Below, piece after piece: positions 1-64,000 of a stretch of DNA of 64,000 nucleotides. The stretch is from Eutreptiella sp. 'Long Island Sound 2002' (taxonomy: Eukaryota; Protista; Euglenida). The notes below the pieces were generated by a model. That model ran no database searches and was not told the origin of the DNA. It worked only from the letters and a program-made list of their open reading frames with translations. The stretch covers positions 157,852,001 to 157,916,000 of the forward strand of contig OZ038378.1 of assembly GCA_964036045.1 (NCBI GenBank). The letters run 5' to 3'. Every line of letters starts with the position of its first letter. Position 1 is the first letter of the stretch. The translations under genes were made by a program, and so were the position numbers.

Positions 1-480
1 TGGCCGCCGGGTCATGCTGCAGGAGTGGGCTTGGTTTCATGTGTAAATGATCTTCTACTTACTACCAATTTCGGCTATGAGCCCATGGAGGTTCAAAGTT
101 GGCAGTGCAGTCGCAAGCACCAGTCCTTTCCTGTTCAGTTTTCAGATTCATCCAGAACCTGCTTTGGGGGCAGGCAATCGCCAACGATCCGGAAAAATTC
201 CGAAGAATGATTGGATACAGGCACCTTTTCACAGGTATGACGGTCCGCAGTCTGCTCCATTGGAGGAACTGCTCAAACAGGTTGTTCAGTCGCTGTTGAA
301 CTGAAAATGTCAGACTCCATCATGGGGGTTTATTGTACAGTGTGTTTCAGATACTGCTGACAGTCAAGCTCCTGAGTGGATTTGGTGCATTCAAGAGAGC
401 CTTTTGGCTTGGTTAAGTTTGTTCCGTGAAACGTAGTCCCGCAGTGTTTTGTTGTTCAGTCTCGCTTGCGACAGCCCTGC

Positions 481-717
481 TTACAGCCATTGTCAATGCC
501 CCCCGTTACCTTCGTTTACAGTGTGGCTTGCCTGTGGGGCGGGCGCAGTTTTTACTCTTCAGGCCGTCAACTGTTATGCTTGGAATCTGGGGTTAGGTTT
601 TTCACAGGGGTTTTGACCATCTCAGAGTCATCTGCTGTTGTGTCTCTGCATCTGTTGATACCCATGGAAGCCATTCCGCTCATTGCAGCCTCCTTTTGAT
701 GTAGTATATTTCCCATT
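481..717 (-). repeat. inverted 237-bp copy of the LINE segment at 5655-5891
   Basis: Near-identical reverse complement. Confidence 0.9.
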
Positions 718-880
718 CAAGGCTTGGAATGGCCTTCTTTGGAGAGACAAAAGTAGCCCCAATGACTTTCTGGTGAGGGGCCCATTGCCTCCCCTCGCCC
801 AAAACAGCGTAGACAATTCATTTCGAAAAGCCCAAACCAGTGCATCCACCCGGAAGTACCAACCGGCACACTTCCGGAGC

Positions 881-1117
881 ATTTACGCCCCCCCCCCCCC
901 CCGCCCCTGCCGCTTGAAAACCCATGTCTTTAGGGTGGGGGGAATGAGGGGGGGAAGGCAAGAAAACTTCGTTCGCCCATTGAGGGCAGTATGCACCACT
1001 TCAGACCTTGCCCCCAGCCCCCAACCCCCCCCCCCTGCCACCACCCATCGTGTCTCCAGGCGCCCCCCCTCAAGACAAATGTTTTTGGCCGGCACAGCTC
1101 GGGGCGGGGGCTTAAAT
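881..1117. mobile_element. possible MITE with poly(C/G) TIRs and a TTAA-like target (piggyBac-like)
   Basis: Ends are ATTTACGCCCCC...GCCCC and GGGGCGGGGGCTTAAAT; the left TTAA carries one mismatch. Confidence 0.4.
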
Positions 1118-2154
1118 CAATGGATGAAGAGCTGTAGTCGTTGATGATCAACAGCATGTGACGTCCAGAGCCGAAGTGTGCATGGCCTCGCCCGTTTTCT
1201 GTTAGCTTTTGGGCCGCAGGAGGCCTGCGCTCACAGAGCGAAAATACAGAAATTATGTGCCACAAATGGGAGGAGGCGCGTGTGGGTATGAGAGGGCTTT
1301 GCACCAGGCTGGGGAGCTGTGGTTTCAGTACAGCAATCCAAGTACAACTGTAACCAGGTGTCCAGTGGTCATTCTGAGTTGGCCTATTGACACCAGTAAA
1401 TGGCTGTTGACATGGATACGCTGATCAGGTTGTTGATCAGGGTGTCAACATGCCAACCACTGCTCATGCCTGCTCCCACTGCCAACTGTCTCCTACGTCT
1501 CAAGAACTAGGCGTCTTCTTTTAGTTCCTCTATCTGTGCTTCTATTGTGAGTAGTTGATGGTGCCAGGATGACTCGCGCAGTTGGAAATGTTGGCGGGGC
1601 AGCAGTAGTTGTGGGAGGTAAAAGGGGGAGCAGCGGTGGGCTGGGAGTTGGCTGGAGCATTCTCTTGTGCACTGTTGATTAGGAGAAATGTAGGTGTTGT
1701 GTTTTGCAATTTGGTTCACTTCACCACATGACGCTCCGCGCAACACTTGGGTTTAAACTCATATGGGCACCACTAGGCTCAAGGTTTTGTTGTGGGAACG
1801 TCACAAAAGGGGAATGGATGTGTTGCCATGTGTTTGCGTTGCCATTCAGTACGACTTGTGAGGGCAAAGCTGCTCCCCATTACACAATGCTGAGCAATAA
1901 CACAAGGCATTGGTGTTGGTAATGAACATGAGATGCAGGTGACAGGGCAGGGGGTTGGTGTCCTCAGGCGCAACGTTCGTCTTGCGGACGTTCATCAGCT
2001 TGAGATTCAAGGGGCTGATCTTGACCGGCCTCCATTACGGTCCTCAGCGACCACGTGGCATCCTTCTCTTGTTTTCCCTACCAGTTGCGTTTACACTTTG
2101 GCATTTTAGGAGAACGAAGTGCGGTTTGTGTGGATTTTGAGCTCCTTCCCACTA

Positions 2155-4614
2155 CCCCCCCCCCTTGTATAAGCTACGCCAATGTACGGAATTATTACGG
2201 TCCCTACGCCTACTGTAGCTTGGACACGGGCGTAGCTTACGCGCAATAAATACAACTACCGACACACACGTGCGCGCGCGCATGGTATGAGTGCCCCTTG
2301 ACCTCCGCCCACATTACCAAGTGCATGCAAACACAAGAAGGCCTTGGGAACATGAAAATTTCAGGTTTACACAAATGTTGGCACAAGCAATGAGGAATGC
2401 GAAGCCTACAAATGTTCGGCTCGGAAACCCTTCTTGCGATCATACACCATGCGGAACAATTGCACATGCTCACCACTTGAAGATGCCTTTGGCTGAGGCT
2501 TAGGGGCTGGTTTGGGCTTGGGCAACGTCAAATTCTTGGGAATGAAATTGCCTTGCATGTGGTCCCTTGTAAAATACAACTTACCATCGAAGACATGGGC
2601 CATTCCCCACACGCCTCGGGCAGCCTTAGCCCAAACAACTTCAGTGGGTTCATCATCGGAGTCACTAGAATCATCACTTGAGGAAGACTCAGAAATGGGA
2701 CCATCATCATCGGTGTCCGTCCCGGAATCAGAATCAGAATCACCACTTGAATCAGAATCAGAATTGGCAAAATACTTCAAATCCTCAAGCTCCGACAACT
2801 TCATCCCCTTGGGGAAGTAAGCCGCACGGCACGCGGCCCTAATATCATCCTCCGTGATGGCATCAAATGCCTCCAAAACCCATGTGGCGGTTTCCTCACG
2901 GGAAGGGACGGGGACGGGCCCTTGTTTCCTTTTTTTCCCCATCAATTTGTCTTCCACCCACCCGGCATAGTTCTCCTCCAAAGAGGATTTGAATGACCCA
3001 TTGATCATTTTTTTGTCACATGCTTGAATGTATGGAGTACAATTTGGGGCCGTGATGTAAAGCCACAAATTGGCATTCTTGAAGGCAAGGGCAACGGATG
3101 CATGCATGTGGGCAGGGGCCCCATCAGCCGTAAAAACACATTGCTCACCCTCTCCCAAAGGAATGGCATGCCGCAAAGTTTCCTTAACAACATATAGCAT
3201 GGATGCCTCATTGGTCTTGCCCTTCTTGGTGACCGTTTGCACCATGCGCCGCATCTTCCGGTTCAACCCGGTGACCTCCCTTTTAATTCGCCCTTCCGTT
3301 TCGCCCTTCCAAATTAACACCGGCTTTAACTTTACCACCCGGCCCAACTTGATACATGGGTCGTTATCTTCATCCGTCCCATGTTCCAATTTGACAGCAA
3401 ACTGCAAAAAGGCGGTGATGTTGTTCTTGTGGCGGCCGTTGATGCGCACCACAACGCGGTGCGCGGACTTGTCATCCAAACACTTCCCAGAAAGTGGCTC
3501 CAACGACACTTGGGTTTCATCGCCGTTGGCCATCCATTGGACCTTCTTTGTCCGAATGGCGCGGTGTAGAACAGCACGATACCTACAGTGACAGGTGGAA
3601 AGCATCAGACTAAAAATTAAAAATTCCCAGTGCACCAGCAGGGGGCCACATGTGCTGAAATTGGCACTTCAGGACCTATGGGAGGCATCACTTCTTCAAT
3701 GCCTCCTCTTGCTCCTCCCATTCCCCAATGTTCTTGGGGGACTTGACGTGATACTTGTCGGCTGCGCGCCGCAGCCCATGTTGCCTCGCGTAGTTGATGA
3801 TCTCCACTTTTTCGTGAGCACTTCGAAAACGACGAAGGGGGGCAGCCGCGACCTCCGCCCTTGTGCGGCGCCGGGTGGTCTTCACTTTGGTGCAGTCCAG
3901 AGCCACGGCCGTAGAGTTGGAGGCGGTAGTGGCCTCCACGCACCGATACTTGGTGGGGGGCTCATCCTCCTCCTCCTCATCCTCGCTGGCAGGGCGGGGG
4001 TGAGCAAAGAAGTGCTCCATGGTGAGCTGCCCCCATGCGGCAGCCCTGGGGGACCTTCGTGGTGTGCCTGGGCTTGGGACACGGCTCAGCCACCACCTCT
4101 GGTTCATGAGGAACTTCAGCAACGGTGGGAGGGATCGGCGGTGTGTCCGGCTCGGGGGAGGGAGATGGGGACCGGATGAAGAACTCGATTTTTGAGAGGG
4201 GGGCACAGGGGTGTGTGACCACCTGCCCACTCTTCATGTACTCCAATACCGCAAATTGGTCCCCCTTCTCCGATGGTCCCTTCATTGTAGCATCCACACG
4301 GTCACCGGTGGAACGTGTGAAAATAACTGGACGGCCAGGTTCAAAAAGAGAAGATTGCATGGTGAGCTGATGCAAGAAAGGGGAATATAAAGCACAAATA
4401 TTCCCAAAATCAGAGCCATGTGGGTTGAAGTGGGTGAAGGCTTACAACAAATGTGTCCATGGCTCCATCTAATTGGCAAATCTGTCACCAAACCCATGTC
4501 TTTTGTGGCCGCACTACATACCGTACGCAATTAAAATTACGTACACAATTATTACAGTCCCTACGCCTACTGTAGCTTGGACACGGGCGTAGCTTATACA
4601 AGGGGGGGGGGGGG
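2155..4614 (-). mobile_element. pogo-family (Tc1/mariner superfamily) DNA transposon, near full length, probably defective
   Basis: TA at 2153-2154 and 4615-4616 flanks TIRs C10-TTGTATAAGCTACGCC (2155-2180) and GGCGTAGCTTATACAA-G13 (4586-4614). A 39-bp subterminal direct repeat lies at 2201-2239 and 4558-4596. Contains a DDE transposase. Confidence 0.95.
2406..4360 (-). CDS. pogo/DDE_1 transposase (DD35D) with N-terminal HTH; one +1 frameshift near 4050 and a predicted 109-nt GT-AG intron (3583-3691)
   Basis: Catalytic motifs are NGDET, TADGAPAH and PYIQACD, with 35 aa between the last two Asp. HTH is KVEIINYARQHGLRRAADKYHV. Removing 3583-3691 joins ALK-K-YRAVLH in frame. The second (CENP-B type) HTH appears absent. 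Confidence 0.85.
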
Positions 4615-5322
4615 TATCATGGGCCACAATACTACAGAAGTGCCCCACGTCCACCAAAAAGCAGCCCGACACACATCACTAGCACCCAAACCCGCACCAT
4701 ATGCAGAGGGGGCGTTTTCGCACAGCATGGCCACAGCGCCAATGTGCATGGGGTGGTGTGGCCAGGTTTGAAATCATTTTTACGGAGTGCAGGGGTGTTG
4801 TAGCGGCTTGACATGGTGTGCTAGTAGTTGTAACCAGGCCTGAGTCGGTTTTCAGGACCCCTCCCCCCTTGGCACAGACCACGGCTTGTCCGGGCCACAG
4901 GAGGTGCGGTTTCGGCAGCTTACCCTGTTGACGGTCGGTGATGTTTTTCCACATGCTCCTGCACTCTGCACCCTGCAGCCCCTGCGGGTACACCAGGGAA
5001 TTTTGTTTTGAAGTCTGATGCTTGCCACGGGCCCCAGGGTCCTGAATTCTGCATCCCTGATGCTGTGTTGAATGGATCATGCACGCTTCTGTAAGTGGGG
5101 TGTTTTCAGGGGTGTTCCCGAAATAAACAACGTACACGTCTAACCTATTTCTAATACCGTGAAACCATCCCTGCAACAGTCAAACCCGGCTACAACCGCC
5201 CTACAACCCGTCTAACACACCGCAACATCCGTGCACCCTGTCCAAATCATTTCAGGATTGGCTGGTACAGTAGTAGTATGCAGCCCGGGGGCGGGGTGGT
5301 ACTCAGACTGAACTGGTTACGA

Positions 5323-5357
5323 ATGTTGTTGTTGTTGTTGTTGTTGTGTTGTTGTTG

Positions 5358-5390
<33 letters not shown>

Positions 5391-5417
5391 GTTGTTGTTG
5401 TTGTTGTTGTTGTTGTT
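5323..5417. repeat. (GTT)n microsatellite
   Basis: Direct inspection. Confidence 0.95.
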
Positions 5418-6240
5418 GCCATGGGTTGTGAGTGTTGACGCAGTGTACCGCCGAACCCTGGGGTTGCGCTTTCCAAAATTGTTTGATGTTTTTTGGCATA
5501 TACACCTTGCGATCATGGCACACCATTGTGGGCGTTACTCGGACATCTTCTCCTGCGATTTCTACCATGAGTCTGTGACTATCTGGTGGTAGTCCTATCC
5601 ATGGAGCAGTGGCTGGTCAGGATAATAGCTCTTCGTGTGAAAGGCATCAGAACCAATGGGAAATATACTACATCAAAAGGAGGCTGCAATGAGCGGAATG
5701 GCTTCCATGGGTATCAACAGATGCAGAGACACAACAGCAGATGACTCTGAGATGGTCAAAACCCCTGTGAAAAACCTAACCCCAGATTCCAAGCATAACA
5801 GTTGACGGCCTGAAGAGTAAAAACTGCGCCCGCCCTGCAGGCAAGCCACACTGTAAACGAAGGTAACGGGGGGCATTGACAATGGCTGTAATGGAAATAA
5901 TGACCGGGCTATGGCTTGTCAGCCCTCGTCACGGAAATATTATACGTTCCCCACTGTAGACGGAGGTCATGGCTTGGCAAATCCTTCCATGACCACAGTC
6001 CTTGGAGCCACACGTGCAACCCTGCACTGGGAGGAACCCCTCCAGTACCGAACAGCAGAGACCCGAAGAAAAATTATCCCCTCCGCTCGAGCAGCAGACG
6101 CATGCACTACAACTGCACTGGCCCCAGGCTTAAGAATATCACAGGTTGAATGGCGAATTCCACATTGAAAGCCACCATCAATGTCACACAGTGTGCACAT
6201 GTGGGCACTGCTCAAGTACCCTGCACATCAGCCCTTCAGA
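5418..6240 (+). pseudogene. decayed non-LTR retrotransposon (LINE) RT/post-RT fragment
   Basis: YYTFPTVDGGHGL resembles the post-RT LYLP..GGLGL motif. 5418-5658 repeats 7985-8225, and 5655-5891 repeats 481-717 inverted. Confidence 0.6.
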
Positions 6241-6959
6241 GGTCCCGGATGGAGAAATGAAATGAAATTTGCTGGTGTGCTGCTGCATCCATCAGCACAT
6301 GATATGGCAGTGAAAAGGGATTGCACGTCCAGGGCAGAGAGAAAATTCCGGCGGGCGTGGGGGGGGGCTCTTCATGTTTCTGGACCACAACACAGAACAA
6401 CGCACGACTGGAGTGGCTTTGGGCCCTCTGCATGCCCTCGAGACAGGCACAGAAAAGCAACGCAAATGCCCGCAGCCTCGCCAGATCCATCAATAATCCT
6501 CCGTGCAAGAAAGGGAGGGAGGGAAGGAGAGATGGAGGGAGAAAGGGAGCACACTGTGGCACGCGGCAAACAAATTGTAAGTAGAATCGAAGGAGCATCG
6601 AAAAGGCAACCTTTGACACCAGCATGGCCTCACCAACGAAACGGACCCGGGGGGGGCGTGTGCGCACAGCGCGGGCACAGCGCGCACATGACAGGAAGAA
6701 ATTGGGGGTTTTTGCTACAATTGGCAATATTCCTGCCTATACAAACCATACTACTCCCCCACAACGTTGGACAGCCTGATGTTTCCTTGTTTAGCTCTGG
6801 CACGGACAGGGGAGGGAGTGTCGGACCTTCCTCACGGACGCCCGGGCGAGCTGCTCTCGTAGTTGCTGAGTTTCTCTGGCTTGCTCCGCGAGTCTCTCCT
6901 CGCCGGAAGCGTGAGGCTGATGTGATTCTGAGGCTGGTTGCATTTCATGCCCGTCCATG

Positions 6960-8225
6960 GCACTTATTATGAAAAGAAGACAGAAAAACTGCCTAAGTAT
7001 GGAAGTGCAAACAACAATTGAGGCGAGGCTCAACTACTGATTTCTGTGCTGCCGGCTGATGAGGAGGAAGAATCAGAACTGTCTGCACTTACAGTAGAGC
7101 AACTGGATATGTATTGGGCGAATCTCGAAAAAGATACCACGAACCTACAGGAAAGGATGCACAACAACACATACCAATGCACTGGAAATGAGGGCAAAGC
7201 ATGCATGCAACTCATATAAATGCATAACAAGGCTCATTGTTACGGGTACTAGGCACCACTATGCAGGTTGGGCATGGTCCTGTACAAAGTTTGTGCACAG
7301 CGCGCACGCCCCCCCAGAAGGGAAATGAAGGTTCCTGGTGTGCCACCTGCGGCTGAAGAGCGACGTCCAAATGATGCAAATGCTTTGGTGGGGCTGTACT
7401 GCCATGCACACAGGTACTTAGCCTTCACCAAATGCCCAAGAAACAGACTGTTGCACCCTCAGGCAATGGCAATGATGTGAAAAAACAGCTCCGGAAGAAA
7501 GCCAGCGAAATGCTTTCTGCGAGAAGCGATTTGCATTCCAGCGATGATTCCATCTGAAACCCATCTCTAACAGCTAGCCAGGGCTTGGTTTTGTGGGTGG
7601 GTGAGAAAGTACCAAAATACCAAAAGACGTAAATCAAGTTAGAAACCCTGGGCCCTACTGATCGATTGGACAACCCTGGTGAGGGGCTCTCCCGAGACCA
7701 CAGACTGGGCTCCCAGTTCAACTGCTTCAGGATGCTTGGCTATGTGCTGAAGCCGTCGCTGGGTTTAGGCTTACCAACGGAAGAGCATAGCAACTGCACA
7801 ACCGGCCCTCCGCCGAAACACACACCCTGTATGTTGACAGTTCTCCCAAGTCGTGGTCCAAAGGAGAGGGTAAAACCGAATTGTGGCAGATGGCAATACA
7901 CTTCATACTCTGGACAGAATGCAGCGACACATGAACTTCCGGCCTTCCACATTCGCCCCCCCCCGGCCCATAACGCATGCTGCAGCCATGAGTTGTGAGT
8001 GTTGACGCAGTGTACCGCCGAACCCTGGGGTTGCGCTTTCCAAAATTGTTTGATGTTTTTTGGCATATACACCTTGCGATCATGGCACACCATTGTGGGC
8101 GTTACTCGGACATCTTCTCCTGCGATTTCTACCATGAGTCTGTGACTATCCGGCGGTAGTCCTATCCATGGAGCAGTGGCTGGTCAGGATAATAGCTCTT
8201 CGTGTGAAAGGCATCAGAACCAATG
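6960..8225 (+). pseudogene. decayed LINE RT fragment
   Basis: Stop-interrupted frame with RT-like order NPGPY*SI, GFRLTNGRA, TLYVDSSPK, LWQM. Shares 241 bp with 5418-5658. Confidence 0.5.
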
Positions 8226-8386
8226 CCCATTTTACACCCTCGAGGCAGGATAGGCCCCATCTCAAGGGCCCCCCCATGGGGAGATGTGGTGTTTCCCGTG
8301 TATGCGTGTGCCTGAATGGAACTTCAAATCGCCCTCTTTCACAGTCCCCAAACTCCTTTTGTCATTTGGAATCCTCTTGGGGCTTC

Positions 8387-9606
8387 ATGAGTGATGGTGC
8401 CCCCCCTCTCTTCGCCGATGTCCCCCTCGAACCCGCCGCACAGGCGGCGCTTAGCATCTTTGACGATGTACCCCTCCACCCGCTGACTGAACCGCCCATG
8501 GCGCCACTTCCCCTGGACTCCCCAACACAGAGCTCAGACCGCTCTTCCCACAGTTCCGAGCCGCGATGCCACGGACGCAGCCCCGGGGTGTCACCGCGGA
8601 GCAAGTCTCCGGCTTCATCACATTCTTCTTCATTGATGGCTCGGCGATCCTCTTCATCATCCATCAGGTATGACTCAGCTGGCACAGAGTGTTGCATCCT
8701 TTCTAAGGCTGGCCGTAAGTATAGTCAAGAGCACGAAAGCGAGCGCCCCATCCCATGCAATGAGCGCCTTCAAGTTGAGTAGGGGCGAAGGAATCATGAA
8801 GGGTAGAACTTCTGTGTCACAAATTCTGTGCGACATTTTTGTGCGCAATCTGTTAGGTGTTTTTAAGGATTTGCACATGTACCCCCCCCCCCTTGTATAA
8901 GCCACACCCTTGTCCAAGCTACAGCGGGCGTAGGGACTGTATTGATTTGGCACCTAATTTGATTCAGTACAAATGTATTGCAGCCACGTGAGAAATGGGT
9001 TTGGTCACAAATTTGCCAGTTGCATAGGGTCATGGACACATTTGTTGTGAGTGTTTGCCCACTTGATAGCTCTGATTTCACGGATATTTGTGCATTGTAT
9101 TCCCCTTTCCTGCACCAGCTCACCGTGCAATCCTCTCTTTTTGACCCGGGCGTCTACGGCCTTGTCCAAGCTACAGCAGGCGTAGGGACCGTATTGATTT
9201 GGTGTTTTTGCGTAGCTTATACAAGGGGGGTGGGGAGGTATATGTTAGGCTGTGCCTGTGCTCGGGTGTGCCATGCCAAACGATTTGGTTCATTCAAATT
9301 ACATTCCCATGGAAATGGCAGGAGTGCTGAAGTGGCCTTTGCTCGTTTGTAGCGTTCCTGTGGCATTCGATGGGGTGCAAGCAAGAGTGCTGGTTGATGC
9401 ACCAGGGAAGTCCTACAGGGACCAACACAACCGTCCACTTGTGTCTCATGAGCAACTTTTGCCAATCCTACGTGATTGTTCGCTCAGTTTTAAGAAATGC
9501 CACGGTGCACCAGAATTTGTAGATTCGGATTTTCCTGGACATGGAACATCCCCCCACCCCGTCAAATCTTCATGCCTTCCAGCAGTACCTCAGCTGACAG
9601 CCACAG
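8387..9606 (+). CDS. multi-exon hypothetical protein, exons 8387-8667 and 9353-9606 (3' end uncertain)
   Basis: Phase-compatible GT-AG junctions (phase 2) give MSDGAPPLFADVPLEP...SI-S-VPVAFDGVQARVLVDAPGKSYRDQH. Upstream pyrimidine tract plus AG. Confidence 0.6.
8882..9238 (+). mobile_element. non-autonomous MITE of the pogo family above, in intron 1 of the gene at 8387
   Basis: TA at 8880-8881 and 9239-9240. Termini are C11-TTGTATAAGC and GCGTAGCTTATACAAGGGGGG. The interior is the reverse complement of the 4350-4600 end of the autonomous copy. Confidence 0.92.
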
Positions 9607-11172
9607 GTGAATTGTACTTATCAACTCCAACCAAATGTACATACCTGAATCGCACCGACACTGCTGCAGTGGAAATGATGATTGTGCCCCCACCCCTGGT
9701 AAGGAAGGTGTGGTGACCTCCAAGGTCGACAGACTGTAGTGAGTGGCAGTAGCCCTTGTTTGGGCTTTGTTGCCCCAGAAAAGCAGTAGATGTTGCTCTG
9801 CGAGTCACCGCGGGGCGCGCCAAGCCAAAGACGTGTCGCTCGGCAAGGCATGACATATGGCCTCGGCCTACAACTCACTACCGTATCCGGGGTCTCTCCC
9901 CAGAACACGGTGGCACCCCGCGCGTTGGCAACCGGAGGGTATTGGGGCTGATGGTGCTACGCCATGTGTTCAGGTCTTCTCGCTCCAATTCGCGATCCCG
10001 CTGGTTGTCCCGCTCATCGTCGCGCTCAACGTCTGCCTCATCGGCGTTGCACCGCCCGTCCGTGTCACGCTCACCATCGCCCCCGTCTGACGCTGCCGGT
10101 ATTCGCCGCCGATGGGGCACCACGGGCATCACCAATTCGCGTCTACGGGGGGAGGGGGGGCATGGGAGGGTGCACTGATTTGGTGGCACATGGGATGGGG
10201 TTTTCGGCGGCTGTCTGTGGTGCGTGGAACAGGGTCCGGGCAATGAAGGACCTTCATGGTACGAATGAAGGGGTTTGGAGTCCACCGCTTGGGTGCGTGG
10301 TGCAACGGTGGGCATTCGAGCTTTGCATGGCCTCAGGACGCTCCAATGGAATCAGCAGCAGCCATCCACAACTGTCCAGCAGTTAATCCGTTCAATCCCC
10401 CCCTCCCCCGGACTGTTTGGGGCACCACCACTGTTGGTTCCCCTCCCCCTTGAGTACCCCCCCCACCCCACCCCCACCCCCCCAAGGGTATCCCCACGCC
10501 CTAAAGGGGCATCTGGCCCACTTCTACTGAGGTGGGGTGGAGAGGGGCATATGCGCACAAGGGGTTGGCACGGCTGCTAATGTTTCAAGTTTGGAGTCAG
10601 GAGCGGGACCCTTCCCACGCAATCATGCAGGCATGGGATCGGCGGTGTTGGTGAGCTCACCCCTGCGGCCCTCTGCTTCTGGGGTCCGCTGCCCTGCCAG
10701 CACTGGCAGGGTCCCCAGGCGGTCATCCAAGACCATGAATTTTGGAGGGTGCTCCCCACACACTCGTTGCACAGGGCCAAGGGGTTTTGCATGACCATGT
10801 TGCACGGAGGGTGCCGCCCGCACGGTGCCCAGAGTGCACCAGGGCATGTGCGTTTGGCTGCATCTGCATGCCCTGATGCGCATGTGTGCCGCAAGTCACC
10901 ACGTTGCTCCATGTTGAAGTCTTGGGGCTATGCTCTGCAGCATGGCGCAAAACCCAGGGAACTTCAATGGTGCAGTGCGCGCGGTGCGCAGGCGGCACCC
11001 TCGTTGTTGCATTGCGCTGCGTTTCGAAGCATTTTGCCTGGGGTCTCCCTCGTGGATTGTGCTCATCTCCACCCCATCTGCACCCCATCTCCACAGCATC
11101 CCCGCCTTATCCCCCTGGGCCCCGTGCCATATGACAGGCGGTTCCCAACACTGTGCTGAGGCTGAGGTCCGG

Positions 11173-11838
11173 GGCATACCACAATCAACCCCCAACACAC
11201 ACGACACTTCAGAGGCGACGCCCCTCCCGTTCACTGTTGGCAATCCCCCGGCCCAGCCCTCACCACAGCCAACTGGACAAACAAGCGCAGGGCCTGGCAC
11301 CAACCCCCCCTGACTCGTGTGCCGTTGTCCAAACCCTTGCACATTCACGATAGCGACCCCAGGTCCTGCAGGATGGAGCATTGCACAGGTTCCGTTGATA
11401 ACCCCAAGTGCGGACCCTTGGGGTGGGGGGTTAAGCAGGACTGTCTGATTTGTCTTATTCCTCAGCGGACCAATGTGTGAATAGGGACGTACGACCCCGC
11501 AGCACCTTTGGAATAAGTCAGCCCGGAGGCTGGACGTGCTACACTTGACATACTGAGCCTGGGCCATGGTCTCCTTTGTAGAGAGTGATGGTGGCAGGCA
11601 TCGGAGTTGGCGTTCCGTGAGGCTGTGCAATGCTCCATCCTGCAGGAGCTGGGGTTGCTATCGTGAATGTGCAAGGGTTTGGACAACGGCGCACGAGTCA
11701 GGGGGGGTGGGTGCCAGGCCCTGCGCTTGTTTGTCCAGTGGGCTGTGGTGAGGGCTGGGCCGGGGGATTGCCAACAGTGAACGGGAGGGGCGTCGCTTCT
11801 GAAGTGTCGTGTGTGTTGGGGGTTGATTGTGGTATGCC
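11173..11838. repeat. foldback: about 215-bp inverted repeats (11173-11387 and ~11620-11838) around a ~230-bp spacer; third partial arm at ~17805-17950
   Basis: Arms are near-perfect reverse complements; no TSD found. Confidence 0.88.
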
Positions 11839-12237
11839 ATCCCCCTGTCCAGTGCTTTCGCCCGGACATTTGTTGCGTCTTGCATTTGTTTGCGTTTGTG
11901 TTCTTGGCATTGCATTTCTGCTTTGGTTCCCACGTGTTGGTTCAGTGTAGTTGTAACGGGAGGTGCGCGTGCACTCCGACGATGTTTTGAGGCTTGGCGG
12001 CCGCCCCCACTTTTTGAAACGGCAATTTGGCCAAAGTGACTCCTGTTTGTCTGGTGTGGCTCAGCGCTAATCTTCAGGCCGGGGGTTTGGAGTTGCAAAC
12101 CCCTGCCGTCATGGGCCAAACCTCATTTGAGAGGGTACTCTTGTTGTAGGGAGCAGCCCATCAAAGGGCCGATGAATCCCCCGTTTCCCCCATTGAGCCC
12201 TGATGCTCATTGCTGGCACACCGTTTATGTGTGCCAG

Positions 12238-13653
12238 AGGATCTGAATTCATCACCGCCCAAGTCTGCGCCACTGCAAAGCGCCGAACAAACAGAAAAGG
12301 TGTGTGACATGGATGACGTTGCGGGATTGCGCGTGCGCTCACGCACGCCAGGACATCGCAAGACGCTGCAACAGAGGGGGTTTGTTGGTACGCCAGCGCT
12401 CCGCTCAGTCTTTTCATTTCCGCATTCTTTTGCTCCGCTATTGCCCAAGTCTCGTGCACCGGGTCGGTTCAGTTCAAAGGTCGGCTGCCCGACGTGTACC
12501 GCAGCCGATGTTACGTACGACATCGCCGCCCGGACTTCTCGCTCATACCCCCTTCCTCCCGCGGGGGTGCCCCTTCGCCTTCCCCTCCGTCCCTCAGGCC
12601 TGTGCCTCTGTCGGCATACAAAGTGACCCTCCAGACGCAGGGGCCACGGAGGACGAGGGTGTGGATGGCGGTGGGGCCGAGACCGAAGAGGAGGCGCCGG
12701 ACGCGTTGCATTGGAACGACGAGCGGCAGGTGCCCAGCGTTGGTGGGGGGCTGTGCCGCCGCGTAGCGAATCCCGGGGGCTGCCACCGATTTTTGGGTCT
12801 GGGTCACCTCCGAGGCCCGGGGGTCAGTCTCGGTAGGATTTTGGGGGACCCGTCAATTGAGCCCCTTTTTGGGGGGGGGGGGGTCTAGCCAGGGGGCTCT
12901 ATCGACCCTCCCCCCTCAAATGAAAGCCCGCCTGCCCCAGTCGTGCATGACGACCTGCACGCCCTCCCCCCGCGCCACGTCGCGTGCCTTTCAGTGCTGG
13001 GAGGCAAGGGACTACGACACAATCTTCAAGTTGATGCGGATGCCCGGCCTGACGTCGGACATGACCACACACCTGAGGGCGCAGCTGCCGGTGGACCGCA
13101 GACCAGAGTTCGACGGTCTGCTCCCCCGAGGCTGTGCTCGTGCTGTCGTTTTGTGTGGCCGTCTGGCGCCGCCTGAGGGGGCACCCACCCGCTGTGTTGC
13201 TGTCACGCGATTTTGAAGGCAATCGCGAGACCGCGGGGCCATGCCCGAATACAAACGTATGCCAGTCACGCAATTTTAGGCGCACTCCACTGCGCCGCAG
13301 CGCAGTTTACTGCGCCGCACTCCACTGCGCTGCACTCCACTGCGCTGCACTCCGCTGCGCCGCACTCCGCTGCGCCGTAACCATGCAACCGAGAGTGCAA
13401 TGCGGGTGCGAGATCGAGGCCTGCGCCACGCCGCCACAACGAGGGGGCCGTTCATTGATCTTGAGAGTTGGTTTGTGCTGTGGCAAGTGCGATTCACATC
13501 CGCACGGGAGATTCACGAAGCGTTGGATGAGCCAAATACAGCGGGGCAGCATGCGCTTGCACGGCCGGCCAAGGAGGTAAATGCCAATACCTCTTCGTTG
13601 GCAGTCCCGACGAGGAGCAGATTGCCCCTGAGGCGCGGGGGGAGTATTCGTAG
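12238..13653 (+). CDS. multi-exon hypothetical protein (partial model)
   Basis: Best exons 12635-12729 (AGATEDEG...LHWNDERQ) and 12995-13115 (CWEARDYDTIFKLMRMPGL...RPEFD) join in phase at GT-AG. Flanking exon phases are ambiguous. Confidence 0.6.
12790..12940 (+). repeat. dispersed intronic repeat (copy at ~21450-21595)
   Basis: Shared GGGTCTGG.TCACCTCCG.GGCCCGGGGGTCAG.CTCGGTAGGATTTTGGGGG...GAAAGCCCGCC. Confidence 0.85.
13288..13376. repeat. 15-bp minisatellite (CACTGCGCTGCACTC-like)
   Basis: About 5-6 degenerate tandem units. Confidence 0.85.
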
Positions 13654-14775
13654 ACCCGTGAATTTTCAACAGACACCCTTCTCCCCTGGTGACAGCAGGA
13701 ACTGGAACTGGAGGGCCTGCAATGTTTTACCGAGACACAATGCATCGGTTTTTCTGCGAGAGCAAATTGCGCAACAAACACCCATCGAGACCCCTACACG
13801 AGTCGAGTCGTAGGAGATCACTCTACCCTTCCCTTTCAGTGGTGGTCCGCTTCTTCTCAATGGTGGGACGATTACGGCATCTTCCCGTCCCGCCCTGACA
13901 TGCCCCCCTTGCGCACAGCTCTTCTCCCCCCCCCCCCGTCTATACCATGCTGATATTTTTAGTACCCCTCTGTATCTCTCTGTCTCCTGCTGTCTTTTAA
14001 CATTTGCACCATTTTGCTGAATGCACAGGTCAGCTGTTGTGACGACCAGGGACGCCTGGTCTGATACCTGTACTGACTGTTCTGCTGAGGTTCAACCAGG
14101 CATGGCATAGAGAATAAAGATGCACTTATGCCATGCTGAGGAGTGCATTACCTCTGTCTGTTTGCTGCTCTGTTTCTGATTCTCTCTCTTTTTAGTTCAA
14201 CAATCTCTCTCATAATTTAGGTCATACCCTCCCGTCTATACCACCTCTAACCCTTCCATTCCTCCCGACGGCCCTACCCGCGTACCAGTCCTCCCCAGCC
14301 AGTCCCCAGCCTTCCCCCTCCCATTTTGTGGCGTGGTGCTGTGCTGCTCTTTCTTGTGACGTGGGGCGGTGTGGAGTGGTGTGGTATCATGTGGCGTTGA
14401 CGCCCGGGTGCAGTGGGGTCGGGTTGTTGCCGCAGGCGTATGTTGCCTCCTGCCCCTCTTCCCTCACCATCGCCTCTGCTTTTGTGCCCACCAAACGCCC
14501 AAACGTGCACCAAACAGGCCTCCCTGGCCTCCCCCGCTCCCGCGCACCAACAGCACGCCACCCGCCCACCCATTTCACCCCCAACATACGCACCTCAAAA
14601 TGATCAGTGCGACGTGGGATCATTTTGAGGTCTACATGTGGGGTCTGCCCCCCACCCCCTTCCTGCAGATGCACACCCCAGCGCGCACAAGTCAGTGCTG
14701 GAGTCGGCAAACCCATGGACTCGGAGTGTGCATCTGGATGCCCCTGGTCAACGGCACGGGCAACAGCCCGTCCCT

Positions 14776-14940
14776 GGGACGGCCGACCCCCGGAGTAGTC
14801 AAACAGGACAAGTCATCCGGGGGCTCCGTTGACACAACCAAAACACGTTCGGGCCCACGGAGGGTCAGAATGTGGCGAGAGGCCAATAGGCGCCGCCAAA
14901 GGCAAACAATCAAATACCGAGGCCTTGTGCCAAACCCCCT
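14776..14940 (+). repeat. dispersed repeat family (copy at ~30110-30275; partial at ~17563-17625)
   Basis: Shared CCGACCCCCGGAGTAGTCAAACAGGACAAG...GCCTTGTGCCAAACCCCC. Confidence 0.85.
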
Positions 14941-16264
14941 CTCCTCCAGGGCCCTTGGGCTCCCAGGCAGTGCGGTCGAGTCAGGTATAGACCTACCGAG
15001 GGCGACTTCTCGGGGGAACTTGGACAAGGTGCCGCTTGGACAAGGGGTGGGGGGGATATACCCCTCACAGACACTGGGCCCACCCGCCGCGGCGCTGGCC
15101 GCGGGCCTTCTCCGTTGGTGTGCCCTGTCCCCAATCCGCAGGCCTCTTCCGATTCCTTCAACGGCGATTGCTCTACTTGAGCGGGGACACGCATCGGTCG
15201 CTGCATCGGCATTTGACCGCCAGCCTGAGCCCCAAGAGCGTGAAGTCGATGATGCCGCAGCTGCTGCAGGGTATGGCCGCGTGGCAGGGGGCGGTCGTGT
15301 GGTGCACGTGGTGCTCGTCGGAAGTCTGAAGGAGGGCAGGGCGGCGTCGGCCGTTATGCGAAATGGCAACGGCGTTGTGGACAGTCCTGCGGTCATGACC
15401 GTGCGCACGGACGAGGCCTCCGCACGCGTAACTGGGCGACCCGGGAATTGCTTTGCAGGGGGGGGTGGCATGGGCGCCCGGTGAAGGAGGGGGGGGCGGG
15501 CTCCAGAAATGGGCTTCCGTGCCGGGCCCTTTGTTTTGTGTGAGGACGGATGTAGGCGCCGGAACACAAATTTTGGCCCGGAAGAGTCCTTTTCACGAAA
15601 AAAATTTCCCCCCACAAATGTGTAGTCAAACTGATCAGCGCGACGTGGGGATCATTTTGAGCCACAGATGTTGGGGGTCGACCCCCCGCCCCCCCCCCCC
15701 CCCCCCCGGCGCGGCAGGTAGGGCAGCCCCGCCCTGAACCCCCCCTCCCGGCACGGCGACCAAGGGGGGGGGGGGGGGGGCAAATGGGTTTCCCTACCAT
15801 CCCCCCCCCCCCCCCCGCAAAGCAATGTTCTTCCCGCCCTGTGCGGGGGACTGGGTCAGGAGCCTGCGCAACCGCGCAGCCTCGACCTGCCCTAGTGTGC
15901 GCATCTGCGCGCACTTTGTTTTATGGCCGGAAAGCCCCTTCGGTGCCGGGCGCGTCCGATGCCGGTGTTCATTTACAAATCTTCCCCTTTTCCAGGGGCC
16001 CAAGGACTCCCCCGTGCACATGTTGGACCACCCCATGTGGGCCGGGCATAAGTGTGTGCGGTTGCCACGGCCCAGCGTGCGCGACCGTGCGTCGCCAGAG
16101 CGAGTCCACGTGCACCGCCGGACGCGCACGGCCACAGCCACGGGACTCTTTGTGAACGTTTTCAGTCGGTGAACATAGGGGCCAGGGCCTGCGTCGTGTT
16201 GCGCGTTCCGGTGCACTGCGGAACAGGTCCGCGGCGGCGCTGCGCGGTCCCCTCTGTCTTGCAG

Positions 16265-19200
16265 ACACGCAGTCCCTTTTGAGCAGCGTGTTTGAGGAGG
16301 TGCGGTACGAGGCCTGGGATTTCGTGCAGCGGGTGGCTCTGAAGGTATGACCCCCTCCCGGGGGCCGGCGTTGGCCCCCCCTACGCCGTGCTGCCACTCC
16401 CACGTCCCGAGTCACGCATGCGGGACGCCGGCGCTGTACGGCGTGGGCCCCAGGAATCGCACGGGAGTGCTGTTGTGGTTGTGTGCGGGTGTGTGTGCGG
16501 TGGTTGTTTTGAAAATCAAACCTTTGCTACGGAAATCCGCATACACGCGCCCTCAGATCTCAACACAAAGAAGTACAGCCTCCAATGATGATCTCCGCAG
16601 TCGCCGTGCTGAGTGCCAATTAAAACGTATTATGCATTTTGGGCACAGAAATGCCCCTCATCCGCTGAAACGAGACCATATGTGCACAAGCAAAGCGGTA
16701 CTTTGGCAGAAAATCAAATGTGGCAACAGGTCTCGGCAGTCACATAGATAAATCGGCGAAAATTAAATAAGAAGAGCACCACAAAGAACACAACGGAAAG
16801 CAGCTCTGAAGCTGCCACCTGCCCATCCTTTGCTGCAGGCCTCTGGCTGCGCCCGGAACGCCAGAGGCTGTGTCGGTGTACTGACCATCGCCTGGGGTCT
16901 GGGCATCCTCCGCCCCCTGTACCACAGAAAGGCGCCTGTTGGCGTTGGACGTGCTCTGTTTGTCTTGTCTGATGACCAAGTGACGAGGATTTTTCACTCA
17001 GCCAACAACGCTTTGTGCTGTGCATCGCAAATCGTGTGCGTGTGCGTCGACGAGTGCGGTCGGCAGGGGATCCGAGGGGTTGGTCCCGACAGACCCACGG
17101 GCTCCGTGCCGTTAACACGCCAACCGCTGGAGCTCGGTCCATCAAATGGGAGTGCCACGCAGCAAAGGCCGGGATGGCAGTCAAGGGGGCACAGCACCGC
17201 AGCGTCGGGTCCGTTGGACGTGGCGAAATGCAACGAAGTGGACCTCCCCATTACAACGGCATCTTCCCCCGCCCCCAAAAGCTGCTGCTGCTCCGCACGA
17301 GGGCCCTCCCCCTACCCCCGCTGCACACTGACCTGCCTATCACAATGACACCACCCCCCCCCCCCCCCCTCACGTTGCGGGTTGTGGTGAGCACCTCCCA
17401 GTCTGGGGTCTTCGTGATGACCGCATCCCGGGCACTGATCAGGCCGTCAGGGGAGGACGCCATGGGCAGAAGTTGCATTCTGGATTCCCCCCCACCCCCA
17501 GGCAGTGCGGATGCCCGCGGCAGTGCGGATGTCTGCTTGTCATAGCAGAAGGTTCAAGGGCAAGAGGCCAATAGGCGCCGCCACAGGCTAACAGAGCCAA
17601 CCACCAATGCCTTGTGCCAAACCCCCACCTCCCTCCGCCATGTAGCCGACCCCTGCGTCTCAACACCGCCACTCATGGCGGACCTGTCCATAGCATCGGT
17701 GCTTCCTCTCCCGAGTAGTCGACCGGCCCATCGCCATGGCACATTCCCCCTCCCCTCGACAGTGTACCGGCCCATCGCTACAGTATCCCGCCATCCCTCT
17801 ACGGGGCATACCATAAAATCAACCCCCCACACACACGACACTTCAGGAGCGATGCCCCTCCCGTTCGCTGTTGGCAATCCCCCGGCCCAGCCCTCACCAC
17901 AGCCAACTGGACAAACAAGTGCAGGGCCTCGCACCCACCCCCCCTGACTCTTGTCCAAACGCCCACCAGCGCCTGTCCAATACACACCCGCCACCAACGG
18001 ATACACAAAGACCCTGAATTTGGTACTGCGGTTGGGGGTGGGGCTGTTGGACGGATGCGCACGTCCGCCGAAGCGGCGACGGTGTCTGAACTGCAGCGGA
18101 CACACCTTCTGCGAGACGGTGGAGTGCAGTGCTCATGTCCGCACTGACGCTGGATCCGGTTCGTGGGCCATGGCCTGGTTTCGCCCGTTGTGCAGGTGCC
18201 GATGACGATTATTCTGCGGATCATGGGACTGCCCCTCGATGACGCAGGTCGCGTGCTCAGTGCCGTGCCTCGAGCCCCGTGATCACGTGTGATTTGGCAG
18301 GCGCCAGGAGCGCGTCTGGTCACTACAGTTGCGACCCCATCCGGTCCCCAGATCGAGGTCTTGGCTGTGACCCTATCGCGCTCCTGCCGTGTGTTTTGCG
18401 CAGAGAAGATCCAGCGATGGGCGCACGACGTTGAGTCGTTGTTCGGAGGATCCGCGCCGATTCTGGACCGGTATGTGCGCATTTGTTAGCGGCTGTGCGC
18501 ACATCTGAGGGGCGACTTCACCTGAAGACCAGTGGAGGCGGGGGTTGGGTTGTGTTAAGGCGTCTCCGGGTCGCCTCCGACCCACGGTCTGCGCCGCCTT
18601 CCATGCGGGACTCGACCGGGCGTGGCGTACCCGGGCGTCCGGTCGCAAGGCCTGCCGCACTGCTGACAGCCCTCAGACCCCGCGGTGGCGCTTGCGGGCG
18701 GGAGACGCTGCCGTGCCCGTGGGTGTGCATGCGCGCGATGGGGGGCTGGGGCACGCCGGGTCTCGTGGGCGCGCCGCACGTGGCCCGGTCTCTTCGACTT
18801 GTTTCTGCGCTTGGCCGGCCGTTGCCCCGCGGCAGTTGGCATGCGTCTGTAGCGGCCGCTGGGCCGCAGTCGGGGACAGGCTCGATGGTCTTGAGCTCTG
18901 CTGGTCTATGGTCACCGCCGATGGAATCCCGCACTGGGGCGTCACCGCACAGGACGGTCGGCAAAGGAGACGTCGAGGTGGGCCTACTGGTGCGGGCGTC
19001 ACTGTGTACTGACCCGGGCTCGCCACCACCGAGCCCTGGCCGCACTGTGTGGCGGTGTTGTGTGTAGGGTGGGTGGCGCGCGTTGGTGCGTGTGGAGTGG
19101 GGGGAAGTGTGTGCCTGGTGCTCCGGGCCCTGGCCGGGAGGCTAGGGTGCCTGACGCTGAGCCCGCCAGGGGAGATGCGGGCCCGATCCAGGCCTGCCCC

Positions 19201-22200
19201 CATAGTCTGAAGGCTAGGGCCACAGGGGCTTGTCAAGGATGGTCTTGTGGGATGAAATCAGGGGCAATGCCCCGGGTTGAAATGCCCGGGTTGAAAGGTG
19301 GTGACGGGGCTGAGATGAACTACAACTTTCATGGTCAACATACCCGATCCCGATAATGCCCGTGTCCCTTGTGTGTATGGCTGTAACCCATCCCAAACAG
19401 TGCACCGACAACATCAAACCAACAACGCTCCTTCTCTTCCTGTGCACGTTGATTCACCCACATCACCCACCCTGACACTTGCACCTCCACCGGGGACCTC
19501 TCTCCCCAGGCCCCACCACCCCCGAGAGTCAGATGGGTAGCAAGCGACCTCGGCCACTGGGGGTCGTAGCAGCGGGAACCCTCACGGGGGAACTGCTGTC
19601 GGAATGGGGCAGCAGTCTTAAACAAGTGCTACCTTTACCATTTTCCAATACCACTTTGGCATCGGCTGCTGTGAGCCACCCAAATGGCTCAGCCAGGGGG
19701 TGCCATAAGGACGCTCACCCTTTTTTTTTACTATGGCATCCACTCTCTGATGTTTGGTGGCTACCCACCAACCGCGATCGGTTACCCACCAACCGCCATC
19801 GTAGGGCGTATTGGACACTCCGAGTTTTTTTTTTTCATTACGGCACCCCCTGGGCTCAGCCCCTGTTTCACAAGGGTCTACCGCAGGCGGTGTGCACCAC
19901 CGACTCCATCGGGGGTTTCTGGGTTGGTCCCGAGAGTGGCTGGCGGGTGAAGTTGGGTGTTCCCTGCGCCAAAAAGCGGGTCAAGAAGTTCTAGTCCGGG
20001 TGGGTCTGAGGGCCAACAGACCCCGCCCTCTCTTATGACCACCGCCTCGGGGGCCGGACGGAATGGGTTTGGTCTTGCATGGCAGACAACTCGGGAGGAG
20101 GCCTGCAAATGGAAGGGAAAGCCCAGAGCACAGCATTCCGGACCCGCTAGAATTCCAGAGGCCCCAACAAGTCAGCAGAACGAAACCTCCAAATTACAAA
20201 AACCCCTCAAATCGGTTCAATTCCAGGACCCATTGTTTTTTGCACTTGTTTTTTTTTTTTTTGGTAACCCCGCCAGTCCATAAAATGGCCCCGGTGGGGA
20301 GCGGAAACATGGCAATGCCACGGTCCATAACGGTAGTACGTGCTGGTCTGTCCGGCACATACCCCACCCAAACGCCCGCGTGCGTTCTGCAGCTGTCGAG
20401 TGGCAAAGGCTGCGGTGGACGCCTTTGAAGACTACCTGCTTCAGGCCCTTTTGCACGCGGAGAAGGAGTGCCTGCTGCACAGTCTGTACTCGAAGTGCGT
20501 CGCAAATCAGGTCGGCATCGCTATGAGGCCCACAGCTCGTGTCCCCCCCCCCCCCGTGCCCCGGGGGTTTGATGAGGCCTTTTGGGGAAGCAGTTGTTGC
20601 AGGACGCGGGTGCAGTCGTCCCAGCGTGCGTCTCCATGCGCGTTGAAAGGCGCCGTGCTCGCAGCTCAACTGGCCTGGGTTTGAGCATGTTCTCTTTGTG
20701 CTCCGGGGGGACCTGAACCCGGGGTTTCCATGCTTGTCTACGATGGGTCTCCGCTGTGGTGTTGGTCAAAAATTGCAGTTTTTCAAACGCTGCACTTTGC
20801 CATGCACGAATTCATCAAATCATCAACGGGGGCAGAGGGAGCAAAGTCGGGAGGGAATTGTAGGCATTGCAGTGTGAGAAACACAAACAATGGGGGGCTG
20901 ACAATCTGATCCACCGATGGCAGGTCAGCATCTGCGTTGGAGACACACCCGATACAACGAATGTTGTGCAACACCATTTGGCACATTGCGCTGCACTGTA
21001 ATGCTGCATAGGGCTCCACATACCCACTACCAATGCTGCCACCACTGCTGCTGCTGCCGACACTACCGCTGGCTGGCTGCCAGGCGTCGCCACATACTGC
21101 ACAGTGGCGCATAGACCGCGCTTCCAGCCAAATTGTCAAAATGTGCTGCCGTTCTGCAGATGGAAAGCCAGTATCTTGCCCCTAACGTTTTCATGTTGCT
21201 ATCCAATGGACACAAAAGCACGGCTGCACTGATTTCGGGCACAGTGTTGGCGCTGTTGGAACATCCGCAGGTATCGCCAACTGTACCTGCCCCGCTTGCG
21301 AGTCAGGGTCAGGGCTTATGCTCAAGGTGATTTTTTGACCATTGAAAACGGCCAATTTTTTCCTCCACCAACTACATGGCAAATGATGATTTTTCTGAAC
21401 CCCCTGGACGCGCTGATTCCAAAAATCCCATTTTCATTTTTGGCCGAATTTCGGGTCTGGATCACCTCCGGGGCCCGGGGGTCAGCCTCGGTAGGATTTT
21501 GGGGGGGCCTGTCAATTGAGCTTTTTTTGGGGGGGGTGCCTAGCCAGAATGCTCTGTCGACCCCCCCCCCCGGTTGAAAGCCCGCCCACCCCAGGACCCC
21601 CCCCCACCTGCCTCCCCCCCTAAAGGAGAACTCTGCCTGACCCCTCTCTTGCTCCCTCCCAAGGGCTGTGTTGGGCTCTGTGTTGTATCATCGCATGTGG
21701 GTGGTGAGGATCATGAGCAGCTGTCACAGGAAAAGGGGGCCACCCTCGTTAGCGCACATTTGATCTTTTGACTCATCACCGCACGTCAACAAGCCCTCCG
21801 CTGCATGTGGTGCTCGCACGACTGCCACACAGCGCCTGAAGTGCACCATTCGCATGCCCATTCGCATGCCAAGTGAGGCCCGGCAGAACGACTCCGCCCG
21901 GTACACTGCTGCACATCCTGCTTCTGAATTTGCGGTGAAGTCGCTGGTCGAACGCCGCGAAATTTCGCCGGGGGTGGGAAGGGGATGTCAGCCTGTGTGC
22001 GTTTGCTTCTGGTCAGGTGACCTCGATGGTGCAGCCAGTACACTGTTCGCGTTTCGCTGCAGACTTTTGGCGAAAGGCGTGTAGGACCGGACATTCCGGT
22101 TCGTGATCAGCCTTGATCTCTTTTTGGCTGTGCATGTTGTTGCTTGCGTCTTCTCCCTGAGCGCAATCACCACTTGACACACTCACGTGTCGCCGCACCG

Positions 22201-25200
22201 GGGGCAATTCCGCCACTTTTCTTTGCGGCGAACACTCCCCTCCCGAACCTTTGCCCTCCCGCGTACATCAAGAAACAGCGGTCTGGCGCGGGGCGGGGGC
22301 CAGACCGGGTTTGTGTGAGGGCCCTTGCCCCAGCTGTCCTGACCTGCCCTGCACTCACCATCCCCCTGTCTCCGTGTCTGGCAGTGTTTTGCGTCTTTCG
22401 TAGGCGCCTGTTGACTGGGCGCTTCCCGCCCACCCTCCCGGTGAGATAGGAGTATGATCGGAGTATCGGAGTATGACCTCCCCTGTGCATCAAGAAATAT
22501 TTGGTCCTGCCCCAACTGACCCTATGCGCCCTTTGGATACCCCTTGGGGACCTGAATGGACCAAGAGAAGGCGCAGCATGACCGCGACCCCGGAAACGGG
22601 GGATTGTAACGGCCGCTGTGGCTGTTGGTCAGGGGCATGTCGGAGCGGCCCGGGGGAGCCCCGCATGACTCTCCATCGCAGTAGCGCTGGGGCTGCGGGG
22701 CTGCCCTGGGCCCTCAGGGGGCCCCTCTCCTGGAAGGGGCCCCGTGGACGCCCGCCCAAGACGGGGCCCCAGTCCGTTGTGGTGTTGCGGGGCCCTGTCG
22801 TCCCCTGCCCTGCGCACTGAAGGTGACCACCTGCATTGATTTTGACCCACTTCGAGGTCCACCTCGAAGCACCTTGAAGCACCTCGAACCACTTCGAGGT
22901 GGCTTTGAGGTGCTTCGAGGTGCTTCGAGGTGGCTTTGAGGTGCTTCGAGGTCGCTTCAAGGTGGCTTTGAGGTGGCTTCGAGGTGGCTTCGAGATGCTT
23001 CGAGGTGGCTTTGAGGTTGCTTCAAGGTGCTTCAGGGTGCTTCGAGGTGGCTTTGAGGTCGCTTCAAGGTGGCTTTAAGGTGGCTTCGAGGTGCTTTGAG
23101 GTGGCTTTGAAGTCGCTTCAAGGTGGCTTTGAGGTGGCTTCGAGGTGGCTTCAAGGTGGCTTTGAGGTGGCTTTGAGGTGGCTTTGAGGTGGCTTTGAGG
23201 TGGCTTTGAGGTGCTTCGAGGTGCTTCGAGGTGGCTTTGAGGTGCTTCGAGGTCGCTTCAAGGTGGCTTTGAGGTGGCTTCGAGGTGGCTTCGAGGTGGC
23301 TTTGAGGTGCTTCGAGGTGGCTTTGAGGTCGCTTCAAGGTGGCTTTGAGGTTGCTTCGAGGTGGCTTCGAGGTGCTTCGAGGTGGCTTTGAGGTGGCTTC
23401 GAGGTGCTTCGAGGTGCTTCGAGGTGCTTCGAGGTGGCTTTGAGGTCGCTTCAAGGTGGCTTTGAGGTGGCTTCGAGGTGGCTTCGAGATGCTTCGAGGT
23501 GGCTTTGACGTTGCTTCAAGGTGCTTTGAGGTCACTTCAAGGTGGCTTTAAGGTGGCTTTGAGGTGCTTTGAGGTGGCTTTGAGGTCGCTTCAAGGTGGC
23601 TTTGAGGTGGCTTCGAGGTGGCTTTGAGGTGGCTTCAAGGTGGCTTTGAGGTGCTGTGAGGTGGCTTCGAGGTGGCTTCGAGGTGGCTTCGAGGTGCTTC
23701 GAGGTGCTTCGAGGTGCTTCGAGGTGCTTCAAGGTGGCTTTGAGGTCGCTTCAAGGTGGCTTTGAGGTGGCTTCGAGGTGGCTTCGAGATGCTTCGAGGT
23801 GGCTTTGAGGTTGCTTCAAGGTGCTTCAGGGTGCTTCGAGGTGGCTTTGAGGTCGCTTCAAGGTGGCTTTAAGGTGGCTTCGAGGTGCTTTGAGGTGGCT
23901 TTGAGGTCGCTTCAAGGTGGCTTCGAGGTGGCTTCAAGGTGGCTTTGAGGTAGCTTCGAGGTGGCTTTGAGGTGGCTTCAAGGTGGCTTTGAGGTGCTTC
24001 GAGGTGGCTTCGAGGTGGCTTCGAGGTGGCTTCGAGGTGCTTCGAGGTGGCTTTGAGGTCGCTTCAAGGTGACTTTGAGGTGGCTTTGAGGTGGCTTTGA
24101 GGTGGCTTCGAGGTGGCTTCGAGGTGCTTCGAGCACCTCGAAAGGTGGTGGCTTCGAGGTGGCTTTGAGGAGCAACACTACAGGTGGTCATTTCAGGTAC
24201 GAAGGGCATGTACTGCAGGTCTCAATTTGCCTTGTGCCCGTCACTCTGCAGGAGTTCCAAAAACTGATGGTCGAGCCCAATGCAGCCCAACGGACCGCTG
24301 CAGTGGATGAGCTGGTGAGGTCTGTCCAAAGTGCGGGGCTCCAGTGTGTGCGCGTGCCACGAGCCTACGGTCTCCCCATCGCTTGTGCGGGCTCCTGCGG
24401 TGGTCCAGGGGCTTTCCGTGTTTTGGGGGAGTGGTGGGGCTGTCAGCTCTCGACAGGGCCCGAGTCTGCGATGCGTGGGAGGCTTCAGTGCATCGTTGTC
24501 TGTGCAGAGGGTGCGTCATGCGACGTGATAGTGAACGATCGAGTGTCCACGATTGTGGACCCCGGTTCATATGGGGGGGGGGGGGGATTTTCGTGGCACT
24601 TTAATTTCGCGTGGGAAAGTTTGCGTTTCAAATTGACCACGAAATTTCCCACGCGAAATTCCGGGTTCTCCCCGAATTTCTCGCACACCAGCGGTACACA
24701 CTGTGGACTCTGGCGGGTGATACACTTAACCGGGGGGCCCGCGAAGTTTCCCACAGCGAAATTTAACACCGCGCAACACTTGGCGCGAAATTTTCCCCCC
24801 TCCCGTAATGTGAGCGCAGGCGGCGCGTGTTGTGGGGTTGTTGGCACCGCGAGCGGGTTCTTGGCATCGCTCCCTTTCCGATCGCAGGTTTGTGACTCCC
24901 GTGAATCGGCTGCAGCGATATCTCCCGGAAAATGCAGAGGTGTTGCATTGTGCCCTTTGGTAGGAGCTCAGGTTCTGCAGTTTGGGAGGCATGTTCCTGT
25001 CTGAGTTCCTGCAAGAGCACGTTCCCTATTTGGAACTCAGCGCAGGAGTCTCTCACGGTCATTCTTTCCAGCGCCTGAGGAATGCCCCTCTGCAGGGAGC
25101 GTGCGACCGCGGCACTGCCGAAGGCGCGGACGTGCAACGGCTTTTCTAACGTGCCGCGAGATATTTTTTTGCCGCGCATCGCACTGGACCGCCACCGTTG

Positions 25201-25590
25201 GTTTGTCACTCGTCCATCGAAGGGATGTTGCGGTGGGCTACCCGTGCGAGTTGTGCGGTCCATCGCCCCCCCGTTGCTCCGAACGCCGAGACCTCACTTT
25301 TGCTCTTGCGCATCGTGGCGCACGCTGCGGCATCGCATTGTGTGGCCATCGGGGGTCGCTTGGTGCCCGCCACCCCCCCAAATTACTTCCAAAAGCAATG
25401 CGGCGTGGGTGGGGCTGTGGGTGTAGGTCAAGCGTGTGGGGCTGCGCAGCCGTTGCGTCATCCCCCCCAACTTTTTGCAGCCCATTTTAGTGAATGACGC
25501 GCTCATTGACTCCGGCGAGGCAGTGGAGATGGTGTTGGGTTGCCCACAGAGGGGCCACGAAGGGGCCAACTCCGACGCCGCCATCTTCAG
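16265..25590 (+). CDS. large multi-exon hypothetical protein, probably helical; many exons, partial model
   Basis: Phase-consistent GT-AG chain 18097-18158, 18196-18247, 18301-18357, 18404-18470 and 20393-20510 reads DTPSARRWSAVLMSALTLDPVPMTIILRIMG...KIQRWAHDVESLFGGSAPILDRCRVAKAAVDAFEDYLLQALLHAEKE. Further exons: 16265-16344, 21160-21270, 24252-24314, 24964-25057 and 25491-25590. Confidence 0.75.
16800..17040 (+). mobile_element. retroelement 3' fragment ending in a TG-rich tail; second copy at 53644-53877 followed by a long (TG)n
   Basis: About 234 bp of high similarity; both copies end GCAAATYG followed by TG repeats. Confidence 0.7.
19694..19852. mobile_element. hAT-type MITE (159 bp), 15-bp TIR, 8-bp TSD
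   Basis: TIRs are CAGGGGGTGCCATAA and TTACGGCACCCCCTG (1 mismatch). Perfect TSD GGCTCAGC at 19686-19693 and 19853-19860. Interior has poly(T) runs and CCAACCGC motifs. Confidence 0.92.
22817..24196. mobile_element. IR-bounded element filled with a GAGGTGGCTTY satellite, ending at a 3' splice site
   Basis: Imperfect terminal IR CTGAAGGTGACCACCTGCA (22817-22835) and TACAGGTGGTCATTTCAG (24179-24196) encloses the array. No clear TSD. Confidence 0.65.
22849..24170. repeat. 10/11-bp satellite (GAGGTGGCTTY / GAGGTGCTTC) with higher-order structure
   Basis: About 1.3 kb of tandem variants. The rare variant CAGGGTGCTTC recurs about 794 bp apart (about 23033 and 23827). Confidence 0.95.
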
Positions 25591-26059
25591 GTGCCTGCCA
25601 TCGCTCTCCATCTCCTGCGAGTCGTTTCGTGGCGGTCGGTCGCTTCATGTATTCGTTGGTTCGGGTTGCAGCTGCAGAACGCTCCGTGAGCCCGCGACCC
25701 TGTGCGGCTGGGGCCGACCGAGACTCCGAGTCCGGGGCCCCCGATGGGGTCCCCGCCGCATGCCCGTGTTATCAAAATCCTTTTTTGATTATCTCCAATT
25801 TTCGAAATCCAATTCTCACCACCAGGCAAACTCAGCATCAACACCAGGAATTCTGATCATTCACGACAGATCGCTAGAATCGTTCATAGTTCTGAAATAC
25901 GCTGAATGTAATAACACAGTAATCTGCAAAATCTGCAATAGTTTACAATGAAATCTCTTGATTGAAAATGCGATTCGCGCGCGCGCTCATCCTGGCCGCG
26001 GGCAGCCCTAGCTGGGCATGAACCCGTCACAGCCCTTGTGCGGGCACCCCGTTGGCCAG

Positions 26060-29000
26060 CACGCCATGTGTCTGCACACAGTCTGCCATGCCATCTCCAA
26101 GTTTCGCGGTTGGAGGCCCGCCGGAACCTCTCCTTTGGAAGCGCTTTCCATTTCTGTCCGGGGGTTAACTTGGCGAAGACCCAGGCTGAGGTATGCCCAG
26201 GCGGTTGCACTCCGTTTCGTCGCAGTGCCTGCAGAGTTTCCTGCCCGCGTGGCCGCCGGTGTGGCCCGACGTTTCGTGCGTTCGGGGTCGGCAGAGTGTG
26301 TCATGTCCGGAGCCATGCTCTGACGCCCGCAGCACGCGCGGCGCGTTGTCCTGTGCCCGGCCGGAGGTGTGGCTGGGGTGTCTGCTACCACTGGCCCCGC
26401 GTCAGCCCATGAGGTGCTGCCGCCCGCTGCCGCCGAGCGGGAAAATGAGGCGAAGGCTGTCCCGTGTGAAAAAACGGTGTCCGGGAACGATGGCAAACTG
26501 CTTTGTTTTGCATCTTTGCATCCAAGCCATCCTTTCAAAGGCAGCCCCAGCCACCTTTCCACCGCCATAAAGACCCGCTTACGCCCGGGAGGGCCGTGTT
26601 TCATCGGTGTTTGACGGATGCGGACCCATCGCGTCATTCGAATACAGGCACAACAAAAATCATCCACGACCCCCCCTCCGCCCCCCCTGCCACCCCTTTT
26701 GCCATCTCCCATAGGAGGCATCTTCCCCCCCTTTTTTGCCGGCTTGAATAGGCTGCAGTCCAACATGCGTGCACATACCCCACCGACGGGAGCCAAAGAG
26801 TGGGGCATCTGCACCTGATCCCCCTGCTGATTCCTCTGTTTTGACACCTCTCGGAGGATTACAGTGCATTGTGCAGTAGGGTTTGTGGGCTGTTAAGCTG
26901 TTCCAAGGAGGGAGTTGATGCATCCAAGCCATCCTTTCAAAGGCAGCCCCAGCCACCTTTCCACCGCCATAAAGACCTGCTTACGCCCGGGAGGGCTGTG
27001 TTTCATTGGCGTTTGACGGATGCGGACCCATCGCGTCATTCGACTACTGCCTGCGCGCCGTGGCACACGTACCCCGAGGCGGCCCCACCGATAACGGTGT
27101 CGCCGCCGCCCACAAACGCGTGGAAAAGGGGGGCCACATATTGTGGGCCCTCTGGTGAACATGCGCTGAAATACGCCAATAGGGCGCCGCTGACACGCAA
27201 ACGGCACATCCCGCCACATCCAGCACAGCCCCGGCACACCAACGACTGGGCTCCGCGAACGCGGAAACGACACCAGCAGGAGCACCGGCCGCAGCGGCCG
27301 ACAGAACGCAGCGACCCGACGCCACATGCGAAGGGGAGAACGGGTGACTGTCCAGGGCCCTGTAAAGGAGCAACAACCCGACGGACTGTCACACGGGGGG
27401 GGTTCGAGGGCAGTCAACTTCGTGTGCGAAACTTCGTGTGCGAAACTTCGCGTTTCGAATTGGCCGCGGAATTCCCCCCGCGAAATCCCGGGGTCTCTGC
27501 GAAATTTTCCGCACACGAGGGGCAGTTTACTGTGGACTGCGGTGTCCCACTGTCCAAGTTCAAACGCACGTCAGGACCTGAGACCACCTGGACCCTCATC
27601 ACTGGCGGAGTGCGGCAGATGGGTCTCCCCTGCATTTGTGAGTGACACCTGCGGCTAAGCCTCACCGAGCCCGCAAAGCCCTACGCACCACAAAATTCCG
27701 GGAGTGTCCACGACACTTACCACACGACATCCAGGGGGCTCCGCAAAATTTTCCACAGCGACATTCACCACCGCCAATTTGATTTGGCACGGAATCCCCC
27801 CCCCCCCGCCCCGGTAAGTGGCCATCGTGCACATGCGTGGCACCATTGTATTGTTTGCGTGTTCCTGTCGGGAGCCGGGGGAGAGTAGCGTCCCCAATTA
27901 TGGAGTACAGCTGAAATGCTTTTGTTTGAAGTGTGGTTATGATCACGGGGGGGGGGGGGGGCGTCTCCTCAGTTCGGGTACGCGACTCCCCCCCCCTCCC
28001 TGCCCTCCAGGCCCACTTAGTTACCAAGGGTCAATGGCTACTGGCCATACATAGGGTCGCGCCAAAGGCGCCCGAAAATTTTGTCCCCTTTGCTGGGGAC
28101 CCCCGAGAATGCAAGGGTTAGGTAGCATTTCCGCCCACTTGCGGGCCCCCTTAGGCCACCGCGTCTCTGCCAAACTGAACTAGACCTGTGCTAACCCTCT
28201 CCCCTACCCCCCCCCCCCCCCGCAACTAGCAGCGACTCGCAAGTCCCTTAGAGAAGCCCTCCTCGGCGGCTAGCCCCCCCCCAAAAGCCCCCCCCCCCCA
28301 GGGGCCTTCGGCCCACTTCTACTTGGGGGGGGGGGGGGTCGCGTCTAAAAGCGAGGAGACGGCCCCCCCGTGGGTATGACCCCAGCTCTACGCACTCTTA
28401 CCGGGCAACGGGCCCCACCCTCCGAAGTTTGTTCCCCTCCTTTTACACGGACGCGATTTCAGGTGACGGTGAAGGCCATTTTGCAGTTGCTGTCTGACCG
28501 CGGAGTGCAGATGCAGTTGGCTTCTCAACGAACAGTATGGCCCCACGCTCTTCTCATGTGCGTTTTTGAACCCGCCCCTATTTTGGCATTTCGGGTGCAG
28601 AATGAACGACTGGACAACAACGCGAATGAGCGCGTTTGTCAGCATTTGCATGGGCCACCATTGCCCTCTCCGTGTGCCATGTGTATCCCAACCTGATCTA
28701 GGCAGCAGCTTTGTGCAGCGGCTCTGTTGGCCGGGAGGAATCCATTGGGAGAAACATTTTATTGCCACGCCAGTGAGCACCCGCCTTGTGCCTGTCAGGG
28801 TGCGTAGTTGTGAGGAGGGCACCAGAGGGGGGGGGGGGGGTGACTGAGTGGTGATTGAGAGGTGACTGAGCCGTTTGGCGCACTCGCTGCGCCGTTTCGC
28901 ACTCTCAGTGCTGAGCCGTTTCGCAATGAGCGCGCGGAACGGCCTGTAGCCTGTGGCCTCCAGCAAGTGACGGCAACCATCCAAAGGCCTCCAGGAAAGA

Positions 29001-32000
29001 ACAGCAATCATCCAGAACTCGCAACTGTTCACTGCACAAGTGAAAGGGGATTTTCAGAAGTGGTACGAAATGATGCTTCTTAGGATTAGCTCGGGATTAG
29101 TCACGGTGTATTTTGCTGATTCAGACTTTTCCCTCGCGACCCCTCCCCCACCCACCCACCCCAGGAAAGGCAAGCACTTGCAGAGGCTACTTGACCAGTG
29201 TTGCATGTCAGACATTGGACTATTGCGCTCTTCTGCTTGGTACATTGTCAGGAGTTGAAGTGGAAGGATTTGGAGACCCTGAATAGTCTGCAAGAGCTGC
29301 CAGTCGCGTTCAGGGCCCTGTCCACGGAGTCGCATTCCACGCAGACGTAGCAGAGGCAGTGCCGTGCTTATCTTGTACGGAAGTCGAAGGATGCAGTTGC
29401 AATTTGAATCTGCAAACACTCTTCAGCAAGCACTCTTGCATGCCCCTTCAGCATTTCACTTCGTCCTACGGTACAAAGGCTCACACCCCCGCCAACAGCC
29501 CAAGGCAGCCCCCCCTGCCGTGGTGGGTTGCCATGGCGTCCGGTGGGGCGGTGACAGGGCGGGGTCCATGGGTCCAAGAATGGCTCGAAACTGAAGCATC
29601 TGACTGCCCGGGACGGCGTTGTTGGGTATGGATTGTCCGTTGTTGGCCTAGGCCTGCAGGGCCGCGAAACGCTTTGATAAAACCCCCTTCGGAGGCTTGA
29701 AATGGTTCAGAAACGGGATGGAAATGGGTGAGAAGTGGCGACCTCCAACCACTTTGCGACCATCGCCAAATTTGTTGACCCACGTGACCCCAACTGTGCC
29801 CCTAATTTCCCCCCACAAAAATCGCGAAATGTGTTGGATTTCTGAGGATCGCAGTGTACGGGGTGAAGGGTGAGCGGTGCAACGTGCGGGCGGGCACGGT
29901 ACACAGAGGATGCCGCGTGGAGAGTGGGGGGCGGGTTGTTTGGGTTGGGGTGGCCACTCCTCCTCGTCCGCGCGAGCTCCACAGAGATCGGGGTAGGCAG
30001 GGCAGTATTAGAATGGCCACCGTAGGAGGAGGGGGTGTTACCCCCCTCCCCCCTCCTCCCCCCAGCTCAAAAGATGCCCTGCCCCCCCCCCTTCCCCCCG
30101 TCTCCGGGACAGCCGACCCCCGGAGTAGTCAAACAGGACAAGTCATCCGGGGGCTCCGTTGACACAACCAAAACACGTTCGGGCCCACGGAGGGTCAGAA
30201 TGAGCGGTGGTGAGATGCCAATAGGGGCCGCCAAGGGCAAACAATCCGATACCGAGGCCTTGTGCCAAACCCCCCCTTCCCACCCCCCCTCCAGACCAAA
30301 GTGACAACAGAACGGGAAAACGAAACTACAATTACATTGCGGAGAGTTTGTTCAGGCCATTTTTGGTACACAAACTCTTGGGTGCCAGACGCCTCTTCAC
30401 CCCCCCTCCCCCTCTTCTCACTAGTAATACTGAGGGTAGCGTACCCCTCGCGCTCACTCCGCAGCCATCGCACCGCAGATATGTGGACCTTCATACCCCC
30501 GTGCCCCTGCTCCAGCCGCGCTCCTCCGTGCGGACCCTTCCGCTGACCCTCCACATGACAGTGGACTAGGGCATGGCAGGCACCCTCTGGGCGGTGTGGG
30601 GGGCTGGGGCCCCGGGGGTCGTTCCCCCTGTGCACAAGAGCGATTTGAATTGGCGCACGGCAGCCCCCCCGCAGCGTAAGCCTTTCCGTGGCGTTCAGGG
30701 AGGGAGGGAGGGGGGGGCTGAGGGGGGGTAAGAAATGGCAGCGCGGAAACCCTTTCACAACTTTCCGCAGTCGAGCCCAGACCCAAAAAGGCCACTGCCC
30801 TCGCCATCACCGTGCGATGCCCCACCCCCGTCGATGGGCCAGACATCCCCATTTCCGGCGTCCACAACGGCCGCTGTCGGGGGGGGGGGGGGGGGGCAAT
30901 ATTCGTACGATGGAGCGTACATTGCGATGGACTGGGCACTGCAGACCGTCTGGTCACCTCCGTTTGACCTGGGGCTCATGATGGCAGCTGGCCTTGCTGG
31001 CTGCATGCCCCCCGCCCTCCCCATGGCCCCCCAGACCCTCCGTGTCCTCGCAAGACTGAGCGAAAGGTATGTGGCCAAGTGGGGGCCCGCACGCGCAAGC
31101 GTGCCTTCAAGTCAGACAGGAGCCAACAGGGAACACAATGTAGACGCCGCTACCCACTCAGCACCTCCGCCAGCGTGACCCGGCGATAAAGCCCTGAACC
31201 ATGCAGTCCTTGACTCTACCCTGAACCCGGGAGGAGAACCCTGGGCCAATGGTACATGTGCTGGCCGGTCGGACACGCAATGTACTGAGATGGCGATGAA
31301 GGCCGTGTGAAGGCGGGCGGGCTGGAGCACAGTGGCAGGGCCACACCTGACCTTTGGAGGCCCCATGGCCTTGCTGGCTGCATCCCCCCCCCCCTCTTTC
31401 CCCTCCCCATGGCCTTGCTGGCTGCATCCCCCCCCCCCCCTCTTTCCCCTCCCCATGGCCTTGCTGGGGGGTAACCGCGAAATTCAGACCTCCGAATCAT
31501 CGCACTCGACTGGGGGGTTTGGGCAATGGGATGCGCTGTTTTTCCATCGGTTTTCTGCGGGATCCATTTCTTGGGCTTTTCAAGGGCCCAACGGGGCCAT
31601 GCGCATGGACAGAGTTGGCAGCAACCACCAGTTCGGAGCCCCATCGCGCTGCCATTCCCTTGCTCCCCCCCCCCCCCCCCATGTGGGGCTCGTGGCTGCC
31701 TCTGGCTCTGCAGGCGCCCTTGCTAAGGCTAAAGACGTCAACAGGGAACGAGTGCTGCATGGTCGACTTTTGGCATGTCTACCGCCCGATCAGTGCCCTG
31801 CTACGGTACGCTGACTCCCCCGCTTTTTATAACAAACCGAGGCCGATGGCCTTCTTGACGAGGCAATTGTCCGCCCCCCCCCCCCCCCCACACACACCCC
31901 AGGGGCCGTTCTCATATTCCTTCCGTTTGGGGTCCTAAGACCCGGTACCTCCCGGACGACATGACCTCCGCTGCCACCGCCACCAAATGGACCGTTTCAA

Positions 32001-32215
32001 CAGCGCTGATGCCCCCGTGAGGGGGGGAGGGGGGGGCATGGGCACAGGGCTGTGGATCCGTTTTTGTGTCGGACTCGAACGGGTCTATCCGTCCAGACGC
32101 TGTGACGAGGACATGCATTCCCGGGCCCTACTGCAACCGCAAGCGGTGGTACCAACGGCGCCAGCGTGGCCCATCCGACGCACCGTTCAGCACGGGCCCG
32201 GGGTCAAGTTGGTGA
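26060..32215 (+). CDS. further coding exons (continuation of the gene above or a separate gene)
   Basis: AG/GT-bounded protein-like exons, e.g. VTVKAILQLLSDRGVQMQLASQRT (~28461), ERTAIIQNSQLFTAQVKGDFQKW and KGKHLQRLLDQCCMSDIGLLRSSAW (~28996-29240), ALAKAKDVNRERVLHGRLLACLPP (~31714). Connectivity not resolved. Confidence 0.5.
26517..27043 (+). repeat. 125-bp direct repeats (26517-26641 and 26919-27043)
   Basis: TGCATCCAAGCCATCC...CGCGTCATTCGA occurs twice, 402 bp apart. Confidence 0.9.
31345..31465. repeat. ~45-bp tandem repeat CCCCATGGCCTTGCTGGCTGCAT-poly(C)
   Basis: Three units, plus a related motif near 30990. Confidence 0.8.
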
Positions 32216-32476
32216 AGTCGGGTGTGCGTTAAGGGACGGCCTTTCCGCACGAGGGCAAACGTCGGAACGCGCGGACGGCGAACTGGACGGTACTTTCAAA
32301 GCGATGGTGGGTGCTACCCTCCTGGTGCGGTCCTTCATCAGAGGAAGACTGCCCAGGGACAGGGGCTTGGCAAGGGTAGGTCATACCTAACCCACACCCG
32401 AAACCGGCCGTGTCACTGACCCATGACCTGCTTTGTGTACCCTCGGCGGACACTTGGTGGAACTTCGGTCACGGAT

Positions 32477-34846
32477 CTCAGCAATGAGGACAGTCACAGG
32501 GGAGGCAATTCCGCCCACAAACAGGCCTACCCGATAACTCTTGCAATCTCATTGCCAGCCCATACTCTGCCACGTCCCCCTTTGTTTAGTGCACATCCAC
32601 ACCGGGGACAACACAGGGCGCAATCATATATGGCAACCAGCAACGCCGTCACCAGTGATCCCTAGAAATTGGGTGAAACCCTAGCGTGCCCGGCTTTCTG
32701 GTAGGAACCAGACTGACAGGTACCCACTAGGCATGGCAATTGGCCTTTACCTTTGGCTGACCTTTAAGGCCGCCAAAGGGGTTGTCCTGGGGCAGATCGC
32801 CTGGCACAAGATAGCACCTCTTGCACACCGCTGGATTGGCAACCAATGCTTCCTGTCGAAACACGTCTAAGCGTAATGAATCAGTCCACAGGGCCCAGCC
32901 AGCCTTGGGCGTCATGCAGACATTGCGCTGGCTGCATTTTGCACCCAGACGCCTGCCCATTCGACTTCCGCGGTCACATCGGTCTCCACCGTTTGCATGC
33001 ATTCCATTGGTGCGCGCATCACACCACAGCCCTTGCCGCTGTTGGCACTGTCCGTGTTGGGGAGTTGCTCGGGGGGAGGTATTCGGCAGAAGTAAGATGT
33101 CCATGCTTGCGGCAAAGTGGATTGCTCTGTGCCTATGCCTGTGCCAACCCGCAGGCGATGGATTGTATCCACAGGGCCAAATCATGGGCATGACCACCAA
33201 ATGTGGCACCGCATGCCAACTCACAAAAGATGTTCAGGGGATGCACCGTTCGAGACGAGATGAGCATGGGATAAGGCTCTGGCCCCGTGCTGCCTCATCG
33301 ATGGATGGCATGACATGGGGAGGCGTGTGGATCGACGCATTTGGCATTTGTTTCAATTCAGAGAGCGACAGATTTAGTCCGGCGGCCAAAACACAATTGT
33401 TCTCAACTTCCACCTTCAATTAGACTTGGTTCAGTGTTATCGCCAGGATTTTGCGGCAATAACCTCAACCATACAGCCTAATTCTCTACACATGTGAAAT
33501 TCTGTCATAGATGCAACAGATTCCACCGTTGGAAGCTAGGATGGGAATTTTGAACAAATTTTGATAGAATTTCCTACAAATCTGCACCCATTCTTGTTGT
33601 GGTGAGCAATGATATGGATATGGAAGAGATATGGGGCAATCTTTGCTCCATATCTCATCATGTTTCCAACACCTAGACCCAGGCCAAATTCAAAATGCCC
33701 CATATGGTCTGCATATTATCACGTAGCATGGGAGACGAAGGCGCACCACGTGCCTCATGAATACCCATGCACCATGAAGCTCAGCAATGAGGACAGTCAC
33801 AGGGGAGGCAATTCCGCCCACAAACAGGCCTACCCGATAACTCTTGAAATCTCATTGCCAGCCCATACTCTGCCACGTCCCCCTTTGTTTAGTGCACATC
33901 CACACCGGGGACAACACAGGGCGCAATCATATATGGCAACCAGCAACGCCGTCACCAGTGATCCCTAGAAATTGGGTGAAACCCTAGCGTGCCCGGCTTT
34001 CTGGTAGGAACCAGACTGACAGGTACCCACTAGGCATGGCAATTGGCCTTTACCTTTGGCCGACCTTGAAGGCCGCCAAAGGGGTTGTCCTGGGGCAGAT
34101 CGCCTGGCACAAGATAGCACCTTTTGCGCAGCGCTGGATTGGCAACCAATGCTTCCTGTCGAAACACGTCTAAGCGTAATGAATCAGTCCACAGGGCCCA
34201 GCCAGCCTTGGGCGTCATGCAGACATTGCGCTGGCTGCATTTTGCACCCAGACGCCTGCCCATTCGACTTCCGCGGTCACATCGGTCTCCACCATTTGCA
34301 TGCATTCCATTGGTGCACGCATCACACCACAGCCCTTGCCGCCGTTGGCACTGTCCGTGTTGGGGAGTTGCTCGGGGGGAGGTATTCGGCAGAAGTAAGA
34401 TGTCCATGCTTGCGGCAAAGTGGATTGCTCTGTGCCTATGCCTGTGCCAACCCGCAGGCGATGGATTGTATCCAGAGGGCCAAATCATGGGCATGACCAC
34501 CAAATGTGGCACCGCATGCCAACTCACAAAAGATGTTCAGGGGATGCATCGTTCGAAACAAGATGAGCATGGGATAAGGCTCTGGCCCCGTGCTGCCTCA
34601 TCGATGGATGGCATGACATGGGGAGGCGTGTGGATCGACGCATTTGGCATTTGTTTCAATTCAGAGAGCGACAGATTTAGTTGGGCAGCCAAAGCACAAT
34701 TGTTCTCAACTTCCACCTTCAATTAGACTTGGTTCAGTGTTATCGCCAGGATTTTGCGGCAATAACCTCAACCATACGGCCTAATTCTCATCAACGGATG
34801 TGAAAATTCTGTCATGGATGCAACAGATTCCACCGTTGGAAGCTCT
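32477..34846. repeat. 1.3-kb tandem duplication (32477-33538 ~ 33780-34846)
   Basis: CTCAGCAATGAGGACAG starts at 32477 and 33780; both copies end at CCGTTGGAAGCT. Confidence 0.95.
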
Positions 34847-34961
34847 CCTACACACACGTGTTGACCTTAAATGCCTCATTTCAAATTTGTAGTGTGCAAA
34901 TCAGTAGCCATGCATACAAACAAGCTTTTCATTTTGCAATGGCCGGTCTTGGTATCGTTTC

Positions 34962-34986
34962 ACTTTCTGAGTGTCTTTTTTTTCTG
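34962..34986 (+). other. genomic relic of the euglenid spliced leader
   Basis: ACTTTCTGAGTGTCT-T7-CTG versus the Euglena SL ACTTTCTGAGTGTCTATTTTTTTTCG: 15/15 identity, then the A is lost. Not followed by the GT of an SL RNA gene. Confidence 0.88.
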
Positions 34987-35006
34987 TGCGCTTCATAACT
35001 GAATTC

Positions 35007-35223
35007 ATGGAGACTGAGACGCCTGACGATGTGGCAAAGCAGTTGCAGTTGTACCGCCAGCAGATGGCGCAGCGCCATGCAGCAGCAGCTGCCCCTGCTG
35101 TCCTGCAACCACCTCCAGACGGCAGCACGCAGATGGATCTGGATGAAGCAGTCCCACTCCCATCAACAACAGCGTGCCCTTACAGCACCAGCACCCACCG
35201 TAGTACTGGTGATCACCAGGGGG

Positions 35224-35263
<40 letters not shown>

Positions 35264-36497
35264 TACCGAGGCATGGCCTCCTGCCCTGGAAAGGCATTTG
35301 GACCCCAGTACAAGCCAATGTACACGTCCACTGCCAACTTCAGACCCAGATTGGCAAGTCCTTCGCCCGGAGGAACTGGCTGATGCCTCAGTCCCTCCGC
35401 TGCCGTCGGGGCCACGATCACCAGCAAACCGAGAGGCAGAGTGCACAACCGCACTGCCAGGCTTCCTTACCACCGCGTGGGACAGTTTGTCGACCATGTT
35501 TGGGGGCAGTTCGCGTGGAGGGCGGCCCCCGGACCAGCGGATGGCTCTGGTTGACCTGACACACGACGACAACTTTGATGTTGGCCTGACGCAGGAAGAA
35601 AGTGATGAGGCAATGGCCCGGAGGTTGGAAAGAGAAGAATATCTGAATGCCCAGTATTTGCAGCGAGAGCAGGCCAACACGGGCCACGACTTAGACTTTC
35701 TGCCGGAGCCCACATATGAACAGCTGCTTCCTGGGACCGGTGCCCAGTATCAGGGACCCCCCCCTCCTCCTCCGGGCTTGTCAGAAGATGCCAGACTGGC
35801 CTGGTATCTGCAGCATGAGCAGGGAGCTGTGCCTGCTGAGGCCTTTGGAAGTTCTGAAATAGAAGATGATGATGCTGCACTTGCCCGCCGTCTGCAACTG
35901 GAGGAGCAGGGCTCAATATCGGATGCGGAATTGGCGCAGCAAATGCAGGAAGAGGAGAACAGGAGAGAAGGAGTAAACAGGGCACAGCAAGGACACTACG
36001 ATCCCCAGATTCCGTTTGGCCTGCGGCGGCTGATGCACAATATGCGGGGCTTGCCGTTTGAGGAACCTGCCCCCCCCGTGTTTAATGCAGGCGATCCCAA
36101 CGCTCTCATGATGCACATGCTCCAAGGCAGTGGGATGCGTCACGACGAAATGGCACAGATCATGGCTCTATTGGAGGGCAGACAAGCCATGTCCCGTGAT
36201 ATAGATGGAGCCACCTATGAGGATTTGCTGCGACTGCAGGAGCAGTTGGGCGTCGTGAGTCGGGGGGCAACATCCGAGCAGATTGATGAGCTGCCCACCA
36301 GTACTGCCCCTGCCGCCGATACGAACAACGAACATACTTCATGTGCTGTTTGTCTGGAGGACTATGTGGAAGGGGAGAGCCTGCGTACATTGCCTTGCCT
36401 GCATCAGTTCCACACCAAATGTGTAGACACGTGGCTCAAGCAAAACCGGGCCTGCCCCATCTGCAAGATTGATGTCTGCACCCGTGATGGACCGTGA
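35007..36497 (+). CDS. RING-H2 E3 ubiquitin ligase (RNF38/44/BBR-like C-terminus), intronless retrogene, copy 1 (496 aa)
   Basis: C3H2C3 finger CAVCLEDY...LPCLHQFHTKCVDTWLKQNRACPIC, preceded by TYEDLLRLQEQLG. ATG at 35007 follows an SL relic and a ~20-nt UTR. Confidence 0.93.
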
Positions 36498-37329
36498 TGC
36501 ATGTGAACAGAGCTGCAGGGTGTAGACATGGGCAAGCAGGGGAATCGTCTGGGGATGTGGGCGGGTGTTGGGAGCGGCCAGAGACCCTCAGCTGATTTAT
36601 CAAATGGCGGGAGGCCTGTTTTCCAGTGTCAAACCTGAAAACCTCACAAATCTCCCATACGTCGAAAATGCCTCATTTCGGGACCAAAATGCCTCTGCAC
36701 CATGTGCTAGACATCCAAGACTTTGCTGAGGAGACCAAAGAATTCTGGGTCTGCAAAATGGAACCCTTGGGTCCCTCAGTTGGCACATCAGGACAATGAC
36801 GCGCGGCTCCGTGGCTCCTCTCTTGAGTTACACAGGTCCTGGTCATCACGGTTGGGGCAATATGTGCTCCAATGATGGGCTCAGCATTGGTAAATTTTTC
36901 TGTCCCCATTCCAGGCCTGTTATGCTGCTTCCACAATAGCTGCGGACCAAGTGTCTTTTGTTCAATGCACATTTGACCTGTCAATATGACGTTGGGAGGG
37001 TATTCTGCACCAAGAGTTTCTGTACCGAGACCAGCACCTGGAATCACCAACTCCAGCCCCCTGGCTAGTGTTGGGCTTGGGCCAGATTGATCAATGACCC
37101 TGAGCTCTGCTCTGCTTTTGTGACACCTGAACCTTTTTTTTATCCTGCACCACTGGATGTTTCCTCTTCACATCCTTGACCCAGGCTCACTACTAACCCA
37201 GAGTTCTGCTCATCTGGGCCAGGCATTGTCTGGGCAGGGAGGGGGGCAAGAAAATTGGAATATGATGAGTGGACCAAGATTTCGTAGCTGAAGGAGGAAA
37301 AATAGACAGGCATTTTTTCAAGCAGATGT

Positions 37330-39973
37330 TTCAAGGGCTGCCACTGTGCAAGCTACCCCGAGGAAGACCACACGCAAAGTCTGCAGTAACTCACTTTGGG
37401 GTGCTGCATTATGCGCCGTGGGCGCCTCGGTCGTCTGGAGGACTTTTCAGCCGCAGGGAGATCCATCCACGTCAACAGCATCAGCCACCAAACAGGCCTG
37501 GAATGGTCACGGATTAGAAGGAACCGCCGGTATGAGACGGGTCACACTCCATGCACAGTCCACTGTAAACGAGGATTTCATTGTGGGGTCGGAATGGTAT
37601 ATCCTGAAGGCCCCTTCGTCATCCCGTCCCACGGAGTTGACGAACCAGTCGACTATCATCGGCGTCGTCACCAGACAACCATGTGTTTTTGAAGAGGTAA
37701 GCAGTGCACTCGGTAACGTCTGCAACAGAAGACAGACAATGAAATAAATACGCACGAGATGCTTGGCTCCGAAAGACCCATTTCTCTTTTAGGGTCAGGG
37801 TATGCACGCACACCGAACCGCATTCCGAACAATGCCCCATCATGGCTGGATAGTCTTCTCTGCCCTGTGTGCCCCTCCTTCTTCACAAAGACCAATGCGC
37901 AGAGGTCCTGGGCAACCGCAAGACCGACATCAAAAGGAGCCATGAAGTGGATGCACTTCCACAAAATTCAGCGGGCCTTCCGCTGCCAGATGTCCCACCT
38001 AAAGACGTGTCTGATATACACGTAGGAGGAGGCCCAGCACCAACCCCAGCAAAGAAATGGATACTCAACAGGCGACTTTGGCCCACTTTCACAGGGACCC
38101 ACTGGGCATCCTGGCTCCCAGTCAAGGGCAAACGACGATCATGCTGGCTACAGTGGCTATGGGGAAATGTGAGATGGGAGGGATGTGGGCACCCCTGGAG
38201 CAAAGACACAGCTCCATGTGTGCTATGCGGAACGACCCATCGCACAACGGTACATGACAGACTGGTCCAGTGCCCAGCATGGAGTGCAAAATTCATGGAA
38301 CTATGGATGTCCACGTGGGAAGACTGGAGGCCCACATCTCCACATGGCTAGGTAACATAGAGGAAACGGACCTGCATCACCGGGGGAGACTACACATCCC
38401 ATTGTCACTAATCGAGCATATCCCAGCAGAGGAAAAACACCACATGAGGTGGCGAGTGGTACCACATGCTGCTGGGGGTGACGCACTTGCGCCGTGAACT
38501 GACGATGCCACCACGTGTCAAGACGGATGATCCCCTCCCCTCACAGGTCCCGGAGACACCGTGGTTCTCTAAACTGAAAGCGCGCAGAGTTACTCCGAAC
38601 CCAACAAAGAAAAACTTGCAGGAGCAGTGCCAGTACAAAGTCCCGAAGAAAAAGCGCAAGGCGGCAACGGCAACGGCTACCCATACACACCAGAAGAAAG
38701 CACAGGCACTGCTGGCCAAGCCACTCACACACACCACAAAAGTGGAGGCAATAAAGATGCTCACCAACCTACCACCAACATCAAGTACTTTGCGTGCCCA
38801 ACTGGAGCGGCACCTCGGCCACAGACCAGAAGACTTACCACTTCCAAAAGAGGTGGGGCAGGCCCTCTCACAAACACTGGAAGAATGACGGGCTTTGGCA
38901 AACACGCTCCTCCAGAGCAGGCACTACACAGGAGGCACACATCGAAACGTGTTGCGGCTCATACAACATCGCATCCACGAGTACTAGACATACAAATACC
39001 AGGTAAAAAGGTTGTACCTTACAACAGTGCGCGGCCCTGTACCCCGCCAGATGTCACGTTGAAAAGCCAAAGGCCTAGAGATGTTGCACCAGCGCCGGTC
39101 ATGGCTCGAAGAGTACACAGGGACCACGGAAACCCTTTTCAAGGCGACAGCAGCGTATACCACGAGGGTGTACACAGCAAGGTGTTGGGGTGAGTGGCAG
39201 CACCACATCAAGCATGCCCTCAAATGGTGGTGGGAGCACAAAAGGGACTGGTATGAAAATCAGGTCAAGCAGATGAATATCCCCAGGGGCAGAAAACGCA
39301 GCAGACCCAATGACCACAGAGTGATAGTATGCACGAAGTCGCCCCCCCCTACCTCCCCCCCCTACCTTCGGCTCGCTTCGCTCGACGCGGGGGCCGGCCC
39401 CCGCACCCCCCTTAAATAACATGACTCCTGCGGTGGCCACAGACCGCCTTTTGTGTGCACCGCCTTGTGTGTGCACCGCCTTCTGTTTGCACTGCCTTGC
39501 CTGTGGCCCCTTAAATAACAAGACTCCTGCGGTGGCCACGGGCCGCCTTTTGTGTGTTCCGCCTTGTGTATGCCCCGCCTTCTGTATGCACCGCCTTGCC
39601 TGTGGCCCCTTAAATAACAAGACTCCTACGGTGGCCGTAGGGCGCCTTTTGTGTGTTCCGCCTTGTGTGTGCACCGCCTTCTGTATGTACCGCCTTGCCT
39701 GTGGCCCCTTAAATAACATGACTCCTGCGGTGGCCACAGACCGCCTTTTGTGTGTTCCGCCTTGTGTATGCCCCGCCTTGTGTGTGCACCGCCTTCTGTG
39801 TGTATGATCCTACCCCCCCCCCTCCCCCCGAACCCACCCCATCCCCCCCCTACCCCCCCCCTACCTTCTCGACCCCCCCCCTACCTCCCCCCCCCTACCT
39901 CCAAGGTAGGGGGGGGCGACTTCGTGCGATATATGACAGAGTACAATGGGCAATCAAACGCCCACGCACATGA
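37330..39973 (+). pseudogene. decayed LINE ORF2 3' half, interrupted by the MITE at 39323-39935
   Basis: Zinc-binding CVLCGTTHRTTVHDRLVQCPAW and Trp-rich segments typical of non-LTR C-termini; several stops and frameshifts. Confidence 0.6.
39323..39935. mobile_element. TIR MITE with 7-bp TSD (P/Galileo-like) carrying about four 99-bp tandem repeats
   Basis: Perfect 24-bp IR GCACGAAGTCGCCCCCCCCTACCT at 39331-39354 and 39904-39927. ACAGAGT is duplicated at 39316-39322 and 39936-39942. TTAAATAAC recurs at 39412, 39511, 39610 and 39709. Excision restores the frame ...PNDHRVQWAIKRPRT*. Confidence 0.8.
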
Positions 39974-42900
39974 AGGACATACCCCCACCAGGGACGCCAG
40001 GAAAGTGTTCCCGGTTTTCTCAGAACAGGAATTTTTCACATCAACTGATTTCATTCCTCGTTGCACCAGTGGTGTGGCAGTTTCTGATACTGCAAGAGCA
40101 GATGACAGATTACAGGTGAGCTTCAAGTATACGTCCCGCCACCACGGGTGGTATGCGGCCCAGGTACCGCACGGGACAACATACGTTGTACTCACACTGT
40201 CATTTCTGATCCGGCCCGTCTGGCCGAGCACTTACGAAGAACTTGTTAGTCTGAGCCAAAAAAAAAAAGACCAATGAGCAAAGGTCCTGGGCAACCGTTG
40301 CCGGAGTGCCTTGAGCTGTGGCGTCTCCCTATTCGGTGCCTTTGCGGCCGCCAGGGATGGGGTGCCACAGCGCACCAAAGATGCGTGCGTACGCGGATGT
40401 GAGTGCACCTGAAACTGTGGCCGCCGTTTGTCAGAGACGCTGTACCACAGCAGCACAGTGCCGTGCAGGGGGCTCAACGCGACTTGGCAAAGTGTTGATG
40501 GCGACGTTTGTTGTAAGTTTTATGTCGGTGGCATTTTGCCTTGGGGAAATTCAGGACCAGGCTTCGTTTGTAAGGAATTAATAACAAGGGCGGGGGGGTC
40601 TGGGGGGGTCCCACAAAGGGGCCGCTTATTCAAACTTGATTTTCCCTCGGCCACATTTTGGGCCAAGATTTTTTTGGGGGGTGGGTGGGTCTCAGAGCCA
40701 AAAGCCCCCCCCCCCCCCCTGCTTTTGAGGTCTGTTCAGGACCCTGGGTCACTGCATCAGTGACCGATCTGAGGCACGCACCAAGGCGAACGAGCGGCTG
40801 GTTTGTAAAGGGGGAGATGTGGGGACGATGCAAGTCCATCAACATCGCACGCAAGAACGTGGCTCGGTGGGATGCAGTGCTTTGGAAGTGAGGAATCATG
40901 CCAACCCCAATCGGGATAATTGTGTACATGATTTGAATTCCGTACACGATGCAGTGCGGCCACATGAGACATGGGTTTGTCGTCACGTTTGCCAATTACA
41001 TGGAGCCAGTGACCTGTGTGTTGGCCTGGCAAGCCTCGTGTGATCCCTTCAGCTTTGGGTTTTCTTGGGTTCGCGAAACGGATCCCGCCCAAAATGTTCT
41101 GCAGCAAAATAGTCTCTGGGTGAATCACACACACGCACACGCACGCGCACACCCTTCGTTTGGCAGCAGGGTTTGTCAACCCCATTCTCCTCCACCGTTT
41201 GCAGTGTCAGTGGTAGTTCAGAAGGTCGCAGTTGCAGGGCTCTGTGGTGGAGTGGAGAGCACCCGAGGCATTTTGGGGGTGTAGTGGTTTGAATATGCCA
41301 CCGGTAGGTCTGAGTTCTCGGAGATGATTGGTGGAGTCGTGGGGGGAGGGTTCTAAAAAAAATGACCCCTGATGTTTTTTTTTACCCAAGAGCACGTATT
41401 TTTCCCAGAATTTTCGAGGCGACGGTTGGGCATTTTGCCTGCAGGTGGGAGAGGCAATTGTAGAATGTGGGATGGATTTGGACCAGGAAGCTAGAGCCAC
41501 CCAGTTTTACCGTGCCAAAGCCAAGGCTCGATGGGTGCCCTGGTTTTGCCAGTCAAGCAAGGTCATATGACGTGTCATGGGCTTTCTCAGGATGCACACG
41601 ATGGCTTCAGGAATGTCTGCACTTTTTCCAATATTCCAAGGAGGCAAACAGAGCCTGGGCCAGGCTGTGGTGGAACTACTTGATGGCACAGCCCACGGTG
41701 CTCTATGGAGGCACGCGTAGCAGCTTGTGGGGGGGCACACGTTCCATGAGAGTGGGGATGTCAATGGGCAGAGGGATGATGCAAGTCCATCAACATCGCA
41801 CGCAGGAACGTGGCTCGGTGGGATGCAGTGTTTTGGAAGTGAGGAATCATGCCAACCCCCAAAATCTTGGGGGGGGGGGGCTGGAGGTACGAACTACAGA
41901 ACTTCAAATGGTGTAGATTTTGGCCCACAGACAATTCATGAAGCTGCCAATGCTGTACTAACTGCACCGTGGGGGAAGAGTGTACGTTTGAGGTAGGAGG
42001 TAGTTCATCGGCCCTAAGATGACCAAGGTTGAGCACAGCTGGGACTGGGAGGGCCCATGCAGGCCAACTGTGCTGGCTTGCCCAAACGGCAAGAACCTTT
42101 ACATCCCAAGCGGGATCTGGGCCGTGATGGCCAAATCAAAGCATATTTGGCACTCATGGGTGTGGAGAGCAGCTGAGAAGACTTGTACGCTGGGGGGGCT
42201 TATTTTTAACACAATTGTGGTTTGTGGTCTTCAGTCTATTTTTGGTGGTTTGTAAGTTTCATCTTCAAAAGGGGGGGTTGCATCAGTCTAGAGTGTGTGT
42301 CCATGGAGCACATGGCTTCTACTGATTTCATGGGTTCACGGGTGGGCTTGTCCCCTACCAACCCGCTCCCTAATGTGTGTTCTAGGCCAGAGGACTGTGA
42401 TTCCAAAGGCTGGCAGTAGGTGCAAGTTGAAGTGGTGGCCAAAGTTCTGGGTCCGGCGAGGGCGTATGAGAGTTCCAATAGCAATTGGATCGCCAGTGGT
42501 GCATGGAGCGGTGGTTAAGGCCATGGCTCATGTGGAGGTGCCAGAGAAGAGCCTCATGCCGGCAGAGCCCACTAATATATAAGCGCTATTAGAGCGGGGG
42601 CATATTGTGCGCATTACACGTGGCATACTTGGTAATGGTTGGCCCCCAGTGCACCGACATATGTTACATCGAAAATTGATACCAACAGTCTTTTCATTTT
42701 CAATTATAAAATTGGCAACGAGGTAGATGAGGTGGATACGGGCGACAAGCCCCCCGTATGTAGTTGCTAAATTTCTACACCTGGTGTGATGAGATGTTGT
42801 TGTGGTTGAAAGAATAGGGGAGGGGATAAGGAGAGTCACCCGGGAGGGGGGGGGGGGGCGACTCCACGGGTACTAGGACACCAACTAACCCCCCCCCCCA

Positions 42901-44969
42901 AGGGGCCTCCGGCCAACAGTTAGTTGTCAAAGGTATGAACCCAAGGAGCCAATGGGCGCCAAGGCGCCCAATTGTACACAAGCATCAGAAGCACTACCCT
43001 AAGTGCTTGACTTGGGGGGAGCACCTGACGCAGCACGGAGGTTTAGCCGTCTAGCCTGACCAAGCAGCTGCAGCTTTTCCCAGTGTGGCTAGGAATACCC
43101 TACCCTCTATTGTGGGAAGGGGCAGTGCAAACTGTTGGATCACACCTGGGCCGCATACCCAACTGTTCGGAGGTGCCCGACAGCCCCCCCCCCCCCCCCC
43201 CCAAGGGGCCTCCGGCCAACAGTTTGTTGGGGGGGTAGTTGGCATCCAAAACCGAGGGGTCGCCCCCCCCCCCCCGTGCAGAGTCATGTGTGCAAGATTC
43301 AGAGCTTGACCTGACCAGTTGTTTTCCCTCCTTATTAAAGCTACCGTCAAGGGGGGATGTGTTTGATTTGCACGCCCGTTATGCCACAACTGTATGTTCC
43401 AAGATTTGATGGGGTTAAGAAAATCACCTTTGGTTCACCTCTGCTCACACTCTAAATTCACAATCCGTTGAAAGTCCGTTCATCGTCCATTCACAGTCCA
43501 TTCAGGCTCCTTCATAGACTGGCTAGGATGGGAATTTTGAACAGATTTTGATAGAATTTCCTGCAAATCTGCACCCATTCTTGTTGTGGTGAGCAATGAT
43601 ATGGATATGGAAGAGATATGGGGCAATCTTTGCTCCATATCTCATCATGTTTCCAACACCTAGACCCAGGCCAAATTCAAAATGCCCCATATGGTCTGCA
43701 TATTATCACGTAGCATGGGAGACGAAGGCGCACCACGTGCCTCATGAATACCCATGCACCATGAAGCTCAGCAATGAGGACAGTCACAGGGGAGGCAATG
43801 CCGCCCACAAACAGGCCTACCCGATAACTCTTGAAATCTCATTGCCAGCCCATACTCTGCCACGTCCCCCTTTGTTTAGTGCACATCCACACCGGGGACA
43901 ACACAGGGCGCAATCATATATGGCAACCAGCAACGCCGTCACCAGTGATCCCTAGAAATTGGGTGAAACCCTAGCGTGCCCGGCTTTCTGGTAGGAACCA
44001 GACTGACAGGTACCCACTAGGCATGGCAATTGGCCTTTACCTTTGGCTGGCCTTGAAGCTGGTCTTGCTGGCCTTGAAGGCCGCCAAAGGGGTTGTCCTG
44101 GGGCAGATCGCCTGGCACAAGATAGCACCTCTTGCACACCGCTGGATTGGCAACCAATGCTTCCTGTCGAAACACGTCTAAGTGTAATGAATCAGTCCAC
44201 AGGGCCCAGCCAGCCTTGGGCGTCATGCAGACATTGCGCTGGCTGCATTTTGCACCCAGACGCCTGCCCATTCGACTTCCGCGGTCACATCGGTCTCCAC
44301 CATTTGCATGCATTCCATTGGTGCACGCATCACACCACAGCCCTTGCCGCCGTTGGCACTGTCCGTGTTGGGGAGTTGCTCGGGGGGAGGTATTCGGCAG
44401 AAGTAAGATGTCCATGCTTGCGGCAAAGTGGATTGCTCTGTGCCTATGCCTGTGCCAACCCGCAGGCAATGGATTGTATCCAGAGGGCCAAATCATGGGC
44501 ATGACCACCAAATGTGGCACCGCATGCCAACTCACAAAAGATGTTCAGGGGATGCACCGTTCGAAACAAGATGAGCATGGGATAAGGCTCTGGCCCCGTG
44601 CTGCCTCATCGATGGATGGCATGACATGGGGAGGCGTGTGGATCGACGCATTTGGCATTTGTTTCAATTCAGAGAGCGACAGATTTAGTTGGGCAGCCAA
44701 AGCACAATTGTTCTCAACTTCCACCTTCAATTAGACTTGGTTCAGTGTTATCGCCAGGATTTTGCGGCAATAACCTCAACCATACGGCCTAATTCTCATC
44801 AACGGATGTGAAAATTCTGTCATGGATGCAACAGATTCCACCGTTGGAAGCTCTCCTACACACACGTGTTGACCTTAAATGCCTCATTTCAAATTTGTAG
44901 TGTGCAAATCAGTAGCCATGCATACAAACAAGCTTTTCATTTTGCAATGGCCGGTCTTGGTATCGTTTC

Positions 44970-44995
44970 ACTTTCTGAGTGTCTTTTTTTTTCTG
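44970..44995 (+). other. genomic relic of the euglenid spliced leader (duplicate)
   Basis: Same as 34962, with one more T. Confidence 0.88.
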
Positions 44996-45015
44996 TGCGC
45001 TTCATAACTGAATTC

Positions 45016-45232
45016 ATGGAGGCTGAGACGCCTGACGATGTGGCAAAGCAGTTGCAGTTGTACCGCCAGCAGATGGCGCAGCGCCATGCAGCAGCAGCTG
45101 CCCCTGCTGTCCTGCAACCACCTCCAGACGGCAGCACGCAGATGGATCTGGATGAAGAAGTCCCACTCCCATCAACAACAGCGTGCCCTTACAGCACCAG
45201 CACCCACCGTAGTACTGGTGATCACCAGGGGG

Positions 45233-45272
<40 letters not shown>

Positions 45273-46506
45273 TACCGAGGCATGGCCTCCTACCCTGGAA
45301 AGGCATTTGGACCCCAGTACAAGCCAATGTACACGTCCACTGCCAACTTCAGACCCAGATTGGCAAGTCCTTCGCCCGGAGGAACTGGCTGATGCCTCAG
45401 TCCCTCCGCTGCCGTCGGGGCCACGATCACCAGCAAACCGAGAGGCAGAGTGCACAACCGCACTGCCAGGCTTCCTTACCACCGCGTGGGACAGTTTGTC
45501 GACCATGTTTGGGGGCAGTTCGCGTGGAGGGCGGCCCCCGGACCAGCGGATGGCTCTGGTTGACCTGACACACGACGACAACTTTGATGTTGGCCTGACG
45601 CAGGAAGAAAGTGATGAGGCAATGGCCCGGAGGTTGGAAAGAGAAGAATATCTGAATGCCCAGTATTTGCAGCGAGAGCAGGCCAACACGGGCCACGACT
45701 TAGACTTTCTGCCGGAGCCCACATATGAACAGCTGCTTCCTGGGACCGGTGCCCAGTATCAGGGACCCCCCCCTCCTCCTCCGGGCTTGTCAGAAGATGC
45801 CAGACTGGCCTGGTATCTGCAGCATGAGCAGGGAGCTGTGCCTGCTGAGGCCTTTGGAAGTTCTGAAATAGAAGATGATGATGCTGCACTTGCCCGCCGT
45901 CTGCAACTGGAGGAGCAGGGCTCAATATCGGATGCGGAATTGGCGCAGCAAATGCAGGAAGAGGAGAACAGGAGAGAAGGAGTAAACAGGGCACAGCAAG
46001 GACACTACGATCCCCAGATTCCGTTTGGCCTGCGGCGGCTGATGCACAATATGCGGGGCTTGCCGTTTGAGGAACCTGCCCCCCCCGTGTTTAATGCAGG
46101 CGATCCCAACGCTCTCATGATGCACATGCTCCAAGGCAGTGGGATGCGTCACGACGAAATGGCACAGATCATGGCTCTATTGGAGGGCAGACAAGCCATG
46201 TCCCGTGATATAGATGGAGCCACCTATGAGGATTTGCTGCGACTGCAGGAGCAGTTGGGCGTCGTGAGTCGGGGGGCAACATCCGAGCAGATTGATGAGC
46301 TGCCCACCAGTACTGCCCCTGCCGCCGATACGAACAACGAACATACTTCATGTGCTGTTTGTCTGGAGGACTATGTGGAAGGGGAGAGCCTGCGTACATT
46401 GCCTTGCCTGCATCAGTTCCACACCAAATGTGTAGACACGTGGCTCAAGCAAAACCGGGCCTGCCCCATCTGCAAGATTGATGTCTGCACCCGTGATGGA
46501 CCGTGA
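45016..46506 (+). CDS. RING-H2 E3 ubiquitin ligase retrogene, copy 2 (496 aa)
   Basis: Near-identical to copy 1, with 3 amino-acid differences seen (T3A, DEAV to DEEV, PPAL to PPTL). Confidence 0.93.
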
Positions 46507-47346
46507 TGCATGTGAACAGAGCTGCAGGGTGTAGACATGGGCAAGCAGGGGAATCGTCTGGGGATGTGGGCGGGTGTTGGGAGCGGCCAGAGACCCTCAG
46601 CTGATTTATCAAATGGCGGGAGGCCTGTTTTCCAGTGTCAAACCTGAAAACCTTACAAATCTCCCATACGTCGAAAATGCCTCATTTCGGGACCAAAATG
46701 CCTCTGCACCATGTGCTAGACATCCAAGACTTTGCTGAGGAGACCAAAGAATTCTGGGTCTGCAAAATGGAACCCTTGGGTCCCTCAGTTGGCACATCAG
46801 GACAATGACGCGCGGCTCCGTGGCTCCTCTCTTGAGTTACACAGGTCCTGGTCATCACGGTTGGGGCAATATGTGCTCCAATGATGGGCTCAGCATTGGT
46901 AAATTTTCCTGCCCACATTCCAGGCCTGTTATGCTGCTTCCACAACAGCTGCGGACCAAGTGTCTTTTGTGCAATGCACATTTGACCTGTCAATATGACG
47001 TTGGGAGGGTATTCTGCACCAAGAGTTTCTGTACCGAGACCAGCACCTGGAATCACCAACTCCAGCCCCCTGGCTAGTGTTGGGCTTGGGCCAGATTGAT
47101 CAATGACCCTGAGCTCTGCTCTGCTTTTGTGACACCTGAACCTTTTTTTTATCCTGCACCACTGGATGTTTCCTCTTCACATCCTTGACCCAGGCTCACT
47201 ACTAAACCAGAGTTCTGCTCATCTGGGCCAGGCATTGTCTGGGCAGGGAGGGGGGCAAGAAAATTGGAATATGATGAGTGGACCAAGATTTCGTAGCTGA
47301 AGGAGGAAAAGTAGACAGGCATTTTTCAAGCAGATGTTACAAGGGC

Positions 47347-48369
47347 CACCCTCGTTTTGAGAATGTGTGAACACAGTGCAGGGTTGGACAAGAACATATC
47401 CTTGAGCAGATTCATTGACGATGGCATTATCCTTCATAGGACAGAACAGTTTGGTGAACTGAAAACCCGATTGTGTGCCATTTATCCCCAGAACCTGAAA
47501 TTTACCTTTGAGGTGGTTACTCAACAGAGATATATTCCTTTTATGGATCTTCTGATTATGAGTTTGGCGCCAGTACAGACCTGTGTCTACTGGAAAAAGA
47601 CTCACTCCTGCAGCTACATACCCTGGGGGAGTAACACCCCCAGGCATGTCAGACTTGGCTGGCCCAGGGCAGAGAGTATCAGATACCTCAGGCTCTGCAG
47701 CCACAGGGTATTTTATACTGAGTGCATCCAGAGGATTCAAGGAGCTATCAGGAGGTTGGGTTACCCACAACAGGTGGTGTCTGATTTTCCACTGCCGTGG
47801 GAAGCAAAACCAAAATTTGCACAACTGAAAGCACAGAATCACAAATTGGACGACGAGGTGGGTGGGTTGGGTCCAAAAAAAAAGTGCACATTCTGAGGGT
47901 ACCATTTCATTGTTCCCTTAATCTTGCTTGGAGTAAAGTGGTACATCAGTTACAGAACAAATTACCTTTTGTACATAATACCAAATTGTTTGCTGTTTTG
48001 ATTCCTTCCCCAAGTCTGGGGAAATATTTCAGCACACAGACGCGCAAAGCCGAGGGAGAGCGCGCGCACATCGCAGAGTCACAGTGACGAATTTGTTAAT
48101 TCACTGCAGTGAGATTTCTGCCGCTTTTCGCTGTTTCCGGATGTGCAAATGATATAGTTTTTATCCATTTTCGTGTTCATAGCCTCTGCTGATGAGGGCC
48201 TGATTGGCCAAAACATGTATGAAAACTGAGCTGATCAACAAGAAGACGCTCCATCCATTCATGTGCCTTGCTGGGTTCCAGGGTCTCTGATTGATTTTGT
48301 ATGGTGTACAAGCAGCTCGGAAATTCGTGAGGGTGAAATCAAAACTGCAATTTATTTCACAAAAAAAAC
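47347..48369 (+). mobile_element. 5'-truncated Penelope-like element (RT C-terminal half), inserted in one of the duplicated blocks
   Basis: The ORF at 47357-47896 has RFIDDG, LKFT, IPFMDLLI, VYWKKTHSCSYIPWGSNTP and ESIRYLRLCS, which are PLE RT/thumb motifs. About 16-bp TSD at 47331-47346 and 48370-48385 matches the empty site CAGATGTTTCAAGGGC near 37323. A8 at the 3' end. Confidence 0.88.
48189..48219 (+). ncRNA. degenerate minimal hammerhead ribozyme remnant in the PLE 3' region
   Basis: CTGATGA-G-GGCC(TGATT)GGCC-AAAAC-ATGTA. The canonical GAAAC is mutated to AAAAC, stem III is the palindromic ACATGT, and stem I is weak. Confidence 0.5.
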
Positions 48370-51300
48370 CAGATGTTTGAAGGGCTGCCACTGTGCAAGC
48401 TACCCCGAGGGAGACCACACGCAAAGTCTGCAGTAACTCACTTTGGGGTGCTGCATTATGCGGCGTGGGCGCCTCGGTCGTCTGGAGGACTTTTCTGCAC
48501 CTCTGACCCGCCGGATAATTGGGGGGGCCGAAGCGAAGCCGCCGAGAGATCCATCCACGTCGACAGCATCAACCACCAAACAGGCCTGGAATGGTCACGG
48601 ATTAGAAGGAACCGCCGGTACGAGATGAGTCACACTCCATGCACAGTCCACTGTAAACGAGGATTTCATTGTGGGGTCGGAATGGTATATCCTGAAGGCC
48701 CCTGCGTCGTCCCGTCCCACGGAGTTGACGAACCAGTCGACTATCATCGGCGTCGTCACCAGACAACCATGTGTTTTTGAAGAGGTAAGCAGTGCACTCG
48801 GTAACGTCTGCAACAGAAGACAGACAATGAAATAAATACGCACGAGATGCTTGGCTCCGAAAGACCCATTTCTCTTTTAGGGTCAGGGTATGCAGTGTAT
48901 GCCTTTGCATCCCAAGCGGGATCTGGGCCGTGATGGCCCTCCTTCTGGACTTGTCCCATTGATGGGGGCCAAATCAAAGCATATTTGGCACTCATGGGTG
49001 TGGAGAGCAGCTGAGAAGACTTGTACGTTGGGGGGGCTTATTTTTAACACAATTGTGGTTTGTGGTCTTCAGTCTATTTTTGGTGGTTTGTAACTTTCAT
49101 CTTCAAAAGGGGGGGTTGCATCAGTCTAGAGTGTGTGTCCATGGAGCACATGGCTTCTACTGATTTCATGGGTTCACGGGTGGGCTTGTCCCCTACCAAC
49201 CCGCTCCCTAATGTGTGTTCTAGGCCAGAGGACTGTGATTCCAAAGGCTGGCAGTAGGTGCAAGTTGAAGTGGTGGCCAAAGTTCTGGGTCCGGCGAGGG
49301 CGTATGAGAGTTCCAATAGCAATTGGATCGCCAGTGGTGCATGGAGCGGTGGTTAAGGCCATGGCTCATGTGGAGGTGCCAGAGAAGAGCCTCATGCCGG
49401 CAGAGGCCACTACGATACAGGCGCTATTAGAGCGGGGGCATACGCGCATTACGCGGGGCATACTTGGTAATGGTTGGCCCCCAGTGCACCGATATATGTT
49501 ACACCGAAAATTGATACCAACAGTCTTTTCATTTTCAATTATAAAATTGGCAACGAGGTAGATGAGGTGGATACGGGCGACAAGCCCCCCGTATGTAGTT
49601 GCTAAATTTCTACACCTAGTGTGATGAGATGTTGTTGTGGTTGAAAGAATAGGGGAGGGGATAAGGAGAGTCACCCGGGGGTGGGCGGGGGGGGGGGGGC
49701 GACTCCACGGCTCCTAGGACACCAACTAACCTTCCCCCCCCCAAGGGGCCTCCGGCCAACAGTTAGTTGTCAAAGGTATGAACCCAAGGAGCCAATGGGC
49801 GCCAAAGGCGCCCAATTGTACACAAGCACCAGAAGCACTACCCTAAGTGCTTGACTTGGGGGGAGCACCTGACGCAGCACGGAGGTTTAGCCGTCTAGCC
49901 TGACCAAGCAGCTGTAGCTTTTCCCAGTGTGGCTAGGAATACGCTACCCTCTATTGTGGGAAGGGGCAGTGCAAACTGTTGGATCACACCTGGGCCGCAT
50001 ACCCAACTTTTCGGAGGTGCCCAACACCCCCCCTCCCCCTGGGGAACCGCCTTCCCCGGCACCCCTCCCAAAAACTCCCCCTCTCAAGCCCTCCCCCCCC
50101 CCCCCGGGGGCCTCCGTGCGCCCCGCTACCGGCACCGCCGGCCCACGGGAGCCGCATCTCCTCCTCGTATTCCCCTTCGGGGATTTGAACTGGCGTCTTC
50201 AGGGCAGCAACCGGTTGCACAGCCGCTGCAGTGCGAGGCCAAAAACTTATCCATTGGGCAGCTAGCTTCCAGCAAGCTACAATCAGGCTTATCTTTTCAG
50301 CAAGGTCCGAGTACAAGTATCACAGAGGCTGGGCCTACGGCTCCCTCGCACACCGTCACTTCTCTATGAAGCACACAAGTATCTCTCTAAGGCTTAGATA
50401 GTACCAACCACGGTACACCCATACCCCCACGCTCTTCCCGTGAAGCGAAGTCCTAGTCCAGGTTACTTGGCCGAGGAGTGCCAGCACACGCAAGGTGACT
50501 CGGGAGTAGGAGGGCAGCAACAGGGCGCCTTTTCCAGTCTTGTAGCATATAAACACTGACGTGTTGACAAAATAAAGGCCATCGGGTGTAGACAATTGTA
50601 TGGTAGCACACGTGTATCATATCTGTGATCATGCGGAACCGCCGAACATTGCGGCATATGCATACCAAGACGTGCATGTGTAGAGCGCTTTGAGACCTGC
50701 TTGCGCCCCAAGGGGCCTCCGGCCAACAGTTAGTTGGGGGGGTAGTTGGCATCCAAAACCGAGGGGTCGCCCCCCCCGTGGAGAGTCATGTGTACAAGAT
50801 TCAGAGCTTGACCTGACCAATTGTTTCCCCTCCTTATTAAAGCTACCATCAAGGGGGGATGTGTTTGATTTGCACGCCTGTTATGCCGCAACTGTATGTT
50901 CCAAGATTTGAGGGGGTTAAGAAAATCACCTTTGGTTCACCTCTGCTCACACTCTAAATTCACAATCCGTTGAAAGTCCGTTCATCGTCCATTCACAGTC
51001 CATTCAGGCTCCTTCATAGACTGGCTAGGATGGGAATTTTGAACAGATTTTGATAGAATTTCCTGCAAACCTGCACCCATTCTTGTTGTGGTGCGCAATG
51101 ATATGGATATGGAAGAGATATGGGGCAATCTTTGCTCCATATCTCATCATGTTTCCAAAACCTAGACCCAGGCCAAATTCAAAATGCCCCATATGGTCTG
51201 CATGTTATCACGTAGCATGGAAATCTGTGGGAGACGACGGCGCACCACGTGCCTCATGAATACCCATGCACCATGAACCTCAGCAATGAGGACAGTCACA

Positions 51301-51897
51301 GGGCAAGCAATTCCGCCCACAAACAGGCCTACCCGATAACTCTTGAAATCTCATTGCCAGCCCATACTCTGCCACGTCCCCCTTTGTTTAGTGCACATCC
51401 ACACCAGGGACAACACAGGGCGCAATCATATATGGCAACCAGCAACGCCGTCACCCGTGATCCCTAGAAATTGGGTGAAACCCTAGCGTGCCCGGCTTTC
51501 TGGTAGGAACCAGACTGACAGGTACCCACTAGGCATGGCAATTGGTCTCTACCCAGCGTCAGCAGCCAGCTCATGAGACCCCGGATTCACTGTATTACCT
51601 TCCAAGGCATAACTGTGTCATGGACCAGGATCAAGGACCCCAGAAGCCGCGTACGGAGGGGGTGGCAGTTGGAATGGACAGCTCCCCTCGGTCCACAGTT
51701 TTCCCCAACCGGTTAGTCTTGGTGACTGGCTCCCTCTTGTTCATGTTCCCCGGGTTGCAGCTGGCCCTGAGCACCGGTCAATGGTTGCGTTCGTGCGCCC
51801 TGTACCATGTGTTCCGTGCTGCTATTAGATACCTCCGCTGTTCGTTGTTGTGTGGACACGATGTACACATGGTTCTTAGTTCTTGATGCTGACAATG

Positions 51898-53991
<2,094 letters not shown>

Positions 53992-55006
53992 ATACTCCGT
54001 GACTCCACATGCTTCCGAGAAAACAGCAGGCTACATTCACCAACAAATTAAACATTTCCCCCGCCAGAGGTGTTGCCACGTGTCATTCTGAAATGGCTCA
54101 AGAAGCATGCTTTTTGGAAAGGGTCACAGTACTCCTCCTGGGTCCTCCCTGAACGTCTGTCCCCCAATGGAGTTACAGGTGCCTGGTGCAATGACGTACC
54201 TGCGCTGACACATCTTTGGTATACCTCCACGGGTGAACCCACTACCTCCCTCTCCTCCGAATGTTGTTTCCTCCCCTCCTGCATGACTGTGTGTGTGTAG
54301 CCACCCGGTTACGGGTGGCCTGCCAAGAAGTGATGACGAATTGGTCGCCAGCCAGCTGCTCTGCCTCAACACTGCTGCAGTGCGCTGACGTGGGCGCCGG
54401 CCCCGCGAATGTATGGTGACCTGCTGGTTCTTACGAACCACGTCCTTATCGCGGATAAGGCAGTCACTTTATATTCGCCGGGTCTGCCTGCAGCGACCCT
54501 GCCACAGCGAGGTGGACCAGGAAGTTTGGGGCCGTCCCGCGTGGCCGTCATAGGCTGCTCGGACATTTTCTGCTTTGTGCTTCCAGTTTGAGTTAGTGTA
54601 AAACAGGGATTCGGTATGCGTTGCGACAGGTATCCAAATTCGCTTCCTCCCTTCTCTTCAGTGACTTTGATACAGTGACCGCTTAACCTCCAGGGGTGCA
54701 CCTGTGTCACGGTCGCTGAGCAGCGCAAGGCGGGGGGTAGGATCTGAGTCTCCCACAGCACCTCTCTTTGCCTTGCACTGCAGAAAGGCGCCTAGCCACA
54801 TGACAATGTCACACTCATTGTTTTTGCTGGCCTGACGAGCTGAAGCTGTCCAGTGCAGTGCCCTGTTTGCCTCCAGGGTTGTTGTGTTGGATCCATTGCA
54901 TAGTGTGTGTGTGAGCGCGCGTGTGGGTGTGTGCGCATGTCTCCCTTTCTTATCTTCTGTCATAGAGTTTGGTCTTTGCAAAAGTGGCCTGGTTTCCAAT
55001 TTCACA

Positions 55007-55598
55007 ATGTACGAGAGCCAGCAGTACCAATATGCGCCCCCGGCCAATTCGTCATATCCAGGCACTTACCAGCAATCCCAAAGTGCCCCTGCGAACGATG
55101 TACCGCTGCCACCTGGACCGCAGCCACCTGCACCGCAGCCACCTGCACCGCCGCCACCTGCACCGCGGCCACCTGCACCGCCGCCACCTGTACCACCGCC
55201 ACCTGCCTTGCCTACTTGGGAACCCAAAGAGCCAACCGACGAGAAACCAGCGTCTGCGGACACTAGTGAGGCTGGTACGCCGCTGTCGGAGGCCGAAAAG
55301 AAGTGGGCTCATTCCGAATGGCTCCGTATGTTGAGTGAAGTTGAGAGCAAAGTGGACGCGGAAGAAGGCGCTGTTGACGGTCGGCAATTGCTAAAGCGGA
55401 AGCGGCCCGCTGATGATGATGAGCAGAACGGGCACTGTGACGGGGATGAGGGCAGGCGGAGGGATGTGGACAGGGAAGCGGATCGCGACCGGGACCGGGA
55501 TCGGGGTATTGACACAGACCGGGACCGGGAACGGGACAGGGACAGGGACAGAGACAGAGATCGGGACAGGGACCGGGACAGGGACAGAGACAGAGACC

Positions 55599-55632
<34 letters not shown>

Positions 55633-56617
55633 TAGACCTGCGGAGAGGCAGGAGCGTGACCCCCGACTGGACATCATCTCAAGTACCGGAAACAGCGAGG
55701 CGGATGACGTGCTATTCAAACTCCAATTCGGGTGCAAGATGCTGCCTGATCCCGAGTTCAGGCCCACGGGGTACAGCTACGTTCCGGATTTCCTGGACGT
55801 TGAGGACGAGAAGGAACTGGTGGAGGGTGCGGACGCGTCCGAGTGGGAGTCGGGGCACGGGGGCTGCAGGGTCCAGTACTACGGGTTCAGGCCAGGCACC
55901 AAGGCCGATCAGAAGGTAGTCCCTGCAGCGGAGGAGGTGCCCGAGTGGTGCGACGACGTGGTGGACAAACTCCAGAGCGAGGGGCACTTTCCGCAGCGGC
56001 CCAACCAGCTGACGGTCGTCGAGTGCGTGCCGGGGCAGGGCATTGCAGAGCACGTGGACGACGACAAGTACGGCGACACGGTTGGCGTCATCAGCGTGGG
56101 GTCCGCCCTCACCCTCACGTTCATTAATAACGGGGACAACAGCGCGCCGTACCGGCACTGCTTCTTCCAGGCGGCCGAGCAGCGGTCGTGCACCCTCCGG
56201 AAGTCGCAGGCGCGCTTCCGGTGGAAGCTCGGGGTCGCCGAAACTGTCACGGATCTCACGCCGCAAAAAATGATGTGCCCCAGAATGCGGTGGCTTGCGT
56301 TCATTTTCCGGCTGGTTCACGTGCCCAAGAAACAGGCGAAGCAGCTGAGGGCGCGGCGGGAGGCTCAGCAGAAGAAGAAGGCGGCGCAAAAGGAGGAGGA
56401 AGGGCCTGCGGAGGAGGACGGCGGCCAGGCGCAGCATTTTGCCGGTCTGTTGCAGTTGATGATGCCGCATGAGACGGTGGGGCAGATGATCCAGCGGCTG
56501 GAGTACTACCGGGCCCCGCCGCTGCAGTACGTGAAGACCGTCATCGGGGAACTGGGGAGGGCCGGGTACGACGTATCGGGCTACTCCTACAGCGCGGTGG
56601 CCCAGCGGAGCCAGTGA
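55007..56617 (+). CDS. intronless protein (536 aa): Pro-rich N-terminus, RD dipeptide repeat, AlkB-type 2OG-Fe(II) dioxygenase fold, C-terminal CD2BP2/U5-52K-like segment
   Basis: AlkB motifs GYSYVPDFL, RVQYYG, PNQLTV.E..PGQGIAEHVD, ISVGS and FIFR. GC3-rich codon usage. Pyrimidine tract plus AG at about 54945-54965 is a likely trans-splice acceptor. Confidence 0.9.
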
Positions 56618-57714
56618 GCGTGTGCGGCGTGATCGGTGCTGTGTTCTGCCAACAGCAGCACGACGACAACGAGCCTCTTGGACTGTCCGGAATACAGTCG
56701 AACACTCCAATGCGACAGTGCGGGCACTTTGCGGTTTGTGATCAAGGGTTTGCGGGGCAGACTGCCATACTGCCATCGCAAACTGAGCGCTCGAGACGTT
56801 GCTTCTCTGCCCATATTGCCCGCCGTCCTCATCCTCTGTAAATGCACAGTGTTTCTGCGTGGGATTGCATTGCGAGGCCCGGCGATCTGTGTGGGGTCTG
56901 CTCCGTCTGGACATCAAAGACGGCAAACAGCATGAGGCTTCCGGTATCGCAACAACACAGGGGGCCACTGAGGGGGACTCCGGGACTCCGGCACTCAATT
57001 GGCCCCACGTGCCGCCTCACGACAATGCAGGGGAAGGTACCGCAGTATTATTTTCACACCCATGATTTCAGATAATTCTTGGTGCCAAGGGCACTGGAAC
57101 TTTTTGTTGTGTGCTCCGGTGTACCAATCGTTTTACCCTCCCACTAGTGTACTGTCAAATGGCCCATATTTTATGCACAACTCCAGGAATACATCAGCAG
57201 CAACGTTGTGCGTCCCTCTGGTTGTCCTGTATTTAGGGGCCGTTGTGGAGCCCAACGTCCGTGTGGTGGGGGATCCATGTCGGGGGCTCTGAACGGGTGA
57301 GAGGGCCGCCTGAAGGAGGTAAGGATCCGGCTGGGCTCACGTGGAAGACATCACATGCCACTCCTCTTGTGATACAATGTACACCATATTTCAAGTCTTT
57401 TTACATCGCTGGAGTGACACCATGCAGTGAAGTTATGAAGAGTAGAATGGCAAAAGTCTGAAGGTTTGCGGAGTGGGATCCTAGACCCAGGGAGATGGCC
57501 CCCCAATGCGGTGCTGGCAGTGCATGAGGTGGTTTGCAGACATGTCTGGTTTGTGGATGCGATGAAGGCCCCCGCGTGTGAAGCAGGAAGCACTCTTCAT
57601 CCGGCGGGTTGGGGGGGGGGGGCGGGGAGGCAATGGGGGGGTGAGGCTGAGGATGCCGGGGGCGACAACCGGTGGTACGCAGGAAATGGTGGTGAGAGGG
57701 CTAATTAGTCATCA

Positions 57715-57806
57715 CACTTACACAACACGATGCGTACACATACACACATGTACACAGCCACATACACATATATGCACACACACACGCGCGCGCGCACGCA
57801 CGCACG

Positions 57807-57837
<31 letters not shown>

Positions 57838-58510
57838 CTGCAAGAGACTTCGGCGCACAACTGCAGCATGCTGTGCGCTGGGACATCACGCTGATGACCA
57901 CATAGCACGCAGACCGCAACTGCAACTGTGCCCACTGCATGGCCTGCCACCGTGCCCGAGGTGCACACTCAAGCAAAGGGGAGTGCGCCACTGCTGTCAG
58001 CGGGGACACCATAAAGTGTGCACCCCAGTGCCTGCGCGCCGGAAGCGCCCACTTGCTGCACATGCACAACTGCCCAACAAACGACCACGCCTGCAAGGGC
58101 CTGCACGTATCTCTAAGGGTCTGCTGAGGTCCCCACACCAACCCCCCACCCCTCCAGCCCCCAAACGCAGGAGGCCGAAAACACCCCCCCCTCCGTCCCC
58201 ACCAGCCCCAGTTCCACGGGGGCTGGAGGAGACCGTGGCCGAGGATGTCGCCCGCCCGCTTTTCGTGACGAGGCACGGGAGAGCAAACACTCTGGATACC
58301 TAGCCAGCAAAATACAGAGGTTCTGATTCCGCAGAAGGGAGGGAAACAACGTCACAAAGAGGCCTCAGCAGACCTGAGCCAAATGAGGCGTCCAGCCCAA
58401 CGCTGCACAAGGATCCACCTCTAAAAGTACAGATCACACACACACACACACACACACACTGGATTTGGATTTGTTTCAATGATTGGGCATCACACACACA
58501 CACACACATA
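57715..58510. repeat. (CA)n tracts
   Basis: Tracts at about 57715-57837, 58436-58458 and 58490-58508. Confidence 0.9.
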
Positions 58511-59611
58511 GGGTCAGGGCGTGGGCGTGGGGCTGCAGGACACCGTAGGGCGGATGCTCTGTACATAGGTGCATGTCTTCTGTTGTGCAGAGGGGGCGGA
58601 AAGGACGCAATAGGAGCATGTGAGTGGTACATTGCTGCAGACAGAGCTGACAGAGCGAACGTGATGTTGATGTTGAAACCACCTGGGTGTCGCACACACA
58701 CATATGGGCATGAATGCTTGCTCATACCCATAACTTGAAACCAGACTGTGACCTAACCTGCTGCAGCGTGAGGCCTAACCTACTGTGGCGTGAGGGCAAC
58801 AATTTTGTTCATTGTGTTTCATTCATTCGTGTGTTTCATTTAGTGTACCGTGGGGCAGAAAGCATTCAGAGTAGCGTTTGGCCGGGATGATAATTGTCAT
58901 ATTTATTTACTTTTGTATTGTTGGCATTTTCAGGTGCTGAAGTCTCTCAGTGGTTGCCAATTTTTCTTGAAAAAGCTGGTTGTGGTAATCGGTTGACATC
59001 ATTCGCTTTTTTATGCTGGTTGATGTTGCACACACCTATATTGCATGTGGCATGTGCCCAGTGGGAGTCCCACTGCTAGGGCCTGGTGCACCTGCATAGA
59101 TTGCCCATCACACACAACAGTTCAAGAGCGTGTTGGGCTGGCCACCCTGCCCAAGCAAGGTCTATATACAATCTCCCACCCGCAAGCGCTTTTGCAGGTT
59201 TGGGAACTGTCATGAGTCCAGGAGCCCTCAAAACCACACATTCGGACATCTCAAGTAGCGCCATGCCGTAGACAGAGGGCGTGCCCTGTAGAGTGTGTGA
59301 ATCCAGGATACGCTGTGTCCCAACCCACTCCATACAAGCCCCAACCCCCCAGCTCCCAAAGGAAGAACTTTGAATCCCATGCCGATCAAGGCAAGAGAGA
59401 CCCCAATCCCCCAAGTCCAACCCCAAAGTATCCCCCAGGCTTCCCTCCAAGGCCATAAAGCATCCCATGGTTAGCTACAGCATGGAGTCTCAGCAGCATG
59501 TGTTGCGGGTGGAAAGGTGGGCCATGACGTCAGGGTCCGAAATGATCAGCATGATCTTGACGGAATGCCATACCCACTCAGTTCAATGCATCTCAATTGG
59601 CCTGCACTCAT

Positions 59612-60168
59612 CCCCCCCCCCTTGTGCAAACTACGCAAAAGTCGCAAATCAATACGGTCCCTTCACCGACAGTAGCTGGACAAGGGCGTAGCTTGCGCGC
59701 AACACATACAACTGCCGACACACACGTAGTGAGCGCATGGTGTGCGTGCACCTTAATCTCCTCCCACATTTCCAAAGGCATGCACCAACAAGAAAGTGGT
59801 TGAAACATGAAATTTCACCCATGTGCCCACAAGCAATGAGGCATGAGAAGCCTACAAATGTATGGCTTGGAAACCCTTCTTGCGATCATACACCATGCGG
59901 AACAACTGCATATACTCACCACTTGAAGTTGCCTTTGAAGGGGCATATGGTGCACAATTATCCCCAAAATCAGAGCTGTCTGGGTTCAAGTGGGCAAACA
60001 CTCACAACAAATGTGTCCATGACTCTATGTAACTGGCGAATTCGTCACCAAACCCATGTCTTATGTGGCTGCACTACATTTGGTTCCGAATTAAATTAGG
60101 TTCCAAATTGATACAGTCCCTACGCCTGTTGTAGCTTGGACAAGGGCGTAGTTAGGACAAAGGGGGGG
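59612..60168 (-). mobile_element. internal-deletion derivative of the pogo element
   Basis: Joins sequence matching about 2155-2490 to sequence matching about 4378-4614. Degenerate TIRs; TA only at the right end (60169-60170). Confidence 0.88.
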
Positions 60169-61695
60169 TAATGTGTTTTGCCGTGCCGCAGCGCAAACCA
60201 AACTAGCAACGAATGTTGTTTTGGTCACAGCACTAATACGGCCATCGGATGTCTCTTGGGCTGTCTGGGTCAGCTCTTCCCCCTCCCACAGCATCGATGA
60301 GACCCCTACCATGCCAAGGGGGTGTTTTCGCACAGCACAGGCACAGTGCAGCACAGCGCCAATTATTGCCAATTTTTACGTTGTTTATCCCGGGAGCACC
60401 GCTGAAAACCACCCACCTAAAGAAGCATGCATGATCCGTTCAAAACAGCCTAGGGTGCAGAATTCAGGACCCAGGGACCTGTGGCTGCCGGTGGTGGAAA
60501 ACAGCGGACCCCCAGGGTAAACTCCCGCTACCAAGGCATGGTTTGGCTCCTCCACCCTCTTGCCGGTTTCTCCCAAAGGGTAAAAAAGCACATGAAATAA
60601 GAGGAGGGAAGGCAACAATGTAGCATATGTTTCCATATGATTTGCCGCCAGGCTAGGCATTGTTGCTCGCGGACGGGTGCGAGATGTACATCGACCATGA
60701 CACCCCGCGGACAAGCTGCGACTCAAACCCACTTTTCTGGACCGCATGCCAAGGCGTGCGGCCACTCCACTACGATGAGTCTGATGTAGAATGCACCATT
60801 GCGTCCATGCAAAACCAGCTGCCCCGCCATCCTGGCCGGTGACTGTTAATACCACCACAACTTTGAAGTGAACAGGGGGGGAAACATGATAACTTGCCGG
60901 GGAAAACCAAACCGATTATCCACAAAGCATTTCAAATGTCATAAGCGTGGGAAAGAAGGATTGTTGTTGGTGGTTCACCAACTGATAACTCCTCGAATTA
61001 ACAGATTGAGGAGGGCCCCAAAAGGCCATGCCCTTGCAAGGTGCTGCAAGCGCATGCTATTGCTACATGGGTGGGCAGAGAACACTCTGCGAAAAAGTTG
61101 TCAGATACTTGACTGGTGTGTGGGTGAAGAATGAGACACTAGGCAAGGTTGAGTGTCATCAGTGCGGCTAGCAGGGGTATGCGTCCAAAAAAGTGGGATG
61201 TCCCCTCTAGCGCACGTTGAATTCCTTTCCAGTGGTGCAGGTTGCAATGCAAACCTTTAAGACAAACTACATCCAGAGGTTACCCATTGAATGAGCATGT
61301 AGTGGGAAATACACAGCACGATTTACATTGCAGTTAATCAGAGCCTCCGCCCAGAAAAATAGTTGAAACGTGACCCCCTTTCCATCTCATGCCAACCACC
61401 CATGTTCCATGAGATTTAGAGGGGGTGTTTCGATTATTGGATTTTGCACATTGTTTCCGTTGCCATTATTTCTCCCGCTGATACCGGTCTCATGACAGAA
61501 CCCGGTACAGATGATCTTACATCAGAATCATGGTACAATCATGCACAGGCGCATCCATGACGGCCACTTGCCACATGGTGGTTCCCCTGTCCCCCACGTT
61601 CCACCGCATTACCTGGATGGGCCCAATGTCCTAGGTCTGCGACCTGTAGTCCCTTTGGGTAGCAAGCAGCCACCATTCCCACTCTGTGACATGTA

Positions 61696-62059
61696 CCCCA
61701 CCCCCCCCTTGTATAAGCTACGCCAAAGTCCCATACGGGCGTAGCTTGCGCGCGACACATACAACTACCAACACCGGGCACCCACGTTTAAAAAGAGAGG
61801 ATTGCATAGTGAGCTGGTGCAAGAAAGGGGCATATAATGCACAAACATCCCCAAAATCAGAGCTGTCTGGGTCAAGTGGGCAAACACTCACAACAAATGT
61901 GTCCATGACTCTATGTGACTCGCAAATCCGACACCAAACCCATGTCTTATGTGGCTGCACTACGTTTGGTACCGAATTGAAATTAGGTCCCAAATTAATA
62001 CGGTCCCTACACCTACTGCAGCTTGGACAAGGGCGTAGCTTATACAAGGGGGGGGGGGG
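61696..62059 (-). mobile_element. non-autonomous MITE of the pogo family
   Basis: TA at 61694-61695 and 62060-62061. TIRs are CCCCCCCTTGTATAAGCTACGCC and GGCGTAGCTTATACAAGGGGGG. Confidence 0.93.
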
Positions 62060-62558
62060 TACCTGCTATCACCCTGGCATGGCAGATGGGTAGTATGTGT
62101 AGGATGTGTAGATGTGTACAGCAATGCTGATCGCCATTATGCAATCAAGCTAGAGGGGAGCCACCAGACTCTCTGGTTTCCTGCTCTGTCACTCTAACCT
62201 AGATGACCTGATATGACCCACATTCCCACACCTGAGCAATCTTTCATAATCTGGAAAATTGGTCACACCACTTCAAAATACCTGACCGACAAGTAGTGGA
62301 GGGATGAGCAGACATGAATACTGTGCTGCACATAATTTCATTCAGGCATTTGGGACATACGGCTTACGCGAGGGGAAAAGACGAGAAATCAAGAGCTTCA
62401 GTAGGGCATGGTGACAATGAATGTGGCACATGTATCCCTGTCACAATGTGGGCTAACAACCCACCAAGGTAAGAGTGGCACATTATGTGCGAGTGCAAAT
62501 GGCGACTCAGTGTGAAGCTTGCCCCTGGATATCTTGTTTTTCAGGTATTGCCGACACA

Positions 62559-62688
62559 ATGTCAACAGATGATCGTGTAGAATGGTTGAGCAAGCACGAC
62601 ATCCCTGTCATTGTTAATGGACTTGTGGAAAAGCTCCTTGCAGCGCGCCCCAATGATCCTAAAGAATTCATGGCAAAACTGCTGACTG
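62559..62688 (+). CDS. first exon of a protein with an N-terminal dimerisation/docking (PKA-R/RIIa/Dpy-30-like) domain
   Basis: MSTDDRVEWLSKHDIPVIVNGLVEKLLAARPNDPKEFMAKLLT. Upstream TTGTTTTTCAG acceptor (62544); GT donor at 62689. Confidence 0.8.
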
Positions 62689-63309
62689 GTTTGTTTGTCT
62701 GGCCTGGTTCACAATGTATTGTGTGTTGAGTGTTGTGTGTAACTTGAAGCACAGCTTTCGGCGAAGACATGCCATCTGATCAAACATGGGGTATGCAACC
62801 TGAATGGGGTATTGCCAACCACGAGCTAACCCCTGTTGCATTTGGGTTCTTTCCAAGTCAGTTCAATAAACGGGAGGGGGTATTGAGACGAGTGTTTTTG
62901 ACGGATCTCCGATATGCGTTTAAGCAGTGGGGACAGGTAGTCAGCAGGGCGCACACCTTGTTGTTGTTGTTGTGTGGTCTACGGGTGTCACGCAACCCTT
63001 CGCAGTGTTCGATCCGGCTATGCTGTTGTGGATAGGGTGAATAATTGCAATACTCGGACACCAAGACAGGGGTTCTCTCGAGCACACTCAATGACCCCTT
63101 GAGCGTCAGGAACTCAAAAAACAAAAATCGGACACTGAGACAGCCTTCAGCGGATTTGTCATTGACCACAGGAATGGCCCGGCCCTCATGGAGGTTTTTT
63201 TGTGGAAATCCGAGGAGGAATGAACGTGATGTACCATTATTGTTCTCTCAATGGCTTTTCACACAATACCACAACCGCATGTGGTAGGGGGAGGGGGGGG
63301 GGGGGACAG

Positions 63310-63641
63310 CAGGGCGGTCCTTAAGGGACCAGATTTTTTTTTGTTGAGGACCGCCCCAAGGGACCGCTAACCGCCAACTGCCACCAACCGCCAACTGCCT
63401 CCAACCGCCAACCGCCAACCGCCAACCGCGACCAACCGCCAACCGTCAACCGCTGCCAACCGCCACCAACCACCCATCACCAACTGCCGCCAACTGCCGC
63501 CAACCGCCACCAACCGCCAATCTCCACCAGCCGCCAACCGCCAATCGCCACCAACCATGGTTGAACATATGAGCTACACGCGGTCGTTTTTGAAAAAACC
63601 ATGTTCCGGAACAGTTTTTTTTTCCGTTAAGGACCGCCCTG
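63310..63641. mobile_element. hAT-type MITE (332 bp), 15-bp TIR, 8-bp TSD, carrying an (AACCGCC)n array
   Basis: Perfect TIRs CAGGGCGGTCCTTAA and TTAAGGACCGCCCTG. TSD GGGGACAG at 63302-63309 and 63642-63649. Degenerate 7-bp array at about 63368-63557. Confidence 0.93.
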
Positions 63642-64000
63642 GGGGACAGGTGTCCACCTTCAGCAGTACTTTGTGAAGGGGCATGGGGCTAATGTTCTGT
63701 GTTGTCCAAGTACTACGACAACAGCTCCACAAAGCACTGGAAGGGGCCTGTGTCGCTGGCATCCGAGGGGTTTCCCGGGGTTGGCAACGCCCTGCACTCC
63801 ACCCGGGCTGTGGGTTACCCCAACTCATACAAAGCGCGTAGCACATTCACCGGGACAACAAGGCGTGCGTGGTTGCTGCTTGCGTCTCTTTTCACTGTCA
63901 TGGGGTTGCACTGCAGGTTAGCATCAAGTGCCACTGCCACACCCTCAAATTCTTTTTCCGCTCTCCATAAATTGCCAATTTGCCGTCGTGTTTGGGTAGC

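What the first reader, a model, noticed from the sequence alone, without database searches (positions are those of the whole stretch)
19686..19860. hAT MITE whose TIR+TSD geometry is exactly that of a euglenid nonconventional intron
Seen: a 159-bp element with CAG...CTG termini and a perfect 8-bp TSD (GGCTCAGC). Established: euglenid nonconventional introns lack GT-AG, pair their ends, and have CAG at +4..+6, CTG at -8..-6 and Y|R at both junctions; a general MITE origin has been suggested. Inference: cutting 3 nt before CAG and 5 nt after CTG (19691-19857) removes the element plus exactly one TSD (3+5=8) and restores the pre-insertion sequence: GGCTC|AGC-CAG...CTG-GGCTC|AGC. This also forces the same dinucleotide (C|A, i.e. 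Y|R) at both junctions. The intron code could therefore be the footprint of hAT transposition, making these MITEs self-erasing introners. This copy lies inside an ordinary intron, so it is a model case, not proof of splicing.
Basis: partly seen in the sequence, partly recalled or inferred. Interest (0 to 1): 0.88.

Follow-up and report, generated by a model that had tools for sequence, protein, structure and literature searches.

The report
Jumping-DNA copy shaped like a Euglena intron
This is one copy of a very abundant small cut-and-paste DNA element in a euglenid alga; its ends and 8-letter insertion scar fit the published rule for Euglena's unusual introns, but nothing shows this copy is ever spliced.

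Summary
A 159-bp element (19694-19852) has CAG...CTG ends, 11 perfectly matching terminal bases and a perfect 8-bp target duplication, GGCTCAGC.

- **Real mobile family.** Other copies in the same genome start exactly at CAG and end at CTG, each with its own 8-bp duplication. A related second family has a copy at 63310-63641.
- **Organism.** It is a euglenid, shown by spliced-leader copies in the window.
- **Geometry.** It matches the experimentally defined code N3-CDG...CH'G-N5-6|R (PNAS 2025) on both strands.
- **No splicing evidence.** No RNA run holds this region. "Inside an ordinary intron" could not be checked for this copy, although a sister copy does lie inside a GT-AG intron. All 8 introns I could map in this genome are conventional, and no copy forms an intron by itself.
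- **Support from papers.** The one recently gained nonconventional intron on record (E. agilis gapC intron 4) carries an 8-nt junction repeat. The C that precedes CAG at 12 of 17 element ends mirrors the published CCAGG intron consensus.
- **Prior art.** A MITE/TSD origin is already published. I found the hAT and 3+5=8 step in no paper.

First readers of this scan noted the same idea on at least eight other stretches of this genome.

The parts
19686..19693 (.). left copy of the 8-bp target-site duplication, GGCTCAGC
   Evidence: identical to 19853-19860
19694..19852 (.). 159-bp non-autonomous element (family M1), CAG...CTG ends, no coding capacity
   Evidence: other copies align exactly from CAG to CTG; contigs of other copies break at 19694 and 19852/3
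19694..19711 (+). left terminal inverted repeat (CAGGGGGTGCCATAAGGA)
   Evidence: (I1): 13 of 17 positions are the same in all four ends of the two families
19835..19852 (-). right terminal inverted repeat
19759..19800 (+). two copies of a 21-bp internal repeat (GGYTACCCACCAACCGCSATC); the number of copies varies between family members
   Evidence: D2; 'goes back 36/40' joints; four units in the L121 copy; all 10 exact CCAACCGCC sites of the window lie in the two elements
19853..19860 (.). right copy of the 8-bp target-site duplication
19691..19857 (+). 167-nt unit that the published nonconventional-intron code would remove from a plus-strand transcript (AGC-CAG...CTG-GGCTC, next base A); a prediction only
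   Evidence: sequence set against the code in PMC12501133; the minus strand also fits (GCC-CAG...CTG-GCTGA, next base G)
63302..63649 (.). second, related element (family M2): 332 bp at 63310-63641, 14/14 terminal repeat CAGGGCGGTCCTTA, 8-bp duplication GGGGACAG, long internal CCAACCGCC-type array
   Evidence: a second M2 copy lies at L125 1832-2311

Best explanation
The feature is one copy of a very high-copy, non-autonomous cut-and-paste DNA transposon (a MITE) of hAT type, inserted into single-copy non-coding DNA of a euglenid.

**Shown**
- The exact ends of the element.
- The 8-bp duplication made on insertion.
- Family membership and the variable flanks of other copies.
- Pairing of the two ends in a single strand.

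**Inferred**
- It is moved in trans by a hAT transposase encoded elsewhere in the genome.
- If a transcript runs through it in either direction, the paired CAG/CTG ends would be recognised by the machinery that removes euglenid nonconventional introns. That machinery would cut 3 nt before CAG and 5 nt after CTG. This removes the element plus one copy of the duplication and restores the original RNA sequence.

This follows from a code tested in Euglena gracilis. It has not been observed for this element or in this species.
For: **Anatomy and statistics.**

**Copy number and exact ends.**

**Same-genome copies.** The ENA assembly ERZ25074135 holds the window's own locus at 99.99% identity. It carries copies with their own 8-bp duplications:
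- ATTTTGTC (L121).
- GGGGGGAC (L123).
- CTCCTGGC (L124).

**Dominant class.** Seven of the eight or nine convincing elements with inverted ends and an 8-bp duplication in 208 kb begin CAG and end CTG. They come from three families.

**The code.** A 3-nt spacer before CAG, a 5-nt spacer after CTG, a purine at the first base of the next exon and paired ends suffice for splicing of natural and fully synthetic introns (PMC12501133). This element meets every item on both strands. Its ends pair in RNA folds.
Against: - No autonomous hAT element with these ends was found in the window or in the fetched loci, so the superfamily rests on the 8-bp duplication and the CAGGG ends.
- The usual hAT target pattern nTnnnnAn is not seen (T at position 2 in 6/17 ends, A at position 7 in 6/17).
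- No RNA data cover the locus.
- All 8 introns I could map in this genome are GT-AG. I have therefore not verified that this species removes nonconventional introns at all.
Confidence: 0.8

Rival explanations
1. General origin hypothesis. Euglenid nonconventional introns are, by descent, hAT-type MITE insertions. The 3-nt and 5-nt spacers of the splicing code exist because together they equal the 8-bp duplication, so excision restores the interrupted exon.
For: - Spacers of 3 + 5 are shown by experiment.
- CAG is the usual hAT terminal triplet (my own knowledge of Ac, hobo, Hermes and Tol2).
- The only strain-specific, recently gained nonconventional intron on record, gapC intron 4 of E. agilis ACOI 323, has an eight-nucleotide junction repeat directly abutting inverted ends. 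It reads GTCCC|aac-cat...atg-gtccc|AAC. Its authors attributed the repeat to double-strand-break repair.
- 84.4% of E. agilis introns have junction direct repeats.
- The base before CAG is C at 12 of 17 element ends here (P = 3e-4). This matches the E. gracilis intron consensus CCAGG at +3..+7 and the C at exon position +3, as a duplicated target preference would predict.
Against: - No copy seen here forms an intron by itself. One copy lies inside a GT-AG intron, and a remnant of the second family lies inside another.
- Older shared E. agilis introns show only weak repeat remnants. My hand count of Tables S1-S3 gives 79/230 and 62/138 matches, against roughly 31% and 34% expected under the Y|R rule.
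- The young gapC intron ends CAT...ATG, not CAG...CTG.
- Synthetic introns without any duplication splice well, so the spacing may be set by the enzyme alone.
Confidence: 0.4
2. Coincidence. The element is an ordinary MITE. The match to the intron code arises because any element with CAG...CTG paired ends fits a permissive code. The 3+5 spacing reflects how an RNA enzyme measures from a helix, not transposition.
For: - The code is loose (CDG/CH'G, N5-6, any spacer sequence).
- 8/8 mapped introns in this genome are conventional.
- The purine requirement is met by only 11 of 17 ends, close to base composition.
- The second element in the window fails it.
Against: Several independent features line up beyond spacer length:
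- The CAGG ends.
- The C before CAG.
- The same Y|R rule at both junctions.
- The 8-nt repeat in the one young intron.

Confidence: 0.45
3. The element belongs to another superfamily that can also make 8-bp duplications (for example Mutator-like, P or Zisupton) rather than hAT.
For: No transposase was linked to it. The hAT target consensus is not seen.
Against: - The duplication is exactly 8 bp in 6 of 6 complete copies of two families.
- The ends fit the hAT terminal pattern YARNG.
- Earlier notes of this scan report abundant hAT transposons in this genome (not checked by me).
Confidence: 0.1

Closest known systems
hAT-superfamily MITEs (non-autonomous Ac/Ds-like elements)
   Same: 8-bp target duplication, short inverted ends starting CAG, internal short repeats, no coding capacity, many copies, frequent location in introns of genes.
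   Different: No autonomous partner was identified here. The target preference is C just before CAG, not nTnnnnAn. The host is a euglenid, where such families are scarcely described in the papers I could search.
Euglenid nonconventional introns (Milanowski 2014 and 2016; Nomura et al., PNAS 2025, PMC12501133)
   Same: CAG at +4..+6, CTG at -8..-6, 3-nt and 5-nt spacers, purine after the 3' cut, paired ends, no GT-AG.
   Different: This copy is not shown to lie in an exon, to be transcribed or to be removed. It is a repeat-family member, and no paper I read describes nonconventional introns as repeat-family members.
gapC intron 4 of Euglena agilis ACOI 323 (PMC4770533)
   Same: About 154 bp plus an eight-nucleotide direct repeat flanking inverted ends. 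It is the same architecture as this element, and it is a real, recently gained nonconventional intron.
   Different: Its ends are CAT...ATG. Its authors explained the repeat by double-strand-break repair. No sequence relation to the families here is known.
Introners (intron-generating transposons of Micromonas, dinoflagellates and others; reviewed in PMC11282704)
   Same: Short DNA transposons whose ends and target duplication supply the signals for removal from RNA.
   Different: Introners are removed by the spliceosome and are found as introns in many genes. Here removal would be by the non-spliceosomal euglenid pathway, and no copy has been seen acting as an intron.

Membership tests
hAT-type MITE | 8-bp target-site duplication | tested here: met
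   The window copy, three further complete M1 copies and two M2 copies each have their own perfect 8-bp repeat
hAT-type MITE | terminal inverted repeats fitting the hAT end pattern YARNG | tested here: met
   All four ends of both families begin CAGGG; the pattern itself is from my own knowledge
hAT-type MITE | short, non-coding, multi-copy, conserved ends with unrelated flanks | tested here: met
   159-374 bp; depth and loose ends; alignment A2
hAT-type MITE | an autonomous element with the same ends that encodes a hAT transposase | not tested
   None in the window or in loci L121-L128 (Pfam, and the gene tables). Earlier notes report hAT transposons elsewhere in this genome
hAT-type MITE | target preference nTnnnnAn (weak, not universal) | tested here: not met
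   T at position 2 in 6/17 ends and A at position 7 in 6/17; instead C at position 8 in 12/17
euglenid nonconventional intron | interrupts a transcribed gene and is absent from the mature mRNA | not testable with these tools
   No RNA run holds 15000-24999; the four runs laid on it are DNA-like; no coding evidence beside the element
euglenid nonconventional intron | cis code N3-CDG...CH'G-N5-6 followed by a purine | tested here: met
   Plus strand AGC-CAG...CTG-GGCTC|A; minus strand GCC-CAG...CTG-GCTGA|G (one search set)
euglenid nonconventional intron | intron ends pair in the RNA | tested here: met
introner (intron-generating transposon) | family copies themselves constitute introns of genes | tested here: not met
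   Of the copies I could place, one M1 copy and one M2 remnant lie inside GT-AG introns of a DEAD-box helicase gene. None is flush with exon ends. The sample is only about 10 copies

The most novel reading that the evidence does not exclude
Euglenid nonconventional introns are hAT-type MITE insertions that the cell erases at the RNA level. The 3-nt plus 5-nt spacers of the experimentally defined splicing code are the two parts of the 8-bp target duplication. The CCAGG intron consensus, and the same Y|R and C(+3) rules at both junctions, are the transposon end plus its duplicated target preference. Families such as the one here would then be a living source of new introns.
Probability: 0.38. 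Interest if true: 0.85.

Novelty: new member of a known kind. Interest (0 to 1): 0.5.

Why it matters
How euglenid nonconventional introns arose, and how they are removed, has been open since the early 1990s. A MITE origin with TSD-like repeats is already in print (PMC3935182, PMC11282704, PMC12501133). I found hAT, an 8-bp duplication, or the reading 3 + 5 = 8 in none of those three papers, and no other paper in the library links hAT elements to Euglena introns.

If the link is right, it would explain the odd asymmetric spacing of the code. It would also explain why most junctions can be slid, and why these introns are gained so often. It would add a non-spliceosomal case to the transposon-made introns.

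The idea can be tested at once with existing E. agilis and E. gracilis intron sets, and with the published knock-in assay. This particular copy adds only a clean example of the architecture. It adds no evidence of function.

Tried and rejected
- **RNA evidence.** Both run searches gave only DNA-like runs with real coverage. The three small 2013 RNA runs hold none of 15000-24999. The single read-laying run therefore showed copy number and element ends but no splicing.
- **Metagenome scan.** A scan with the 14 specified bases of the terminal repeat gave 120 single chance hits and no element.
- **Finding introns in the window.** ORF and Pfam screens show a gene-poor, repeat-rich stretch. A guessed P450 gene near 20.3-21.3 kb had no supporting motif and was dropped.
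- **Retro-copy as cDNA.** I tried to use the SL-headed RING retro-copy to map introns of its parent gene. The only close hit is the same locus in another assembly.
- **Helicase ORF in L124.** It proved to be a multi-copy, transposon-type gene rather than a host gene.
- **Intron mapping with a transcript-derived helicase protein.** This worked, but gave only GT-AG introns.
- **tRNA-like look of an insert.** The extra insert in long family members is not called a tRNA by ARAGORN.
- **Supplements.** Those of PMC12501133 and PMC3935182 are not held, so the published distribution of sliding distances could not be read.

Full report
**What is there**

The sequence reads GGCTCAGC at 19686-19693, then a 159-bp element at 19694-19852, then GGCTCAGC again at 19853-19860. 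The element starts CAGGGGGTGCC and ends with the reverse complement of that. The repeat finder gives arms of 19 nt at 89%.

My scan of all perfect 8-mer repeat pairs in the window (63,030 pairs) finds only two with ends matching at 13 or more of 14 positions just inside them that are not palindromes or simple repeats. These are this element and a second one at 63310-63641, with duplication GGGGACAG and ends matching 14/14. About 0.03 are expected by chance.

**It is a mobile family**

I laid four runs on 17000-22999. The unique flanks have word depth of about 22 in run X1, while the bin 19600-19799 reaches about 143,000. Contigs of other copies break away exactly at 19694 (33 in X1, 23 in X3 at 19693, 17 in X8, with unrelated flanks) and at 19852/19853. 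All four runs behave as DNA.

Translating the open frame through the element and searching the protein collection returned five small ORFs on long contigs of ENA assembly ERZ25074135. That assembly is the same genome. Its contig ctg8613 matches window 25541-46497 at 99.99% over 20,958 bases.

The fetched loci hold three more complete copies:
- L121 10012-10225, duplication ATTTTGTC.
- L123 10129-10471, duplication GGGGGGAC.
- L124 10063-10436, duplication CTCCTGGC.

They also hold two truncated copies. In the alignment, similarity begins at CAG and stops at CTG, and the flanks are unrelated.

The second window element has a sister copy at L125 1832-2311 (duplication GGTTAGGG) and a remnant in L121. 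The four ends of the two families share 13 of 17 positions, CAGGGnGnnCCnTAAnG. All ten exact CCAACCGCC sites of the window lie inside the two elements, against 1.1 expected.

A third CAG...CTG family with an 8-bp duplication lies at L125 11227-12764. In 208 kb, seven of the eight or nine convincing elements with inverted ends and an 8-bp duplication have CAG...CTG ends.

**Organism**

The 13-mer TTTCTGAGTGTCT, part of the euglenid spliced leader, heads retro-copies at 34964 and 44972. The same 13-mer occurs in papers on Euglena gracilis, E. longa and Eutreptiella, whose leader is given as ACACUUUCUGAGUGUCUAUUUUUUUUCG. I could not name the species.

**The match to the intron code**

Nomura et al. 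(PMC12501133) showed the following by knock-in in E. gracilis:
- The CAG and CTG triplets are required.
- The spacer before CAG must be 3 nt.
- The spacer after CTG is 5 nt, and 6 nt is tolerated.
- The first base of the next exon must be a purine.
- No base is required at the donor side.
- Fully synthetic 50-bp introns built on these rules are spliced.

The element with its duplication reads AGC-CAG...CTG-GGCTC|A on the plus strand and GCC-CAG...CTG-GCTGA|G on the minus strand. It meets every item in both directions, and its ends pair in RNA folds.

Any element with CAG...CTG ends and an 8-bp duplication would, if cut this way, leave the original sequence. The purine rule adds a condition. 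Duplication position 6 must be a purine for one direction, and position 3 a pyrimidine for the other. The second window element fails in both directions. Across 17 ends, position 6 is a purine in 11, which is not different from base composition.

**What could not be shown**

No RNA run holds 15000-24999. There is therefore no evidence that this copy is transcribed, spliced or inside an intron. I found no coding signal beside it.

A sister copy can be placed. L121 carries a DDX3-like DEAD-box helicase gene. I mapped its exons with a transcript-derived protein from EukProt, P0007. Its five introns are all GT-AG. The M1 copy sits inside intron 3 (9935-10540), and an M2 remnant sits inside intron 5. 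A paralogue in L126 has three introns, again all GT-AG.

So 8 of 8 introns I could map in this genome are conventional. No family copy is flush with exon ends. I have not verified a single nonconventional intron in this species.

**What the papers add**

- A MITE origin was proposed in 2013 (PMC3935182) and repeated in 2025.
- A 2024 review already calls the CAG/CTG pair TIRs and the junction repeats TSD-like (PMC11282704).
- None of those three papers mentions hAT, and neither of the two I checked for a junction-repeat length (PMC12501133, PMC11282704) gives an 8-bp duplication. Searches for hAT together with Euglena and introns found no relevant paper.
- Milanowski et al. 2016 describe the only recently gained nonconventional intron known within a species, gapC intron 4 of E. 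agilis ACOI 323. They state that it has eight-nucleotide direct repeats, longer than in any other intron they studied, and they attribute this to double-strand-break repair.
- Their table reads GTCCC|aac-cat...atg-gtccc|AAC. That is an 8-nt repeat directly abutting inverted ends, which is the architecture of a MITE with an 8-bp duplication.
- 84.4% of E. agilis introns have junction direct repeats.
- The E. gracilis consensus is CCAGG at +3..+7 and CCTG at -9..-6.
- The older rules are pyrimidine|purine at both junctions and C at exon position +3.
- In my data the base before CAG is C at 12 of 17 ends. This gives P = 3e-4 against base composition. The background is 22% C before CAGGG. A duplicated target preference would put that C both at intron +3 and at exon +3, as published.

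**Evidence against the general idea**

- Older, shared E. agilis introns show only weak remnants. My hand count of Tables S1-S3 gives 79/230 matches on the 5-nt side and 62/138 on the 3-nt side. I expect roughly 31% and 34% from the Y|R rule alone.
- The rows of that count are not independent, and I left out entries with odd spacing or apparent copy errors.
- The young gapC intron ends CAT...ATG.

**Verdict**

The element is an ordinary, well-defined hAT-like MITE. The geometric point is correct, and it gains weight from the experimental code and from the 8-nt repeat of the one young intron. This locus gives no evidence of function.

The same idea was noted by first readers on at least eight other stretches of this genome. 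One earlier follow-up reached the same limit.

Noticed in passing
window 63310-63641: Second MITE of a related family: 332 bp, ends matching 14/14, duplication GGGGACAG, long CCAACCGCC-type array. It lies about 620 bp downstream of a likely first exon.
   Followed up: yes
window 62545-62687 (+): Likely gene start: a pyrimidine tract and AG, then ATG at 62559, 43 codons that look like a Dpy-30/RIIa-type docking helix by eye, then a GT donor. No Pfam hit.
   Followed up: partly
window 32.5-36.5 kb, 43.5-47.3 kb: A segment of several kb is present two to three times at 96-99% identity. It includes two copies of the SL-headed intronless RING gene (34971 and about 44980).
   Followed up: partly
window 25541-46497 = L127: ENA assembly ERZ25074135, contig ctg8613 (205 kb), is the same locus at 99.99%. 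That assembly gives access to the rest of this genome through ORF look-ups.
   Followed up: yes
L121 5917-13100 and L126 10001-15300: Two DDX3-like helicase paralogues (about 75-85% alike) have five and three introns, all GT-AG. None is at a shared position, which suggests fast turnover of conventional introns.
   Followed up: partly
L123 10190-10375, L124 10124-10320, L122 10235 onward: Long members of the MITE family carry an extra insert of about 190-215 bp at the point matching window 19754. Loose ends at 19754 show that many copies have it. ARAGORN calls no tRNA there.
   Followed up: partly
window 17400-17600, 21200-21600, 22000-22200: Other very high-copy repeats, with word depth up to about 266,000 against about 22 for unique DNA. 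Families not identified.
   Followed up: no
window 2409-3668 (-): 420-codon open frame with a weak DDE_1 (pogo/Tc1-type transposase) match, E = 2e-4, just under the Pfam cut-off.
   Followed up: no
L124 5244-6449 (-): AAA_11 helicase ORF with at least 57 relatives at 50-77% identity, all from the same assembly. It is a multi-copy, transposon-type gene.
   Followed up: partly
L123 257-4300; L128 189-3041 and 12973-13795: Arrays of short palindromic units, for example around CCGGAACATGTTCCGG. They flood any scan for inverted repeats.
   Followed up: no
window 19000-20600: Two estuary metatranscriptome runs and one estuary metagenome hold 6-13% of the sampled words. This could be the MITE or a neighbouring repeat in wild relatives.
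   Followed up: no
window 11373-11638: 266-nt unit with perfectly matching inverted ends that continue outward through a palindromic CCTGCAGG. It is a long hairpin-type inverted repeat, not a duplication-flanked element.
   Followed up: no
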